A stretch of 64,000 nt of DNA from an uncultured Deferribacteres bacterium (GCA_964014485.1 CAXHAT010000007.1:1764-65763), one strand, 5' to 3'; counted from the stretch's first letter, positions 1-64,000 are shown. Translations and numbers: made by a program. Notes: generated from the letters alone by a model not told the origin.

Positions 1-2
1 AA

Positions 3-1070
3 TCAAACGGTTCCTTGCTTAAGGAAGAAGTGACCGATGAAGAAATTGCACAAATCGTCGCACGTTGGACGGGGGTGCCGGTTTCGAAAATGCTGGAAAG
101 CGAACGTGAAAAAATTCTGAAGATCGCGGATCGTCTGAGCGAACGCGTCATCGGCCAGAACGAAGCGATTGAAGCGGTTTCGTTTGCAGTGCAACGCTCT
201 CGCGCAGGGCTGAGCGACGAACATCGCCCGATTGGCTCGTTCATTTTTCTCGGCCCGACCGGAGTCGGCAAAACTGAGTTGGCGCGCGCACTGGCGGAGT
301 TCATGTTCGATGACGAAGACGCGATGATTCGCATCGACATGTCGGAATACATGGAACAGTTCAATGTGTCGCGTTTGATCGGCGCGCCTCCGGGCTACGT
401 TGGTTATGATGAAGGCGGGCAACTGACCGAGGCCGTGCGTCGCAAGCCTTACTCGGTCATTTTGCTTGATGAAATTGAAAAAGCGCATCCCGAAGTTTTC
501 AATATTTTGCTGCAAGTTCTGGACGACGGACGTTTGACGGACAGCAAAGGACACATTGTCAACTTCAAAAACGCCGTCATAATCATGACCTCTAACCTGG
601 GCGCGGATTTGATTATGGAGCGCTTCAAACGCCTTGACGATGAAAATGCGGAGCGTGTTTATGAGGAAACGCGCACAAATGTGCTGCAACTCATGCAGAA
701 ACAAATGCGCCCTGAATTTCTGAACCGCATCGATGAAGTCATTATGTTCCATCCGCTGACGGAAGAGCACATTCGCCAAATCGTGAGCATTCAGTTCAAC
801 TTGATGGTGCGGCGTGCGCTGCAACGGCAAGGCATGGACGCAACGCTTTCCGAAGGCGCACAAAACTGGATCGCTGCGCAAGGCTATGACCCGGCGTTTG
901 GCGCTCGACCTTTGAAACGTGTGATCCAACGCCAGATCGTGAATGAAATATCGCGCGGCGTTCTTAGCGGCGAGTTTAAGTCTGGCGATAATATCAAAAT
1001 CGAAGAAGAAAACGGGCGTTTGCGTTTTGTAAAAAACGTTGACATGCGCCCGGCCAAAATCGCCGCTTGA
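3..1070 (+). CDS. clpB: ATP-dependent chaperone ClpB, C-terminal half (5' end outside the window)
   Basis: The frame is open from the window edge. Second AAA+ module with Walker [10 protein letters not shown], Walker [25 protein letters not shown] signature and sensor-2 GARPLKR. Confidence 0.9.
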
Positions 1071-1084
1071 CGCTTTCCCGACCT

Positions 1085-1197
1085 TTTGGGGGCCATAATA
1101 TTTTTAGAGTGCGACACAACATGCCATAGGGGTTCAAAATCTTGAACCCCTACATTTGGTGTGGCTTTCATTCAGAGACCATGTTTTGGACAGCCCC
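1085..1197. repeat. Family A palindromic intergenic repeat, copy 1 (inner hairpin TAGGGGTTCAAAATCTTGAACCCCTA)
   Basis: About 115 bp, alignable by eye to 11631-11749 and 37933-38050. Inner 26-nt hairpin at 1127-1152, plus the outer arm CATGTTTTGGACAGCCCC. Confidence 0.8.
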
Positions 1198-1228
1198 TAA
1201 TGAGTAAAACTGTTGAACAAGCACTTCC

Positions 1229-1272
1229 AAAGCCGTTGGCTGAAAAATTTTTCGCCCAACGGCTTTTGTTTT
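1229..1272 (+). terminator. Rho-independent terminator candidate downstream of clpB
   Basis: Stem AAAGCCGTTGG (1229-1239) pairs with CCAACGGCTTT (1256-1266), followed by TTTTGTTTT. Confidence 0.6.
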
Positions 1273-1373
1273 GGAAATTGGAAGGTTTTGCTCCCGCGTG
1301 AACCTTTCATTTACTCCCCCGTATAAAACAAAATTTCTTGCCGCCGTCTGCTCAGAAAATCAACAGTCTTATC

Positions 1374-4300
1374 ATGTTTCTAATGCAAAACGGGAAAAGC
1401 GTCTCGGCTCTGCTCCTGGTTGTTTTTGTCGCTTCAGGCTCAGTTTTCGGGCAGCGGCTCGACGTCAAGTTCGACCGCCTGCCTATTTCCGAAAAGCTGG
1501 CCGCCGCCTCGATTTATTGCGTCATGCAAGACAGCAAGGGGTACATGTGGCTGGGGTCAATGGACGGTCTGCACAAATACAACGGCTACGACGTTAAGAC
1601 TTACACGCAAAATCCCGCCGACTCAACTGCGCTGCAAGACGATTGGGTTCTGTCCCTGCACGAAGATGACGACGGTTTTATCTGGATCGGAACCAACAAC
1701 GGCGGCTTGCATCGTTTCAATCGCAAAACTGGAAAATTTAAAAACTTTCCGGTCGACGATTTTCTTACCGGGGGCGGCCAACTCGCTCTGGAAGGGCCGA
1801 TCCCGTTTTCGCTTCATATCGGCGCGAGCATCACGACGATTTTCGAAGACGAGAGGGAAAATCTCTGGCTTGGCACCTGGGGCGGCGCAATTCTTCGTTT
1901 CAGTCGCGAAAAACAAGTCTATCAAAATCTCGTTGATAAACCTCCCGTTTTTTCTCACCCGATAACCACGATTTTCCCCGACTCCTCCGGCGGCGTTTGG
2001 GTGGGAACTTTTGGCTCCGGACTTTACCACTACAAAAACTTTCACGAAAACGCTTTTCAAAAGCCCGAGAATCACTTTCAAACCAAAACCGCTCAAAGAA
2101 ATAGCCTCCCGGAAAACCGAATTACTTCAATCATCGAACCGAAAACAGGGACATTGCTTGTCGGAACGTTTGGCGGCGGAATTTCGGTTATCGATGCAGA
2201 GAAAGAAACGTTTACAAATTATGACCATTTGGGAAGCGGACAAAGCAAGCTGTCTAGTAGCAACGTCGTCAAAGTCTATCAAGATCGCTTTGGTGAAATC
2301 TGGATTGGGTGTTATGACGGCGGCTTAAACCGCGCTTTGCCGGAAGAGCCAAACCGCGGCGAGAAGTATGATCTTCAAAGCCTGCGCTTCACTTCTTACA
2401 AACATGAGCCGGCTGATCAATACAGCCTCAGCAACAGCGACGTCATCGCTCTCGCCGAAGATCGCGGCGGCGTTCTTTGGGTGGGAACGCATCGCGGCGG
2501 GCTGAACAAATTCAGCCGTTTAAAGGCGCGTTTCGCCCATTTTACGCATGAATCGTTTAACCCCAATTCTCTTAATGATAAGATTGTTTATTCGTTCGCG
2601 GAAGATCAGAACGGTGCGCTCTGGATCGGCGCCTATCATGGCGGCTTGAACAAGTATGATCGCAAAACGCAGCGATTCACGCACTACCGCCATGACCCGC
2701 AAGACCCCAACAGTTTGAGCGACAATCACATCCGCGCGCTCCATTTTGATGACGAAGGAATACTCTGGATCGGCACGCGCAACGGGGGTTTAAATCGATT
2801 CGACCCGCGGACAGAAACTTTCAAAAACTACCGCCGCGAACGAGACAACCCGCGAAGCCTGCTGAACGATCAAATCATTCCGATTTGCGAAGATCGAGAC
2901 GGCGAATTGTGGATCGGGATTTTTGGCGGCGGAGTGAGCCGGTTCAATAAGCGAACAGAAACTTTTCAAAATTTTACCGCTGACACAACGCGAAAAAACG
3001 GTCTGAGCGGCAATCGCATCTATTCCATCCTTGAAGATCACCAAGGCGCAATTTGGTTTGGTTCGTTCGGGAGCGGACTTACGAAGTTGGACAAAACGAC
3101 TGGAAGATTCACGCAATTCGTACACGATGGAACGAATTCCGCCAGCCTGGGCAGCAATCGCATTCTCGCAATGTATGAAGATAAAAAACAGAGGCTTTGG
3201 ATAGGAACTTTTGGCGCTGGACTTTGCAGATTGGAAAGCGAAGCCAACGGCGGCGAATTCGTCAGTTTTACCAAAAACGACGGCCTGCCCAGCAATGCGA
3301 TACTGGGCGTTTTGGAAGACGATCACGGAAACCTATGGCTCTCGACCAGCAACGGCGTCGCCTGTTTTGATCCTGAGACGAAGACGAGTAAAAATTATGA
3401 CGTTTATGACGGCCTGCAAGGAAATCAATTTAACGGCGGCGCCTTTTACCAGAGCAGCTCGGGCGAAATGTTTTTTGGCGGGCCAAACGGCTTCAATGCT
3501 TTTTATCCGGATGAAATTCGTAAGAACGACTATGTGCCGCCAGTCGTTTTTACGGAGTTCAAAAAGTTCAATCAGGCGCAGGACGGCGAATTCAGCGAAA
3601 TTGAGCTTTCTTACAAAGAGAATTTTTTCTCCGTAGAATTTGCGGCGCTTGATTACGCCAACCCGGAGACGAATCAATACAAGTATAAACTCGAAGATTT
3701 TCACGACGATTGGATTGACGCCGAGGGCTTGCGAACAGCGAGCTTCACGAATCTTGATCCGGGAACCTGGCGCTTAAAAGTAATGGGCGCGAACAGCGAC
3801 GGCGCATGGAATCCCGAGCCTGCGATTTTGACCATTACTATCACCCCGCCGTTTTGGATGACTTATTGGTTCTACGCTCTCATCGTTTTTGGAGCGCTGG
3901 TGGCCGTGCTTGCGCTGCACACCTGGCGCTTGCGGTATAAAATTAACCACACGCTGGAGCTTGAAAAAGTCCGGGCGACGGAAAATGAAAAAGTTCGTCA
4001 GCAGGCGGCGGAAGATTTTCACGATGAATTCGGACATCAACTGACGCACATTTCACTTTATGCCGAAATCGCGAAAAGAAAGCTAAACGGCTGCGCTCCT
4101 GAAATGGCGCCGCAAATGGACAAAATTAGCGACACGGCCAAGCGGCTTTCTCTGGGAATTCGAGATTTCATTTGGTCGCTCGATCCAGTCCAAAACACTC
4201 TGTTTGATACGGCGGTTTTTATCAAGGATTTTGGGGATAATTATTTCAGCAAAAGCGGGATTAATTTCTGGTCGCCGGAAATCCCCGGGAGAGCAAAATC

Positions 4301-4607
4301 GATGAAACTGCCGATGAATTGGCGGCGGCACATTTCTCTTATTTTCAAGGAAGGAATGAGCAATATTTTAAAGCATTCAAACGGCGCTGACGCAACTTTC
4401 GAAGTCAAAATGTTTGACGATGGATTCCAAATCCGCCTCACGGACAATGGGCGGGGGTTTGAACAAAACGGCGCTGATTCCGGCTACGGATTGGCGAGCA
4501 TGACGCGACGTGCAGACAAGCTCGGCGTCAAGTTAAAAGTCCAATCAGCAAAAGATCGCGGCACAACGATAGAAGTGCGTTGCTCGCACGTCAAACAACG
4601 GCTTTGA
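1374..4607 (+). CDS. Sensor histidine kinase with periplasmic two-component-regulator beta-propeller repeats and Y_Y_Y-like region, one TM segment, HisKA_3-type H-box and HATPase domain
   Basis: Many repeats of the LWIGT..GGLNRF/..G.L.KY type. TM segment YWFYALIVFGALVAVLAL. H-box FHDEFGHQLTHI. C-terminal ATPase G-box GYGLASM. The ORF opens at TTG 1338; I chose ATG 1374 (MFLMQNGKSVSALLLVVFV signal-like), so the start is uncertain. Confidence 0.85.
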   Translation: MFLMQNGKSVSALLLVVFVASGSVFGQRLDVKFDRLPISEKLAAASIYCVMQDSKGYMWLGSMDGLHKYNGYDVKTYTQNPADSTALQDDWVLSLHEDDDGFIWIGTNNGGLHRFNRKTGKFKNFPVDDFLTGGGQLALEGPIPFSLHIGASITTIFEDERENLWLGTWGGAILRFSREKQVYQNLVDKPPVFSHPITTIFPDSSGGVWVGTFGSGLYHYKNFHENAFQKPENHFQTKTAQRNSLPENRITSIIEPKTGTLLVGTFGGGISVIDAEKETFTNYDHLGSGQSKLSSSNVVKVYQDRFGEIWIGCYDGGLNRALPEEPNRGEKYDLQSLRFTSYKHEPADQYSLSNSDVIALAEDRGGVLWVGTHRGGLNKFSRLKARFAHFTHESFNPNSLNDKIVYSFAEDQNGALWIGAYHGGLNKYDRKTQRFTHYRHDPQDPNSLSDNHIRALHFDDEGILWIGTRNGGLNRFDPRTETFKNYRRERDNPRSLLNDQIIPICEDRDGELWIGIFGGGVSRFNKRTETFQNFTADTTRKNGLSGNRIYSILEDHQGAIWFGSFGSGLTKLDKTTGRFTQFVHDGTNSASLGSNRILAMYEDKKQRLWIGTFGAGLCRLESEANGGEFVSFTKNDGLPSNAILGVLEDDHGNLWLSTSNGVACFDPETKTSKNYDVYDGLQGNQFNGGAFYQSSSGEMFFGGPNGFNAFYPDEIRKNDYVPPVVFTEFKKFNQAQDGEFSEIELSYKENFFSVEFAALDYANPETNQYKYKLEDFHDDWIDAEGLRTASFTNLDPGTWRLKVMGANSDGAWNPEPAILTITITPPFWMTYWFYALIVFGALVAVLALHTWRLRYKINHTLELEKVRATENEKVRQQAAEDFHDEFGHQLTHISLYAEIAKRKLNGCAPEMAPQMDKISDTAKRLSLGIRDFIWSLDPVQNTLFDTAVFIKDFGDNYFSKSGINFWSPEIPGRAKSMKLPMNWRRHISLIFKEGMSNILKHSNGADATFEVKMFDDGFQIRLTDNGRGFEQNGADSGYGLASMTRRADKLGVKLKVQSAKDRGTTIEVRCSHVKQRL

Positions 4608-5187
4608 TCCCGTTGATGATCATTTGCACCGCCATCATCACCAGCAACATCCCCATCAATCTTTCAACTGCGGCCAGACCGCGCTCTTTGAAAAGCCTGT
4701 ACAAAAACGGAGCGGCGAGTAGAGAAACCGCCACAACGAGCCAGGCAATCATCACAGCGAAAAACCAGCTCAACATTTGTTCTTGATCTCTCCGCACCAT
4801 AAGAATCAAGGTCGCCAACGCTGACGGCCCGGCTATCATTGGCACCGCGATTGGGACAATCAGCGGCTCGCCTTCCATTTGTTCGCCCATCACGCCCCCG
4901 CGTTGCGGAAAAATCAGGCGCAGCCCGATGATCAGCAAAACAATTCCCCCTGCAATTGTGACCGACTCCTGTTGTAACTGCAAGAAATCCAAAAACGCTT
5001 GTCCGCCAAAAAGAAAAACAAGCAAGATTGCCAGCGCGATGAGAAGTTCACGGATAATGATCATACGCCGCCGCTTGAGCTCAACATCTTTTAAAATCGA
5101 AAGCAACACCGGGATGTTCCCGAGCGGATCCATGACAAAAATTAGCAGCACCGCCGCCGACCAAACGGACTCGTCGAGGTTGAACAT
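4591..5187 (-). CDS. MarC/UPF0056 family integral membrane protein
   Basis: 198 aa and polytopic. The N-terminus LLIFVMDPLGNIPVLLS is typical of MarC-family proteins. The 3' end overlaps the convergent kinase gene by 17 bp. Confidence 0.75.
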   Translation of the reverse strand: MFNLDESVWSAAVLLIFVMDPLGNIPVLLSILKDVELKRRRMIIIRELLIALAILLVFLFGGQAFLDFLQLQQESVTIAGGIVLLIIGLRLIFPQRGGVMGEQMEGEPLIVPIAVPMIAGPSALATLILMVRRDQEQMLSWFFAVMIAWLVVAVSLLAAPFLYRLFKERGLAAVERLMGMLLVMMAVQMIINGIKAVV

Positions 5188-5189
5188 AT

Positions 5190-6374
5190 TTAAAACGCCT
5201 TCTCCAGATCTTCCAGAATTTCTGCGGCCCGATTCCAGCCCAGCACCGTCGCCTGCACGTGTTTTTGCTTATCTTGCCCGCCGTACACCACAAAATTTTT
5301 TGATTGCAGCGAGTCGTGCGAAACGCTCCAGGCATTTAAACCTGCAAAATAATCTCGATTAAAAGTCTGCCCGGCCTTGAAATCGATAGCAAGAAATTCA
5401 TCTCCCGTCTCCAAAATCAAATCAACTTCATGGCCGGCACGATCTCGCCAAAAACTAAATCGAAACCTCCTTCCGCCACTCAAAGCCGTTTTCATCAAAT
5501 CGGCGATGATAAAGGATTCAAAGAACTCGCCTTTCAAACTATGAATGATCAGGTCGGACTTTTGTTTGACGCCAAGCAGCGAAGAAGCCAGACCTGCGTC
5601 ATAAAAATAGATTTTCGTCGTCATTGCGCTTTGGGCTCTTGCCGGACGCCTAAACATCGGAAGCTGAAAAACGATGAAGCTGTTTTCGAGGACTTGCAGC
5701 CATGATTTTGCGGTCTTGAACGTCACCCCGCAATCCTCCGCGAGCCTTGTGAGGTTAAGAACCCTGCCGATTCGCGCCGCGCACATTTTCATGAAGGTCA
5801 GAAAAAGATCAATGTCAGCGATGTTTCTGATGAAGCGCACGCGCCGTTCAACATAAGCGTTGACATGTTCCGGAAAAAACTCTGCGGGCGGGAGATTGTA
5901 TGCATAAAGCTCGGGATAAAAGCCCTGAAAAAGCAACGTCTCGAAATCGTGAAAAGCCGAGCCTGATCGATGCAATTCTTCGATAGAAAGCGGCAATAAA
6001 TTGAGCGTTCGCGCTTTTTGCCCGAGCAGTGCGACAAAGTCGGCCAGCGAAGCAAATTGATGAGAATTAATGATCAGAAAACGGGCGGGCGTCTCGCTGC
6101 TTTCAATGTGTTTTTTGAGCCGAGGCAAAAGAGACGGGGCGCGGTGAATTTCGTCGAGGATAATTTGGTGCGGGAAGGCGGCAAGAAAGCCCTTGGGATC
6201 GTCGCGGGCAAACGTCCGCATCTCTTCATCCTCGAACGAAACGTATCGCCAGTGTTCGAGGGCGTGTTGGGCCAGAGCCGTTTTACCCGCTTGGCGAGGG
6301 CCGAGCAAGATAACGACTGTTGCGCTTTGAACGGCCTCCAGCAGTTTTTGCGTGATCGCCCGTTCGATAAACAT
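5190..6374 (-). CDS. AAA+ ATPase of the AAA_14/DUF4143 (COG1373-like) type
   Basis: Walker A LLGPRQAGKTAL and Walker B-like IILDEIH. The length (394 aa) and C-terminal region resemble DUF4143 proteins. Confidence 0.75.
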   Translation of the reverse strand: MFIERAITQKLLEAVQSATVVILLGPRQAGKTALAQHALEHWRYVSFEDEEMRTFARDDPKGFLAAFPHQIILDEIHRAPSLLPRLKKHIESSETPARFLIINSHQFASLADFVALLGQKARTLNLLPLSIEELHRSGSAFHDFETLLFQGFYPELYAYNLPPAEFFPEHVNAYVERRVRFIRNIADIDLFLTFMKMCAARIGRVLNLTRLAEDCGVTFKTAKSWLQVLENSFIVFQLPMFRRPARAQSAMTTKIYFYDAGLASSLLGVKQKSDLIIHSLKGEFFESFIIADLMKTALSGGRRFRFSFWRDRAGHEVDLILETGDEFLAIDFKAGQTFNRDYFAGLNAWSVSHDSLQSKNFVVYGGQDKQKHVQATVLGWNRAAEILEDLEKAF

Positions 6375-6379
6375 GGCGT

Positions 6380-6814
6380 TTAGCTCTCGCTGTTTTTGTC
6401 ATACGGAACAATTTTGTCCCATTCTTCAGCGCTGGAGCGTGCGACAAAAGCCACAACTTCGTCTGTGTCGCTTATGTTGTAAACCTCGTGCGGCACGCCC
6501 GCTTTAATGAAGATAAAATCTCCGGCTTCATTGATCAACTGCTGCTTCAATCCAGGGCCAAAATCGTGGCGAACCTTGCCCTTCATAATATAAAGCATCA
6601 ATTCGAAGCCGACGTGGATGTGTGCGTAGGCAACGCCGCCCGGCGGAATCGTGGCAATGTTGACCGATAATGCGTTGGAACCAACGTTTTTCGCGGACAT
6701 GCCTTCTTTGTAATGAATGCCGTTCCAACCGCGCTTTTCGCCGCCGCCGCGAATGGTCAAAATGCCGTCATGGTCTTCAACATGAGAAGTTTGAATGGCG
6801 CCGTTTGGTTCCAT
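6380..6814 (-). CDS. Cupin-domain protein
   Basis: 144 aa with a cupin-like metal motif region (GGVAYAHIHVGFE ... GVPHEVYN). Confidence 0.65.
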   Translation of the reverse strand: MEPNGAIQTSHVEDHDGILTIRGGGEKRGWNGIHYKEGMSAKNVGSNALSVNIATIPPGGVAYAHIHVGFELMLYIMKGKVRHDFGPGLKQQLINEAGDFIFIKAGVPHEVYNISDTDEVVAFVARSSAEEWDKIVPYDKNSES

Positions 6815-6842
6815 TGCGAATGTCTCCGATAATAGTTTGCGA

Positions 6843-7472
6843 TTATCCGTTAGGCTGAGGGCTGTGTTGATTCAACGCGGGTTTCAGCTCCGCAACAGCC
6901 GCTTCAAAACACTTGTGTAAGCTCGCATTTACAGCCGCGACCACGCTTTCCGGCTGCTTCAATTCGACCTTGGTCAATTGTTCAAACGCGCCCTTCCAAA
7001 TAACCGCTTCCTGACCCGGTTCCTTCAAGGTTAATTGCACAGCCGCTTTTCCAAACCATTCACCGTTGATGTCAACCTCTTCAAAAGCCAGCAGCCTTCC
7101 GGAGATGACATAGCTCACACGATCAGCGGAAGGAAATGTGACCACGTCGGCAAAAGTCTTTCGTTTAATCAAGAAATCGCGCAAAGCGTCCGTCGCCAAT
7201 GCGTTCGGCGCTGCGACCCAGCGGTGATAATGCCAATATTTGATCTCAAATTCGTTTTCACGAAAAATGATACGGTCATCCGTATAAAGAACGCCTCCGT
7301 CCAATTTCTGCAGACCAATGACAAAAGGCGATTCCGTGTACGCCGAGCCGTTGGTCGTTTGCGTTTCAGGCGTGCTCAAAGTGTAAAAACTCAACTGTCT
7401 TACTCCGCCGCATGAAATAAGCAGAAAGCTAAACGTGATGATCGAAAATTTAAGAAATGTTGCTTTCTTCAA
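6843..7472 (-). CDS. ABC-transport auxiliary lipoprotein (DUF330/PqiC-YmbA-like), last gene of the Mla/MCE cluster
   Basis: Lipoprotein signal MKKATFLKFSIITFSFLLISCGG. About 200 aa, immediately downstream of the MCE gene, as for PqiC/YmbA-type components. Confidence 0.6.
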   Translation of the reverse strand: MKKATFLKFSIITFSFLLISCGGVRQLSFYTLSTPETQTTNGSAYTESPFVIGLQKLDGGVLYTDDRIIFRENEFEIKYWHYHRWVAAPNALATDALRDFLIKRKTFADVVTFPSADRVSYVISGRLLAFEEVDINGEWFGKAAVQLTLKEPGQEAVIWKGAFEQLTKVELKQPESVVAAVNASLHKCFEAAVAELKPALNQHSPQPNG

Positions 7473-7503
7473 AAAACGTGCTCCTCAATCGGAAAACATC
7501 AAT

Positions 7504-8424
7504 CTATTTTTTGGAAACCTTCCTCACCGGCGGTTGCGACCGACGCACGAGGCTCCAGGGTTGCTCTTTAATTTGTTTGCTGAAAACTTCAAAGTTTGCG
7601 CTTGCGTCCTGCACGTTTTCCAGCACTTCTTTTAGCACAACTTCATTGGTATACATCAAATAGTTGAGCTTGTCGGACACTTTCGCAAATTCGACCATCA
7701 AGCTGTCGGCGCTGTGAATCATCGAGGATGAACGCGTCAAAGTCTCGCTCAACGTTTCAGCGTTTCCTTCCATAATCCGATCAACGCGCTCAACCGTCGT
7801 CGTCATTTTTGAACTCAAACCAGCAATGTTTTCCGCGATTTCTTTAGCTGAATTGCGATTTTCTTGCAGCACCGTGTCGATTCCGGCGACAATATTTGAA
7901 AAATGCATCGTGTTTTTTTCATCGAGCATCACATTTAGCCGAACGAGCAAAGATTCCATCTGCGCCATCGTCGTTTGGAACGGCTCGGCCATCGCCACGC
8001 CAAGCTGGTTGAGCGAAGGCACGTCACGCGATAGGAGCACGCCGCCGTCCGCGAGCATGGCCGCTTCCGCCGATCCCGGCGTAATTTCAATATAAAAATC
8101 GCCCATCATGCCGAGGCTGGTGATGTGCGCTTCCGAGTCGGTTTTGATAGGCGCATTCTTTTTGACGCTCATTGCAACGTCAATTCTGCCGTCGCCGCCT
8201 GGGTTGAATGCCACACGCTCAACTTCGCCGACCAATACACCGCCCAAACGCACCAGGGAACCTGGCCGAATGCCGTTGGAATGGCCGAATTGCGCCTGGA
8301 TTTTTTTGCGCTCCGGCTGCAAGGTGACGCCGGTGATTGAAAAAACAAAGGTCAAAAAGATCACGATGCCGAGCAAAATAAGCAGTCCGGCTTTGATTTC
8401 GTGTGAACGATTAGAAGTGCTCAT
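7504..8424 (-). CDS. mlaD: MCE/MlaD-family substrate-binding protein with extended helical C-terminus
   Basis: N-terminal TM anchor IKAGLLILLGIVIFLTFVF, then an MlaD-domain core (GSLVRLGGVLVGEVERV). Located downstream of mlaF. Confidence 0.8.
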   Translation of the reverse strand: MSTSNRSHEIKAGLLILLGIVIFLTFVFSITGVTLQPERKKIQAQFGHSNGIRPGSLVRLGGVLVGEVERVAFNPGGDGRIDVAMSVKKNAPIKTDSEAHITSLGMMGDFYIEITPGSAEAAMLADGGVLLSRDVPSLNQLGVAMAEPFQTTMAQMESLLVRLNVMLDEKNTMHFSNIVAGIDTVLQENRNSAKEIAENIAGLSSKMTTTVERVDRIMEGNAETLSETLTRSSSMIHSADSLMVEFAKVSDKLNYLMYTNEVVLKEVLENVQDASANFEVFSKQIKEQPWSLVRRSQPPVRKVSKK

Positions 8425-8442
8425 GTTACAAGTTTAAATTCG

Positions 8443-8528
8443 ATGGGTTTTTGGAATCATGGATTGTTGGATTACTGGGTTTTTGATTTCCATCAATCCA
8501 ATAATCCAGCACTCCACTATTCCAGCTA
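8443..8528. repeat. Family D palindromic repeat (TGGAAT...GGATTGTTGG / CCAATAATCC...ATTCCA), copy 1
   Basis: Similar by eye to 13105-13210 and 48463-48560. Fills the mlaF-mlaD intergenic gap. Confidence 0.6.
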
Positions 8529-8529
8529 C

Positions 8530-9315
8530 TTATACTCTGACCAATGTATTAAGATAGGCTTCACGATCAATGGCTTCGTCTTCCGGCTCACGATTGAGAA
8601 ATTTTTCCACAACTGGATTTTCGCTCGCTTGCAATTCTTCCAACGTTCCGTCCGCGATGATTTGGCCTTCGTGCAGCATTGCGACGCGGTCTGCAATCAG
8701 GAAAACTGAAGCCAGTTCGTGCGTTACCACAATGATCGTCATTTTGAACGCGCTTTTCAAGCGAAGAATGAGGTCGTCGATGCCACGCGCGACCACAGGA
8801 TCGAGCCCCGCCGACGGTTCGTCGCAGACCAGAATGTCTGGATCCATCGCGATGGCGCGAGCGAGTCCGGCGCGTTTTTTCATGCCGCCGGAAAGCTCGG
8901 CGGGCTTAAAACTCTCGAAGCCTCGCAAGCCAACGACTTCCAATTTCATCCGCGTCATAATCTTGATCGTCGACGGCTCTAACTCCGTGTGTTCGCGCAA
9001 CGGCAGAGAGACGTTCTCGCCAACGGTCATGGAGTTGAACAGCGCCGAGCTTTGAAACAACACGCCCATCTTGCGCTGAATTTTGCCCATCTCGTTTTCA
9101 TGCAAACCGGTGATGTCATTGCCTTTGATTTCAATCGAACCGGCGGAGGGTCTCGCGAGGCCGATCAAGTGGCGCATAAGCGTGCTTTTACCGCAGCCTG
9201 AGCGCCCCAGAATCACCAGCGTCTCGCCGGGCATAATATCAAGATTTACGCCCTTGAGAATATGACGCTCGCCATAGTACGTGTGCAAATCACGAATTTG
9301 GATGATGGGGTTCAT
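8530..9315 (-). CDS. mlaF: ABC transporter ATP-binding protein, MlaF type
   Basis: Walker A GRSGCGKST, signature LSGGMKKRAGLARA, Walker B ILVCDEPSAGLD. Start moved to the internal ATG at 9315 (MNPIIQIRDL), the usual N-terminus for this family. Confidence 0.9.
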   Translation of the reverse strand: MNPIIQIRDLHTYYGERHILKGVNLDIMPGETLVILGRSGCGKSTLMRHLIGLARPSAGSIEIKGNDITGLHENEMGKIQRKMGVLFQSSALFNSMTVGENVSLPLREHTELEPSTIKIMTRMKLEVVGLRGFESFKPAELSGGMKKRAGLARAIAMDPDILVCDEPSAGLDPVVARGIDDLILRLKSAFKMTIIVVTHELASVFLIADRVAMLHEGQIIADGTLEELQASENPVVEKFLNREPEDEAIDREAYLNTLVRV

Positions 9316-9574
9316 TGACCCGGGCTCCCAACCATTTTTCAAATGATTTTTTACTTTCACCGCTCCGCCGTCCTGCCGGCAGGCCTTCAACGCCGATAAA
9401 CTCATCCAAATCCGGCCACTCAATGGCGTAGGCGTCTCCAAGCAGTTGCCAGTTCTCTCGTTCTTTTTTTGAAGCGTTTTTCAAGCGCGGGTACCACTCC
9501 AGAAGGACGGATACATTGCGGCCATCCGCCAAATTTACGATCAGATGAGAAGAAATCACTCGAACTTGATTCAT
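9290..9574 (-). CDS. DUF2442-like small protein
   Basis: 94 aa. WYPRL...ERENWQLLGDAYAIEWPDLDEFIGVEGL matches my memory of the DUF2442 consensus (W.PRL ... HWP.LDEDIS.EGLL). The 3' end overlaps the mlaF start by 26 bp. Confidence 0.55.
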   Translation of the reverse strand: MNQVRVISSHLIVNLADGRNVSVLLEWYPRLKNASKKERENWQLLGDAYAIEWPDLDEFIGVEGLPAGRRSGESKKSFEKWLGARVNEPHHPNS

Positions 9575-9599
9575 TTTGAGTTTTCTTGCAAATGAAAAT

Positions 9600-9925
9600 T
9601 TTAACGCAAAGCTCGCGAAGGCGCGGAGTCGTCGCAGAGTTTTTGTGGCAGCTTTGCGTTCTCAGCGCGTATTTGAAAAGTCCCAGCGGGACGAATGAAA
9701 ATAGCCCGGCGATTGATCGCCGGGGGAAGCGACCGGGTTTTCCCTTCGTTAAAGTCCCGTAGGGACGACCGAGATCGGGTCTGTGGCTGTAATCTCAACC
9801 GTCCCTGCGGGGCTTCCAGGCGAGAAACGTGGTCTTTCGCCACAACGATAAATCGTTGGGCTATTTTCAAGCGTCCTTGCAGGACTTTCCAAACAAACAC
9901 ATTCTCGGCGCACTCCGCGTTATAG
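9600..9925. repeat. About 325-bp nested palindromic element between the DUF2442 gene and mlaE
   Basis: Paired arms: AACGCAAAGC/GCTTTGCGTT, AAAGTCCCAGCGGGACG/CGTCCTTGCAGGACTTT, ATAGCCCGGCGATTGATCG/CGATAAATCGTTGGGCTAT, AAGTCCCGTAGGGACG/CGTCCCTGCGGGGCTT. Confidence 0.7.
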
Positions 9926-9939
9926 AAGCAAAATTGGAT

Positions 9940-10743
9940 TTAAAGAAAGAACAAAAAAAACGCCGTAAAAATCACGTCCGCGAAGATGATCAGGAAAATT
10001 GAGATGACCACAGAACGCGTGGTGGAGCGGCCAACTCCGGCGGCGCCGCCGTCAACGATAAAACCCTGGTAACAGCCGACGCCGACGATGATGAGCGCGA
10101 AAAACATCGTTTTGATCAAACCGGTCGTGACATCGCTAATCACCAGCGCATTCGCCACTTGTGAAATAAAACGAACGCTGGTCACGTCCAGCGCGCCGGT
10201 GGTGAAAACGTATGCCCCGGTTATGCCGACAATATCCGCGATGAGCGTGAGCGCCGGGAGCATGATCATCATGGCGATAAAACGCGGCACGACCAAAAAA
10301 CTTATCGGGTTTAATCCCATGGTTTGCAGCGCATCCAATTCTTCGGCGACTTTCATTGTGCCAAGCTCCGCCGCGATGGCTGAACCGCTGCGCCCGGCAA
10401 TGACGATGGCTGTGATAATCGGGCCAAGCGAGCGCGTTTGGGCGACGGAAACGAGGTTGGCCACAAACACCTCGGCGCCAAACGGCTTTAGTTGATGCGC
10501 CGCTTGCATCGCCAGAATCAACCCGACAAAAAAGGCGATCACGCTGACGATCGGGATGGATTGCCAGCCAATTAAAACGCCTTGCTCGGCAACCATGTGC
10601 CAGCGAATTTTTGCGCCGCGAAACGGCGCCACGAATGTCCATTTGAGCGTGTCGAGTGCGAGCTTGCTGATGCGGGCGAGGTAGATGAGAAAATCAATAG
10701 CAGGGCGTCCGAACGCAGCGACCAGCCGGAGTACCGCGTCCAT
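9940..10743 (-). CDS. mlaE: ABC transporter permease, MlaE type
   Basis: 267 aa and polytopic. MlaE-like core (SIPIVSVIAFFVGLILAMQ ... GAAGVGRSTTRSVV). Confidence 0.9.
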   Translation of the reverse strand: MDAVLRLVAAFGRPAIDFLIYLARISKLALDTLKWTFVAPFRGAKIRWHMVAEQGVLIGWQSIPIVSVIAFFVGLILAMQAAHQLKPFGAEVFVANLVSVAQTRSLGPIITAIVIAGRSGSAIAAELGTMKVAEELDALQTMGLNPISFLVVPRFIAMMIMLPALTLIADIVGITGAYVFTTGALDVTSVRFISQVANALVISDVTTGLIKTMFFALIIVGVGCYQGFIVDGGAAGVGRSTTRSVVISIFLIIFADVIFTAFFLFFL

Positions 10744-11082
10744 CTATTTTAGGCTCTCCATGGCCTGTTCCTGGTCGGGGTAAATATCGAAAACTTTGTC
10801 CAGACGACTCAGTTCAAAAACTTCTTTGACCGCTGAAACGAGGCCGAAAATTTTGAGCGAGCCTTTATACTTGCCCGTCTGCTGCAGGCCTTCAACAAGC
10901 GTGGCGACTCCCGAGCTGTCCATGTACGGGCAGTTCGTGAGGTCGATAAAAATGTTTTTCACTTTCTTGTCCGTTAAGGCAAGAAGCGCATCGCGGACGC
11001 GCGGCGACGAGTAGAGATCGACGTCTCCGGTAATCGCCAACATGGTTGCATTATCCAGCTCGTGCGTTGAAACCTGAATCAT
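10744..11082 (-). CDS. STAS-domain protein (anti-sigma-factor antagonist / MlaB-like)
   Basis: 112 aa. The SpoIIAA/RsbV-type motif YMDSSGVATLVEGL has a conserved phosphorylatable serine. The stop TAG (10744-10746) directly abuts the mlaE ATG (10741-10743). Confidence 0.85.
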   Translation of the reverse strand: MIQVSTHELDNATMLAITGDVDLYSSPRVRDALLALTDKKVKNIFIDLTNCPYMDSSGVATLVEGLQQTGKYKGSLKIFGLVSAVKEVFELSRLDKVFDIYPDQEQAMESLK

Positions 11083-11540
11083 GAGCGCTCCTTGTCTTTC
11101 TTGTATTTTCTTAATTTCAAATTATTGCCTTCATCCCCGGCGTCTTCGTAAATCACTTCGTCCATGATGCTTTCGATTAAATGCACTCCCAAGCCGCCTG
11201 GTCGGACGTCGTCCAGGTCTCGCGACTGAATCTCTCCTTTTTTCACCTTCTTGCCGAAGTCATTGAGCACAATTTCAATGCCGTTGGTCAGCATTCGGCA
11301 GGTGACGGTAATCGGGCCGTCGTAGCGATTTTCGTAGGCGTGTTTGATGATGTTTGCGCAGGCTTCGTCGACGGCGAGTTTGATGCTGTTTTGCTCGTTC
11401 TGGTCAAAACCGACCATCTCGGCGATGTATGCGGTCGTCAGACGGACGACTTTAAGAATTTTTGGGTCGCTGGGCAGACGGAATTCAATCACGTTTTTTA
11501 GCTTATGATCAAGAATACTCATTTGTGGTTGATCAGACAT
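11079..11540 (-). CDS. RsbW/SpoIIAB-like anti-sigma regulatory serine kinase (HATPase_c_2)
   Basis: 153 aa. N-box-like DEACANIIKHAY and G-box region GGLGVHLIESIMDEV. Its stop overlaps the STAS start as ATGA. Confidence 0.8.
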   Translation of the reverse strand: MSDQPQMSILDHKLKNVIEFRLPSDPKILKVVRLTTAYIAEMVGFDQNEQNSIKLAVDEACANIIKHAYENRYDGPITVTCRMLTNGIEIVLNDFGKKVKKGEIQSRDLDDVRPGGLGVHLIESIMDEVIYEDAGDEGNNLKLRKYKKDKERS

Positions 11541-11630
11541 TTTTCCGCCTAATAATTGAGTTTTACTTGGAGCCTGTTAGAAAATTGGGAGTCAGACGCT
11601 TCAGCATTTGATAGTAAACAGCTTTGTTGG

Positions 11631-11749
11631 CGGCTGTCCAAAAACATAATATTTTTATTGCGTTCCACAACATGTCGTAGGGGTTCAAGATTTTGAACCC
11701 CTACATATGGTATGTCTCTCATTCGGAAACCATGTTTTGGGATAGCCCC
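11631..11749. repeat. Family A palindromic repeat, copy 2
   Basis: GGCTGTCCAAAAACAT ... GTAGGGGTTCAAGATTTTGAACCCCTAC ... CATGTTTTGGGATAGCC. Lies between the rsbU-like and rsbW-like genes. Confidence 0.8.
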
Positions 11750-11788
11750 ACTCCAAAACATCTATTCGCCAAGGTTTTCGGACAGCTC

Positions 11789-13096
11789 TTAATTGCTTGC
11801 AGGAATTCCGTTCCATTCCAGCGCGACAACCGTCAAGTCGTCGTGTTGCGGGGTCTTGCCGGCAAACGCTTCAATTTCAGAAATCGTTTTTTTGACTGCG
11901 TCTTCAGGCGATTTCCACCCTTTCTTGAGCTGGCGCAACAAGCGAGAAAGAGAATATCTTTCGCCAGCATCATTCTTGGCTTCAATCAGGCCGTCCGTGA
12001 AGCAGACGAGCTTGTCTTTGGGCTGCAATTGCAATCTGTGCGTTTGGAACTCCGCGTTTGCCAGAATGCCAAGCGGTACACCAACTTTTTTGTCGATAGC
12101 CCGGCTCTGAAACGTCTCGCCGTTGATGTGCAAAACGGGCACGTGCCCTGCATTCAAAATAGTAACTTCGCCGGTATTCGCATCCAAAACCAGGTAGAGC
12201 AGCGTGACGAACATGCCGCGTCGACCGCGCTCAACGAGCAAATTGTTTACGGCAAAAAACGTATTTTCCGGCGCTTCTTCAATTTGCGTGTGAAAACGGA
12301 AATCGCTGATCAAGCGCGCCATGTAAAGCGCCGCCGGAATGCCTTTGCCCGAGACGTCGCCAATCACTATCCCGAGCTTATCCGCGCCAAATTCGATGAA
12401 ATCATACAAGTCGCCGCCGACGGATGAGGCGGGCATACTGCGCGCTGAAATTTGAAAACGATTGTTCGGACAACTCGGTGCATTCTGCGGTATAAAACTT
12501 TCCTGAATGATACGCGCCGCTTCCAATTCCTGCCGAAACTTCTGCTGGTCGAGCAGCGACTGGTGGATGCGTGCATTGTCAATCGCGAGGGCGACCTGGC
12601 GGCAAAAAGTTGAGAACAATTCCAGATCGTACTCGTCGAAAGGCCTTCCATCAATACGATTGATGACCTCCGCCACGCCGATAAGCTTATTTCTGACCTT
12701 GAGCGGAACCGCCAGAATTGAGCGGGTGACAAAGCCAGTGGCATTGTCCACTTTTTGGGCAAATCTCTTGTCCGCGCTGACGTCTGGAACGTTGAGCGAT
12801 TCACCCGTTTCCGCCACCCATCCTGCAATGCCCTCGCCCATTTTTAGCCGCAGCGTCTGCTTGGTGACGTCCCCGGCGTCGCCGAGGGCCACTTCACATT
12901 CGAGAAAGCCGGTGCGCTCATTGAACTGCAAAACGCTGCTTGCTTCGGCGTTCATGACCGCTTGCGCTTTTTCCATCACCAGATTGATGACTTGTTCGAG
13001 GTCAAGCGTCGAATTTACGAGCATGCTGACCTCGATGAGGCTGGATAGGCGTTTTACGCGGCGCTTAAGTTGGGCAACTTCCTGTTTTTCTGTCAT
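11789..13096 (-). CDS. GAF-domain PP2C (SpoIIE/RsbU-type) serine phosphatase
   Basis: The N-terminal half is GAF-like (ASSVLQFNERTGFLECEVALGD...). The C-terminal half is PP2C with GGDLYDF, VIGDVSGKG, TDGLIEA and QHDDLTVVAL. Confidence 0.85.
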   Translation of the reverse strand: MTEKQEVAQLKRRVKRLSSLIEVSMLVNSTLDLEQVINLVMEKAQAVMNAEASSVLQFNERTGFLECEVALGDAGDVTKQTLRLKMGEGIAGWVAETGESLNVPDVSADKRFAQKVDNATGFVTRSILAVPLKVRNKLIGVAEVINRIDGRPFDEYDLELFSTFCRQVALAIDNARIHQSLLDQQKFRQELEAARIIQESFIPQNAPSCPNNRFQISARSMPASSVGGDLYDFIEFGADKLGIVIGDVSGKGIPAALYMARLISDFRFHTQIEEAPENTFFAVNNLLVERGRRGMFVTLLYLVLDANTGEVTILNAGHVPVLHINGETFQSRAIDKKVGVPLGILANAEFQTHRLQLQPKDKLVCFTDGLIEAKNDAGERYSLSRLLRQLKKGWKSPEDAVKKTISEIEAFAGKTPQHDDLTVVALEWNGIPASN

Positions 13097-13104
13097 TGCA
13101 AAAG

Positions 13105-13210
13105 TCGGAGTGGTGGAACAATGGATTCTTGGAATGCCGGATTAGCGGGTGATTTACTCTTTTATGCCGCCGCTGTATTTCTCCATCAATCCATTATTCT
13201 AATCCTCGAT
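13105..13210. repeat. Family D palindromic repeat, copy 2
   Basis: GGAGTGGTGGAACAATGGATTCTTGGAATGCCGGATTAGC ... CCATCAATCCATTATTCTAATCC, upstream of the PP2C gene. Confidence 0.55.
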
Positions 13211-13266
13211 CTCTCGAAATCATCATCGTTACGCGGTAAAAACATCTAGAGCGGGACGTCGGGCGC

Positions 13267-15984
13267 CTAATGCGCTTCAAGCCAGTGATCGCCGACGCCA
13301 ATGTCGACCTTTACCGGTACATTCAATTTTACTGCGTTTTCCATCTCTTCGGCTACGATGCGCTTGGCTTTTTCGAGCTCAGATTCAGGCGTTTCGAACA
13401 CCAGTTCGTCATGGACTTGCAAAAGCATTTTTGTCTGCATTTTTTCTTTTTCCAAACGCTTTTGCACATTGATCATCGCGACCTTGATCATGTCTGCCGC
13501 AGTGCCTTGAATCGGCGAATTTGTGGCGATGCGTTCCGCAAATTCGCGGTTACGAAAGTTCTTGCTCGTCAAGTCAGGCAGGTAACGTTTTCTACCCATC
13601 AAGGTAGTCACATAACCGTCCGCTCGCGCATTCGCGATGGTGTCGATGATGAATTGATTGACGTTTGGAAAGCGCACAAAATACGCTGCGATAATGCTTT
13701 GGGCCTCGTCACGGGAAATGTTCAAACGCGAAGCAAGACCATAGGCGCTGATGCCGTAAATGATGCCAAAATTGATTTCTTTGGCTTTGCGCCGGTGATC
13801 TGAGGTGAGCTCATTTTTCGGCACGCCAAAAACTTCGGACGCTGTGGCGCTGTGTATGTCGCGACCTTCGTTGAACGCTGCGGCCATGCCGGGATCGTTG
13901 GAAAGATGCGCCATAACGCGCAGCTCGATTTGCGAATAATCCGCCGCCAGAAATTTCCAGCCCGGCTCGCCCGGGACGAATGCACGCCGAATCTGCCGCC
14001 CCATTTCGGTGCGAATCGGGATGTTTTGCAGATTTGGATCGCTGGAGGACAGGCGGCCAGTCGCGGCGATTGTTTGATTGTAGGAGGTGTGGATGCGTTT
14101 TGTGCGCGGGTTCACCATCTTCGGCAGGGAATCGACATAGGTGCTTTTCAATTTGGTGATTTCACGATATTCGACCAATTTTTCCGGCAACGGATGCTTC
14201 TTGGCCAATTTTTCCAGCACGCTGGCGTCGGTGCTGTAGCCGGTTTTCGTTTTCTTGACCACCGGCAATTTTAAGTCTTCAAACAGAATCTTGCCAAGCT
14301 GCTTGGTGGAGTTGATGTTGAACTCGCCGCCCGCCAAGGCATAAATTTCTTTCTCCAAAATACCCAAGGACACAGCCATGTCGTGCGACATTTTTTCGAG
14401 GTAAGGCAAATCCAGCGCAATGCCGTTGTATTCCATCTGAACCAGCACGTCAACCAGCGGGATTTCAATCGTTTCGGCAAGTTTCGTGAGGCCGGCTGCT
14501 TTGATTTTCGGCTCAAAAACGCGTCGTAATCGCTCGGTCACGTCTGCGTCTTCACAAGCATATTCCGCGACCGTTTCTTCCGGCACTTCGCGCATCGTGA
14601 TTTGTTTTTTGCCCTTGCCGATCAAGTCGGAAGTGGGGATTTTTGTAAGATTAAAATGCTCCAGTGCCAGCGCATCAAGATTGTATTTTTTACCGGCACC
14701 GGGATTTAGCAAGTAGGAAGCGAGCATTGTGTCGAACTTGAGGCCTTGCACGATGACGTCATAATTCTTTAGCACAAGAATGTCATATTTTGCATTCTGG
14801 CCATTTTTCGAGATGCTCGCGTCTGTCAGCAATGGTCCGAGTCTGGCGATCAAATCGATCTCTTCCTCGCCGTCCAGAACCATGACTGAATATGGAGCAA
14901 CGCCTTCCGGCGGCGTTTTTACCGGCACATAAAAAGCTTCGCCTTCCGCTACGGAAAATGAGAAACCGACAATCTCGGCCATCATCGGATACTGCGAGGT
15001 CGTCTCCAAATCGAAAGTGAAATGCCCGGTTTCTTCTAACTTTTGTACCAGGTTATCGAGTTGCCGCCTCGTTTTGATTGTCTGGTAGTCGCGTTTTTCC
15101 TGAGGCTGCTCAACTTCGCCTTGAAAACGCGCAATGAGAGAATTGAACTCAAGATCACGCAATTGTTCGATCAGTTTTTCCGCGTCAGGCGATTTTCGCG
15201 ATAATTGTTCCAAATCCAGCTCTACCGGCGCGTTCAATTCAAGCGTCACCAGGTCTTGCGATAACTTGGCTTGATCGACGTTTTCCCGCAGGCTGGTTTG
15301 CACCGCCTTGCCTTTGACCTCGTCAACGTTTTCGAGAACGCCTTCAAGGCTGCCAAACTCTTCGAGCAGCTTAACCGCCGTTTTTGCCCCAACTCTTGGC
15401 ACGCCCGGAACGTTGTCCGACGTATCGCCGACCAAAGCGAGATAATCGACGATTTGTTCAGGAGGCACGCCCATTTTTTGCTTCACGCCCTTCGGATCGA
15501 AAATTTCGACATCGGCGCCGGAACGCTTTAGGTTATAAAGCAGAATGTCTGGCGTGACCACCTGCATCATGTCTTTGTCCGCCGTCGCGATATAAGTTTT
15601 TATCCCCTGCTTTTCCGCCTTTATCGCCAACGTTGCAAGTACGTCGTCAGCTTCAAAACCGGGCGCTTCAATAAGCGGGATGTTCATAGCCTTGATGACG
15701 TTTTTTAGCTTGGGAATTTGATCCCGCATGTCCTCGGGCATTTTTTCACGCGTGGCTTTGTAGGCGGCGTAAGCTTTGTGGCGGAAGGTTGGCTCGCGCG
15801 TATCGAAAACGACGGCCATATAAGCCGGATCGTCTTCGTCTTCAATTTTGAAGACGGCGCGGAGAAAGCCAAAAACGGCGCTGGTGTTTTCCCCCCGAGA
15901 ATTTATCAAAGGATTGCTGATAAACGCAAAAAAGGATCGGTACGCAAGCGCCGATCCATCGATCAAGAACAACTTTTTTTCCAT
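13267..15984 (-). CDS. polA: DNA polymerase I
   Basis: 5'-nuclease N-terminus (LFLIDGSALAYRSFFA), 3'-5' exonuclease motif FDLETTS, and polymerase motifs DYSQIELRVMAH and LQVHDELVFE. Start set at ATG 15984, preceded by AAAGAGG. Confidence 0.95.
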   Translation of the reverse strand: MEKKLFLIDGSALAYRSFFAFISNPLINSRGENTSAVFGFLRAVFKIEDEDDPAYMAVVFDTREPTFRHKAYAAYKATREKMPEDMRDQIPKLKNVIKAMNIPLIEAPGFEADDVLATLAIKAEKQGIKTYIATADKDMMQVVTPDILLYNLKRSGADVEIFDPKGVKQKMGVPPEQIVDYLALVGDTSDNVPGVPRVGAKTAVKLLEEFGSLEGVLENVDEVKGKAVQTSLRENVDQAKLSQDLVTLELNAPVELDLEQLSRKSPDAEKLIEQLRDLEFNSLIARFQGEVEQPQEKRDYQTIKTRRQLDNLVQKLEETGHFTFDLETTSQYPMMAEIVGFSFSVAEGEAFYVPVKTPPEGVAPYSVMVLDGEEEIDLIARLGPLLTDASISKNGQNAKYDILVLKNYDVIVQGLKFDTMLASYLLNPGAGKKYNLDALALEHFNLTKIPTSDLIGKGKKQITMREVPEETVAEYACEDADVTERLRRVFEPKIKAAGLTKLAETIEIPLVDVLVQMEYNGIALDLPYLEKMSHDMAVSLGILEKEIYALAGGEFNINSTKQLGKILFEDLKLPVVKKTKTGYSTDASVLEKLAKKHPLPEKLVEYREITKLKSTYVDSLPKMVNPRTKRIHTSYNQTIAATGRLSSSDPNLQNIPIRTEMGRQIRRAFVPGEPGWKFLAADYSQIELRVMAHLSNDPGMAAAFNEGRDIHSATASEVFGVPKNELTSDHRRKAKEINFGIIYGISAYGLASRLNISRDEAQSIIAAYFVRFPNVNQFIIDTIANARADGYVTTLMGRKRYLPDLTSKNFRNREFAERIATNSPIQGTAADMIKVAMINVQKRLEKEKMQTKMLLQVHDELVFETPESELEKAKRIVAEEMENAVKLNVPVKVDIGVGDHWLEAH

Positions 15985-16107
15985 TTCCGCCTCTTTAATT
16001 CCTCTTGCGAAAAAAGTAACTGAAGGGGCGGTGAATGTCAACGGATTTTGTCGTTGGGCTTTTTGCTCCGGTCAGATTACCGGCAATCTAAAGATACGGC
16101 GAGTATT

Positions 16108-16632
16108 TTAGTCCGGCAGTTGCCCGCTTTCGATGAGACAATTGCCTTTACAAATCGGGCACTGTAAGCTGTCGGAGCATTCGAGGTGGTAGGCTTCAAA
16201 AGCTTGCAATAAAGAGTGCGCCTTGGGGTTGGCGGCATCAAAAAACTTGATGAATGAGAGCAGTTTTTCCCCGGTTTCGTAGCTGATCAAATGTTCGATT
16301 TTACAAGCGTCGATTTCCGCAGTTTCCGGATTAACGCCCAAAACGTCGCGGAAAAATGTGATGAGAATTTTGCGTTTGGATTGAATAACGCTGGCTAACG
16401 AATCGCCTTTGGGTGAAAGCTTCAGAAATTTGTTTTCATCTTCAACGACAAGACCGCGTTCTTTCAGTGCTTTCAGCGTAATTGAAGCGCTGCCCCGCGT
16501 TATGCTCAACCTCCGCGCAACATCGGTAACGCGAGCGTAGCCGTGCTTTCCCAAGAGGTGAGAAATCGCCATTAGATGGTGCGCGGCGCTGTGCGTGATT
16601 TCATTGTGTTCAAATTCCTTCCAGACTTCCAT
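16108..16632 (-). CDS. DtxR/MntR-family metal-dependent transcriptional regulator with a Cys-rich C-terminal tail
   Basis: wHTH VTDVARRLSITRGSASITLKAL and a dimerisation/metal region (ACKIEHLISYETG). The tail HLECSDSLQCPICKGNC replaces the usual SH3/FeoA-like domain. Confidence 0.7.
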   Translation of the reverse strand: MEVWKEFEHNEITHSAAHHLMAISHLLGKHGYARVTDVARRLSITRGSASITLKALKERGLVVEDENKFLKLSPKGDSLASVIQSKRKILITFFRDVLGVNPETAEIDACKIEHLISYETGEKLLSFIKFFDAANPKAHSLLQAFEAYHLECSDSLQCPICKGNCLIESGQLPD

Positions 16633-16848
16633 TTGACCCTATGTTCTATTAAAAAATTCTATGGAGAGATTAAAAAGCGCTGTCACTTTTGTTGATTTTT
16701 CAAAATCTAACGATCACCCGTCAGGATGTCAAGGGAAAGTTAGAACCCTCTGAACGCTCAAATCTGTTCAAAAAATGAATTGCCGAGAAGGCGGCGGAGT
16801 CTTATATTGGCGTTTTCAAATATTATCACAGAAATTACGGAGTTTGAC

Positions 16849-17481
16849 GTGGCGCTGAATTCTGTTGCGAAAAAACGATTACTTTTTTCCCTTATTATCA
16901 TACTTTTTTCCGTCGGCTGCGATCAGGCGACAAAGACGATCGCCCAGGATAATTTGGAGCTCCATGGGCCGTACGATTCATACCTGAACGACGTTGTCCG
17001 AATTCAATACGTTCTCAATACCGGCGCTGCATTCAGCATTGGCGCAAATTTATCCGAAGAAGTTCGCTTTTGGATTTTTATCGTGGGGCAAGGCGTTTTT
17101 CTGCTATTCCTCGCCATCTACCTTTTCCGCAGTTACCAGGATCACATGACGCAATTCTACGGCTTCTGCCTCATTCTCGGCGGCGGACTTGGAAATTTTT
17201 ACGACCGCATTTTTCGAGACGGCGCTGTTGTCGATTTTTTGAATTTGGGGCTCGGTGAAACGGTTAGAACGGCAATTTTTAATGTCGCCGATATTTCTAT
17301 CACCACAGGGCTTTTTATGTTGATCTACGGCATTTTTAAAGGCGAACAGGAAATTAAAAGGGCCGAGAGGGAGCAGAATGAGAGCAATGGCTCTTCGGAC
17401 GATTCAGCTGCATTCGCGTCAGGTGACTCAGACGAGAGTGAAAACGAAACACGCCAGCCAGACAATCCTGAAAAGCTGTAA
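16849..17481 (+). CDS. lspA: Lipoprotein signal peptidase II with a Ser/Asp/Glu-rich C-terminal extension
   Basis: Conserved NTGAAFS and FNVADISITTG motifs. The ORF opens at TTG 16780; GTG 16849 gives a typical N-terminus, so the start is uncertain. Confidence 0.85.
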   Translation: MALNSVAKKRLLFSLIIILFSVGCDQATKTIAQDNLELHGPYDSYLNDVVRIQYVLNTGAAFSIGANLSEEVRFWIFIVGQGVFLLFLAIYLFRSYQDHMTQFYGFCLILGGGLGNFYDRIFRDGAVVDFLNLGLGETVRTAIFNVADISITTGLFMLIYGIFKGEQEIKRAEREQNESNGSSDDSAAFASGDSDESENETRQPDNPEKL

Positions 17482-17495
17482 CTTTTTGAGAACCG

Positions 17496-17560
17496 CAAAG
17501 AATTTATTGGCGTGCAGCCGAACGTTGTCCCGCCAATAAATTCTTTGGGCCAGATTTTTT
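17496..17560. terminator. Hairpin between convergent lspA and the serine hydrolase gene
   Basis: 17-bp stem CAAAGAATTTATTGGCG / CGCCAATAAATTCTTTG (17496-17547), with a T-run at 17555-17560 on the + strand. Confidence 0.5.
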
Positions 17561-17587
17561 CGATAGATTTGACGAAGTCGGAATGGC

Positions 17588-19045
17588 TTACTTCAATTTT
17601 CTGCTAATGTTGCTGTTCCGTTTCAGACTCACGACCTCGCCCGCGTCATTCATCTGAAAAATAAACTCTTCGCCTAACTCATCATCGTTTCGAATGCGGC
17701 GGAAACGATTGTCTTCGATGTGCTTGAGTTTGGTCATTCCTGAGAGCGGATTTGAGCTGGGCAAGCCAACCATAGCCAATTTTCCTTCCCAAATAATCGC
17801 CGCCGTTTCCCCTCCCCAAGGCTGAGAATTGTAAATTCCGGTAAACTTCGAGAAATCCGGTTTTTCTTCTTCAGCAGATTCGCTTTTTTCAGCTTTGCTT
17901 GCTTTTGAAATAACCGGTGCAAGAATCTCATAAGCCCGTTGTGCATAAGCGCGCGGATTGACGCCGGATGCATTGCTTGCGACGGCAACAGCGATTTTGT
18001 CTTTCGGCATGATGAGCAATTGCGAGCGAAAACCGGGGCAGCTCCCGCCGTGCCCGACAAAAGTCTTGTTGTCGCTGCGCCAAACGGCGAATCCCAAGCC
18101 CCAGCTTGTGCGCCAATTCGGATCGAGCCATTGGACGCGTTGCATTTCGCGCAGAGTATTTTTCTGAAGAATATCCGCGTCGTCACCGCTTAAGACGCGA
18201 AACTGCCACGAAGCGAATTTCACCAAGTCCTCTACAGTGGAGGAGTATCCCGCCGCCGCCGCGACGCCATTGGCCTGAAAGAAAGGCACTTCTTCGCGAA
18301 CGCCTTTGCGCGTTTTGGCGCTGTGCCCGTCGGCCAAGGCTTTGCCGCGTAACTTTTCGGGCATTTCAGGCCGCGTGTCTTGTAAGCCGAGCGGCTTTAG
18401 AATATTTTCCATTACGTATTTTTCGTAACTTTGTCCACTCGCCGCCGCAACCACTTCGCCTGCCAACGTCAGCCCTAAATTCGAATATTGAAAATAGGTG
18501 TCGGCAGGGTAGAGCGTCGCCTGTTCCGAGACGCGTTCCATGATTTCTTTTTGCGTTGGAAACTCAAAATCCGGTGCGCTCCAGTAGGGAAACGCAGACT
18601 CCCGGGGCAAACCGGAAGAGTGCGTCAGGATGTTGCGAATCGTAGCTTTGCCGGCGTCAGCATGTTTTTCCTGAATTTGGAACCAGGGCAGGTGCTTGCT
18701 GACGGGATCATCGAGATCAAGCAAGCCTTTGTCGCGCAGTTGAAGCACGGCAATGCTGGTGAAGAGCTTTGAAATCGAGCAAATGCTGTAAATCGTCTTT
18801 GCTGTAATCGGCCTGTTTTCACCGAGATCGGCAAATCCGAATCCCTGACTCCAAACCAATTCCTGATCATGAACGACGGCAATGGACAAGCCCGGAATCT
18901 CTTCATAATCGCGCTCGGCTTGCAGCCAAATCTCCAAAAGTTGAATCGCTTCCGCAACGCGCGGATTGTCTTTCAAAGCGTCCTTTGCCGCAAAACTTTG
19001 CGTCACTGAAAAGCAAACGATCAAAATCACCAACAAGCGTTTCAT
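17588..19045 (-). CDS. Secreted class C beta-lactamase-fold serine hydrolase / penicillin-binding-protein-like
   Basis: Signal peptide. S-x-x-K motif SICSISKLFT, Y-x-N motif YSNLG, and a late HGGSCPG region. Confidence 0.8.
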   Translation of the reverse strand: MKRLLVILIVCFSVTQSFAAKDALKDNPRVAEAIQLLEIWLQAERDYEEIPGLSIAVVHDQELVWSQGFGFADLGENRPITAKTIYSICSISKLFTSIAVLQLRDKGLLDLDDPVSKHLPWFQIQEKHADAGKATIRNILTHSSGLPRESAFPYWSAPDFEFPTQKEIMERVSEQATLYPADTYFQYSNLGLTLAGEVVAAASGQSYEKYVMENILKPLGLQDTRPEMPEKLRGKALADGHSAKTRKGVREEVPFFQANGVAAAAGYSSTVEDLVKFASWQFRVLSGDDADILQKNTLREMQRVQWLDPNWRTSWGLGFAVWRSDNKTFVGHGGSCPGFRSQLLIMPKDKIAVAVASNASGVNPRAYAQRAYEILAPVISKASKAEKSESAEEEKPDFSKFTGIYNSQPWGGETAAIIWEGKLAMVGLPSSNPLSGMTKLKHIEDNRFRRIRNDDELGEEFIFQMNDAGEVVSLKRNSNISRKLK

Positions 19046-19089
19046 GTCTCACTCTCCTTTGGGTTAAGTTCATCTATTATTGAGGCGGC

Positions 19090-20493
19090 TTAGTTGCCGA
19101 CAAGCAATTTTTCCGGATCCCAATTCACAATGCGCTGATCGGCGTAAGCCGTGTTTGTGAGAACGGCGGGCGCCGCGGCACGCAAACCATACGTCGCATC
19201 TTCTTCCACCTTGCCGTTTTCGCGAATCGCCGAAAAGAAATTGTAAAAATGATCCAGCCGCGCATCGTAACCTTCGGGCGTTTGATACTCGCTCACACCG
19301 GTTACAGCGGACTCCGGTTTGCCTTGCGCCGCCTTCATTTGGCGATATTCTTCGACAAAGTCTCGCTGCGTCGCTTCAGAAAAAGTACGCACGGAGTTAT
19401 ACCCTTCGACATATTCCTGCTCAGTACGTTTATATTGCCCGCGCTTTTCCAGCGTGAGACGCGAACCCTGGATGCGCATCATGCCTTCGCTGCCAATGAT
19501 GAGCGTTCCCGAAGGGCCGCTGCTATTGTCGACGAAATTTGCAGTCAGCGCAAGAGTAAACGCAGGGTGCGCCTTTGCTTGGGGGAAATCAAAAAGACCG
19601 GCAATTACGTCGGGAACGTCTCTGCCGTCCTTCCAAAACCGCAGCCCGCCCATAGCTGAAATGCGCGTCGGGCCGTGCGAAGTCAAAATATGGTGAACGG
19701 CGGAAAAAAGGTGGACGAAAAGGTCGCCGGGAATCCCCGTGCCGTAGTCAGTATAGTTGCGCCAGCGGAAAAAACGCGTCGCATCGAACGGTCGCTTTGG
19801 CGCTTCGCCAAGAAAACGCTCCCAATCGACGTTTTGCGGGGAAGCGTCCGGAGGGATGGAATATTGCCACGCGCCGACGTCTGAATTGCGCCGAAAGCTG
19901 GCTTCAATGAAATTCAGTTCGCCAATTGCACCTTCTTCAAAAAGCTGCCGGGCTTTGTCATTCAAAATTGAACTCACGCCCTGACTGCCGACTTCCAGTA
20001 CTTTGCCTGTTTTTTTCTCAGCTTCAATGACGCGCCGCCCTTCTTCCGGCGTGCGCACCATCGGCTTTTCGCAATAGACGTGTTTTTCCGCTTCCATCGC
20101 GTCGATTGCAATTTGAGCGTGCCAGTGGTCGGAAGTCGCGACGATGACCGCATCGACGTCGTCGCGCTGTAAGATTTCGCGATAGTCACGTGTTGTAAAA
20201 ATATGCGAGCCGTAGACTTCTTGCGCTCGCGTTCTCCTGCCGTCGTAAAGATCGGCAACGGCAACGAGCTCAACGCCCGGAACGCGCAAGGCCGTCTCAG
20301 TATCGATAAATCCGATAATGCCCATACCAATCGTCGCCAAGCGGATTTTATCGTTAGCCGTGTAGCGCTTTGGCTCTAAAAATTGCTGTGAAGTTTTTGC
20401 TTTGAGTATTGTCGGCGTGATCGCGGCAGAAGCTGAACCGGCGGCGACGGTCTTGATAAATTGACGACGTGAGCGATTTTTTTTAGACGACAT
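19090..20493 (-). CDS. Gfo/Idh/MocA-family oxidoreductase with twin-arginine signal
   Basis: Tat motif SRRQFIKTVAAGSASA. Rossmann GMGIIG. EKP motif CEKPM. Confidence 0.8.
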   Translation of the reverse strand: MSSKKNRSRRQFIKTVAAGSASAAITPTILKAKTSQQFLEPKRYTANDKIRLATIGMGIIGFIDTETALRVPGVELVAVADLYDGRRTRAQEVYGSHIFTTRDYREILQRDDVDAVIVATSDHWHAQIAIDAMEAEKHVYCEKPMVRTPEEGRRVIEAEKKTGKVLEVGSQGVSSILNDKARQLFEEGAIGELNFIEASFRRNSDVGAWQYSIPPDASPQNVDWERFLGEAPKRPFDATRFFRWRNYTDYGTGIPGDLFVHLFSAVHHILTSHGPTRISAMGGLRFWKDGRDVPDVIAGLFDFPQAKAHPAFTLALTANFVDNSSGPSGTLIIGSEGMMRIQGSRLTLEKRGQYKRTEQEYVEGYNSVRTFSEATQRDFVEEYRQMKAAQGKPESAVTGVSEYQTPEGYDARLDHFYNFFSAIRENGKVEEDATYGLRAAAPAVLTNTAYADQRIVNWDPEKLLVGN

Positions 20494-20519
20494 TTGAATT
20501 CCCTGAGAGCATCGAATCT

Positions 20520-22439
20520 CTATTTGATTTGAATCTCATCCACAAACAGCCAAGCTTTTCCTCCAGCGCCAGGATGCCATGCCGGACACTCGCCGGTGTT
20601 TTTTGCTCGAATCCGAACAAAGCGAGCGCGCTTGGCGATTCCTTCCTTAACGACCTCCTGAACCATTCTTTCTTCCTTCGAGGCTTCCGCCTGAAAATGT
20701 GCAACGTTTTGAAATGATTCACCATTTTCAGACACATCAAACGCGACTTCAGCGGGCGAAAATATCCAGGCCGGAATATTCTGTAAAAAACTAACGGAAA
20801 TATTTTTTATTTCCACGACTTCTCCGAGATCAATCAAAGCTTCCAGGTCATCGCCTTCAAATCCCAGCCAATGTTGTCGAAAATCGTCCTTTTGCCCCAA
20901 TCGTCCGTCGATGAGCGAGCGCGCGCCAAGCGCCGGATATTTGGGACTGTTTGCGATTGATAATTTGACCGACTTACCAACTGCGTTGTGTGAAACTTTC
21001 GGGCCGCGCGGCGCAGGCTTGCCCCAATTTTCTAGGCCGATATCCAATTCGTCGCCGCGAATTTTCATCTCATGCCGTAAAATTTCCCGCAATTGAGTCA
21101 GACGCCCCGCCGCCGCAGGATCATCGGCGAGGTTTTTCGTTTCAGATGGATCAACATTCAAATCAAACAATTGCGTCGTTTCAACGCCGTTCACAAAATA
21201 TTTGATCAGCTTCCAATTGTCATGTGTTCGAACGCCGCGTTGAAAATCGTAATAAAGAAAAAACGCGTTTTCTCTCAGAAAAGCATTTTCCTGACGTAAA
21301 ATCGGTGCCAGACTTTTTCCTTGAACAGTCTCAGGGATCGACGTTTCGCTCATTTCACACAAGGTTGGGAACAGATCGAAAAGATAGGCGAATTGTTCCC
21401 GCTTTTCTCCAGCCGGAACGCCCGGCCCGGCCATAATCATTGGAATGCGCACGCTGTGTTCGTACAGGTTTTGTTTGCCCAACAAGCCGTGCTGCCCGAC
21501 GGCAAGTCCGTTGTCTCCAGCGAAAACGATGATTGTGTTTTCCAGTTGCCCGGACGCTTCCAGCGCGTCCAAAATGCGTCCGATTTGCGCGTCGACCTCG
21601 CTGATCATGGCGTAATATTCGGCGATTTCTTTTTTGATCATCTCCGGTGTTCGCGGCCAGGGAAGCAGCTTCTCGTCCCGCAGGCGCAAATCGCCGTTAT
21701 TGAAAGGATGTTCAGGCATGAAGTTCGGCGGCAGGGAGATTTTTGCCGGATCGTAAAGTTTGCGAAACTCTTGCGGCGCGGTGCGCGGATCATGCGGAGA
21801 AGTGAATGAAACATAGGCGAAAAATGGTTCATCGCCGTCTTTTTGCCGTTCGATAAAATCTATTGCCGCGTCCGCATATGTTTCGCTGGAAAATTTGTCG
21901 GCTTGAAATCGCGCTTCGTTGGGATATTCGCCGTTTTCATCGAAATGGTGCAGCCAGGGACGCTCGTGCCCGCCGTCCTTTGGCCAGTGCATACCGCCAA
22001 AATAAATGTTGTCGCCGTTTGAAAAAGCGCGTGCGAAATCGTGGCGGCTTTGGTGCCATTTTCCTGTTGCGAAAGTCGCGTAACCTTGCTCGGCAAAGTG
22101 CTCAGGCATCATTTTATGTTCTTCTGGGATGTACCCCCCGGAACGCACGATCCCCAACGCATGGCGACCTGTCATCAGCATGGCGCGGCTTGGGGCGCAG
22201 ACGGCGCCGCTGTAGCCAACCATGACATGCGCTCGTGTAAACGCCGTGCCCATCGCTGCCAGACGATCCATGTTTGGCGTGTGAATTTCATTATTTCCGA
22301 GAGCACGGATTGTGTCGAAGCGCTGATCGTCGGTGAAAAGAATGAGAATATTCGGCGGGCTGCTCTTCGATGCGCAGGAAAGGTGGAGCGACAGCAAAAA
22401 AAGTGTGATGACGGAACTTGGAAAGTTGGATTTCATCAA
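20520..22439 (-). CDS. Secreted Cys-type sulfatase with C-terminal discoidin (F5/8 type C)-like domain
   Basis: Signal peptide. Formylglycine motif CAPSRAMLMTGR. The sulfatase core is followed by about 150 aa ending in WLFVDEIQIK, which is typical of discoidin-type domains. Confidence 0.8.
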   Translation of the reverse strand: MMKSNFPSSVITLFLLSLHLSCASKSSPPNILILFTDDQRFDTIRALGNNEIHTPNMDRLAAMGTAFTRAHVMVGYSGAVCAPSRAMLMTGRHALGIVRSGGYIPEEHKMMPEHFAEQGYATFATGKWHQSRHDFARAFSNGDNIYFGGMHWPKDGGHERPWLHHFDENGEYPNEARFQADKFSSETYADAAIDFIERQKDGDEPFFAYVSFTSPHDPRTAPQEFRKLYDPAKISLPPNFMPEHPFNNGDLRLRDEKLLPWPRTPEMIKKEIAEYYAMISEVDAQIGRILDALEASGQLENTIIVFAGDNGLAVGQHGLLGKQNLYEHSVRIPMIMAGPGVPAGEKREQFAYLFDLFPTLCEMSETSIPETVQGKSLAPILRQENAFLRENAFFLYYDFQRGVRTHDNWKLIKYFVNGVETTQLFDLNVDPSETKNLADDPAAAGRLTQLREILRHEMKIRGDELDIGLENWGKPAPRGPKVSHNAVGKSVKLSIANSPKYPALGARSLIDGRLGQKDDFRQHWLGFEGDDLEALIDLGEVVEIKNISVSFLQNIPAWIFSPAEVAFDVSENGESFQNVAHFQAEASKEERMVQEVVKEGIAKRARFVRIRAKNTGECPAWHPGAGGKAWLFVDEIQIK

Positions 22440-22593
22440 TCAGGCTTAAGTATCAATTTTGGCTGTTTTTCAATCGCCGCAGAGGGGCCGGGTGAAAAGC
22501 GTCATGTATTGAACTGGAAAATTGACAGGCAGCGTGCAAACAGAAATTCACGAGTGGAACGATGTTGCCGGGCGATTGAAAGCTTTTTGACGG

Positions 22594-22808
22594 TTCACTA
22601 CCTGACACTTTTTGATGCTGTGAGTTCATGTCACCCCATTCGGGGTTTCAGGGAAGATTTTTGGCGCATTTTCTATAATCATTCCACCCCTGTCGGGGTT
22701 TTTGCCGCCTGAAAACCCCGACAGGGGTGAAATGATTATAGAAAAATCCGAACCAAATCATCTTTACCAAACTCCGAAGGAGTGATATAAAAAGTGTCAG
22801 GTAGTAAA
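22594..22808. repeat. Family E MITE-like element bounded by about 20-bp terminal inverted repeats (TTCACTACCTGACACTTTTT)
   Basis: Left TIR at 22594-22614 and right TIR at 22788-22808 (AAAAAGTGTCAGGTAGTAAA). About 36-bp internal hairpin TTTTCTATAATCATTCCACCCCTGTCGGGGTTTT/AAAACCCCGACAGGGGTGAAATGATTATAGAAAA. Confidence 0.75.
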
Positions 22809-22851
22809 TTCGGCGGTCAAAAAACTGAAGCATTCCAGAAAACACAAATAA

Positions 22852-23676
22852 TCAGGACGCTTTTCTCTGTTCGTTGCGATGGAGAAAGGGCGCTTTTTCC
22901 ATATTTTGACTGATGTACGCATCGACGGCTTTTGAAGAAGGGGCGTCAGAATACGCCAGATCGGTCGGGATTTGCAGCGAAAAAACGTTGCCGCTTTCTT
23001 CCTGGACAATCCTTTGGCTCAAAAGAAAAAGAAGCCTCTCTTGAATCACATCATCGAATTCCGGCGAGAACGCAGCTTCAGAATGACGATTGATAAATTC
23101 TTCCGCTCGTTGAATCTCATATTTTTCCTTTTGAGTCGGTACGGCCGGCTTCTCAATTTTGGGCGCTTGAACTAGTTCGTGCGATGGCCTGAGAGTCGTC
23201 AAATACAATGCGTTTTCCTTGGCCCAGATTGCAGCAGTACATTGTTCTTTTTCCAGATGTATTTCCGCCAGGCCAAACGTTTTTGCGTTAAGAAGCGCCT
23301 CTCTTAAAATTTTGTACTCCTGAGCTGCGTTTTGCTCTGGAGAAAGAAGAAAAGAGTCGCGGAAATAGTAGGGATCAACCGCCGTCTTCTTGACGAACTT
23401 GTCGATTGAAATCGTTTTCGCGCTTTTCGCCGCCGCCAACTCAAAATCTTCCTGTTCGACTTGCAAAAATCTGTCTTTGCCGATTTTTACTCCCAGCGCG
23501 ATTTCTCTCTCCGGAACCGTTCCGTGCTCCGGGCATGATCTGCTCAGTGACGCAGGCGCGGAGCAAGACTTGTGGAGCGCATCAAACTGAATGCCGCTGG
23601 ACTGATGTGCTGAAACGAGCTTGACCGGAATTTCAAATCGATCAAAACGCAAAACCCCGTCCCAGAAAGTGTCCAT
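22852..23676 (-). CDS. ku: Ku-like DNA end-binding protein (divergent)
   Basis: The N-terminus FWDGVLRFDRFEIPVKLVSA, ISIDKFVKKTAVDPYYFRDSFLLSPE and YKILREALLNAKTFGLAEIHL parallel bacterial Ku blocks. ATG 23676 is preceded by AGGAGG. Confidence 0.65.
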   Translation of the reverse strand: MDTFWDGVLRFDRFEIPVKLVSAHQSSGIQFDALHKSCSAPASLSRSCPEHGTVPEREIALGVKIGKDRFLQVEQEDFELAAAKSAKTISIDKFVKKTAVDPYYFRDSFLLSPEQNAAQEYKILREALLNAKTFGLAEIHLEKEQCTAAIWAKENALYLTTLRPSHELVQAPKIEKPAVPTQKEKYEIQRAEEFINRHSEAAFSPEFDDVIQERLLFLLSQRIVQEESGNVFSLQIPTDLAYSDAPSSKAVDAYISQNMEKAPFLHRNEQRKAS

Positions 23677-23922
23677 ATTACCCTCCTTGAATAATGGCAT
23701 TAGCTCAATTAAAGAGAAGTGGAAAAATTGTCAAGCGCGAATAGCCGTAAACGCTTGCATTTAGCGCAAGGCGGCTTCATATAAGCAAAGGTGTTTTTTC
23801 AGAGCGGAGACGACGAAGCATGTGGCGAATTTGGTGGACAAAAGGTCAAAAATTATACCGATGTTCACCGTTTGTTGCAAGCATTTTTTTCTGTAATGCG
23901 AAATATTTTCAGAGGTGACGGT

Positions 23923-24729
23923 ATGCAAAAAGCGCAGGGATTTTTTATAGTAATTTTTCTAGGCAGTTTTTGGATGGCTTGTGAAAAATCGGCGGAGACC
24001 GGTGCGTTTAACGGTCGTTGGATCGATTTAACGTATGAATATTCTGAAGAAACAATCTACTGGCCGACCGCTGACGGGTTTCAGCTCGAGATCGTTTCGG
24101 CGGGCATGACCGAAGCGGGTTATTATTACGCCGCCAATAATTTGTGCACCGCTGAACACGGCGGCACCCACCTTGATTCGCCGATCCATTTTGCGGAAGG
24201 TCAATGGACGACGGAGCAAATCCCGCTGGACAATCTGACCGGCTTTGCCGTGGTCGTCGATGTTTCGGAAAAGGCGGTGAACAACCGGGATTATCTTTTA
24301 TCGACCGAGGATTTCGAAAATTGGGAGAAACAAAACGGCAAAATCCCGGATGACGCCATCGTTTTGCTCCGTTTTGGCTACGGGAAATATTGGCCGGATC
24401 GGCTGGGGTACCTGGGAACGGAAATGACTGGCCCGGAAGCCGTCGCTGAATTGCATTTTCCGGGACTGGATCCGGAAGCGGCGAAATGGTTGGTTACAGA
24501 GCGCCAAATCAAGGCAATTGGGTTGGACACGCCGAGCATTGATTTCGGCCAATCCAAGCTTTTCGAGAGTCACAGGATTTTATTCGAAAAAAACATCCCC
24601 GCTTTTGAAAACGTGGCCAATCTTGATCAATTGCCGGTGCAAGGCGCATACATCGTTGCATTGCCGATGAAAATCAAAGGCGGCAGCGGCGCGCCGTTGC
24701 GCATTATCGCGTTTTTACAGGATAAGTAG
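23923..24729 (+). CDS. Cyclase-family (kynurenine formamidase-like) lipoprotein
   Basis: HGGTHLDSPIHF metal motif. Lipobox-like FLGSFWMAC. ATG 23923 is preceded by GAGGTGA. Confidence 0.7.
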   Translation: MQKAQGFFIVIFLGSFWMACEKSAETGAFNGRWIDLTYEYSEETIYWPTADGFQLEIVSAGMTEAGYYYAANNLCTAEHGGTHLDSPIHFAEGQWTTEQIPLDNLTGFAVVVDVSEKAVNNRDYLLSTEDFENWEKQNGKIPDDAIVLLRFGYGKYWPDRLGYLGTEMTGPEAVAELHFPGLDPEAAKWLVTERQIKAIGLDTPSIDFGQSKLFESHRILFEKNIPAFENVANLDQLPVQGAYIVALPMKIKGGSGAPLRIIAFLQDK

Positions 24730-24765
24730 TAGTGTCGGGGGCGCGATTTGCTGGATTTCCGGCTG

Positions 24766-25232
24766 TTTAGTTACTGATGTTACGCGCGCCTCGTTTGGCG
24801 TGCGTGATCAAAGCCCGTAGGCAACTATTGATTCTCATTAGCTCCGTTCTTCAGAGCGGAGATATTTGAGGACGGCTGTCCCTTGTCCCTCTCTTCCGCC
24901 GCGTCAGCGCGGCGGAAGAGAAGGAAGTGGGCGTTCTGCGCTTCACCGGGCTGAAGCCTAATGTCACTAACTTTTTGTGATTTTGAACTTAAACAAGTCT
25001 TGATAATGGTCACCACAGGGCAAGCTGAAGCTTGAACTACAAACGACAGTGCTTCTCTTACGCTCAGAGTAGAAGGATGTACGGTGGTTTGTAGTTCAAA
25101 CTTTAGTTTGTTTGAGCGTAACCAAAGCAAAAAGTTAGTGACATTGGGCTGAAGCCCGGCGCTAATGAGACAAGATTTGCCCCGAGACTTAGGATATGCG
25201 TTGCCGCGCGTAACATCAGTATCAGTTAGTTA
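24766..25232. repeat. Composite element: Family C TIR-bounded repeat carrying a nested Family B long hairpin
   Basis: Outer TIRs ACTGATGTTACGCGCG (24772-) and CGCGCGTAACATCAGT (-25220). Internal GCTAATGAG-type arms and central hairpin CTCTTCCGCCGCG/CGCGGCGGAAGAG. Nested unit at 24961-25144, bounded by ATGTCACTAACTTTTT/AAAAAGTTAGTGACAT, with core GAACTACAAACGACAGTGC...CGGTGGTTTGTAGTTC. Confidence 0.75.
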
Positions 25233-27077
25233 TCGGGACGAAGGTCTCAAAACGGCAAGTTGCAATGCAGGCACGGTGATGACGCATTTGCCTGATTCAA
25301 CGCTGAAGGTCTCGCCTGAAATCAAATCTTCGAAGGCAGTCGTTCCCTCCGCGGCATCGATTTCGATGCTTTGGGCGTCGTTGTTGTTGATGATCACGAA
25401 CCGCTCTTCACCGGCGAGCGTTCTTTTGTAACCGACAATCTTACGCTCATTGTCGATTTTGAAAAACGCCAACTCACCGACGGAAAAAACGCGGTCTGAT
25501 TTTCGAATTGCGATCAGTTTTTTGTACCAATCGAACAAGTCCTGATTGAATTCAACCGTATCGCGCGGGCGCTGCTTGCCTTGCGGATGCGTCGTTTCAT
25601 CGTCGTACTCGAATTCCGGCCAAACCATCGGCTTGCGACAGTCCGGGTCGTCGCCGCCCCACATGCCGGCTTCGTCGCCGTAATAAACCATCGGCGCGCC
25701 GGGCATGGTCATTTGAATGCCGACGATCAACTTGTGCTTTTGCACTTCTTCGGCGTTTGGCTTGCGAACGTCGTAATTGTTCTGCGGCTCTGGCTTGGCG
25801 TCATGATCATACCAGCGATCCGGATTGACGACTTGCGAATTAACGCGGTCAACGTCGTGGCTGGCCATGAGATTTTGCAGGACGTGGTAATTTTCGGAGT
25901 GATAATCGGCGCGGATTTGCCGCATTTTGTCTGCGAAAGTTTGCGCGGAGATTTGCGTTTTTTGATCGATGACAAATTGCTTGACCGCCGCCGCGAAACG
26001 ATAATTCATCACGGCGTCATAAGCGCGCCCGTCCAGCCACGGCGCGGCGTTGAACATCTTGTTTTTGGGCCAATCTTCCCACCACAACTCGCCAGTGATA
26101 TAGGCGTCGGGATTGATCTCCTTGACCCAGCCCCTGAATTTGTGCCAAAACTTAAGTTCGACCATTTCCGAAACGTCCAGCCGCCAGCCGTCAATGCCGT
26201 CCGATGGATCGCCGTCGCCGTTTGGATCCATCCAGCGTTTTAAAATGTTACGGACGTGCTCTTGAAAAGCCGGGACAAAACCGTTTTCGTTTTCACGAAT
26301 TTCAGGCAAAGTGCGCACGCCGAACCAGCCTTCGTAATCGAACTCGCTTGTATCGCTAGTGGCGGGATCATCCCAGGCTTTGACCGTAAACCAGTCTTTG
26401 TATTTTGAATTCTGCTGGTTTTCGACCAAGTCCTGAAACGCCCAAAAAGTGGAGCCGACGTGGTTCCAGACGCCGTCGATGATAACGCGGATGCCGCGCT
26501 TGTGACATTCGTCCAGAAGTTTGAGAAAAAGCTTGTCCGCCGCCGTCCATTGCCAAGTCGCCGGATCAGCCGGGTCTTCCTGCTCCCAAAGCGCGCGGTC
26601 TTTTTCCGGCTCCGGGCCAAAATTGTTGTCAATATGACGATAAAGCGAAGCGTCGTATTTGTGCAGCGAAGGTGATTCGAAAAGCGGGTTAAAGTAGATC
26701 CCCGTGACGCCCAACTCTTGCAGATAATCAAGCTTGTCCAGAACCCCCTGAAGATCGCCGCCGTATCGACGATGACCGGATTCCCAGTAGAAGCCGCGAC
26801 CGGTGACATTTTCCCACGGCTGCAATTTATACCAGTCAGAAGTCCAGGGATGAACCTGCCAATCTTCGCTGGGCGGAAAATCGGGCCACGAGCCTTTCAT
26901 TTCTCTGGTCGTCGGATCGTTGCTCGGATCGCCGTTGTGAAAGCGTTCCGGGAAAATCTGGTACCAAACAACCTCTTTGGCCCACTGCGGCACGCGATCA
27001 GGCGCTTCTGCTTCCTGGGAATTTTGACAACCTAAAAAACCTGCTAAAATCAGCAAAAAACAAAAACGCCTGTTCAT
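25230..27077 (-). CDS. Secreted GH13 alpha-amylase-family glycoside hydrolase
   Basis: GH13 regions GIYFNPLFESPSLHKYD, VIIDGVWNHVG, GWRLDVSEMV, YITGELW and LMASHDVDR. Confidence 0.9.
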   Translation of the reverse strand: MNRRFCFLLILAGFLGCQNSQEAEAPDRVPQWAKEVVWYQIFPERFHNGDPSNDPTTREMKGSWPDFPPSEDWQVHPWTSDWYKLQPWENVTGRGFYWESGHRRYGGDLQGVLDKLDYLQELGVTGIYFNPLFESPSLHKYDASLYRHIDNNFGPEPEKDRALWEQEDPADPATWQWTAADKLFLKLLDECHKRGIRVIIDGVWNHVGSTFWAFQDLVENQQNSKYKDWFTVKAWDDPATSDTSEFDYEGWFGVRTLPEIRENENGFVPAFQEHVRNILKRWMDPNGDGDPSDGIDGWRLDVSEMVELKFWHKFRGWVKEINPDAYITGELWWEDWPKNKMFNAAPWLDGRAYDAVMNYRFAAAVKQFVIDQKTQISAQTFADKMRQIRADYHSENYHVLQNLMASHDVDRVNSQVVNPDRWYDHDAKPEPQNNYDVRKPNAEEVQKHKLIVGIQMTMPGAPMVYYGDEAGMWGGDDPDCRKPMVWPEFEYDDETTHPQGKQRPRDTVEFNQDLFDWYKKLIAIRKSDRVFSVGELAFFKIDNERKIVGYKRTLAGEERFVIINNNDAQSIEIDAAEGTTAFEDLISGETFSVESGKCVITVPALQLAVLRPSSR

Positions 27078-27086
27078 CTTTCATCC

Positions 27087-28679
27087 CTAATTTTGGTCTA
27101 CCACTACGAATTCGATTCTACGATTTCTGCGCCTGCCTTCGCGTGTGGAGTTGGGCGCTACCGGGTTGCGCGGGCCAAAGCCTTCCGATCTGATTCGGCT
27201 TGGTTCTATGCCGCGCTCGGCGAGGAAAAACTTCACGGCGTCGGCGCGATCTTGCGACAGTCGCATGTTTAATTGCAGACTGCCGGTGTTGTCGGTGTAG
27301 CCGTGAATGGCGACGCGCACTTCCGGATTCTGCACCAGCGTGTAATACGCCTGGTCGAGAATTCTCGCTGACGACGGATCAATTTCCGCGCTGCCGGTGC
27401 GAAAAGTCACGCCGTCGAGGATGATGCGTTTGTTTTCTTTGATGTCTAAAACAGGCACGTCGTCATCAGCCAACAATGGATTTGAGCCGCGCAGAACTTC
27501 CGTCCCGTCGTCGATAGAGCCGCCGTCAGTGTCGTTTTTAAGCGGATCGGTTTTGTGCTGATTGACTTCTTCACCGTCTTTCAAGCCGTCCTTGTCGCTG
27601 TCACGCTCGAGGGGATTGGTTTTATAACGATTGATTTCATCGGCGTCGTTTAGGCCGTCATTATCGGTGTCGGCTTTGCGGGGATGCGTTTTATGAATTT
27701 TGATTTCGTCGCCGTCATTGAGGCCGTCTTCGTCTGAGTCGGCTTTGGTCGGGTAGGTGCGCTGGCGCAGTTCTTCCAAATCATCCAGGCCGTCGCTGTC
27801 AGTATCGGCGGACATGGGGTCGGTCTTGGAGCGATTGACCTCAAGGCCGTCCTTAATTTTGTCGCCGTCTGAGTCGGCCTTTTTCGGATCGGTGCGATAT
27901 TTTTGAATTTCTTCACCGTCTAAAAGTTCGTCACGGTCCGAGTCGGCCAAAAGCGGGTTCGTTTTGTGAATGAGTACTTCTTCGCCGTCGTTCAAGCCGT
28001 CATCATCGGTGTCGGCCAGCTTGGGATTCGTGCCGTAGCGTTTTTCGTCTTTGGTAAAAAGTCCGTCTCCGTCAATGTCTCGTTTTTTGCGGAATGTGAA
28101 AGTCAAACCGGCGGAGGCGGTGAAAAAATGGTCGTCCTTTGGAAAGACTTCGGTGGCGTCGTAGAGGTCGTTGAAAGCAAAGTGATAATAAGCCCTGCCG
28201 TCAAAAGAAACGACGCTGGAAAACCGAATGCTGATTCCGCCGCCAACCGGCGCCGTCACGAAGTTTTTGCTTACGTCGAGATTGGGATCAAAATTGACGT
28301 TATTGTCGTTGCGCTTAATGTCATAGGTGAAGTATCGTCCCCCTGCGGCAAGGTAGGGTCGGAATATTTCCGGGCCGATAATCGCAAAGCGCATGGTCAA
28401 GCCAACGCCGTAAAGTCGGGTCAAAAATCGCCGGTCGCCGGTTCGCGCCGCAACTTCGCCTGTGTTGAAGGAAGGTTCGATGGAAAAGCGGCTGGAAAGA
28501 AAATGTTCGAAAAAAAACGTGCCGTAGGGTCGGGGAAGGGGGGCTTTGAAATCATCGCCTTCGTAATGCGTGCCGCCGGCCTTGAAACCAAAAGACGTCG
28601 CTCCTCGCAATCCTTGCGCCGACGCTCCCGTGGAAAGCAGCAGAAGAATGACGAATCCCCGCCCGATTCGTTTGTTCAT
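27087..28679 (-). CDS. OmpA-family outer membrane protein with multiple thrombospondin type-3 (DxDxDG) calcium-binding repeats
   Basis: N-terminal beta-barrel-like region. At least 9 repeats (DTDDDGLNDGEE, DSDGDKIKDG, DTDNDGLNDADE ...). OmpA_C motif TDNTGS...LSQDRADAV...NRRIEF. Confidence 0.85.
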   Translation of the reverse strand: MNKRIGRGFVILLLLSTGASAQGLRGATSFGFKAGGTHYEGDDFKAPLPRPYGTFFFEHFLSSRFSIEPSFNTGEVAARTGDRRFLTRLYGVGLTMRFAIIGPEIFRPYLAAGGRYFTYDIKRNDNNVNFDPNLDVSKNFVTAPVGGGISIRFSSVVSFDGRAYYHFAFNDLYDATEVFPKDDHFFTASAGLTFTFRKKRDIDGDGLFTKDEKRYGTNPKLADTDDDGLNDGEEVLIHKTNPLLADSDRDELLDGEEIQKYRTDPKKADSDGDKIKDGLEVNRSKTDPMSADTDSDGLDDLEELRQRTYPTKADSDEDGLNDGDEIKIHKTHPRKADTDNDGLNDADEINRYKTNPLERDSDKDGLKDGEEVNQHKTDPLKNDTDGGSIDDGTEVLRGSNPLLADDDVPVLDIKENKRIILDGVTFRTGSAEIDPSSARILDQAYYTLVQNPEVRVAIHGYTDNTGSLQLNMRLSQDRADAVKFFLAERGIEPSRIRSEGFGPRNPVAPNSTREGRRRNRRIEFVVVDQN

Positions 28680-28862
28680 GATGTAGCCTCCTGAATTAAT
28701 AAAATTTCATCCCTGAATGGGCGTAATTCCTGCAAAAATAACAACTTTATCTAAACTTGCAACTCAAATGTTGCACCAGGGGCGTTGGGCGATCTCCTCA
28801 GTCAGCGGCGGCTTGACATTCTTTTTCAGCCTCGTTTATTTTTTTGAAAGCGTGCAACATCA

Positions 28863-29666
28863 TTGGAAAAATTGATGAAAAGCAAAAACGAAGCAGACGT
28901 TGATCTGTTATACAATAGCCCGAATGCGCTGGTTGAAAAATACCAAAGCACGATTTCAATCATTGTGCAAAAATTTGTTTCCTCAGGCTTTTTCCGCACC
29001 GATGAAAAAGAAGACGTGATTCAATTCATCAACTTGCGATTGTTGGAAAGCCGGATTCGAAACATGCAGGCGCAGTATAATCACACTTGCTTCGTCTCGA
29101 CTTATTTTTCCAAAATAGTCTACAATTTGTGCCTGGAGCACAAGCGCGGTCGGAAGCGCGCGGAGGGGGCGGCGGAATCTCTCGAAGAGCGCCACTACGA
29201 CGGTATGAGCGAAAAAGAAGAAGTCGTCTATTCTGAATTGGTGATCCAGGCCGAATTCAAAAGACTCGAAACGATTTTAAAGCTTTTCGGCAAGACGCGA
29301 CACAAGGTCGAGCTTATCCTCAAGCTTGTTGCGCGCATCATTGTTTTACGGCGCGACGTGCTGGCCTTTTGCCCGGGTTGCACTTCCGAAAAGCTCAAAA
29401 GATTTCTCCAATTATTCGGGGTGAATTTTGATCATTTGCGCGATAAAGAAGTCTATGCCGGCGCAACGCCGCTCGTAAACGCTTGCGATCAAAAAAAGAA
29501 CTCGCCGGATGCTCTACGAAAATGGGTTAAATCGAAGGTACAGGAGATTCTCGATCTTTTGAACGGTCGTTTGAAAACGTCAAACTATGATGAAAGCGCC
29601 TTCAAAATCTTGCTGCAAAAATATTATGAAACCGGGATTTCCAGTGAGGCGTTGCATGAATCGTAG
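28863..29666 (+). CDS. Hypothetical protein with a sigma-70 region-2-like N-terminal half (divergent ECF-like?)
   Basis: EDVIQFINLRLLE ... FVSTYFSKIVYNLCLEHKR resembles the sigma-70 r2 pattern. The remainder is unrecognised. TTG 28863 or ATG 28875 start. Confidence 0.4.
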   Translation: MEKLMKSKNEADVDLLYNSPNALVEKYQSTISIIVQKFVSSGFFRTDEKEDVIQFINLRLLESRIRNMQAQYNHTCFVSTYFSKIVYNLCLEHKRGRKRAEGAAESLEERHYDGMSEKEEVVYSELVIQAEFKRLETILKLFGKTRHKVELILKLVARIIVLRRDVLAFCPGCTSEKLKRFLQLFGVNFDHLRDKEVYAGATPLVNACDQKKNSPDALRKWVKSKVQEILDLLNGRLKTSNYDESAFKILLQKYYETGISSEALHES

Positions 29667-29743
29667 GCCCTTAAGGAGCGCCTGAGCCTTCTCTTGAAGC
29701 TTTAAGTTATGTCTTTTGGCTATCTTTAAAACATGGGGTTTAA

Positions 29744-32743
29744 ATGCAGTTTCGATACAATTTCTTGCTTTTGTCGGCTCTGTCCATTTTTTCCACAATC
29801 GATCTTTCCGCGCAAGTCACTGGCGCAATTTCCGGACGCGTGATTGACGACAGCACCGGCGTACCGCTCCAGGCTGCGAACGTTTTTCTCGCCAATACGA
29901 TGATTGGAACGGCGACCAACGCCAACGGCTTTTTTACCTTACACAACCCGCCCGGAGGATCGCACCAAATCGTCGTTTCCATGATCGGCTACAAAGTTGC
30001 GTCAGCACGTGTTGAGGTTTATGGCATGGATGATCAACAATTAGAATTTCGACTGAAGCCGACCGTGCTGCAAGCGCCGGAAATCACCGTTAAGGCGTTG
30101 AGCGACAGAACGAGGAAAGCCTGGTTCAAGCTGTTTGCTTCGATACTTCTCGGGCAAAGCAAGAACGCGACGCAATGCAAAATCATCAACCCTGAGGTGG
30201 TGCGATTAAACAAGCCTGACGATAAGACGCTCGTCGCTTTTAGTGATGAACCGATCATCGTAGAAAACCGGGCCTTGGGCTACAAAGTACAGTACATTTT
30301 AGAAGATTTTCACGCTTCCGACAGCATCATCGCCTACAATGGGAAAATTTGGTTTCAAGAACTTGCGCCCAAAAACGACGGCCAAAGCAAGCGCTGGGCG
30401 AAAAAACGTGAAAGAGCCTATCACGGCTCGTTGAGGCATTTTCTGGCGACTTTGTCCAGACCGCAATCGCAGAAATCGGCTTTCTCGATTTTTAGACTGC
30501 CGGAATCTCAAAAATCAAAAGAACCCGTCACAATTCCGCCTGAATCGCTTTGGGTTGCCACAGGTCGGCCATTTGAAAAAAAACTGGTTTTTGAAGACAA
30601 GGTTTATGTTTTCTTTGACGGCGAAAAAGCCGAGCAGAATTATGTCGATTTGATCCTGAGCCAGGGGCCGGGAGGGGTGAATCGAAACAGAATAAGCGAC
30701 GCATCGCTGCGCCTGCGAAAACACTGGGCGCCGAAAACCTATGATCAAATGTCGATGCTCACGCTTCTCGAGCCGGGAACCGTGATCGATTCAGACGGTC
30801 ACGTTTACAGCCCGAAGGACATACTTCTTGGCGGCTACATGGGATTTGAGCGGCTTGCTGAGAAATTGCCGTGGGAGTACTACCCAGATTCACAGAACGG
30901 GCTCGACTTTCAAACAACGGCGACGGCGATCAAGCAGAATCCCGGCAGTTTTGAACAAGGCCTGGAACTTAAAAAGCAAGGCGAGTGGGAAAAAGCCTTG
31001 CAGGTTTGGTGGCGAGAGCATGTCGCAATGGATGTTTCGGGACAGGGCGACCCGCGCATCGGAATCGCATTTATTGAGCTTGCGACGGAACGGAAAGCGT
31101 CAAAATTTTACGGTACGGCGTGCGAGATTTATTTGAAAAATGTCCAGAACGCAAAAGTTGGAAAATTCGCCAAAATTCTGCGCAATGAAGCGGCGCGCGT
31201 GATTCCGCTGCTTGACGAGGAAAGTGCTAAAAAATGGCAAAATTTGGCGAAGAATGATTTAAGAAAATTGACCCGTGAAATGGTCATCTTTTGGAATGCT
31301 CAGGATCCCAATCCCATGACTTCCGGCAACGAAAGATTGATCGAACATTGGGAGCGCATTGCGCACGCTCGCAAGGAATTTACGCTGGCGGTTCGTGAGC
31401 CTTACGGCACAGACGATCGCGGCAAAGTTTATGTTAAATACGGCCAGCCGGATCGTTTGAAAACGGGCAGTCTCGGTTCAAACATAACTGAATTGTACCG
31501 CATTGCGGAGAATCGTGAGCTGCGCGAAAACATCTTGTTTTATGACGCCAAGCCCGACTATGAAGTCTGGATTTATTACGGACTCAATCCGGAACAATCG
31601 GTTGTTTATCTTTTCGGGCATCGCGGCGGGACGGGCACTTTTGGGCTGGTCGGCGGCGTTGAAGATTTGATCTTTGAATCGGCGTTCAGTCGTTCCACGG
31701 AGCGAATTGTCGGCCCGATCCGCCCGGGTTATTATTTGCAGATGAGCTATTACAATGAGCTGGCTGCTCTGGACGACTATTTCATGGATCGCTACGATTG
31801 GCTCAACACCGAGTGGGGCAAGATCGGCAGCGGCACTTTCCGCGTTAATCCGCAAACGCTCAAGTCTTATTTTCAATCTATTGACGCGCGCAATCATTTT
31901 GAGCCGACGGATAAGTACGCAGAGTCCGCGCGCTCGGATTTTGCCGAGAAATTCAATACGATCCAGATCAAGCCATTTACTTATCGTTTTCTTGACGATA
32001 AGCAGCAACCGCTACAAATTGTCTACATCGTTTCACAATACAAAATTTCTTCCGCGGCGTTCGGGAAGGACGAGAACAAGAACATTTACCTGCCGGATTT
32101 GACGATTCGTCATTCGCTGATCAACTACGATCAAAACTTGCGGCAACTGAGCCAAACAGCGCCGGTTATTGAGCAGCCTGAAAGAAATGCTGCGCTTTTC
32201 GTGCTTCCCGACACGCCGCAAATCGATTCTTTTTTGATCACGGCGCAGGCGAAAGACGAGTATGAGGGCGGAAAAGCCGATTCCGTTTTCGGTATTGGAA
32301 AATCAGAATTCATAAAAAAGAGCGCTCTGCCTCATGGCAAAAACAGGCTCGTTTTGAGTGATATGGCGATCGGCGTGTTGACGGACGAGGAAATTCCTGC
32401 GACGTTCCCGCTGCCGTTTTTGCCTTCGGACACTTTCTGGCGTGAAGAACCTGTGCAGACTTACCTTGAAGTTTACAACCTAGCGCCGAACGATGACGGC
32501 GATTTTAGATTTCAGCTTGATTTTCGCGTTTCGCGCCTGAACAAGAATGGTGAGGTTAACGAGAAAAAAGGCCAAATTACCCAGAGCTTTACTTTTGACG
32601 CCGAGAAAAGCACAAGCAAGGAGACTTTCGGAGTGGATATTTCGAAGTTAAGGACGGGAGACTATGAATTTTTTATCAACGTCACGGATTTAACTTCGCA
32701 GGAAAACGCGACGCGAAAAACGACGTTCAGTGTGACAAAATAA
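29744..32743 (+). CDS. Large secreted protein: CarboxypepD_reg-like N-terminal domain plus a GWxTD-type domain
   Basis: Signal peptide. GRVIDDSTGVPLQAANVFL...SMIGY (carboxypeptidase-regulatory-like fold). PYGTDDRGKVYVKYGQPD followed by YEVWIY resembles the GWxTD-domain core. Confidence 0.6.
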   Translation: MQFRYNFLLLSALSIFSTIDLSAQVTGAISGRVIDDSTGVPLQAANVFLANTMIGTATNANGFFTLHNPPGGSHQIVVSMIGYKVASARVEVYGMDDQQLEFRLKPTVLQAPEITVKALSDRTRKAWFKLFASILLGQSKNATQCKIINPEVVRLNKPDDKTLVAFSDEPIIVENRALGYKVQYILEDFHASDSIIAYNGKIWFQELAPKNDGQSKRWAKKRERAYHGSLRHFLATLSRPQSQKSAFSIFRLPESQKSKEPVTIPPESLWVATGRPFEKKLVFEDKVYVFFDGEKAEQNYVDLILSQGPGGVNRNRISDASLRLRKHWAPKTYDQMSMLTLLEPGTVIDSDGHVYSPKDILLGGYMGFERLAEKLPWEYYPDSQNGLDFQTTATAIKQNPGSFEQGLELKKQGEWEKALQVWWREHVAMDVSGQGDPRIGIAFIELATERKASKFYGTACEIYLKNVQNAKVGKFAKILRNEAARVIPLLDEESAKKWQNLAKNDLRKLTREMVIFWNAQDPNPMTSGNERLIEHWERIAHARKEFTLAVREPYGTDDRGKVYVKYGQPDRLKTGSLGSNITELYRIAENRELRENILFYDAKPDYEVWIYYGLNPEQSVVYLFGHRGGTGTFGLVGGVEDLIFESAFSRSTERIVGPIRPGYYLQMSYYNELAALDDYFMDRYDWLNTEWGKIGSGTFRVNPQTLKSYFQSIDARNHFEPTDKYAESARSDFAEKFNTIQIKPFTYRFLDDKQQPLQIVYIVSQYKISSAAFGKDENKNIYLPDLTIRHSLINYDQNLRQLSQTAPVIEQPERNAALFVLPDTPQIDSFLITAQAKDEYEGGKADSVFGIGKSEFIKKSALPHGKNRLVLSDMAIGVLTDEEIPATFPLPFLPSDTFWREEPVQTYLEVYNLAPNDDGDFRFQLDFRVSRLNKNGEVNEKKGQITQSFTFDAEKSTSKETFGVDISKLRTGDYEFFINVTDLTSQENATRKTTFSVTK

Positions 32744-32783
32744 TCGAGCTGATTGAAGGTTTTGCAAGTGAGTTGTCGGCGGC

Positions 32784-33926
32784 TCAACGACCGTTGGTTT
32801 TGCCCGCCTTTTTCATAAAAGTGGGGATTTTTCTGGAGGGGAGTTCAAGCATAAGGCCGCTTTCGCTGAAGAAGAATAGATCGCCAATCATTAAGCCGAT
32901 GGAGCTGCGCAGCGGCCGCCAATTTTCACGATAGGCCTCGGCGTCAATGCGTGTGCCGTCTTTGTCTTTTTGAACCAAGCGCACCCGCTCCGGATATTCA
33001 CGATTGATCATGAACGGCGAATGCGTCGTGTAAAAAATTTGATTCTTGATCGCCAAATCTTCCATGACGCGGGTCAAATCTTTTTGCCCGGCGGGGTGCA
33101 AATGGATGCCGGGTTCATCAATGAGAAAAATGTATTCGTTTGCGCGCGCTTCAAAAGTTTGCGCAATAAAATTGATGTAGAACGACAAATACCAGCGGAA
33201 GCCCATGCTGCGCGACTCCGGCGTGTCGAAAACCGTGGTGCCGTCCGAGATGTCAATGTAAAGAATTTTGCCGTTGACGTTGAGCTTAATTTCGATGGTC
33301 GGCTCCTGGCTCCAGACGCGCCGCATCTGCTGGGTAATCAACCGGCTTGCTTCTTCACTTGCTCGCCTGCCGCGCGTCGAGTCTTCAAAAATCAATTCCG
33401 GATTGACGACGCCGCCGATTCTTAACAAGTTGCGTTCGGTGCGAAAGCTTTCATTCTTCGCGGTCAAATCGTCCAATGTTGCGCGACTTTTTAGTAATGG
33501 AATGTCGTCAAAAAACAGAACTTTGGGAAGCACGCCGAGAAATCTGGCCATGTCTGAAATTTTGACTTCGCTGTCACCAACGAATACAGTATAGTCATCC
33601 AGATGAGGCCCGGCCTTTCGAATGACAAAGCGGTCAATGTCTTTGAACGCGTCAGAGAATTTGAGCAGATTGCGCCGGTTTTCTTTGGTGAATTCCGAAA
33701 ATTCAAGATTGACTTCCGGCGGCTTGCCTTGGTAATAATTGTCGGAATACTGGCAGGTGAGAGAATTGTCAAAAGCCATCCCCGGAGAAAAACTGAGCAG
33801 CGCCTTCAGGATATTCGATTTGCCGCTTTCGTTCGCTCCGATAAAAATGGTGATCTTCGAATCCACCGGCGTCGAAAGCTCAAAAACCGATTTAAAAGCA
33901 CGAAAAAATACGCGCGAAATAACCAT
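32784..33926 (-). CDS. Solitary ABC-type (AAA_15/AAA_21, OLD/AriA-like) ATPase without a nuclease domain
   Basis: Walker A GANESGKSN, Walker B/D-loop IFLIDEPGIHLHP, H-loop TTHSPFM. Confidence 0.7.
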   Translation of the reverse strand: MVISRVFFRAFKSVFELSTPVDSKITIFIGANESGKSNILKALLSFSPGMAFDNSLTCQYSDNYYQGKPPEVNLEFSEFTKENRRNLLKFSDAFKDIDRFVIRKAGPHLDDYTVFVGDSEVKISDMARFLGVLPKVLFFDDIPLLKSRATLDDLTAKNESFRTERNLLRIGGVVNPELIFEDSTRGRRASEEASRLITQQMRRVWSQEPTIEIKLNVNGKILYIDISDGTTVFDTPESRSMGFRWYLSFYINFIAQTFEARANEYIFLIDEPGIHLHPAGQKDLTRVMEDLAIKNQIFYTTHSPFMINREYPERVRLVQKDKDGTRIDAEAYRENWRPLRSSIGLMIGDLFFFSESGLMLELPSRKIPTFMKKAGKTNGR

Positions 33927-34049
33927 TCAGCGGCCTCACTAAATCATCAATTCCGAAATGGGCGAAAAATATACAACGAGCTTGAGTTGCAAGCAAGCGA
34001 AAACAAAGTTGAACCGTGACTTGCGATACACAAAAGCGTCGGGCAATGA

Positions 34050-34085
34050 AACAAAAAACCCGGACAAAATTCATCGTCCGGGTTG
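34050..34085 (-). terminator. Rho-independent terminator downstream of clpC
   Basis: On the minus strand: ACCCGGACGATGAATTTTGTCCGGGT followed by TTTTTTGTTT. Confidence 0.7.
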
Positions 34086-34126
34086 TCGTTTAGGCTTTGT
34101 TGAAGGATTTAAGAGAGAACTGCTCT

Positions 34127-36646
34127 CTAACTTTCAATTTCTTCCGGTTCTTCTTCGGCGGAGTTTTCAGCCGCTTCTTCCGTTTCCTCTGGTTCCGGTT
34201 CTTTTTTGTCAGAATGCACAACTTTGCGTCCGGTTTCGGTGAATTCCAAATCACCGTCCTTCATTGTGACTTCAATCTGGCTGCCGTCGCCGAATTTATT
34301 GCGAAGAATCTCTTCAGCGATGGGGTCTTCGATGAATTTCTGAATCACGCGACGCAGCGGACGCGCGCCGTAAGTTTCGTCGAAACCTTCTTCGACGATA
34401 TAGTCTTTCGCATCCTGATTCAGCGTTATTTCGATTTCTCTGTCTGCAACGCGAGAGGTCATTTCTTCCAAAACGATATCGACGATGGAGTCCATGTTTT
34501 CTTTTGTCAGAGAATGGAAAACGACGATTTCGTCGACGCGGTTCAGAAACTCCGGATTGAAGAGTTTCTTGACCTCGTCCATGATTTTCCGGTGCATCTT
34601 GTCATAATCAATGCCGCCTGCATCAGTGGAAAATCCGAATCCGCCGGATTTCTTAACTTCGCGGGCGCCAACGTTGGACGTCATGATCAAAATCGTGTTT
34701 TTGAAATCGACTTTCCGCCCCAGACCGTCCGTCAATTGCCCGTCGTCGAGAATTTGCAGTAGAATGTTGAAAACGTCCGGATGCGCTTTTTCGATTTCGT
34801 CAAAAAGCACGACGGAATAGGGGTGCCGCCGGACTTTTTCGGTCAATTGTCCGCCTTCTTCATAGCCTACATAGCCGGGAGGCGGCCCGGTCAAGCGAGA
34901 AACGGAGAATTTTTCCATGTACTCGGACATATCCAGACGGATAAGCGAATCCTCTTTTCGGAAAAGGTATTGAGCAAGCTCTTTGGCCAACTGCGTCTTA
35001 CCAACGCCGGTCGGGCCAAGGAAGATAAACGAGCCGATGGGACGATGCGGGTCTTTCAGGCCGGCGCGCGTTCTGCGAATCGCCTTCGAAAGCATGTGGA
35101 TCACTTCATCCTGACCAACGATGCGTTTCTTCAATTCTTCCGGCATGTTGAGAATTTTTTCAGACTCGGATTCGGCGACTCGCCGCACCGGAATGCCGGT
35201 CATCATTGCAACGACGTCCGAAATGTCTTCTTCGGAAACCGTTGCTATAATTTCGTCTTCTTTTTCACGCCATCTGCGCTTTGCGGAATCGAGCCTGCGG
35301 TTCAAGCGTTTTTCCTGATCGCGCAAAACCGCCGCACGTTCGAACTCCTGGTTTTTGATAACCTTGTCCTTTTCGCGGCGGACGTTTTTAATATTTTCTT
35401 CAAGCTCGGTAATTTCCTTCGGCACAACGATGTTCGACAAATGGATGCGAGCGCCAGTCTCGTCGAGCACGTCAATCGCCTTGTCCGGCAAGTAGCGGTC
35501 GCTGATGTATCGTTCGGAAAGACGAACCGCCGCCACGATGGCTTCATCTGAATATTTGACGTGATGATGATCCTCGTAACGATCCTTGAGGCCGTTCAAA
35601 ATTTGAATCGCCTCTTCCGGTGAGGGCGGATCAACCATGATTTTCTGGAAGCGACGCTCGAGCGCGCCGTCTTTTTCAATGTGCTGGCGATATTCGTCCA
35701 GCGTTGTCGCGCCGATGCATTGCAATTCTCCGCGTGAAAGGGCGGGTTTGAACATATTGGACGCATCAAGAGAACCGCTCGCCCCGCCAGCCCCGACAAT
35801 GGTGTGAAGCTCGTCGATGAAAAGCACAACGTCTTTTGCGCGATAAAGCTCGTTCATGATCGCCTTCATCCGCTCTTCAAATTGCCCGCGATATTTTGTC
35901 CCGGCGACGATGGCGCCCAAATCGAGCGTAACGAGTCGCTTGTTGTGCAAAATTCGCGGCACCTTGCGATCCACGATGCGAATGGCCAAGCCTTCCGCGA
36001 TTGCCGTTTTGCCAACCCCGGGTTCGCCGATTAACACGGGGTTGTTTTTCTTGCGCCGACTCAAAATTTGTGCAACGCGCTCGATTTCCATTTCTCGACC
36101 AATGACGGGATCGAGTTCATTTTTGCGAGCGAGTTCGGTAAGATCGCGACCAAAATGGTCAAGGGCGGGAGTTTTGGAACGTTGGCTGGTATTTTCTTTT
36201 GAGGAAGGCGTGCCTCGTAAAATGTTTTCCAGTTCTTCGCGCACAGAGTCGTAAGTGACGTCAAAATTCAAAAGCACTTGAGCCGCAACGCCGTCTTTTT
36301 CCTTAACGAGCGCCAGAAGAAGGTGCTCCGTGCCGATAATGTCGGACTTGTATTTTTCCGCTTCAACGTACGCCATTTTCAGAATTTTTTCGGCGCGCTT
36401 GGTGAACGGGATATTGCCGATGGTCATCGTTTCACCAGTCGTCTTGACGGCGTCTTCAATCGAACGCTTGATTTCGTCAAGATCTGAACCCAGATTCCTC
36501 AAAATTTCTACTGCAATGCCCTCGCCCTCACGGATCAGGCCCAAGAGCAAATGTTCAGTCCCAATATAGTCATGTCCTAGACGCAGCGCTTCCTCCCTTG
36601 AAAACTGAATCACCATCTGGACGCGACTGGAAAAATTGTTTTTCAT
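34127..36646 (-). CDS. clpC: ATP-dependent Clp protease ATP-binding subunit ClpC
   Basis: Double Clp_N repeat ([10 protein letters not shown] / [10 protein letters not shown]). NBD1 [12 protein letters not shown]-like linker. NBD2 [16 protein letters not shown]. Acidic tail. Confidence 0.95.
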
Positions 36647-36733
36647 CTACAGTCTCCGTGTTATGAAAAAGTTCGGCAATGTGTTGGCTTCAGTGCCGGC
36701 AATATTACGACTAATTTGATAAAAAGTAAAGTT

Positions 36734-37867
36734 TCAATTTATTCTCTCGCGACAAACAACGCTCGCAAAAACACTGCGAGCAAAGTTCGCGCGCATGGCG
36801 TCGACGCCATCGTCGGTTTCGTCAGCAACGCCATAATTTTTACAAAGATGCGCTCGGTTTGACAAAATCATCAGCTTGTTCAGCAAAACATGGTCAGCGC
36901 CCTGAATCATTCCCGAATCCAAGCCAAGCCTCACCATGGAAAGACGCTCGAAAAATTCTTCGAGGCTTATTATGCGCGCATTTTGTAAAGCGGCCAATGC
37001 GCGAAAAATTTTGTCGCTGATAAAATCTCTTTTTGTTTGAAACAAGAAACGCCGTGCTTCTAACTCCCTGGAAACAAAATCCTGAGCGGCTTTTGAGAGC
37101 CGTTTCAAAATTTCACTCTCGCTCTGCCCAAGTGTACGCTGGTTGGAGACTTGAAAGATATTCCCGTCAGCTCTCGAACCTTCTCCCGAAACGCCGCGAA
37201 AAGCGACTTGGTACTCAGGGTAGTTTTTTTTCATCTGTCGAATGCCGTCGCTCAAAACGAGCCCCGGCAAATGGATTTGAATTGAGGCGCGCAATCCTGT
37301 CCCCGTATTGGTCGGGCAAGCGGTGTGGTGTCCGAATCGTTCAGACTGTGCATAGTCCAGGAGCTTCGCAAGTTCGCCGTCGATCCAGGAAACCTGACGC
37401 CAGGCGGCTTCGAAATCAAGCCCGGAGCGCATGCTTTGTATGCGCAGATGATCTTCTTCGTTCACCAAAATACAGAACTGCTCCGACGGCTCAATGAGCG
37501 CCAATCTTGGCAAGGTTGATTTTATGAATTGCAAGCTAATCAAATGTCGCTCGCAAAGCGTTTCAGCAAGCAGCGAATCGACCTCGTCAATGCGAACCGG
37601 GACCGCACGCTTAAATAATGCGATCTTGCCTCGAACGGCCTCGAATTTTTCCAGAACAGCTTCCGCTTGCGTCGCGGATGCGCTGGGCGGAAAAGAAAAA
37701 CCTTTTAAGTTGCGAGCCAGGCGAATTCTGGTTGAAAAAATAATCTGGTTAACGGTTGAAGATTCTGATAACCACAGAGGCGGATTTTGGTGAAGTGTTT
37801 CAAGGAAGTTGGAAGTCTGATTCAATTCGCAGCTGGGTTTGGATCGTTTAATTTTGGAGGTTGACAA
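36734..37867 (-). CDS. mcsB: Protein arginine kinase McsB (ATP:guanido phosphotransferase)
   Basis: RIRLARNL..F.FP, NEEDHLRIQS, CPTNTGTGLRAS and FQVSNQRTLGQSE motifs. Only a TTG start is available at 37867, so the start is uncertain. Confidence 0.85.
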   Translation of the reverse strand: MSTSKIKRSKPSCELNQTSNFLETLHQNPPLWLSESSTVNQIIFSTRIRLARNLKGFSFPPSASATQAEAVLEKFEAVRGKIALFKRAVPVRIDEVDSLLAETLCERHLISLQFIKSTLPRLALIEPSEQFCILVNEEDHLRIQSMRSGLDFEAAWRQVSWIDGELAKLLDYAQSERFGHHTACPTNTGTGLRASIQIHLPGLVLSDGIRQMKKNYPEYQVAFRGVSGEGSRADGNIFQVSNQRTLGQSESEILKRLSKAAQDFVSRELEARRFLFQTKRDFISDKIFRALAALQNARIISLEEFFERLSMVRLGLDSGMIQGADHVLLNKLMILSNRAHLCKNYGVADETDDGVDAMRANFARSVFASVVCRERIN

Positions 37868-37932
37868 AACTGTTCATTCTGCAAAAATCTAATCGAGCGT
37901 CGCCTAAAATCATTTCACAATTTTTCCAGAAT

Positions 37933-38050
37933 GGGACTGTCTCAAAACATGATATTTTTAGAGCGCGACACAACATGTCGTAGGGGTTCAAAATCTTGAA
38001 CCCCAACATTTGGTATGCCTTTAGGCAGAGACCAGGTTTTAGACAGCCCC
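37933..38050. repeat. Family A palindromic repeat, copy 3 (between mcsA and mcsB)
   Basis: GGGACTGTCTCAAAACATG ... GTAGGGGTTCAAAATCTTGAACCCCAAC ... CCAGGTTTTAGACAGCCCC. Confidence 0.8.
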
Positions 38051-38189
38051 CGCAAGCTCCGAATCAAACGCTCAGGCGTTTGACTCCGCAATTACTCTTC
38101 GATCAAGTCCGCAAACGCAGTCAAGAAGCTAAATAGTAACACCCAGACGGCGCTTTGAAAATGGCAAACTTGCGACAACAATGTTCTTT

Positions 38190-38564
38190 TCAAGTCGCTG
38201 TCAAATCCTTGCTTGGATTTGAGCTCACATGCTCGCTGTGTCCGTGAATCTGGTGCAAAAGAATGGAGAGTTCTTCCTGGAAAGCTTCGTAGCATTGGTC
38301 GCAGCCTAACAATCCTGTGCGCTCAAAATTTTCTATCGTCAGCGAACAACCGGGGCACGCTTTTATCGGCTCGTCTGATTCGTCGCCTATAACATTTTCG
38401 AGAACGTGTTCGAAAAAATCGGAAAGCGCCGGGAGGTTTTTATCGTCAATCACGCCCGGCGAGCAACTATCGCAAATCGACAATTCTCGCTTCCGCCCGT
38501 TGATGATTTTTCGCGTCTGGATCGTCGCTTCGCCGGTCTCGCATACTTCGCAGATTTTATTCAC
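38190..38564 (-). CDS. mcsA: McsA-like activator of arginine kinase (zinc-finger plus UVR motif)
   Basis: CEVCETGEA...SICDSCS, CPGCS...LGCDQCYEAF and a UVR-like tail. GTG 38564 gives the canonical N-terminus and overlaps the lolD stop by 8 nt. Confidence 0.75.
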   Translation of the reverse strand: MNKICEVCETGEATIQTRKIINGRKRELSICDSCSPGVIDDKNLPALSDFFEHVLENVIGDESDEPIKACPGCSLTIENFERTGLLGCDQCYEAFQEELSILLHQIHGHSEHVSSNPSKDLTAT

Positions 38565-39255
38565 CGCGAACGTCTTCCTCAATGGTTCTGCCGTCCTGCA
38601 TTTTAATGACTCTATCGGCAATTTGCGCCAATTGCAGGTTGTGCGTGACGACAATAATCGTTCGGCCTTCGTTGCGCGTCAATTTCCAAAGCAAGCTGTG
38701 CAATTCATTGGCGGAAGCCGTGTCCAGATTTCCGGAAGGTTCGTCCGCCAGCAAAACGCGCGGCTGATTCATCAACGCACGGGCGAATGCAACGCGCTGC
38801 TGCTCGCCGCCGGAAAGTTCGGAAGGGCGATGATCCCGGCGATGCGAAAGTCCGACTTGATCCAAAAGTGCGGTCGCCCGGTCGCGTATTTTGGCCGCGG
38901 ACATGCCGGCGATCATGGCGGGCATAAAAACATTTTCCACGGCGGTGAATTCATCGAGTAAGTGATGAAACTGAAAAACAAAGCCGATCTCGCGGTTGCG
39001 GAACGCCGCCAGTTGTCGGTCGCTGTACTTGTCGAAAATACGCACGCCTTCAAATTCCACCTGCCCGTCGGACGGACGGTCGAGCGCGCCAAGAATGTGC
39101 AGAAGCGTACTTTTCCCAACACCGGAAGGCCCGACGATAGCGATCATTTCTCCGGCGTTCGCGGCGAAATCAACGCCTTTCAAAACGTCGACTTGCCCGC
39201 CGGGACCTGTTGGATAGCTTTTATAAAGTTGTGAAGTTTTCAGAAGAGGCTGCAT
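38557..39255 (-). CDS. lolD: Lipoprotein-releasing system ATP-binding protein LolD (MacB-type ABC ATPase)
   Basis: Walker A GPSGVGKST, signature LSGGEQQRVAFARA, Walker B LLADEPSGNLD. Confidence 0.85.
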   Translation of the reverse strand: MQPLLKTSQLYKSYPTGPGGQVDVLKGVDFAANAGEMIAIVGPSGVGKSTLLHILGALDRPSDGQVEFEGVRIFDKYSDRQLAAFRNREIGFVFQFHHLLDEFTAVENVFMPAMIAGMSAAKIRDRATALLDQVGLSHRRDHRPSELSGGEQQRVAFARALMNQPRVLLADEPSGNLDTASANELHSLLWKLTRNEGRTIIVVTHNLQLAQIADRVIKMQDGRTIEEDVRGE

Positions 39256-39274
39256 ATGCTCATCAATCTATTTT

Positions 39275-39460
39275 TTAAAAACTAACATTTCTCACTTCGT
39301 TTTAGATGCTATAAACTTCTATTTGTAATAACTTTAGACTCAGGCGTTCAGTGATAATCTTCGAACAATGCTTGAGCGTGACCCTGGTTTCTGTTTTTCA
39401 TTCTTTGCCTGAAAAACTATGAATTAGCCTCAATTTGAAGTGAGAAATGTTAGTTAAAAA
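39275..39460. repeat. Palindromic element with 19-bp perfect inverted arms
   Basis: AACTAACATTTCTCACTTC (39280-39298) and its exact reverse complement (39437-39455), separated by about 138 bp. Confidence 0.7.
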
Positions 39461-39494
39461 GATGTTCTTTCTCAACCTTTTGCCAGGACGACGC

Positions 39495-39600
39495 AAGACA
39501 AACAAACTGAAGTTTGAACTACAAACGACAGTGCATCCTTCGACTCCAAATGTAAAGCAAGCACTGTGGTTTGTAGTTCAAGCTTTAGCTTGCTTTTGCT
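39495..39600. repeat. Family B long hairpin repeat, copy 2
   Basis: CAAACTGAAGTTTGAACTACAAACGACAGTGC - loop - GCACTGTGGTTTGTAGTTCAAGCTTTAGCTTG. Related copies at 25021-25110 and 52565-52668. Confidence 0.8.
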
Positions 39601-39721
39601 GGAGCCGCCGTCTATACCTTTTGAAATCAAAACCACGAAAAGTTTATGACTTTGCACTTCTCGGTAATAACTTCGAGAACAATTGCGTTCCCAAGTTCAA
39701 CTTGGGAACAAGCCTGTATCG

Positions 39722-40969
39722 CTATTTTTCTCTGATTGCGTCAATGGGATCGAGTTTGGCGGCTTTACGCGCCGGGTAAATCGTCGCGAACAAGCTCAGA
39801 AGAATGGCGGCGATAGAGACAATCACAAAATCGAACGGCAGCATTTTCACCGGCACGGCGTCTACAATGTAAACGTCTCCGGGCAGCGAGAGCCACTTGA
39901 ATTTGATCTGCGACCAGCAAACGAGATAGCCCAAAATCAACCCGCCCGCCGCACCAAACAATCCCGCGACGAGGCCTTGATACATAAAAATGCGTTGAAT
40001 GCCTTTGCTCGTCGCGCCCATGCTTTTCAAAATGCCAATGTCCTGCCGTTTTTCCATTACCACCATGATCAGCGAGCCGATGATATTGAACGTGGCGACC
40101 ACGATAATCAGACTCAGGATGAAAAAAATCATCATGCGCTCGACTTCGATCCACGAAAACAAGTTGCGGTGCATGGAAAACCAGGTGCGAGCCCAGGTCG
40201 GGAAACCGATTTTGTCGTTCAATTCATCGGCGACTTCCTGCGCGTTATCAATGTCGTCGAGCTTGATTTGAATGCCGGAAATTTTGTCGGGCTTTTCGGT
40301 GAGTCTTTGACCGGACTTGATGCTGATGAAGGCGAACATGTTGTCGTAATCGAACAGCCCGGTTTCAAACAGCCCGGCGACGCGAAAGGTGTACCAGCGC
40401 GGCTGGGCGAGGGGGCCGCGCAGTTCCAAACCGGAAGCGATGAGCACTTGCACGCGCTGGGTCAGCGTCACGTCGAGTTTGTCCGCCAGCCAACGCCCGA
40501 GAACGATTCCCGGATAGGAGCGCTCGCCCTCGACCTCGATCATGCCGAGATTAAGCTCGCCCTTAACGATGTTGTCGGCCAGATTGGTTACGGTCGGCTC
40601 AAGCGCCGGATCAATGGCCTTGATCGAAATGAAATCCCGTCGCGCCGCCGAAGCCACCAGCGCTTTTTCTTCAATAAACGGCGCCGCGCCGATGACGTGC
40701 TCGACCGAATCGACGCGCGTAAGAATCTGCTCATAATTTTCCATGCCGCGGTCGTGAAACGTGCCGAGCTTCACGTGCGCGGCAAAACCGATGATGCTCG
40801 ACCGCACCTGGTCTTCAAAGCCGTTCGCCACCGAAAGCGCAATCACCAACGCCGCCGTCCCGATCATCACGCCAATCGTCGAAATATAATTGATAAGATT
40901 GATCGTAACGAAGTTGGTCTTCTGTTTTGATTTCAGATATTTCTTGGCGACAAAAAATTCAAATGCCAT
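39722..40969 (-). CDS. lolE: LolC/LolE-family lipoprotein-releasing permease (MacB_PCD + FtsX)
   Basis: 415 aa. N-terminus FEFFVAKKYLKSK. FtsX C-terminal region (GILKSMGAT...IYPARKAAKLDPIDAIR). Confidence 0.85.
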   Translation of the reverse strand: MAFEFFVAKKYLKSKQKTNFVTINLINYISTIGVMIGTAALVIALSVANGFEDQVRSSIIGFAAHVKLGTFHDRGMENYEQILTRVDSVEHVIGAAPFIEEKALVASAARRDFISIKAIDPALEPTVTNLADNIVKGELNLGMIEVEGERSYPGIVLGRWLADKLDVTLTQRVQVLIASGLELRGPLAQPRWYTFRVAGLFETGLFDYDNMFAFISIKSGQRLTEKPDKISGIQIKLDDIDNAQEVADELNDKIGFPTWARTWFSMHRNLFSWIEVERMMIFFILSLIIVVATFNIIGSLIMVVMEKRQDIGILKSMGATSKGIQRIFMYQGLVAGLFGAAGGLILGYLVCWSQIKFKWLSLPGDVYIVDAVPVKMLPFDFVIVSIAAILLSLFATIYPARKAAKLDPIDAIREK

Positions 40970-41194
40970 ATCTTTTTTAGGCTCGTTCGATTACTTAATT
41001 TTCGCAGAATAAATTTCTGCCACTTTATTACAATCCGCCGTTATTGGCTATTTTGAATGGATGATAAATAAAATATCCTTGAGAGAAACGAAGATACAAA
41101 AGCTGTAAGATAAGCCTGTTTCTCGATATTTACAACAACTGTCGCATTTTTGAGAACCATCGCCAAATATCTGATTTCTTTGCAAATTATTTAG

Positions 41195-41211
41195 CATAGA
41201 ATTTCTACAGA
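41195..41211 (+). promoter_or_regulatory. Direct-repeat box CATAGAA-N3-CTACAGA upstream of the response regulator gene (candidate OmpR-family operator)
   Basis: Half-sites 10 bp apart, 56 bp upstream of ATG 41267. Nearly the same box recurs at 43274-43291. Confidence 0.35.
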
Positions 41212-41266
41212 ATTATCTTTTAAATTTAACAGATTTTGAAACAAGTCCCTTAATTTCAGAAAAGTG

Positions 41267-41950
41267 ATGAAACTCCTTCTTGTTGAAGACAATTTGAACC
41301 TCGCTGAAGACATTCAGAAGTTCCTGATAAGTAATGGTTATCTCGTTGAACATGCGCCCACACTGCTTTCAGGAAGCGAGAAAATTGCAGTTTATTCGTA
41401 TGACGCGATCATTCTTGACTTGGGCTTGCCGGACGGGAGCGGGCTGGAACTGATCAGCGAAGTGAAAGAAACAAATCCGGACACAGGCGTTCTTATCGTT
41501 ACCGCCAGAAACGCCATCGAGGACAAGGTGAAAGGGCTGGAAATTGGCGCCGACGATTATATCACAAAACCTTTCCACAAGGCGGAGCTCAACGCGCGTA
41601 TTCGGTCCATCATTCGGCGCCGAAGCTCGCAGGGAAGGAATGTTCTCCAATTCAATGAAATCAGCATAGATTTGTTGGCGTCCCAAGCATTCCTTCACAA
41701 CAAGCCTGTCACGCTGACACGCAAAGAATACGATCTGCTGCTGTATTTTTTGTATAACAAGAATCGCGTGCTCACCAAAGAGAACATAACGGAGCACCTT
41801 TGGGGCGATCATATCGACCAAGCCGACAGTTTTGATTTCATTTATAACCATATCAAAAACTTGCGAAAAAAACTCTCAAACGGCGGCTGCAAAAATTATA
41901 TCCACGCGATGTACGGCATGGGGTATCGTTTTTCTGAGCTCGGAAAATGA
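41267..41950 (+). CDS. OmpR/PhoB-family response regulator
   Basis: Receiver domain with DAIILDLGLPDGSG and ...TKPF. Winged-helix LTRKEYDLLLYF...GYRF. Confidence 0.9.
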   Translation: MKLLLVEDNLNLAEDIQKFLISNGYLVEHAPTLLSGSEKIAVYSYDAIILDLGLPDGSGLELISEVKETNPDTGVLIVTARNAIEDKVKGLEIGADDYITKPFHKAELNARIRSIIRRRSSQGRNVLQFNEISIDLLASQAFLHNKPVTLTRKEYDLLLYFLYNKNRVLTKENITEHLWGDHIDQADSFDFIYNHIKNLRKKLSNGGCKNYIHAMYGMGYRFSELGK

Positions 41951-43239
41951 AACGCTTTCGATCTATGAGCCTACTCACAAAAACCACCCTGATTTATCTT
42001 TTCGGGACCTTGATCACTTTTTTCATCGTCGCTCTTTTTCTCACGCACGAAGCGGATAAATTCATCAGAAATGAGCTTGCTTTACGGTTCGAAAAAGATG
42101 AGGGGAAAATGGTGCGACATATTGAAAAGGGCGGAGCGTTGGATGAACACGCACCGCTTCGTCAAGCCTATCTCCTTGAAGTCTCGCCGCATGATGTCAC
42201 TCACGCAACCTATGCCGACACGGTTTTTATTCAAGCCGGAACAGAGCATCTACAGCATTTCCGTAAAAAAACGATGTTCAGAGAAATCGGCGGGCGGTTT
42301 TACCGGCTGGAAATCTTGAGTTCTATTGAAGAGTTTGAACGGTTCCGAGACGATATTTTTGGGTCGATTATCCCGGCGTTTGTCTTGCTGGCTCTTGGCA
42401 TTGTTGGCTTCAACTTTCTGCTGTCCGGCTATCTGTTCCGTCCTTTTAACCGCATTCTTTCGCAAATGAAAAATTATCAGACCGGGCAAAGCGAAGGCGT
42501 TAAAATAGAGCCGACGACAACTCGCGAGTTCGTGAAAATGCAAGAGCTCTTTCACCGTATGCTTGCGCGCATAGACCGGGACTATCGTAACTTAAAAGAA
42601 TACACCGAGAATATGGCGCACGAAATCCAGACGCCGCTCACCGTTCTGCTGAACAAAAGCGAAAATTTGATTGCTGATGACGCCGTGATGGAAAAACATA
42701 CGCACGACGTCAAGACAATTTACGATGAAGTCAACCATCTTTCCCGACTGGGAAACGCACTTAACTTGCTCACCAAAATCGAAAATCGAGAATTCGACAA
42801 AGCCGGGGAGATACTGACTCAGCCAGTCATTAAACAACATGTTGCCTCCGTTCATGAACTTGCCGATCTCAAGTCAATGAAGATAGATTTGGATGTTGCT
42901 GATGATCATAGCCTGACCATTGATCCTTTTCTTCTCGACGTCATCATAAAAAATCTACTGAGAAACGCCATCCGCTACGGCGACGTTGATAGCGTAATCA
43001 CAATCGCTGCAACCGGCAATGTATTCTCGATAAGTAATGACGGGCCGCCGCTAAAAACAGCCGCCGAAAACCTCTTCGAGAGATTTTACCGAGATCGGCA
43101 GGCCGACGGTTCTTTGGGGCTTGGGCTGGCATTGGTGAAGAAAATATGCGATTTGAATGATCTGAAAATTGAATATCGATACAACAATGGACGGCACGTC
43201 TTTTCGATAATTAACGCCGGAATCGCCAAATCAGTTTAA
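41947..43239 (+). CDS. Sensor histidine kinase (2 TM, HisKA, HATPase_c), cognate to the preceding regulator
   Basis: ATGA start/stop overlap with the regulator. H-box MAHEIQTPLT, N-box LLRNAIRYG, G-box GLGLALVKKI. Confidence 0.9.
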   Translation: MKRFRSMSLLTKTTLIYLFGTLITFFIVALFLTHEADKFIRNELALRFEKDEGKMVRHIEKGGALDEHAPLRQAYLLEVSPHDVTHATYADTVFIQAGTEHLQHFRKKTMFREIGGRFYRLEILSSIEEFERFRDDIFGSIIPAFVLLALGIVGFNFLLSGYLFRPFNRILSQMKNYQTGQSEGVKIEPTTTREFVKMQELFHRMLARIDRDYRNLKEYTENMAHEIQTPLTVLLNKSENLIADDAVMEKHTHDVKTIYDEVNHLSRLGNALNLLTKIENREFDKAGEILTQPVIKQHVASVHELADLKSMKIDLDVADDHSLTIDPFLLDVIIKNLLRNAIRYGDVDSVITIAATGNVFSISNDGPPLKTAAENLFERFYRDRQADGSLGLGLALVKKICDLNDLKIEYRYNNGRHVFSIINAGIAKSV

Positions 43240-43273
43240 AGAAACGCACGTCTGCTTTTCCATAATCACTCGT

Positions 43274-43291
43274 CTACAGATTTCCTACAGA
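43274..43291 (+). promoter_or_regulatory. Direct-repeat box CTACAGA-N4-CTACAGA upstream of the DUF5916-like gene
   Basis: Perfect 7-bp direct repeat with 11-bp periodicity, 80 bp upstream of ATG 43371. Shares TTTC(C)TACAGAAT with the 41195 box. Confidence 0.35.
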
Positions 43292-43370
43292 ATCATTGAG
43301 TATTATCCAGGCGGCGGGAAATTAATTATCGACAAGCTAAAGTCTCTACATATTGAATTTTGGAAGCGTA

Positions 43371-45962
43371 ATGAACAAAAGATCGATTAAAGGAACAGGG
43401 TTCGCACCCGCGTCGCCGCTAGCGGTTGTCGCAGTCTTTTTAATAATTATTACGGAATTGACGACAACTGTGCATTCAACTTTAGCGCAAGAAAAGTCGG
43501 TTTTCCTTGAGTCGCGTCCCGTACTATCGGCGCAGCCGCTCGAAACGTCGATCTCCATCGACGGTCGACTCGACGAAACGGCCTGGAACCAGGCTGAGAT
43601 CGTCTCCGACTTCTTACAATCCGAGCCTGATGAAGGCGCTCCCGCCACACAGCGAACCGAGGTGCGCGTGCTTTATGGCGCAAATGACGTCTATTTGGGC
43701 GCATTGCTGCACGAAGACGATATTTCAAGAATCCAGTCAACGCTAGGCCGGCGTGATCAATTGAATCGAGCAGACTGGTTCATCGTCTCCATCGATTCAT
43801 ACTTCGACCGGAAAACCGCCTATGTTTTCGCTGTGAACGCCGCGGGCGTGCAATATGACGCCATACGGGCGGGGGGAGGGCCTGGCGGAGGTTTGGATGA
43901 ATCGTGGAACGCGATCTGGGGTTCGAGCGCGCAAGTTACGTCGGAAGGCTGGGTGGCGGAGATTCGTATTCCATACAGCATGCTTCGATTCGCCGGTGCG
44001 GAAACGCAAACATGGGGAATCCATTTTGAACGGCGCATACCGGAGCGCGGCGAGCAATCGCAATGGCCGTTGGTGCGTCGAACAGAACGCTCGAACAGGG
44101 TGGCGCAGTACGGTCTATTGCAAGGGATTTCCGGCGTTAAGCCGAGGCGCAATATTCAGGTGCAACCCTACACCGTTTCACGTTTGGAGAGTGAAGAGAA
44201 CCCGGACTTCCCTGGTAATGGCCTGCGCAACACGGCCGGAGATTTTGGCGGAGATTTAAAAATCGGCCTCGGTTCAAACGTCACTTTAGATGCAACGATC
44301 AACCCCGATTTTGGTCAGGTTGACGCAGATCCCGCCGAGTTGAATTTAACGGCCTTCGAGACATTTTTCGAAGAGCGCCGCCCGTTTTTTGTCGAAGGCG
44401 TTCAAATTTATGACTTCAGCCTCGGGCGCGGCAGGGACTTGCTCTATACCCGACGGATCGGCGCTGAAGCGCCCATTATTGGCGCCGCGAAACTTTCAGG
44501 ACGGACGGCAAGCGGCCTCTCATTCGGCGTATTCGGAGCTGCAACAGGCAACAATTTTGACCCGGAGCGCCTTTTCGGCGTTGCCAGGCTAAGTCGACAG
44601 ATTCATTCCTATTCTTCGTTTGGAGGCATTATCACCGGGTTTGACAGCCCGGAAGAAGAAGGGGGGCGCCTTCGTAGTCTAACCGGCGGCTCCGATTGGG
44701 ATTTTCGTTTCCGGAACAACACGTACAGCCTGCGCGGCTACGCGACTTTCTCCCACAGAAAACAAACGTTGGGCGACTTGAATGAAACAGGCCTTGCAGC
44801 CTCTCTTCGCGCCGCGAGGCAACGAGGCGTACTAAAATACGACTTCACGGCGACCCTGTTTGACGATAAGTTCAATCCAAACGAAATTGGCCGTTTGCGG
44901 CGCAATAATTTTATAAGCTTTGAAGCCGACCTGGACTATGAAGTTAACAGAGGTCAGTCCTTTGGGCCTTTTCAACGCGGGTCATTGAGTATTGACACAG
45001 GTCAACAATGGTCGTATCAAGATCGTCTGAATCTTGGGGCTGAATTTGGGCTGCGCTCACGATGGACGCTTCGCAGCTTTCAACGCATCGAACTTGACGC
45101 TTCCGTGGAAAATGTTTTCGGCGGATATGATCTTTTCGAGACAAGGGGATTGAGTCCTCGCGCGCAGCCGACGGCCTTTGAAGTGAGCGGGGAGTTTCAG
45201 ACGGATGATCGCCGAAGCTGGCAAATAGAGCCCGGAGTTAACGTTACGTTTCAAGAAGACGGCGGCAGAGAATACGCACTTGATCTCAGGACAAATTGGA
45301 ATGTCGGTTCTCGTTTAAGTCTAACGGGCGACATTGGCGCCGAGTGGGAAAACAACGTGATCGCTTGGTCATCGAACGAATCGTTTGCACGCGCTCAGGA
45401 CGGATGGCTGATCGGTTTGAGCGGAGACTCCCCGGATGAGTTAGAAGCGGGCGACTATGCTCCTTTCGACGATCAGGGTGATCTTGACGCTTTACTTGCC
45501 CGCATGGAGCCATTCGACGATGAGGGGCGATACTACACCCCGATTTTCGGCACGCGAGATACGCGTTCTATGGACTTTACGCTGCGCAGCAGCATCACGT
45601 TTACGCGCAAGCTTTCGGTTCAGGTCTATGGTCAACTATTCGTCGCAAGAGGCCGCTACAACGATTTTCAAATCCTGCAAGACCGCGACACGCTCGTCCC
45701 GTTTGACGCTTTCCCCAAGCGTGACGATTTTTCCTTTAGCAGCTTTCAAACCAATACTGTTTTGCGCTGGGAATATCGCCCCGGTTCAACGCTTTTTCTC
45801 GTCTGGACGCAAGGTCGTCGCGCGGAAGATGAGCTTAACCCGTTGGCGCCTTGGGGCGCGTCTCCCTATGATACGCCGCTCGATACGCAGATCGGCGACG
45901 CTTTCGACGTTTTCCCGAATAATGTTTTCTTGCTAAAGTTGGATTATACGTTTATTCGCTAA
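43371..45962 (+). CDS. Secreted/outer-membrane protein with an N-terminal CBM9-like domain and a DUF5916-like beta-rich body
   Basis: Signal peptide. IDGRLDETAWNQAEIVSDFLQSEPDEGAPATQRTEVRVLY resembles the conserved N-terminus of the CBM9/DUF5916 family, from memory only. Confidence 0.55.
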   Translation: MNKRSIKGTGFAPASPLAVVAVFLIIITELTTTVHSTLAQEKSVFLESRPVLSAQPLETSISIDGRLDETAWNQAEIVSDFLQSEPDEGAPATQRTEVRVLYGANDVYLGALLHEDDISRIQSTLGRRDQLNRADWFIVSIDSYFDRKTAYVFAVNAAGVQYDAIRAGGGPGGGLDESWNAIWGSSAQVTSEGWVAEIRIPYSMLRFAGAETQTWGIHFERRIPERGEQSQWPLVRRTERSNRVAQYGLLQGISGVKPRRNIQVQPYTVSRLESEENPDFPGNGLRNTAGDFGGDLKIGLGSNVTLDATINPDFGQVDADPAELNLTAFETFFEERRPFFVEGVQIYDFSLGRGRDLLYTRRIGAEAPIIGAAKLSGRTASGLSFGVFGAATGNNFDPERLFGVARLSRQIHSYSSFGGIITGFDSPEEEGGRLRSLTGGSDWDFRFRNNTYSLRGYATFSHRKQTLGDLNETGLAASLRAARQRGVLKYDFTATLFDDKFNPNEIGRLRRNNFISFEADLDYEVNRGQSFGPFQRGSLSIDTGQQWSYQDRLNLGAEFGLRSRWTLRSFQRIELDASVENVFGGYDLFETRGLSPRAQPTAFEVSGEFQTDDRRSWQIEPGVNVTFQEDGGREYALDLRTNWNVGSRLSLTGDIGAEWENNVIAWSSNESFARAQDGWLIGLSGDSPDELEAGDYAPFDDQGDLDALLARMEPFDDEGRYYTPIFGTRDTRSMDFTLRSSITFTRKLSVQVYGQLFVARGRYNDFQILQDRDTLVPFDAFPKRDDFSFSSFQTNTVLRWEYRPGSTLFLVWTQGRRAEDELNPLAPWGASPYDTPLDTQIGDAFDVFPNNVFLLKLDYTFIR

Positions 45963-46036
45963 ATGGAGAATGAAACAAGAGCGACGCGGTTCGATGCACG
46001 TCGCAACTTCCCGTCTTTAACCTTGAGGAGAGTGAG

Positions 46037-46924
46037 ATGAAAAAGATTAGAAATGAAGACCTGGGCCAGGAGGTGTTCGACCTTTTCGACCGCTACGTCC
46101 ACAGCGGGATTAGTCGTCGCGAATTTATGGAGAAGGTCTCAAAATATGCGATCGGCGGCCTGACGGCAGCGGCGATTTACGACTACTTGTCGCCCAAATA
46201 TGTCGAAGCGCAACAAGTGAAAGCGCAGGATCCGCGTTTAAATTCCGAGTACGTCGAGTATGATTCGCCAAAAGGCGGCGGAAAAATTCGCGGACTGCTG
46301 TCGCGACCGAAGGATAACAAGAAAAAACTCCCCGGCATTGTCGTCGTTCATGAAAATCGCGGACTAAACCCGCACATTGAAGATGTATCACGCAGGGCGG
46401 GTCTGGCGGGATTTATCGCTCTCGCACCGGACGCCCTCACGCCGCTCGGCGGTTATCCCGGCAACGATGACGACGGCAGAACGATGCAGCGCAAGCGAGA
46501 TCGCGGCGAAATGCTGGAAGATTTTATTGCTGCTTTCGAGTATCTCAAAAAGCATTCGGAATGCAGCGGTAAAGTCGGCGTGGTGGGTTTTTGCTTTGGC
46601 GGCTGGATTTCCAATATGATGGCCGTGCGCGTGCCGGATTTATTGGCGGCAGTTCCGTTCTACGGTGGTCAGCCTTCGGCGGAGGACGTTCCGAAAATTA
46701 AAGTGCCGTTGCTGCTTCATTTTGCCGAATTGGACAGGCGCGTCAACGCCGGTTGGCCGGATTACGAAAAAGCCTTGAAGGAACACAAGAAAGAATACAC
46801 GGCGCACATCTACCCGGCCGCCAATCATGGCTTCCACAATGACACCACGCCGCGTTTTGACAAGGACGCCGCCAAGCTCGCCTGGGAGCGGACCGTCACA
46901 TTTTTCAAGGAAAAGCTACAATAG
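46037..46924 (+). CDS. Dienelactone hydrolase family protein
   Basis: [16 protein letters not shown], nucleophile motif GVVGFCFGG, and a late HGF histidine. Confidence 0.8.
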
Positions 46925-46956
46925 TTGTTCTTGGGCAACGACTTTTTCAAGAACGA

Positions 46957-47766
46957 CTACCTAAGCTGAGAGAATTTCAGCACATTAAGAATAATGTGTA
47001 AGTCTTCAATTTTGTTGAGTCTACTTTGGTCAACGCCCCCATTCTTGTCTACAATATTAGTCCAAAAATTCAGAGCTGGTTTGAATTTAGTTCGCTCAGA
47101 TTCATCAAGTAATTGCAAGCAAAAATCATTGTAATTGGCTAACCGTTTCTGTTCTTGATTGAACATAAAATCTCCAAGTGAATCGTGCAAACTAAAAGGG
47201 ATGCCATGTTCTAGTGCAATACTTACCCGCATACTTCGAGTAAGGTCGTAAATGTCGAAAGTATCACCAGTCAATCGACGAACGTATTTGTGCTCCTTTG
47301 CAAGTTCTTGATAGGCAATTCTTTCCTTATCACCAACTTTACTGACATCTAACGTCATGAAAGGCTGTTCATGCTGAATTCGCTTCAGCCAATAAAAGAA
47401 TATGCAGTTAAGGTAAACAGTTGATGTGATGTAATATCCGCCCAATTCATCGACTGAATCACTGTAGAACCATTCTAAATTTCTTGTTTCAAAGTCATGA
47501 CTCATTCGCGTAATCATATTTTTCCGTTTCTCTGAGGTTTCGGGTTCATGAATAAGTCGCCTTCGAATGTGGTTTAATCTGCCGCGAAATTCATCAGCGT
47601 TGTGTTTAAAAGGATGAAAATAATCATGCTTCTGCTGAATGTTTATCTGGATATCAGCCTTAGCCCGCTCCTTTCCCAATTCCATTTTGGTTTTCTGCTG
47701 CGCAGTAAGATAGGCTACTAGAATGGATATGATACCGCTAATGACCACGGCGAGAATCGGATCCAT
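46957..47766 (-). CDS. Hypothetical N-terminally membrane-anchored protein encoded in a sharply AT-rich segment
   Basis: 269-aa ORF with one N-terminal TM helix (ILAVVISGIISILVAYL). I recognise no motif. My hand counts of two 100-nt samples give about 32-35% GC, against about 56% in the flank at 46601-46700. Confidence 0.6.
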   Translation of the reverse strand: MDPILAVVISGIISILVAYLTAQQKTKMELGKERAKADIQINIQQKHDYFHPFKHNADEFRGRLNHIRRRLIHEPETSEKRKNMITRMSHDFETRNLEWFYSDSVDELGGYYITSTVYLNCIFFYWLKRIQHEQPFMTLDVSKVGDKERIAYQELAKEHKYVRRLTGDTFDIYDLTRSMRVSIALEHGIPFSLHDSLGDFMFNQEQKRLANYNDFCLQLLDESERTKFKPALNFWTNIVDKNGGVDQSRLNKIEDLHIILNVLKFSQLR

Positions 47767-47800
47767 ACATCCGTCCTATTCAAAAGTCTTTTTCAAAATT

Positions 47801-48439
47801 TTACAACGATAGCTGCGGTTCCAGAAGCACTACTTCAAACAATTTCAGAAAAATACCGACATGTATGCCGTCCACTAGCGCATGATGCACTTCCACGGAA
47901 ACCGGCATTTTCATGCGGCCTTCTTTTTTGGCGTATTTCCCAAAGGCGATTCTTGGGATTGAGTCTTTTGTACCGAACTTTTTCGCATGTTTAAAACTGG
48001 TAAAGCTCATCCAGGGAAGCACGGTGTAATAAATTACGTCGGTTTTGTCGTCTTGCGAAGCGAGCGGTTGTTTTTCCGTTTTGAATTGGTGTAAAAGTTC
48101 TTCCGCCTCTCGGTAAAATTCCGAGAAATCTTCCCAAAATTGAAAATAGCAAAAACCGAACGATTTGTCTTCGTGCAGCACCGTGGACGCCGGATGAATC
48201 CGATCATGCACCAGCACTTTATCGTCGTGCAAGCGATAGCGGAATTCCTTCACCTTGTTTGCCGCTTTAGTCGCGAGATAAAGCGTGGTTAGGAAAAACG
48301 AAAATCCGCGCTCACGGGTGAATTTCAGCGTTTCCGTCACATCCACTTCAGCGCAGATATTGAAAAAGGGATCGTCAAAATCTTTGAAAAAATGAAAATG
48401 ATCCTTGCGCTCCCAGCGCTCAATGTTCAAATATTCCAC
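47801..48439 (-). CDS. Type A chloramphenicol acetyltransferase (CAT)-family protein
   Basis: The N-terminus W.RK.HF..F, the length of 212 aa, and the catalytic-His motif VEVHHALVDGIHVG. Confidence 0.8.
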   Translation of the reverse strand: MEYLNIERWERKDHFHFFKDFDDPFFNICAEVDVTETLKFTRERGFSFFLTTLYLATKAANKVKEFRYRLHDDKVLVHDRIHPASTVLHEDKSFGFCYFQFWEDFSEFYREAEELLHQFKTEKQPLASQDDKTDVIYYTVLPWMSFTSFKHAKKFGTKDSIPRIAFGKYAKKEGRMKMPVSVEVHHALVDGIHVGIFLKLFEVVLLEPQLSL

Positions 48440-48462
48440 TGGCGTTCAAAAGTCAAACATCG

Positions 48463-48560
48463 TGGAGTATTGGAATACTGGATTGTTGGAGTAATCGGGG
48501 AAAAGGGCCATGACCCCAGAGTTTCAATAATCCACGATTCCAATATTCCATAACTCCAAT
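48463..48560. repeat. Family D palindromic repeat, copy 3
   Basis: GGAGTATTGGAATACTGGATTGTTGGAGTAATCGGGG ... CCCCAGAGTTTCAATAATCCACGATTCCAATATTCCATAACTCC. Confidence 0.6.
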
Positions 48561-50092
48561 CAAGTATACTGCTCCGGCCGCATTTGGGGGAAGAAAAGCA
48601 CGTCGCGGATGGACGGCTGATCGGTGAACAGCATGACCAAACGATCGATGCCGACGCCGAGTCCCGCCGTTGGCGGCATGCCGAATTCGAGCGCGCGCAA
48701 GAAGTCTTCGTCCAATGGCTGCGCCTCGTCGTCGCCGCGATCCTTGAGCGCCACTTGCGCCATAAATCGCTCGCGTTGATCGATGGGATCGTTGAGCTCG
48801 GTAAAAGCGTTGCCCATTTCCTTGCCGGCGATAAACGGCTCGAAGCGCTCGACCAATCCCGGCTTATCGCGATGCTTTTTAGCCAGCGGCGAGAGCGAAA
48901 GCGGGTGGTCGGTGATAAAGGTCGGCTGAATCAGTTTCGGCTCGACCAATTCGCTAAAAATTTCATCAATAATTTTGCCTTCGCCCCAGGTTTTGTCGAC
49001 GTGAATATCCAGCTTCTTGGCAATCGCGGTCAGCTCCTCCAGATTTTTTTCGTAGAGATCGTAGCCGGTTTCCTTTTCAATCGCCTCCAGCAGCGGCACG
49101 CGCGGCCACGGCGGAGAAAGATCGATTTCATGACCCTGAAAATTGACTTTGTAGTTGCCGTAAATGTCCTGTGCGATTTTGCCGAACATCTTCTCGACCA
49201 TGTCCATCAGATAATGGTAATCCTGGTAGGCGACGTAGACCTCCATCATCGTGAACTCAGGGTTGTGGAAACGATCCATGCCTTCATTGCGAAAATCCTT
49301 CGCGAATTCAAACACGCCGTCGTAGCCGCCGACGATGAGGCGTTTGAGATAAAGCTCGTCCGCGATGCGCAGGTAGAGCTCCATATCCAAAGTGTTGTGG
49401 TGCGTGATGAATGGACGCGCCGCGGCGCCGCCGTAAAGCGGTTGTAAAATCGGCGTTTCCACTTCGAGAAAACTGCGCCCTAAAAGAAATTCTCTCATGC
49501 TGCGAATAACCTGGCTGCGTTTTTCAAAAACTTCGCGCACTTGCGGATTGACGATGAGATCAACGTAACGCTGGCGGTAGCGCATTTCCTTATCCGCGAA
49601 AGCGTCGAACACGACTTTTTTGCCGCCCTCGACTTTTTCTTTTACGATGGGGATCGGGCGCAGGGTTTTGGAGAGCATGGTGAAGGAGTTCGCCGCAATC
49701 GTCACCTCGCCGGTGCGCGTTTTGGTAACTTGCCCGCTCACGCCGACGAGATCGCCGATGTCCGCAAGGCCAAAAACGGCGTAGTCTTGCTCGCTCAGAG
49801 ATTTGATGTTGACGTAAATCTGCAATCGCCCCTTGCTGTCTTCGATGTGGGCAAACGAAGCTTTGCCCATTTTGCGCAGCGACATCAAACGCCCGGCAAC
49901 GGTCGCTTCATTGTTTTCAAACTCTTCAAAATTTTCGATGATTTCTGAAGTAAAATGTTCACGCGCAAAGCTCTGCGGATAAGGGTTGACGCCCATTTCT
50001 TGCAGCTTTGCCAATTTCTCGCGCCGCACGCGCATGACTTCGTTGAGTTCTTCGGAGGAAGGATGTGAATGTTCTGTGTTGTGATCGCTCAT
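48560..50092 (-). CDS. lysS: Lysine--tRNA ligase, class II
   Basis: OB-fold N-terminal domain. Class II motifs (FRNEGMDRFHNPEFTMME, GLGVGIDRLVM). Confidence 0.95.
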   Translation of the reverse strand: MSDHNTEHSHPSSEELNEVMRVRREKLAKLQEMGVNPYPQSFAREHFTSEIIENFEEFENNEATVAGRLMSLRKMGKASFAHIEDSKGRLQIYVNIKSLSEQDYAVFGLADIGDLVGVSGQVTKTRTGEVTIAANSFTMLSKTLRPIPIVKEKVEGGKKVVFDAFADKEMRYRQRYVDLIVNPQVREVFEKRSQVIRSMREFLLGRSFLEVETPILQPLYGGAAARPFITHHNTLDMELYLRIADELYLKRLIVGGYDGVFEFAKDFRNEGMDRFHNPEFTMMEVYVAYQDYHYLMDMVEKMFGKIAQDIYGNYKVNFQGHEIDLSPPWPRVPLLEAIEKETGYDLYEKNLEELTAIAKKLDIHVDKTWGEGKIIDEIFSELVEPKLIQPTFITDHPLSLSPLAKKHRDKPGLVERFEPFIAGKEMGNAFTELNDPIDQRERFMAQVALKDRGDDEAQPLDEDFLRALEFGMPPTAGLGVGIDRLVMLFTDQPSIRDVLFFPQMRPEQYT

Positions 50093-50355
50093 TAGCTCAG
50101 ACCCTGATAATAGAAAATTAAAACTTGTGCAAACCTGAATATTTCAGGCTAGGCGAATTCCCGAAATGTCATTCAGGAAGAGGCTATTTGACTCACGCCT
50201 TAAACGGGCAAAATAAATTCATCCTGAATGACGGCTGGGAAAGTTGTTGCCTGGGAAAAATAAAGGCCGGGAATATAATGATTGAAAAAAAGGGATGCAC
50301 GCTAAAATTTAGGGGGTGGGGTAATAAAATTGGAAATATTGAAAGCGGTCTTGCG

Positions 50356-51507
50356 CTATTTTATCCCACTCCCTGAACGATAAATTCGCAGAACGCGCTT
50401 GCCTATGCCGCAAACAACTTCGTATGGAATCGTATCGAGCGCGTCACACATTTCATAGACGGTGATTTCTTCATCACCCTGCCTGCCGAGCAGCACCGAT
50501 TCGTCGCCGACTTTTGCTTGAGAATCCGGCCCCAGATTTAACATGGTCATGTCCATGCAAATCCGCCCGGCAATGGGCGCACGTTTGCCGTTGACCAAGA
50601 CGTCGAAACGATTGGAAAGTTCGCGCCGGTAGCCGTCCGCATAACCGACTGGAATGACGCCGATTTTGGTCTCTTTCGTCGCCCGCCACGTCTGGCCGTA
50701 ACCGACGGTTTCGCCTTTCTTGAGCGTTTTGACTTGAACCAGTTTTGTCCGCCAAGTGAGCGCCGTGCGCAACGGCAAAACTTGAGCAAGCGCGCTGTCC
50801 GGCACATAGCCGTACATGATCAATCCCGGTCGAACGAGGTTAAAATTTGCTTCGGGCATATTGAGCACGGCCCCACTATTGGCGGCGTGAGTGAATTTGA
50901 AGGAAAATCCCATCGCTTTGGCGGTTTCAATGATTTGATGAAACCGTTGCAATTGCAAATTTGCGAACGATTTATCCGCCGCTTCGGAAGTCGCGAAATG
51001 CGTCATCAATCCAACATATTCGAAAGATTGATGCTTTCGCAGTTTGTCGAGAACGGCCGTCGCTTCCCGCCAATCGAAGCCCAGGCGTCCCATTCCCGTA
51101 TCGAATTTGAAGTGAACCGGAACGCGCTGTGAGCGCTCAATGGCAAAGGCCGCCAGTACGTCGGCTTGTTCAAAATGGGAGACTGTGAATTCCAGTTTAT
51201 GATTGGCGAACAATGGAATTTCTTCCGGAGAAAATCCGCCCATTACCTGAATCGGCGCTTCGATTCCCGTGTTCCGTAACGCAGCGCCCTCGAAGCCGTG
51301 AGCGACGGCGAGACGTTTGGCTCCTGCTTGCAGCGCCGTCTTGGCGATTGCCACAGCGCCGTGTCCGTAGCCGTCCGCCTTCACAACGGCGGCAATTTCC
51401 GCCGGATGTACACGCAGCGCTATCTGGCGGAGGTTCTCGTGAATTGCCGACAGGTTGATTTCAGTGATGGAAGGATGGTTCTTAAATTCTGCTCTCGAAG
51501 TTGACAT
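50356..51507 (-). CDS. alr: Alanine racemase
   Basis: PLP-lysine motif AVVKADGYGHG. C-terminal YGQTW...PVGYADGY...GRICMD. Confidence 0.95.
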   Translation of the reverse strand: MSTSRAEFKNHPSITEINLSAIHENLRQIALRVHPAEIAAVVKADGYGHGAVAIAKTALQAGAKRLAVAHGFEGAALRNTGIEAPIQVMGGFSPEEIPLFANHKLEFTVSHFEQADVLAAFAIERSQRVPVHFKFDTGMGRLGFDWREATAVLDKLRKHQSFEYVGLMTHFATSEAADKSFANLQLQRFHQIIETAKAMGFSFKFTHAANSGAVLNMPEANFNLVRPGLIMYGYVPDSALAQVLPLRTALTWRTKLVQVKTLKKGETVGYGQTWRATKETKIGVIPVGYADGYRRELSNRFDVLVNGKRAPIAGRICMDMTMLNLGPDSQAKVGDESVLLGRQGDEEITVYEMCDALDTIPYEVVCGIGKRVLRIYRSGSGIK

Positions 51508-51615
51508 GCTCGCTCTATTAAAAACAGTGGTTTGTAGTGTGAAAATATAAATTGCTTAATGCACAGATTATTCCTGCTCTGTACATCGACCAGAATCAAC
51601 AAAGCGTTTAAATTC

Positions 51616-52479
51616 TCATGATGACAGTTCGCTCATCTGCAATTCCGGTAATTGATTGATGACTTTGAGAAAAGTCTTCGGTTCGGGACGAACGCGGTAA
51701 TTGTCAGAAGTTTCCCAATACACGATTTTTCCTTGAGAATCAGCGATGATGATCGTCGGCAAAACCGTTTCTGATTTGTAACCGAGAATTTGAAATCCTG
51801 CGGGCAAACCGAATTTTTGCTCAATGCCCAATTTACGGGCGGCTGTGTTTTTTTTGTCGACCAGAAACTGTAGCGGCGCGTCAAATTTTTCGGCCAGGCT
51901 GCGCGAATAGCGGTGCGGCTGCGGACTCGCAAGAACGATATTCACGCCTTTTTCAACAATTCGTTTGTATTGCTCGGCAATCTCTTTAATCTGCGCCATG
52001 CAGAGCGGACACCAGTTGCCGCGATAGAAAAGAAATAGTGTCGGGCGTTCAAGCGGAGCGTTAAAATTCACGGGTTTTTCATCGAAAGTTTCCAATTGAA
52101 ACTCCGGTAAAACATCGCCCTGTTTTAGCTTCTTTGCATTTGAATTCAAGGCAGAGTACCAAAACACATAGGCCAGCCAGCCCGCAAGCATAATCGCGCC
52201 GTAATAAATCGGCGTTTGCGATTCCGTGCCGTCTAAAAATATGACGACAGTTGCGAGCGAAACCAAAGTCGTCCAGCCATGCAGCTTTCGTGAAGTGCGT
52301 GCGTTGTCGCCGACGAGCAGCCAGGTGAAAAAAGCAAGAATCGTCAATGAAGAGACGGCTGTTCCGGCCCATGTCAGACGCGCGCCTGAAAAAATGATTT
52401 CTGTTATGCCGTGAAGAAAAAAAGCCAGCGCCAGCATCGTAAAAACGCTGATGAAGATTGATTTGAATAGATTTGTCAT
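51616..52479 (-). CDS. Membrane-anchored thioredoxin-fold redoxin (AhpC/TSA-like)
   Basis: About 110-aa N-terminal region with 4 hydrophobic helices, then a redoxin domain with LFLFYRGNWCPLCMAQ. Confidence 0.7.
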   Translation of the reverse strand: MTNLFKSIFISVFTMLALAFFLHGITEIIFSGARLTWAGTAVSSLTILAFFTWLLVGDNARTSRKLHGWTTLVSLATVVIFLDGTESQTPIYYGAIMLAGWLAYVFWYSALNSNAKKLKQGDVLPEFQLETFDEKPVNFNAPLERPTLFLFYRGNWCPLCMAQIKEIAEQYKRIVEKGVNIVLASPQPHRYSRSLAEKFDAPLQFLVDKKNTAARKLGIEQKFGLPAGFQILGYKSETVLPTIIIADSQGKIVYWETSDNYRVRPEPKTFLKVINQLPELQMSELSS

Positions 52480-52510
52480 GATTGTTATTTCCCTGAGAGT
52501 GTAACAATTA

Positions 52511-52700
52511 CTATAACGTTAAGTTAGCCTCAAAAACTGGCTGATTTCCATTCAGGAGCGCTTCAAAAGCAGCCTGAAGGCTGAACTACAAACGACTGTG
52601 CTTCCCTTACGCTTCAGAATTGGCAGAACGCATTGTCGTTTGTAGTTCAAGCTTAGCTTGTTTTGCTAAACGTTTCGAGGCGGACTTAACGTTGTAGTAC
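52511..52700. repeat. Family B long hairpin repeat, copy 3, with additional outer inverted arms
   Basis: Core GCTGAACTACAAACGACTGTGC...GCATTGTCGTTTGTAGTTCAAGC (52565-52668). Outer arms CTATAACGTTAAGTTAGCCTC / GAGGCGGACTTAACGTTGTAG. Confidence 0.8.
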
Positions 52701-52922
52701 AATGCACCATAGCCATGTTAATTTTTGGAAAAACGCCAAAGCGATTTGCTTCTCAAGCTAAAGCAACATGTAAAAAAGCGCGCTATTCCCAAAATCTCAT
52801 GAGCCGAATTTACGCTCAAGGCGCTCGCTATTCTCAGGTTGCTTGTTCAGGGCAAGCGCGTTATATTACCAAACATTTTGCCTGTTGAACTTCTCATAAA
52901 AGTAAAAGCGTACTCGTTGCGA

Positions 52923-53660
52923 ATGTCGAATCGAACTACAAAAAAAATTGGCGTCTTTCTTCCCGCGTTGTTTTTCGCGCTCTCCAACCTGGCTTACGCC
53001 CAGACGCTGGATGAGATTGTCCAAAAGAATTTAGCTGCACGCGGCGGCTATGAAAAGTTGAAACAATTAAACGCGTTTACTCGAAAAGGGACGATATTTA
53101 TTCCAGGCGCTTCGCTCAATTTTGCATTTACTTCGATCAACATGCGTCCCAACTTCATTCGAGTAGAATCCAGTTTCAATAGTCAAAAAATGATTGAGGC
53201 TTACGACGGCCAGGCCGCTTGGTCGATCAACCCGCTGATGGGATCGACGGAGCCTCGCGTAATGCCGAAAAGCGAAGCGAAATCTTTCCTGGAACAGGCC
53301 GAGTTCGACCATCCGTTTATCGATTATCAATCGCGAAAAATTGCATTGAAATTGACGGGCAAGGAGATTGTTGGAGATCGTGAGGCTTTTTTGATCAGGC
53401 GCAATACCGAAACCCGCGATTTTGACGTTTACTTTGTTGATTCTCAAACATATCAAATCATCCAGAAACGTTCGCGCCGCATTGTTCGCGGACAAACGAT
53501 TGACACGTTGACGCGCTTCAGCGATTTCCGCGAGACCGCTGGACTGGTTAGTCCGCGATTCATCGAAATTGACGGGCCGCAACGGTCGGAAATTACGATA
53601 GAAGAAATCACTTATAACGAAAATCACGGCAAGGAAATTTTTTCGATGCCGACATTCTAA
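52923..53660 (+). CDS. LolA-like outer-membrane-lipoprotein-sorting-fold protein, paralogue 1
   Basis: Signal peptide. Alignable by eye with paralogues 2 and 3 (LDEIVQKNLAARGG.EKLK, DG..AW.I.P.MG, F..PFIDY, FSMP). Confidence 0.6.
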   Translation: MSNRTTKKIGVFLPALFFALSNLAYAQTLDEIVQKNLAARGGYEKLKQLNAFTRKGTIFIPGASLNFAFTSINMRPNFIRVESSFNSQKMIEAYDGQAAWSINPLMGSTEPRVMPKSEAKSFLEQAEFDHPFIDYQSRKIALKLTGKEIVGDREAFLIRRNTETRDFDVYFVDSQTYQIIQKRSRRIVRGQTIDTLTRFSDFRETAGLVSPRFIEIDGPQRSEITIEEITYNENHGKEIFSMPTF

Positions 53661-53683
53661 TTCATATTTTTGAGGAGAGTTCG

Positions 53684-54427
53684 ATGTTAAGAAAAATCTC
53701 AGCTTTTTTGGCGTTTTCACTCTTGGCGTTTTCACTCTTGGCGTTCGCCGCAGTTTTGCAAGCGCAAGACCTTGACGAATTGCTTAAGAAAAACATTGAC
53801 GCCAAAGGCGGACTGGAAAAAATCAAGTCAATAAAAACTTTCCAGATGAACGCCACGATGTCGATGCCGGCGATGGGGATGGAAGCAAAGGTCAAAATGT
53901 ACAATGCGCGCCCAAACAAGATGCGCATGGAAGGCGACATGATGGGACAGCAATTTGTCCAAGCTTCTGACGGCGAAAAGCATTGGTGGATCATGCCGTT
54001 CATGGGGATCATGAGCGCGGCGGAGATTCCAGGCGAACAAGCCAAGCCGATTGAAAACCAGGCGGATTTCGAAGGCCCTTTTATTGACTATAAAAAGAAG
54101 GGTCATAAAATTGAGTTGATCGGCAAAGAGGACGTTGAAGGAACGGAAGCCTATAAGCTGCACGTGACTTACAAGAACGGCTTTGAGACGGACGTTTTCC
54201 TCGATGCGGAGCATTATCTTGAAATTAAGGCCGTCGCAAAAATCAGCGCGCAAGGGATGGAAATTGAGCAAACGACTTATTTTAGCGATTACAAGGAAGT
54301 CGACGGTTTTGTTTACGCGGCGTCGTTCAAGCAAGTCAATCCGCAGATGGAGATTCAATTCACAATCAATGAGATCAAAATCAACGAAGAAATAGACCCG
54401 TCGCTGTTTTCGATGCCGGAAAATTAA
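53684..54427 (+). CDS. LolA-like protein, paralogue 2
   Basis: Signal peptide. Shared blocks with paralogue 3: GPFIDYKKKGHKIELIG, FLDAEHYLEIK. Confidence 0.6.
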   Translation: MLRKISAFLAFSLLAFSLLAFAAVLQAQDLDELLKKNIDAKGGLEKIKSIKTFQMNATMSMPAMGMEAKVKMYNARPNKMRMEGDMMGQQFVQASDGEKHWWIMPFMGIMSAAEIPGEQAKPIENQADFEGPFIDYKKKGHKIELIGKEDVEGTEAYKLHVTYKNGFETDVFLDAEHYLEIKAVAKISAQGMEIEQTTYFSDYKEVDGFVYAASFKQVNPQMEIQFTINEIKINEEIDPSLFSMPEN

Positions 54428-54442
54428 TCCAAATTCAAAATA

Positions 54443-54483
54443 AAAGCGCGTCGCCTGTTTTAATAAGCGACGCGCTTTTTTTG
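54443..54483 (+). terminator. Rho-independent terminator after LolA-like paralogue 2
   Basis: AAAAGCGCGTCGC - loop - GCGACGCGCTTTTTTTTG. Confidence 0.75.
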
Positions 54484-54490
54484 TGTATTT

Positions 54491-54685
54491 TTCACTTGCT
54501 GCCTGACGCTTTTTTGCGAACTCGTGCTAAGTCCCATTGTGTCATTCTGAAAGAATCTTTGTTATCGCCCAGTACGGATTGTGCTCAAAGTTCAAGGGTG
54601 AGACTAAAAAGGATGCTTGCTGCATGACAATTCCGGCCTTTTTCGCCAGCTTTAGAAGCCTATACAAAAAATGTCAGGTAGTGAA
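54491..54685. repeat. Family E-related element, copy upstream of LolA-like paralogue 3
   Basis: Termini TTCACTTGCTGCCTGACGCTTTTTT and AAAAAATGTCAGGTAGTGAA. The interior is about 85% identical by eye to 55572-55776 (TGTCATTCTGAAAGAATCTTTGTTATCGCCCAGTAC...). Confidence 0.75.
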
Positions 54686-54713
54686 ATTTTTTATGAGGTG
54701 GAGGTTTAATTAC

Positions 54714-55445
54714 ATGAAAAAGTTACTGCTGTTTTTTACTGGAGCGCTTCTTGTGGCCGCTCCCGCTTTGTCGCAAGACGTCGACGATATTATCAAAAAG
54801 CACATTGAAGCCTTGGGCGGCGCGGAAAAACTCGCCGGAATCAAAACGATCAAGATTTCCGGCAATATGACGATGGCCATGATGGGGCTGGAAGGCCAAA
54901 TCAGCAGAACCGTCATGCGCCCGAACATGGTTCGCATGGAAATTGACGTCATGGGGCAAACCATCGTCCAGGCTTTTGACGGCGAAGAGGCTTGGCAAAT
55001 TATGCCGTTTATGGGCAACCCGAATCCGGATAAAATGCCGGAAGAGCAAGCCAAGCTGATGACGCGCGACGCCGATCTGGACGGGCCGCTGGTTGACTAT
55101 AAGAAAAAAGGCCACAAAGTTGAATTATTAGGCGAAGATGATTTTGAAGGCACCAAAGTTTACAAGCTCAAGGTCATGCTCAAGAACGGCGCAGAGTATT
55201 TGACGTTTATTGACGCCGAACATCATCTGGAATTGAAGCAAATCACCAAAGTCAAATCGCAGCAGGGCGGCGAGGTTGAAGCAACGGCGGTTTTCGGTGA
55301 TTTCAAGCCGGTGAACGGCGTAATGATGCCGCACGCTATTACGCTCACCGACCCGATGAACGGCTCAATCGAAGTCACGTTTTCCAATGTTGAAGTCAAC
55401 GGCGAGGTTGATGAATCAAAATTCAAGAAGCCCGCTGGAGAATAA
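54714..55445 (+). CDS. LolA-like protein, paralogue 3
   Basis: ATG 54714 is preceded by GAGGTGGAGG. Signal peptide MKKLLLFFTGALLVAAPALS. Shares blocks with paralogue 2. Confidence 0.6.
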   Translation: MKKLLLFFTGALLVAAPALSQDVDDIIKKHIEALGGAEKLAGIKTIKISGNMTMAMMGLEGQISRTVMRPNMVRMEIDVMGQTIVQAFDGEEAWQIMPFMGNPNPDKMPEEQAKLMTRDADLDGPLVDYKKKGHKVELLGEDDFEGTKVYKLKVMLKNGAEYLTFIDAEHHLELKQITKVKSQQGGEVEATAVFGDFKPVNGVMMPHAITLTDPMNGSIEVTFSNVEVNGEVDESKFKKPAGE

Positions 55446-55571
55446 GCCGTTATTTTTGTTTAAGCTTTACCTAACAACCGTCCAGTTTGTCATGCTGAAA
55501 GCATTTTTTTTGCTATCAACGTACGACCTTCGCTCATTACTTGTAATTGCAAAAGATTCTTGGGGAATGAT

Positions 55572-55776
55572 TCTCTATCTGACGCCTTTTTGTAAACTGC
55601 ATTTTCGAGTCGTCGAAAAGCCCCGTTTTGTCATTCTGAAAGAATCTTTGTTATCGCCCAGTACAGAGCATGCTCAAAAGTTCATGGGTCAGGTCAAAAA
55701 AGATGCTTCCAGCATGACAATACCGGCCTTTTTCACCAATTTTAGAAGCCTAAACAAAAAGTGTCGGGTAGTGAAG
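55572..55776. repeat. Family E-related element, copy upstream of the BNR/sortilin-like gene
   Basis: See 54491-54685. The right terminus AAAAAGTGTCGGGTAGTGAA matches the Family E TIR. Confidence 0.75.
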
Positions 55777-55889
55777 GGGAATGACAAACCGACGCCGAAC
55801 ATTTGTGACTTAAAAGCAAGGGAGAGACGAACTTTTCGTTTCTCCCTTTTTCGTACCGGATTGTTTAAAATATTTTGAGGAGTGGAGAA

Positions 55890-58800
55890 ATGCAAAAATA
55901 TGCTCGATGGATTCTTTTCGTTCTTTTTCTAAGCTCGAGTTTGGTTTTTGGCGCTGAAAAAAATGACGAAGTCGCTAAAATCGACCCGAATATTTTTGGA
56001 GAAATCAGCGCGCGCGCCATTGGCCCGGCAGTGATGAGCGGACGGATTACTTCGATTGACGTGGTCAATCAAGACAAAAAAATCATTTTTGTCGGCACGG
56101 CCACCGGCGGCGTTTGGCGCTCGAAAAGCGGCGGCGTCAAGTTCGAGCCGATTTTTGACAAGCATACACAGTCGGTTGGCGCGGTTCGCGTGGATCAGAA
56201 AAATCCCAAGAACATTTGGGTGGGAACCGGTGAGCATTGCCCGCGCAACAGCGTGAGCGTCGGAACGGGCGTTTATAAATCCACCGACGGCGGCGAAAAT
56301 TTTCGCAGCGTCGGTTTGACGGATTCCGAACGCATCAGCAACATTCTGGTCGATCCGACAAATTCGGACGTCGTCTATGTTGCCGCACTCGGCCATCTCT
56401 GGGGGCCTAATGAAGAACGCGGCGTTTTTAAAACAAGCGACGGCGGCAAGACTTGGGAAAAAGTGCTCTACGTCGACGAAAACACCGGGGCGTCTTCTCT
56501 CGCCATGGATCCGCAAGATCCCAACATTCTGTACGCCGGCATGTGGGAATTTCGCCGCAAAGCGTATACGTTCAATTCGGGCGGCGCCGGCAGCAATATT
56601 TATAAATCCATCGATGCCGGCAAGACTTGGGAGATTATGCGCAACGGTTTGCCGGAAGGAAATTTTGGACGAATTGAGGTTGCCGTCGCGCCTTCGCGTC
56701 CAAATGTTGTTTATGCGCTGGTTGAAGCCAAGCAAACGGCGCTTTACCGATCCGACGATCTCGGCATTAATTGGCGCGAAGTGAACAAATCGAGCACGGT
56801 GACCATGCGTCCGTTCTATTTTAGCCACTTGCGCGTCGATCCGAACAATCACGAAACGGTTTACAAGCCCGGCTTTACTTTTTCGGCCAGCTTTGACGGC
56901 GGTAAATCATTTTCAGCTGGAGGCTTTGGCGGCAGCGTGCATCCGGATCACCACGCGATCTGGATCAATCCTGACAACGGCGATCATTTACTTATCGGCA
57001 CCGACGGCGGCGTTTACGAATCGCGAGACAGGGGAAGAAGCTGGCTGTTTTTCAAGAACTTACCAGTATCGCAATTTTACCGCGCCAGCTACGATATGAA
57101 ACAGCCGTACAATGTTTACGGCGGCTTACAGGACAACGGTTCCTGGATGGGGCCGTCCAGCAGTCCGGGCGGCATTGCCAATAAAAATTGGGAGAATGTT
57201 GGCGGCGGCGACGGGTTTTACGTTTTTCCCGATCCCGCTGATGACGACGTGATTTACCTCGAATCGCAAGGAGGCAACATTGTTCGCAGGCATGTTTCCA
57301 CACGTGAAGCCAAGCAGATTAAGCCTTTTCCGAAAGAAGGCGAAGAAAAGTACCGCTTCAACTGGAACACGCCGATTGCCTTCAGTCCGACCAACCCCAA
57401 GCGCATGTATGCCGGCTCGCAATATCTTCTGCGCTCAACCGACCAGGGCGACTCCTGGGAAACGATCTCTCCAGACTTAACGACCGACGATCCTGAAAAA
57501 CAGAAGCAGCACCTTTCGGGCGGGATCACGATTGATAACACCACGGCTGAAAATCATTGCACGATTTACGCTATCAGTGAATCGCCGCAAGACCAGACCG
57601 TCATTTGGGCGGGCACGGACGACGGCAATTTGCAAGTGACCGCCGATGACGGCAAGACCTGGACGGACATCACGGCGAATATTCCAAATTTGCCGCCGGT
57701 GACCTGGTGCACCAGCGTGAAAGCCAGCGCCCACGACCGCAACACCGCCTACGCAACATTCGACGGTCATCGTAACAACGACATGACGCCGTATGTTTAC
57801 AAAACCACCGACCTCGGTAAAACCTGGCAAGCTCTGGCGACGGACGCGGTTGAAGGCTATGCGTTGGATATCTGCGAAGACCCGGTAAACTCGGACTTGC
57901 TGTTTTTGGGCACGGAATTCGGGCTGTTCGTTTCGCTGGACGGCGGCGTGCAGTGGGTGCGCTTCAAAGGCAATTTGCCCAAAGTCGGCGTGCGCGAAAT
58001 CAAAATTCACCCTCGGGACGCAGACGTTATTCTCGCCACGCACGGACGCGGGATTTACATCATCGACGATATTACGCCGCTGCGGCAAATCACGCAAGAC
58101 GTGCTTGCTTCGGACGTTGCGCTTTTCGAATCGCGCTCGTTTATGATTTCAATTCCGGGCTTCGGGCAGGAGTTTAACGGCGACGATCAATTCGTCGGCG
58201 CCAATCCGAATGAAGTGGCTTACATTACGTACTACTTAAAAAAGCGCCATCTTTTCGGCGACATGCGCATCGAAATTTACGGCCCGGACGGGGAATTGGT
58301 CAAAACGCTTTCCGGCGGTAAGCGCAAGGGGATTAACCGAGCAACCTGGGCGATGCGTTTGCCTGCGCCGCGCATTCCTCGCTCCAACACCCTCGCGATG
58401 GGGGCGATGTTCGGCCCGATGGCAAAGGCCGGAACTTACAGCGTCAAGCTCATCAAGGGCGACAAGGAATACACCTCTTCGCTGGAGCTAAAGCATGACC
58501 CGAAATTTGGCCACACCGCTGAAGATCGCGACTTGCAGCATAAGACCGTGATGCAACTTTATGGTATGCAAGAAAAGCTGGCGTACATCGCGATGGTGAC
58601 GACCAAAGCGCGAGATGACGCGAAAAAAAATGCGGAAGGTTTGAAAAAAGGGGATGGATTAGCGAAAGATTTAACCCGATTCGCCGACGAGCTTGACGCT
58701 TTCCACAAGACCGTAGTTTCAACCAGCCGTGCGGGAATGTTTGGCGGTGAAACGAGATTGCGCGAGAAGATCATCCAGATTTTCGGCTCTGTCAACGGTT

Positions 58801-58988
58801 ACGCTGGCCGTCCCAGCCAGACGGAATTGGATCGCATCGAAGTCTTGAAAGGCGAGCTCACTGACGCTGAAGCCAGATTTACAAAAATCATTGACGGCGG
58901 CGTTGATCGGCTGAACAAAAAACTAACTGCCAAAAAACTAAAACCGCTTGAAATCCTGACCGAGGAAGAATTTCAAAAGCAAAAATAA
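55890..58988 (+). CDS. Secreted BNR/Asp-box repeat protein of the VPS10/sortilin-like double-propeller type
   Basis: Signal peptide. At least 10 Asp-boxes (STDGGENF, TSDGGKTW, SIDAGKTW, SDDLGINW, SFDGGKSF, SRDRGRSW, STDQGDSW, TADDGKTW, TTDLGKTW, SLDGGVQW). Confidence 0.8.
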   Translation: MQKYARWILFVLFLSSSLVFGAEKNDEVAKIDPNIFGEISARAIGPAVMSGRITSIDVVNQDKKIIFVGTATGGVWRSKSGGVKFEPIFDKHTQSVGAVRVDQKNPKNIWVGTGEHCPRNSVSVGTGVYKSTDGGENFRSVGLTDSERISNILVDPTNSDVVYVAALGHLWGPNEERGVFKTSDGGKTWEKVLYVDENTGASSLAMDPQDPNILYAGMWEFRRKAYTFNSGGAGSNIYKSIDAGKTWEIMRNGLPEGNFGRIEVAVAPSRPNVVYALVEAKQTALYRSDDLGINWREVNKSSTVTMRPFYFSHLRVDPNNHETVYKPGFTFSASFDGGKSFSAGGFGGSVHPDHHAIWINPDNGDHLLIGTDGGVYESRDRGRSWLFFKNLPVSQFYRASYDMKQPYNVYGGLQDNGSWMGPSSSPGGIANKNWENVGGGDGFYVFPDPADDDVIYLESQGGNIVRRHVSTREAKQIKPFPKEGEEKYRFNWNTPIAFSPTNPKRMYAGSQYLLRSTDQGDSWETISPDLTTDDPEKQKQHLSGGITIDNTTAENHCTIYAISESPQDQTVIWAGTDDGNLQVTADDGKTWTDITANIPNLPPVTWCTSVKASAHDRNTAYATFDGHRNNDMTPYVYKTTDLGKTWQALATDAVEGYALDICEDPVNSDLLFLGTEFGLFVSLDGGVQWVRFKGNLPKVGVREIKIHPRDADVILATHGRGIYIIDDITPLRQITQDVLASDVALFESRSFMISIPGFGQEFNGDDQFVGANPNEVAYITYYLKKRHLFGDMRIEIYGPDGELVKTLSGGKRKGINRATWAMRLPAPRIPRSNTLAMGAMFGPMAKAGTYSVKLIKGDKEYTSSLELKHDPKFGHTAEDRDLQHKTVMQLYGMQEKLAYIAMVTTKARDDAKKNAEGLKKGDGLAKDLTRFADELDAFHKTVVSTSRAGMFGGETRLREKIIQIFGSVNGYAGRPSQTELDRIEVLKGELTDAEARFTKIIDGGVDRLNKKLTAKKLKPLEILTEEEFQKQK

Positions 58989-58999
58989 TGATCGGATGA

Positions 59000-59032
59000 T
59001 AGAGACGCGATGCATCGCGTCTCTACATTTTT
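59000..59032 (+). terminator. Rho-independent terminator after the BNR gene
   Basis: Perfect palindrome TAGAGACGCGATG/CATCGCGTCTCTA followed by CATTTTT. Confidence 0.8.
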
Positions 59033-59072
59033 CAATTTCCCAACCTTTTGAAGAACAAGTCTGTAGCAGTTC

Positions 59073-59366
59073 AATTACTTTTATGCACGCATCGTTTGAC
59101 ACGCGCGATCAGAGTCCGAGGGCAACTTTTGATTCTCATTAGCTGCGCGCTTCAGCGCGTAGGAATGAGTGCAAATTCATCCCCCCATTTCCTCCCGCCG
59201 AGTTAACTCGGCGGGAGGAAAAGAAGAGCGCCCGACCAAGTCCACGCGCTGAAGCGCGCGGCTAATGAGACGCCCGGACAGTCAGCGCTGAAGCGCGGCG
59301 TTAATGAGACGGCTTTTGTCTCGGGACTCAGGATGTGCGTTGCCGTGCGTAACATCCGTTACTTAA
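59073..59366. repeat. Family C TIR-bounded repeat, second copy (no nested hairpin)
   Basis: Shares with 24766-25232 the arms ...GAGGGCAACTTTTGATTCTCATTAGC / GTTAATGAGACGGCTTTTGTCTCGGGAC...GCGTTGCCGTGCGTAACATC, and a central hairpin CCTCCCGCCGAGTTAACTCGGCGGGAGG. Confidence 0.7.
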
Positions 59367-59489
59367 AAATAAAGAGCTTATAACTCTCTTGATTCGTTTT
59401 AATTGACATACCGTCGTTCCCTCCCTACATTCTTTTGTTTTTCAATGCGTTAAGGCGCAATTTCATTTAATTTTTTCGAGGAGGGAATC

Positions 59490-59888
59490 ATGGACATGAA
59501 AAAAGCCTTGATCGCCGGTTTGGTCGCCGGGGTCGCTCTTTTTGTGTACGAGTTTGTTATCCACGCGTTGTTGCTGGCCGGGACTTACGCCGAGTACAAT
59601 CAGGTTTTTCGCCAAGACGGCAACCCGGTGTATTTTCCGCTTTTGGCGCTGGCGCAAGCTCTTGCCGCAGGCGTAATTTTCGCGAAAACGCGTTCTGCGT
59701 GGGGCGCGGGCTTCAAAGGCGGCGCTACATTTGGGTTCTGGATTGGGTTGGTTTTCTTTTTCAGAGAGTTTTACAACCCTCTGACGATTGAAGGCTTCCC
59801 GTACTATCTTGCCTGGTGCTGGGGAACGGCTCTGATGCTCGGTTGGATAATCGCCGGGAGCGTGATGAGCTTGATGTATAAAGAATAG
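59490..59888 (+). CDS. Small integral membrane protein (about 4 predicted TM helices), function unknown
   Basis: 132 aa. GGAGGG RBS-like sequence upstream. Strongly hydrophobic segments. Followed by the hairpin CGTAGAGGTTCAAAGCCTTGAATCTCTACG (59900-59929). Confidence 0.6.
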   Translation: MDMKKALIAGLVAGVALFVYEFVIHALLLAGTYAEYNQVFRQDGNPVYFPLLALAQALAAGVIFAKTRSAWGAGFKGGATFGFWIGLVFFFREFYNPLTIEGFPYYLAWCWGTALMLGWIIAGSVMSLMYKE

Positions 59889-60087
59889 ATTTTATGAGTC
59901 GTAGAGGTTCAAAGCCTTGAATCTCTACGATAGCTTGGTACTCCCGCCTAAATTTGCCTGCAATCCCCCAGACAAATAATCGATTTTGAAAATTGTTTTT
60001 CGTTGTCATACAATCTTTGCTCTTGCACGACTAAATCAATTGTGTTACTTTTGATTGAAGATTATACACGATACGAAGGAGAAAAAA

Positions 60088-60348
60088 TTGGCAGGCACGA
60101 TTCTAAATACGCGCGTTGATCCAGAAGTGCTAAGCGACGCGGAGAGGATTCTGAAAACTCTTGGAATTAGCCGATCCGTTGCGATCAACATGTTTTATCG
60201 AATGGTCATTCTTAAAAAAGGCTTGCCCTGGAAGCCAAATCTCGACGAGACGGAATATGTCATGAGCAATCCAAACCTTGTTGAGCAAATCGAACAAAGC
60301 ATGGATGAGTTTAAAAACGGAGATTTTTTCCTGCGCCGAAGGGGGTGA
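60088..60348 (+). CDS. Type II antitoxin: RelB/DinJ-type RHH N-terminus with a YefM-like toxin-binding C-terminus
   Basis: TILNTRVDPEVLSDAERILKTLGISRSVAINMFYRMV..GLPW (DinJ/RelB pattern), then ETEYVMSNPNLVEQIEQSMDEFKNG (YefM-tail pattern). TTG 60088 lies 6 nt after GAAGGAG. The ORF also opens at TTG 60055. Confidence 0.7.
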   Translation: MAGTILNTRVDPEVLSDAERILKTLGISRSVAINMFYRMVILKKGLPWKPNLDETEYVMSNPNLVEQIEQSMDEFKNGDFFLRRRG

Positions 60349-60351
60349 CCG

Positions 60352-60669
60352 ATGAGATTGATCGCCTTTAGCAGCCGCTCATTCGAAGAGTATGAGAAAC
60401 TCCGCCAAAAGAACAAGGCTTTGCATAAAAAGCTTTTGAAAATCCTGGTCGAAATGCAGCGCGGAAATCCGTGGGAAGGGGTTGGCAAGCCCGACCCTTT
60501 GAAAGGGAATTATTCCGGACTGTGGTCGCGCCGCTTATCCGAAAAAGATCGCGTGATTTATCGATTTGATGATAAAATGATTTACGTTTTTGCTATCGGC
60601 GGGCATATGGCGACCGATAAGCCAAAAAATTTTATAAGACGGTCTGGTTCTTTAAAAACTTCATTGTGA
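60352..60669 (+). CDS. yoeB: YoeB/Txe-family toxin with an atypical extended C-terminus
   Basis: GVGKPDPLKGNYSGLWSRRLSEKDRVIY matches the YoeB core (GKGKPEPLK..LSGFWSRRI..EHRLVY). It ends ...GGHM plus 19 aa instead of ...HY-stop. 3-nt gap after the antitoxin. Confidence 0.75.
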   Translation: MRLIAFSSRSFEEYEKLRQKNKALHKKLLKILVEMQRGNPWEGVGKPDPLKGNYSGLWSRRLSEKDRVIYRFDDKMIYVFAIGGHMATDKPKNFIRRSGSLKTSL

Positions 60670-62392
60670 CCGTCGTTCCTTCTCCTTCCAGGCTCTCCAA
60701 AGATACGCTTCCCCCCATTTCTTCGATGATCCGTCGAACGTTTGACAGGCCCAGACCCGTGCCGTCCGGCTTTGTCGTCAAGCGAGTATAGAATAATTGC
60801 TCTTGTAAATCCTGCGACATCCCAACGCCGTTGTCTTGCCAGGAGACAAAGACGTTTTTGTCACCCTCCGTCACTTCGACCGTCACGGTTCCCGAATCCT
60901 CAATCGCTTCAATGCTGTTGCGCAACACATTCTCAAATGCGCGCCGGAGCTGCACGGCGTCGCCGACGATCTTTGCATCACTTCCGGAAAAATTTTTGAT
61001 AAATTGAATTTTCTTTTCCGGGAACTCCTGATAATTTTCCAGCAACGCTTCCACGACCGTCCGAACGCGAATTGGCTCGCGCTTGAATGTCTGGCGCATT
61101 TGCGCGTAATCCTTGGCAAGACGCTCCAAATATTCAATGCTTTCGGCAACAGTCGATTCGCGTTCCTTGAAAATCTTTGGCAATTCGGCGGGCGTTTCTT
61201 GTGCAGTTTCTCGCCAGTGATTCATTACATTTTTTATCGGCAAGAACCCGTTTTTGATGTCGTGGTTAACTTGCCGCGCCACCTCGGCGTAAGCCGCTTT
61301 TTGTTCCGCCGAAAGAAGTTCGCGTTTGTCTCGTTGCAAGCGCCAAATCATGCGTTCCAGCGAAGAAGCCAGAACGCCGACTTCATCGTCACGATTGATA
61401 TGAAAATCAATCTTAGGATTTTCGAGCGAGATTTTTCCTGCAGATTCACTCAACAATCGCAGCGGCTTGGTAATGATGCGCGCACGCCAAATTGAAAGCA
61501 GAATGACGAGCACAATTCCGCCGCCAAAAATAAAAGAGACACTGTCATTGAAGACCCCAAGAATTTGCTGCAAAGACGATTTTGGGTAGAGAAACAGCCA
61601 GCGCGCTTCAGCCAGCAAACCGTCGCTGACCGTTGGCATGGCAAAATGTCCTGCAGTGAAGTCCGCGTCAATTTCAGGGGGGGCGACAAAGATTTGTTGG
61701 CCTAAAACCGCGTCTTCTAGATTTTCCAGTTCCGTTACGTTTTCGCTTTCGCCAATCGTTTTTTCCGGCAAAATGAGCAGCAAGATTTCGTCGTCATTTT
61801 GGCGCAATTGCTCAAGAAAACCTTCGTTGATCGCCGCGCCCGCCAATAGGCGGAATTTTTTGGCGCCGAATTGAACTGAATCGAGCACTGTCAGGCAAGT
61901 CATCTCACCAGATTGAGCGGAAAAATTAGCCAGCAATGCTGGAACGGTTGACATTTCGTGGTAACGGACAAGCGATTGCACGTCCCGCCCAAAGCTTTGG
62001 CGGGCATGTCCCGAGCTCACGACTTTTCCCGCCTCGTCGATAATTTCCAGTACGTCCAATCCCATCGTTGGCATGAACGACGGCGCGTAGTCGAGAATGT
62101 AGCCGTCTAATCGAAAATTCGGTTCGAAAAGAACGCGATAGCGAAATTCGCGATCTTCGCGCAGAATTTCGGCGAATCCTTGCACTTGCTTTCGAATGAG
62201 CTCGCTGCGCGCGGCCAAGGCGGCCTGAATATTTGCCAGAGATTTATCGACGGTTTCTCTGTATTGACGGTTAAATTGCTCGGAAACCGTGTGCCTGATC
62301 GTCACCGCGAGCAGGAGCATAACGCCAAGAAACAGAGCCGCGTAGGTGAGCGCAAATTTTGTAGCGAGGGAGGAATGTGATTGTTTTTTCAT
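60632..62392 (-). CDS. Sensor histidine kinase (periplasmic sensor region, HAMP, HisKA, HATPase_c)
   Basis: Two TM segments. HAMP-like ITKPLRLLSESAGKIS. H-box VARQVNHDIKNGF. N-box VLRNSIEA. G-box GTGLGLSNV. Confidence 0.85.
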   Translation of the reverse strand: MKKQSHSSLATKFALTYAALFLGVMLLLAVTIRHTVSEQFNRQYRETVDKSLANIQAALAARSELIRKQVQGFAEILREDREFRYRVLFEPNFRLDGYILDYAPSFMPTMGLDVLEIIDEAGKVVSSGHARQSFGRDVQSLVRYHEMSTVPALLANFSAQSGEMTCLTVLDSVQFGAKKFRLLAGAAINEGFLEQLRQNDDEILLLILPEKTIGESENVTELENLEDAVLGQQIFVAPPEIDADFTAGHFAMPTVSDGLLAEARWLFLYPKSSLQQILGVFNDSVSFIFGGGIVLVILLSIWRARIITKPLRLLSESAGKISLENPKIDFHINRDDEVGVLASSLERMIWRLQRDKRELLSAEQKAAYAEVARQVNHDIKNGFLPIKNVMNHWRETAQETPAELPKIFKERESTVAESIEYLERLAKDYAQMRQTFKREPIRVRTVVEALLENYQEFPEKKIQFIKNFSGSDAKIVGDAVQLRRAFENVLRNSIEAIEDSGTVTVEVTEGDKNVFVSWQDNGVGMSQDLQEQLFYTRLTTKPDGTGLGLSNVRRIIEEMGGSVSLESLEGEGTTVTMKFLKNQTVL

Positions 62393-64000
62393 TGACTGAC
62401 GCGCGCTTTTGATAGATCGAATCGCCCGAATCCAAGCAGGCGCAAATCTCTGAGCTTCCTGGGGAAAACGGCGTAGTTTGTCACTTTGACGAGCGGGTAA
62501 ATTTGAAGATCGTCAAAAACGCTTTTTTCAAATTCTCTCACCAAAGTTGACGGTTGGCCGTCGTTAAAATTGTTGAAAAGCGGCTGTTTTTCAGGAGGCA
62601 AGATAGCATTCGCGAAGGACGCGGCATTGTGCAATGCGTGATGAAACTCCGGGGAAAAGGCGTCGATCAAAAGGTCAAAAGCCCGGCTCTTAATTCGTTC
62701 TTGAAACACAATTTGGGAGAGTGCGACAGGCGAAAAATGTGGAATTTGGAGTTGCGTTAAACGCGCGTCCAGACGTTCGGCGATTTGGCGGGCCGTCGGG
62801 TCGTTTTTGCGGTAAATCAATTCCAGCGGTCGCTTGCCGCGCCAATTAAGCGGCGCCTGTCGATGAATCTCCGTAAAATGATATTCTCCGAAAAAGGTCG
62901 AAGCCGCTGCTGCGTTTGCAACGGTTAAAATGTTCGCCAGGTTGGCGCGCTCGACCGCAGCCAAAACCGCCTGACGAAAAACAGCTTCTCTGAGGGAGCT
63001 GCGCCGGGCGTTCATACGTAAAAAATAAGTCGACGCTTCGGGGAAGGCCGCCACTTGCAAGTTTTCGACACGCTTATAAAATGCGACGTCTTTGGATGAA
63101 CTTACCAGGGAAAACGCATTTTCCGAAGCAAGCACTGCGTCCAGCAATTTCGGCTCTTCCGTCCTTTTTAAGGAAAAGCCGGCCAGATTGATCCTTTCGC
63201 CGGTGTAGTGAGCGTTGGCTTGAAGCGTCGTCTCGTCTACCTGGCGGAATGTATCGTTTTCTTTGAGATAAAACGGGCCCGTCCCGAGATCGGGAGAATC
63301 GGCTCTGGAAAATTTGCGCACGGCAAAACCAGGGTGAGACAAAAGGGCGAGCAGCCGCGAAACTGGTTTGACGAATTCAATTTCCAGGATCAGATTGTCG
63401 ACGATTCGTAAGCCGGAGATTTTAAGAGAATCACCGCGGACAAAAGCGTCGCCGCCCGCAATTTTTTGCAAAACCCAGCGGATCGATTGCGCCGAAGCGT
63501 CAGGTTTGCGCCAATTGCTTTCCCAGCCTTTTTTTAGCGTTTTTGCATCGAGTGTTGTTCCGTCGGAGAATCGGCGAGCGTCTTTTAGCCGAATTTTCCA
63601 GCGACGACCTGCTTGCTGCATTTCTATATTTTCAGCAAGAACGTACGTCAATTCTCCCGTTTTGCTCATTTTGACCAATGGCTCATAAACAAGCCCTGAA
63701 AAGCTTTCCAAGATGAGTTGATCGATGTTCGTCTTGTTGGAAAAAATGAATTGCAATCGAGCGTTGCCGGAAGCGTTTTGGAATGCGTCAAGCGCTGCGG
63801 CTTGAGAAGCGACGTCTTCCGTAATCAACGCGTCGCTTTCGGTCAGAGGAAGTGAGGGAGCGTCACGTGGAGTTCTTTCAAAAAAGGGAAAAACAAACAA
63901 CGCACCGCTTTTTTGGACGACGAACGGTGAGTCTCGTGAATCCGGCGATTCAGCCATGTATGTTTTTAGGGCGATTTCGTAGGATTCTCTGCGAATTTCG
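62389..64000 (-). CDS. SBP_bac_5 (peptide/nickel-type) solute-binding-protein homologue, probably 5'-truncated by the window edge
   Basis: VYEPLVKMSKTGELTYVLAENIEM...WKIRLKDARRFSDGTTLDAKTL follows the family-5 SBP pattern. The frame stays open from ATG 63957 to the window end, and there is no signal peptide after that ATG. The stop overlaps the kinase start (ATGA). Confidence 0.65.
   Translation of the reverse strand, partial: EIRRESYEIALKTYMAESPDSRDSPFVVQKSGALFVFPFFERTPRDAPSLPLTESDALITEDVASQAAALDAFQNASGNARLQFIFSNKTNIDQLILESFSGLVYEPLVKMSKTGELTYVLAENIEMQQAGRRWKIRLKDARRFSDGTTLDAKTLKKGWESNWRKPDASAQSIRWVLQKIAGGDAFVRGDSLKISGLRIVDNLILEIEFVKPVSRLLALLSHPGFAVRKFSRADSPDLGTGPFYLKENDTFRQVDETTLQANAHYTGERINLAGFSLKRTEEPKLLDAVLASENAFSLVSSSKDVAFYKRVENLQVAAFPEASTYFLRMNARRSSLREAVFRQAVLAAVERANLANILTVANAAAASTFFGEYHFTEIHRQAPLNWRGKRPLELIYRKNDPTARQIAERLDARLTQLQIPHFSPVALSQIVFQERIKSRAFDLLIDAFSPEFHHALHNAASFANAILPPEKQPLFNNFNDGQPSTLVREFEKSVFDDLQIYPLVKVTNYAVFPRKLRDLRLLGFGRFDLSKARVSQ

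Follow-up and report, generated by a model that had tools for sequence, protein, structure and literature searches.

The window analysed here, a stretch of 64 kb from an uncultured Deferribacteres bacterium, carries on its minus strand seven genes in which a putative partner-switching trio precedes the components of a lipid ABC transporter (Table 1). The seven open reading frames had been described in an initial annotation, whose domains and gene order were confirmed with Pfam and NCBIfam models; SpoIIE, GAF, HATPase_c_2, STAS, MlaE, ABC_tran, MlaD and ABC_trans_aux were all matched in the Pfam scan. The two junctions around the STAS gene are likewise read in the sequence as reported: the kinase stop and the STAS start overlap as ATGA, and the TAG of the STAS gene is followed without a gap by the ATG of mlaE. 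The YMDSSG serine motif attributed to the STAS protein is present and is invariant in 25 aligned homologues.

Table 1. Genes and other features of the operon at 6843-13096, in the order of transcription
Feature	Position	Strand	Basis or remark
GAF-PP2C (SpoIIE/RsbU-type) serine phosphatase, 435 aa	11789..13096	-	Pfam SpoIIE and GAF; proposed role: sensor and STAS-P phosphatase
13-bp perfect hairpin, not followed by a U-tract	11677..11704	-	Lies in the 248-bp spacer between phosphatase and kinase genes
RsbW/SpoIIAB-type serine kinase (HATPase_c_2), 153 aa	11079..11540	-	Pfam
Single-domain STAS protein, 112 aa, Ser56 in YMDSSG	10744..11082	-	TIGR00377; proposed switchable transporter subunit
MlaE-family permease, 267 aa	9940..10743	-	Pfam MlaE, TIGR00056
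Lineage-specific insertion with DUF2442 ORF and structured element	9290..9939	-	Pfam, Rfam
MlaF-type ABC ATPase, 261 aa, with C-terminal extension	8530..9315	-	ABC_tran; NF008809 is the best NCBIfam match
Single-MCE-domain protein (long MlaD type), 306 aa	7504..8424	-	Pfam MlaD
ABC_trans_aux (PF03886, PqiC/YmbA-like) lipoprotein, 209 aa	6843..7472	-	Pfam, lipobox

The hairpin between the phosphatase and kinase genes is predicted to be stable, as the fold of 11660-11720 has an energy of -24.7 kcal/mol with a z of -5.5 against shuffled sequences. A gap of 624 bp, not remarked on in the initial annotation, separates mlaE from mlaF in the window, while the median of this gap in relatives is 7 bp. 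The inserted region contains the DUF2442 ORF at 9574-9290 (Pfam E 5.8e-17), inverted repeats, and two Acido-Lenti-1 RNA motifs (Rfam RF01687) in opposite orientation, at 9679-9724 on the minus and 9841-9886 on the plus strand, with scores of 48.1 and 35.7 bits for a gathering score of 37. A terminator-like hairpin also lies in this insertion, and the separation of mlaE from mlaF in the window counts against the phosphorylation gate proposed below.

Identity of the switch proteins and of the transporter

Motif alignment revealed intact catalytic motifs in both the kinase and the phosphatase. The phosphatase matches the Pfam families SpoIIE/PP2C (164.5 bits, 3.5e-48) and GAF (78.3 bits, 1e-21). 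Its metal-binding aspartate motifs, GGD, GDVSGKG, FTDG and HDD, are kept across 60 orthologues, and its GAF domain is closest to the cyclic-nucleotide-binding GAF domains of PDE5/PDE2/PDE6/PDE10 and CyaB2 (E 1e-29 to 1e-24). The kinase was assigned through HATPase_c_2 (Pfam, 89.2 bits, 2.8e-25) and scores 101.5 bits against the NCBIfam RsbW model, which is under the equivalog cut-off of 145. Among PDB entries it is closest to B. subtilis RsbW (6m36_A, 1.3e-17), with which the N-box EACANIIKHAY and the G2 box GGLGVHL align. At the loci L085, L093 and L095, GAF, PP2C and kinase are fused in single proteins of 593-604 aa. Such fusions fit two enzymes that together determine the state of the STAS protein rather than a free sigma-sequestering kinase.

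The STAS protein scores 69.4 bits with Pfam STAS and 77 bits with TIGR00377, the anti-sigma-factor antagonist family, for which the cut-off is 53.45; the cognate kinase and PP2C with intact catalytic motifs that are expected of this family are also in place. Its AF2 model (pLDDT 91.6) has the full SpoIIAA topology, with β5 at residues 99-101 and α4 at 104-109. The top Foldseek matches of the model were RsbV, SpoIIAA and TM1442, and E. coli MlaB (chain 6xbd_K) appeared only at rank 40 with a TM-score of 0.45. Membership in the MlaB family (NF033618) was rejected by sequence, the score being 20.8 bits for a cut-off of 90. MlaB has a minimal STAS fold without the fifth strand and the last helix (PMC7367683), and such a fold of four strands and three helices was rejected for the present protein, as β5 and α4 are in the model. 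A comparison with PDB sequences returned A. baumannii MlaB only at E 0.8-0.95 and gave no match to E. coli MlaB. Judged by its sequence and its predicted model, the STAS protein belongs, as a full domain, with the kinase substrates of the SpoIIAA/RsbV type and not with the MlaB family. Its Ser56 aligns with Thr52 of E. coli MlaB, a residue in the middle of the MlaF-MlaB interface whose substitution T52E weakens MlaF binding (PMC7367683).

The permease was identified by Pfam MlaE (256.4 bits, 2.5e-76) and TIGR00056 (234 bits, cut-off 212). MlaF, for which the best start is the ATG at 9315, matches ABC_tran with 116.6 bits. Its 211.7 bits against the NCBIfam MlaF model NF008809 are under the equivalog cut-off of 441, which makes it an MlaF-like ATPase but no equivalog of the E. 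coli type. It aligns over the full length with A. baumannii MlaF (7d06_B), and Y254, L258 and V259 of its tail align with Y261, L265 and L266 of E. coli MlaF, which sit in the MlaB-MlaF groove (PMC7367683). Among 71 orthologues, 62 have an aromatic residue at the first of these positions and 67 have L or I at the second. Nevertheless, the tail alone is not specific evidence for a STAS partner, because a C-terminal tail of MlaF was reported also in Veillonella, which has no MlaB (PMC10665443). The MCE protein matches Pfam MlaD (PF02470) over residues 40-117 with 63.1 bits (cut-off 25, 3e-17), and its scores with TIGR04430 (85 bits) and TIGR00996 (84 bits) are both under the cut-off. The lipoprotein has the lipobox LLISC and 29.3 bits for ABC_trans_aux, the former DUF330 (cut-off 26), and at least 56 of 80 loci have a member of the PF03886 family at the corresponding place. 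A clustered MlaE permease, ABC ATPase and MCE protein, by which an Mla/MCE ABC transporter is recognised, are all present. The six-component E. coli type, with MlaA and a periplasmic MlaC shuttle, does not fit as regards MlaC: no homologue was found among the ORFs of the window with E. coli MlaC as query, and the MCE gene is followed by the PF03886 lipoprotein instead. The pump combines MlaFE with a long MCE protein and a lipoprotein of the PqiC-like kind and has no MlaC in the window, and its substrate and transport direction are unestablished.

Conservation of the arrangement and absence of a sigma factor

The arrangement is stated here for hundreds of other species in about ten phyla, and the counts rest on a synteny set of 80 species-level genomes or loci, whose phylum labels (about ten) were taken from record titles. 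The contig continues in 78 of these loci, which are the informative ones. In all 78, STAS is followed by MlaE. MlaF, the MCE protein and the lipoprotein come next. The kinase-STAS-mlaE junction, whose loss in relatives would have refuted the initial proposal, is thus conserved. A location in the same operon as mlaF, mlaE and an MCE gene, which is expected of MlaB, is met by the STAS protein in the window as well as in these 78 loci. The kinase domain lies 5′ of STAS in 80 of 80 loci, fused to the phosphatase in L085, and a PP2C adjoins in 69 of 80; the ten loci without an adjacent PP2C count against gating by phosphorylation. The same gene order was found in further metagenomic contigs outside the set, while the flanking genes (polA, MgtE, Ser/Thr kinases and others) vary between loci. 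Chance adjacency is excluded, because the arrangement recurs in every related locus examined.

The junctions are also tight in relatives, with a kinase-STAS gap of at most 10 bp in 71 of 78 loci and a STAS-mlaE gap of at most 10 bp in 50 of 74, including 20 overlaps by 4 or 1 bp. In two loci (L001 and L002) the trio and mlaE are still together, with mlaF and the MCE gene not adjacent. Six of the proteins have co-diverged, as the correlations of their distance matrices are r = 0.70-0.92; partial correlations of evolutionary distances did not single out the pairing of STAS with MlaF.

The claim that no sigma factor is encoded in cis was borne out. No group 1-3 sigma factor was found among the operon genes or any ORF of the window, and none of the RpoD/FliA type in 88 loci, though a sigma factor encoded elsewhere in the genomes is not excluded. 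As a control of sensitivity, a FliA query finds RpoD at E 1e-13. The sigma factor that would be expected beside the kinase of an antagonist-family module is therefore missing in the window and in the 88 loci. The conserved neighbour families include no sigma factor, and no conserved candidate target gene was found in the neighbourhood.

A proposed phosphorylation gate and its alternatives

We favour, with modest confidence, the reading that in this conserved operon a phosphorylation switch controls the MCE-type lipid ABC transporter; the contact between STAS and MlaF and its sign are inferred, and there is no physical evidence for them. From close homology, the RsbW-like kinase would phosphorylate Ser56 of the STAS protein and the GAF-PP2C protein would remove the phosphate. 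The GAF domain presumably binds a small ligand that controls the phosphatase activity; by similarity this ligand could be a cyclic nucleotide. The STAS protein may be the output element, in the role that MlaB has elsewhere. Its helical face is inferred to dock on the helical subdomain of MlaF when STAS is in one of its phospho-states, most likely without the phosphate, and the C-terminal tail of the adjacent MlaF subunit would clamp it there. This docking would stabilise or activate the MlaF2E2-MCE complex. A phosphate at the centre of the docking face would then lead to release of STAS and lower transport. With STAS as docking output, the kinase would mainly serve to set its phospho-state and not to sequester a sigma factor.

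As far as sequences can speak, this phospho-gating is supported by the synteny, the tight junctions, the persistence of the STAS-mlaE link, the lack of a sigma factor, the gene order, the fusions and the intact motifs. The order of kinase, STAS and target means that STAS, not the kinase, is beside the target. The alignment of Ser56 with Thr52, the motif in the MlaF tail and the co-divergence also support it. Counted against it are the absence of physical evidence for a STAS-MlaF or STAS-MlaE contact and the failure of the STAS protein to meet the MlaB model and fold.

The same genes could work as a true partner switch, in which the RsbW-like protein inhibits MlaF or MlaE and the unphosphorylated STAS captures the kinase without ever touching the transporter. 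This would be the canonical RsbW/SpoIIAB logic, with a kinase in every locus and a STAS protein that is structurally a standard kinase substrate. However, it is STAS, not the kinase, that adjoins mlaE in all loci, kinase and phosphatase are fused in some lineages, and the MlaB-clamping motif is kept in the MlaF tail. The partial correlations of RsbW with MlaE (0.02), MlaF (0.10) and the MCE protein (-0.11), a weak test, point the same way, and we regard inhibition by the kinase as unlikely. The conserved linkage fits either direction of signalling, and the transporter might instead be the input: docking of STAS on MlaF would signal the state of the transporter or lipid stress in the envelope, the kinase or STAS set free would hit an unlinked sigma factor, anti-sigma factor or enzyme, and the operon would be an envelope-stress sensor. 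Sensing via transporters is known in other systems and targets elsewhere in the genomes are outside the data examined, yet the GAF domain is already a dedicated cytoplasmic sensor, and the lack of a conserved candidate target in the neighbourhood and of a cis sigma factor in the 88 loci leaves this direction improbable as well. That a general partner-switching cassette with its target elsewhere merely shares a transcript with mlaEFD downstream is very unlikely. In its favour, the model scores of the STAS protein are those of an ordinary anti-sigma antagonist, and no transporter-binding-specific sequence feature has been shown in it or in the kinase. Against two independent modules stand the adjacency seen in each of the 78 informative species-level loci, which carry about ten phylum-level labels and differ in their flanks, the overlaps of stop and start codons, the STAS-mlaE link that outlasts the departure of mlaF and the MCE gene, and the co-divergence of regulators and transporter.

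Comparison with known systems

The trio resembles the RsbU-RsbV-RsbW-σB and SpoIIE-SpoIIAA-SpoIIAB-σF modules of Bacillus in its PP2C with N-terminal sensor, its HATPase_c_2 kinase and its DSSG-type STAS protein, and RsbV, RsbW and SpoIIAA are the best sequence or structure matches. It differs from them by the lack of a linked sigma gene, by a membrane permease as the next gene, and by the order of kinase and then STAS, opposite to that in rsbV-rsbW-sigB and spoIIAA-spoIIAB-sigF. Among partner-switching-like systems, the output is not a sigma factor in BtrU/V/W of Bordetella and HsbR-HsbA of Pseudomonas. In SypE-SypA of Vibrio fischeri (PMC10120452), too, an RsbW-like kinase and a PP2C determine the phospho-state of the STAS protein and the output is not a sigma factor; both enzymes are in one protein, as in the fused variants described above. 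In HenR-STAS of Anabaena (PMC13555669) the phospho-state of STAS controls a glycosyltransferase. Unlike in these non-sigma systems, the presumed target here is an ABC lipid transporter in the same operon and the sensor is a GAF domain, not a receiver domain. The suggestion of an undescribed regulatory logic for Mla-type systems holds in so far as the open literature searched yielded no report that connects Mla/MCE systems with an RsbW-type kinase or PP2C; the category itself is not new, because other partner-switching modules are known whose output is not a sigma factor.

The minimal MlaEFD of Veillonella parvula (Grasekamp et al. 2023, PMC10665443) shares with the present system the MlaE-MlaF-MCE core, the long MCE protein, the lack of an MlaC homologue (here, in the window) and the occurrence outside Proteobacteria. 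The survey in that work found MlaA, MlaB and MlaC sparse and mostly proteobacterial and never mentioned a kinase, while in the present operon STAS, kinase and phosphatase are conserved as integral members.

E. coli MlaFEDB (6XBD, 6XGY; PMC7367683) also has a single-domain STAS protein in an MlaF/MlaE/MCE operon, a Ser/Thr at the start of α2 and a C-terminal MlaF tail with the aligned Tyr/Leu motif. The differences are the full SpoIIAA-type domain with β5 and α4, the position of the STAS gene upstream of mlaE (mlaB is at the operon end in E. coli), the long MCE protein with a PqiC-like lipoprotein after it, the lack of an MlaC homologue in the window, and the system's own kinase and phosphatase, which are not reported for Mla systems in the literature searched. 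Phosphorylation of MlaB was only an open possibility for Kolich et al. 2020, and the enzyme was not known (PMC7367683). We propose, tentatively and as a possibility that remains doubtful, that post-translational gating of an ABC lipid transporter by a dedicated serine kinase and phosphatase, acting through a STAS subunit, is old and widespread in non-proteobacterial diderm phyla, and that proteobacterial MlaB is a trimmed descendant in which Thr52 and the MlaF clamp were kept and the kinase was lost. If true, the MlaB-MlaF contact would be left over from phosphoregulation, or would be a case of it that is still hidden. On/off switching by phosphorylation has long been suspected for the E. coli pump without an enzyme ever being assigned, and the present operon suggests such switching for the pump that it encodes.

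Gene content and junctions of the operon

The seven co-directional minus-strand ORFs described in the initial annotation are present with exactly the coordinates it had reported, and the domain content claimed for them is supported by Pfam matches in every case (see the table). Its reading of the two central junctions was also correct: the kinase gene overlaps the STAS gene at an ATGA, and the ATG of mlaE follows immediately after the STAS stop codon TAG. The window contains no further STAS, kinase, PP2C or Mla set. The operon is flanked by polA upstream and a cupin gene downstream; polA occupies the same place in 18 of 80 related loci (see below) and abuts the kinase gene in six loci, with no PP2C in between.

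Features of the operon and associated elements (positions are those of the window unless a related locus is named)
Feature	Position	Strand	Length	Remarks
polA	13267-16041	-		directly upstream of operon
Phosphatase	13096-11789	-	435 aa	Pfam GAF + SpoIIE/PP2C
Hairpin	11677-11704	-		phosphatase-kinase spacer
Kinase	11540-11079	-	153 aa	Pfam HATPase_c_2
STAS protein	11082-10744	-	112 aa	Pfam STAS
MlaE	10743-9940	-	267 aa	Pfam MlaE
mlaE-mlaF gap	9316-9939		624 bp	
Acido-Lenti-1, copy	9841-9886	+		Rfam RF01687
Acido-Lenti-1, copy	9679-9724	-		Rfam RF01687
Rejected ORF	9601-9900		99 aa	no Pfam match
DUF2442 ORF	9290-9574	-	94 aa	Pfam, E 5.8e-17
MlaF	9315-8530	-	261 aa	Pfam ABC_tran; start is ATG at 9315
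MCE protein	8424-7504	-	306 aa	Pfam MlaD
Lipoprotein	7472-6843	-	209 aa	Pfam ABC_trans_aux PF03886; lipobox
GAF-PP2C-kinase fusion	L085 6965-8764			directly upstream of STAS-mlaE
GAF-PP2C-kinase fusion	L093 5210-6991			directly upstream of STAS-mlaE
GAF-PP2C-kinase fusion	L095 5206-7020			directly upstream of STAS-mlaE
ORF with terminal kinase domain	L067 6063-8861		932 aa	Thermoanaerobaculia-labelled MAG

Within the 248 bp that separate the phosphatase gene from the kinase gene lies a perfect 13-bp hairpin (-24.7 kcal/mol, z -5.5). It is not followed by a U-tract and could be a processing or attenuation point separating expression of the phosphatase from that of the other genes. A promoter/terminator scan of positions 6300-13400 gave 8 promoter-like sites, where 5.7 were expected, and a number of terminator-like sites below expectation; it leaves the transcription units undefined.

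The gap between mlaE and mlaF was not mentioned in the initial annotation; its median length in relatives is 7 bp. It carries a DUF2442 ORF, which runs in the same direction as mlaE and mlaF and shares its last 26 nt with the beginning of mlaF, and two inverted copies of the Acido-Lenti-1 RNA motif, which score 48.1 and 35.7 bits (gathering score, 37). Both copies lie within a 220-nt imperfect inverted repeat made of GTCCC-N4-GGGAC hairpins. This structured element looks like a small inserted element, and a repeat search gave no further copy of it in the window. The 99-aa ORF, which overlaps the RNA motifs, was rejected as a gene. One Acido-Lenti-1 copy doubles as a terminator-like hairpin and, therefore, it is not assured that mlaF is transcribed together with the STAS gene in this organism. 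Insertions at the same junction were also observed in several other loci (L013, L018, L019 and L024).

Conservation and distribution of the gene order

STAS homologues with 55-76% identity belong to MAGs named KSB1 or Calditrichaeota, whose contigs show the identical seven-gene order among different neighbours. The arrangement also persists in a second shell of relatives, where the genomic surroundings are entirely different. The distribution was surveyed by a species-level scan with two family motifs, one genome being taken per species, which gave at least 593 related stretches; the ORFs of the best 80 were searched with the proteins of the window. Conserved synteny in relatives, named by the initial annotation as a test of its proposal that STAS phosphorylation gates the lipid transporter, was borne out, as STAS is followed by MlaE in 78 of these 80 loci, and in the remaining two the contig ends 303-389 bp beyond STAS. 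The kinase domain is found upstream of STAS in all 80 loci, MlaF in 72, the MCE protein in at least 67 and the PF03886 lipoprotein in at least 56, while PP2C is adjacent in 69 and absent in 10 loci with enough upstream sequence. Once start codons had been refined, at most 10 bp separated the kinase and STAS genes in 71 of 78 loci and the STAS and mlaE genes in 50 of 74; 20 of those 50 show a 4- or 1-bp overlap. One KSB1 lineage retains the trio together with mlaE, although its mlaF and MCE genes are non-adjacent.

The 80 loci are labelled KSB1, Calditrichota, Nitrospinota, Gemmatimonadales, Glassbacteria, Tectomicrobia, Methylomirabilota/NC10, Thermoanaerobaculia, Deferribacteres and Thermodesulfobacteriota; these labels were taken from record titles, some of which are automatic and possibly wrong. 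Every carrier seen belongs to an uncultured lineage or is a MAG; Caldithrix MAGs are among them, as are complete MAG chromosomes such as OY843751.1 and OZ245330.1. A protein search from L085, the most divergent member, returned only proteins of uncultured lineages, with no model organism among the listed names.

Many loci of the KSB1/Calditrichota type also carry, upstream and on the opposite strand, a divergent cluster of a Ser/Thr kinase with PEGA, an FHA/FG-GAP protein and a PP2C_2 phosphatase (L069, L073, L006 and about 14-18 more). Recurrent genes downstream of the operon encode an SLT transglycosylase in 21 loci and hybrid histidine kinases in 29.

The partner-switching proteins and their probable output

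The STAS protein passes the NCBIfam model of the anti-sigma-antagonist superfamily (77 bits, cut-off 53) and falls below that of MlaB (20.8 bits, cut-off 90). By sequence, its closest solved structures are TM1442, RsbV and SpoIIAA, and MlaB chains match only at E near 1. An AlphaFold model built with 25 homologues (pLDDT 91.6) shows the complete SpoIIAA topology, with the fifth strand and the last helix that MlaB is described as lacking (PMC7367683), and Foldseek placed RsbV, SpoIIAA and TM1442 on top and E. coli MlaB fortieth. As both the sequence and the fold criteria of the MlaB family are unmet, assignment to MlaB was rejected. The family profile still aligns E. coli MlaB, and Ser56 of the YMDSSG motif falls on MlaB Thr52.

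Alignment of the kinase with B. subtilis RsbW revealed an intact N-box and G2 box, and the aspartate motifs of the PP2C domain are all kept in 60 orthologues of the phosphatase. Homology identifies Ser56 of the STAS protein as the site on which this kinase and phosphatase act. The GAF domain of the phosphatase is most like the cyclic-nucleotide-binding GAF domains of phosphodiesterases and CyaB2 (E down to 1.7e-29), and its best PDB matches are GAF domains binding cGMP and cAMP. An NKFDE-like pattern (N146, R147, F153 and D157, within residues of about 140-160) is partly conserved in the 60 orthologues. These are hints, from sequence alone, that the input may be a cyclic nucleotide. In three loci, of a Thermodesulfobacteriota-labelled lineage and its relatives, GAF, PP2C and HATPase_c_2 kinase form a single protein of 593-604 aa. 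The 932-aa ORF of L067 has the kinase domain at its end, no Pfam match in its first ~800 residues and no adjacent PP2C; this may reflect an ORF called too long or a new sensor region.

On the transporter side, MlaF of the window can be aligned over its whole length with A. baumannii MlaF, and its C-terminal Y254, L258 and V259 correspond to Y261, L265 and L266 of E. coli MlaF, which occupy the MlaB-MlaF groove (PMC7367683). Among 71 MlaF orthologues, the first of these positions is occupied by Y or F in 62 and the second by L or I in 67.

From these observations we infer, without a model of the complex, that the output of the module is the STAS protein, whose action on the transporter would resemble that of MlaB. 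The inference rests on the invariant adjacency and translational coupling of STAS and mlaE, on the existence of kinase-phosphatase fusions, on the alignment of Ser56 with MlaB Thr52, on the conserved MlaF clamp motif, and on a gene order inverted with respect to rsbV-rsbW-sigB, the STAS gene and not the kinase gene lying beside the presumed target. In E. coli, Thr52 lies centrally in the interface with MlaF, and binding is weakened by T52E (PMC7367683); the simplest prediction is therefore that phosphorylation of Ser56 would release the STAS protein and lower transporter assembly or ATPase activity, although the sign is unknown.

Three other explanations remain open. The kinase itself might inhibit the transporter. 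In a mirror-tree analysis with the shared signal removed, the correlations (STAS-RsbW 0.28, STAS-MlaF 0.15 and STAS-MlaE -0.09) were too weak to pick a partner. Alternatively, the transporter might provide the sensory input to an unlinked target. The initial annotation had claimed that no sigma factor is linked, which holds for FliA/RpoD-like factors in the window and 88 loci only: jackhmmer and phmmer searches of their 6,841 ORFs with E. coli FliA and RpoD gave none. FliA recovers RpoD at E 1e-13 with the same settings, but ECF sigma factors might go undetected with these queries. The commonest flanking ORF clusters are hybrid histidine kinase, SLT transglycosylase, GAF histidine kinase, the Ser/Thr kinase with its FHA and PP2C_2 partners, SurA, Lon and others, and no sigma factor is among the annotated ones. 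Finally, the regulatory and transporter modules might be merely co-transcribed. The distance matrices of six operon proteins correlate pairwise with r = 0.70-0.92, and hence the operon unit diverged together.

Comparison with known systems

To our knowledge, post-translational control of bacterial lipid traffic to the outer membrane is largely unknown. For E. coli Mla, the authors of the MlaFB structure (Kolich et al. 2020, PMC7367683) proposed phosphorylation of Thr52, for which no kinase was known; they noted no experimental evidence for MlaB phosphorylation and left the regulation of active MlaB open. In the survey of 1,083 genomes by Grasekamp et al. (2023), MlaA, MlaB and MlaC are sparse and mostly proteobacterial, and no kinase is mentioned (PMC10665443). 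A review of STAS-only proteins makes no mention of Mla, ABC transporters or lipids. A full-text literature search found no paper combining Mla/MCE with RsbW, PP2C or partner switching; a Leptospira transcriptome paper naming both Mce and STAS proteins was irrelevant to this link. The claim of an undescribed logic for Mla-type systems stands to that extent. It does not extend to a new category, since partner-switching-like modules with non-sigma outputs are already known in SypE-SypA (PMC10120452) and the 2026 Anabaena HenR (PMC13555669); the operon joins two known kinds, an Mla/MCE transporter and partner switching. It offers a natural system in which a STAS subunit has its own kinase, phosphatase and ligand-sensing domain. 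The STAS-phosphorylation hypothesis is now directly testable with purified proteins. If it is confirmed, the published view of MlaB-like components as essentially proteobacterial would need revision, and an ABC transporter would join the short list of non-sigma outputs of partner switching.
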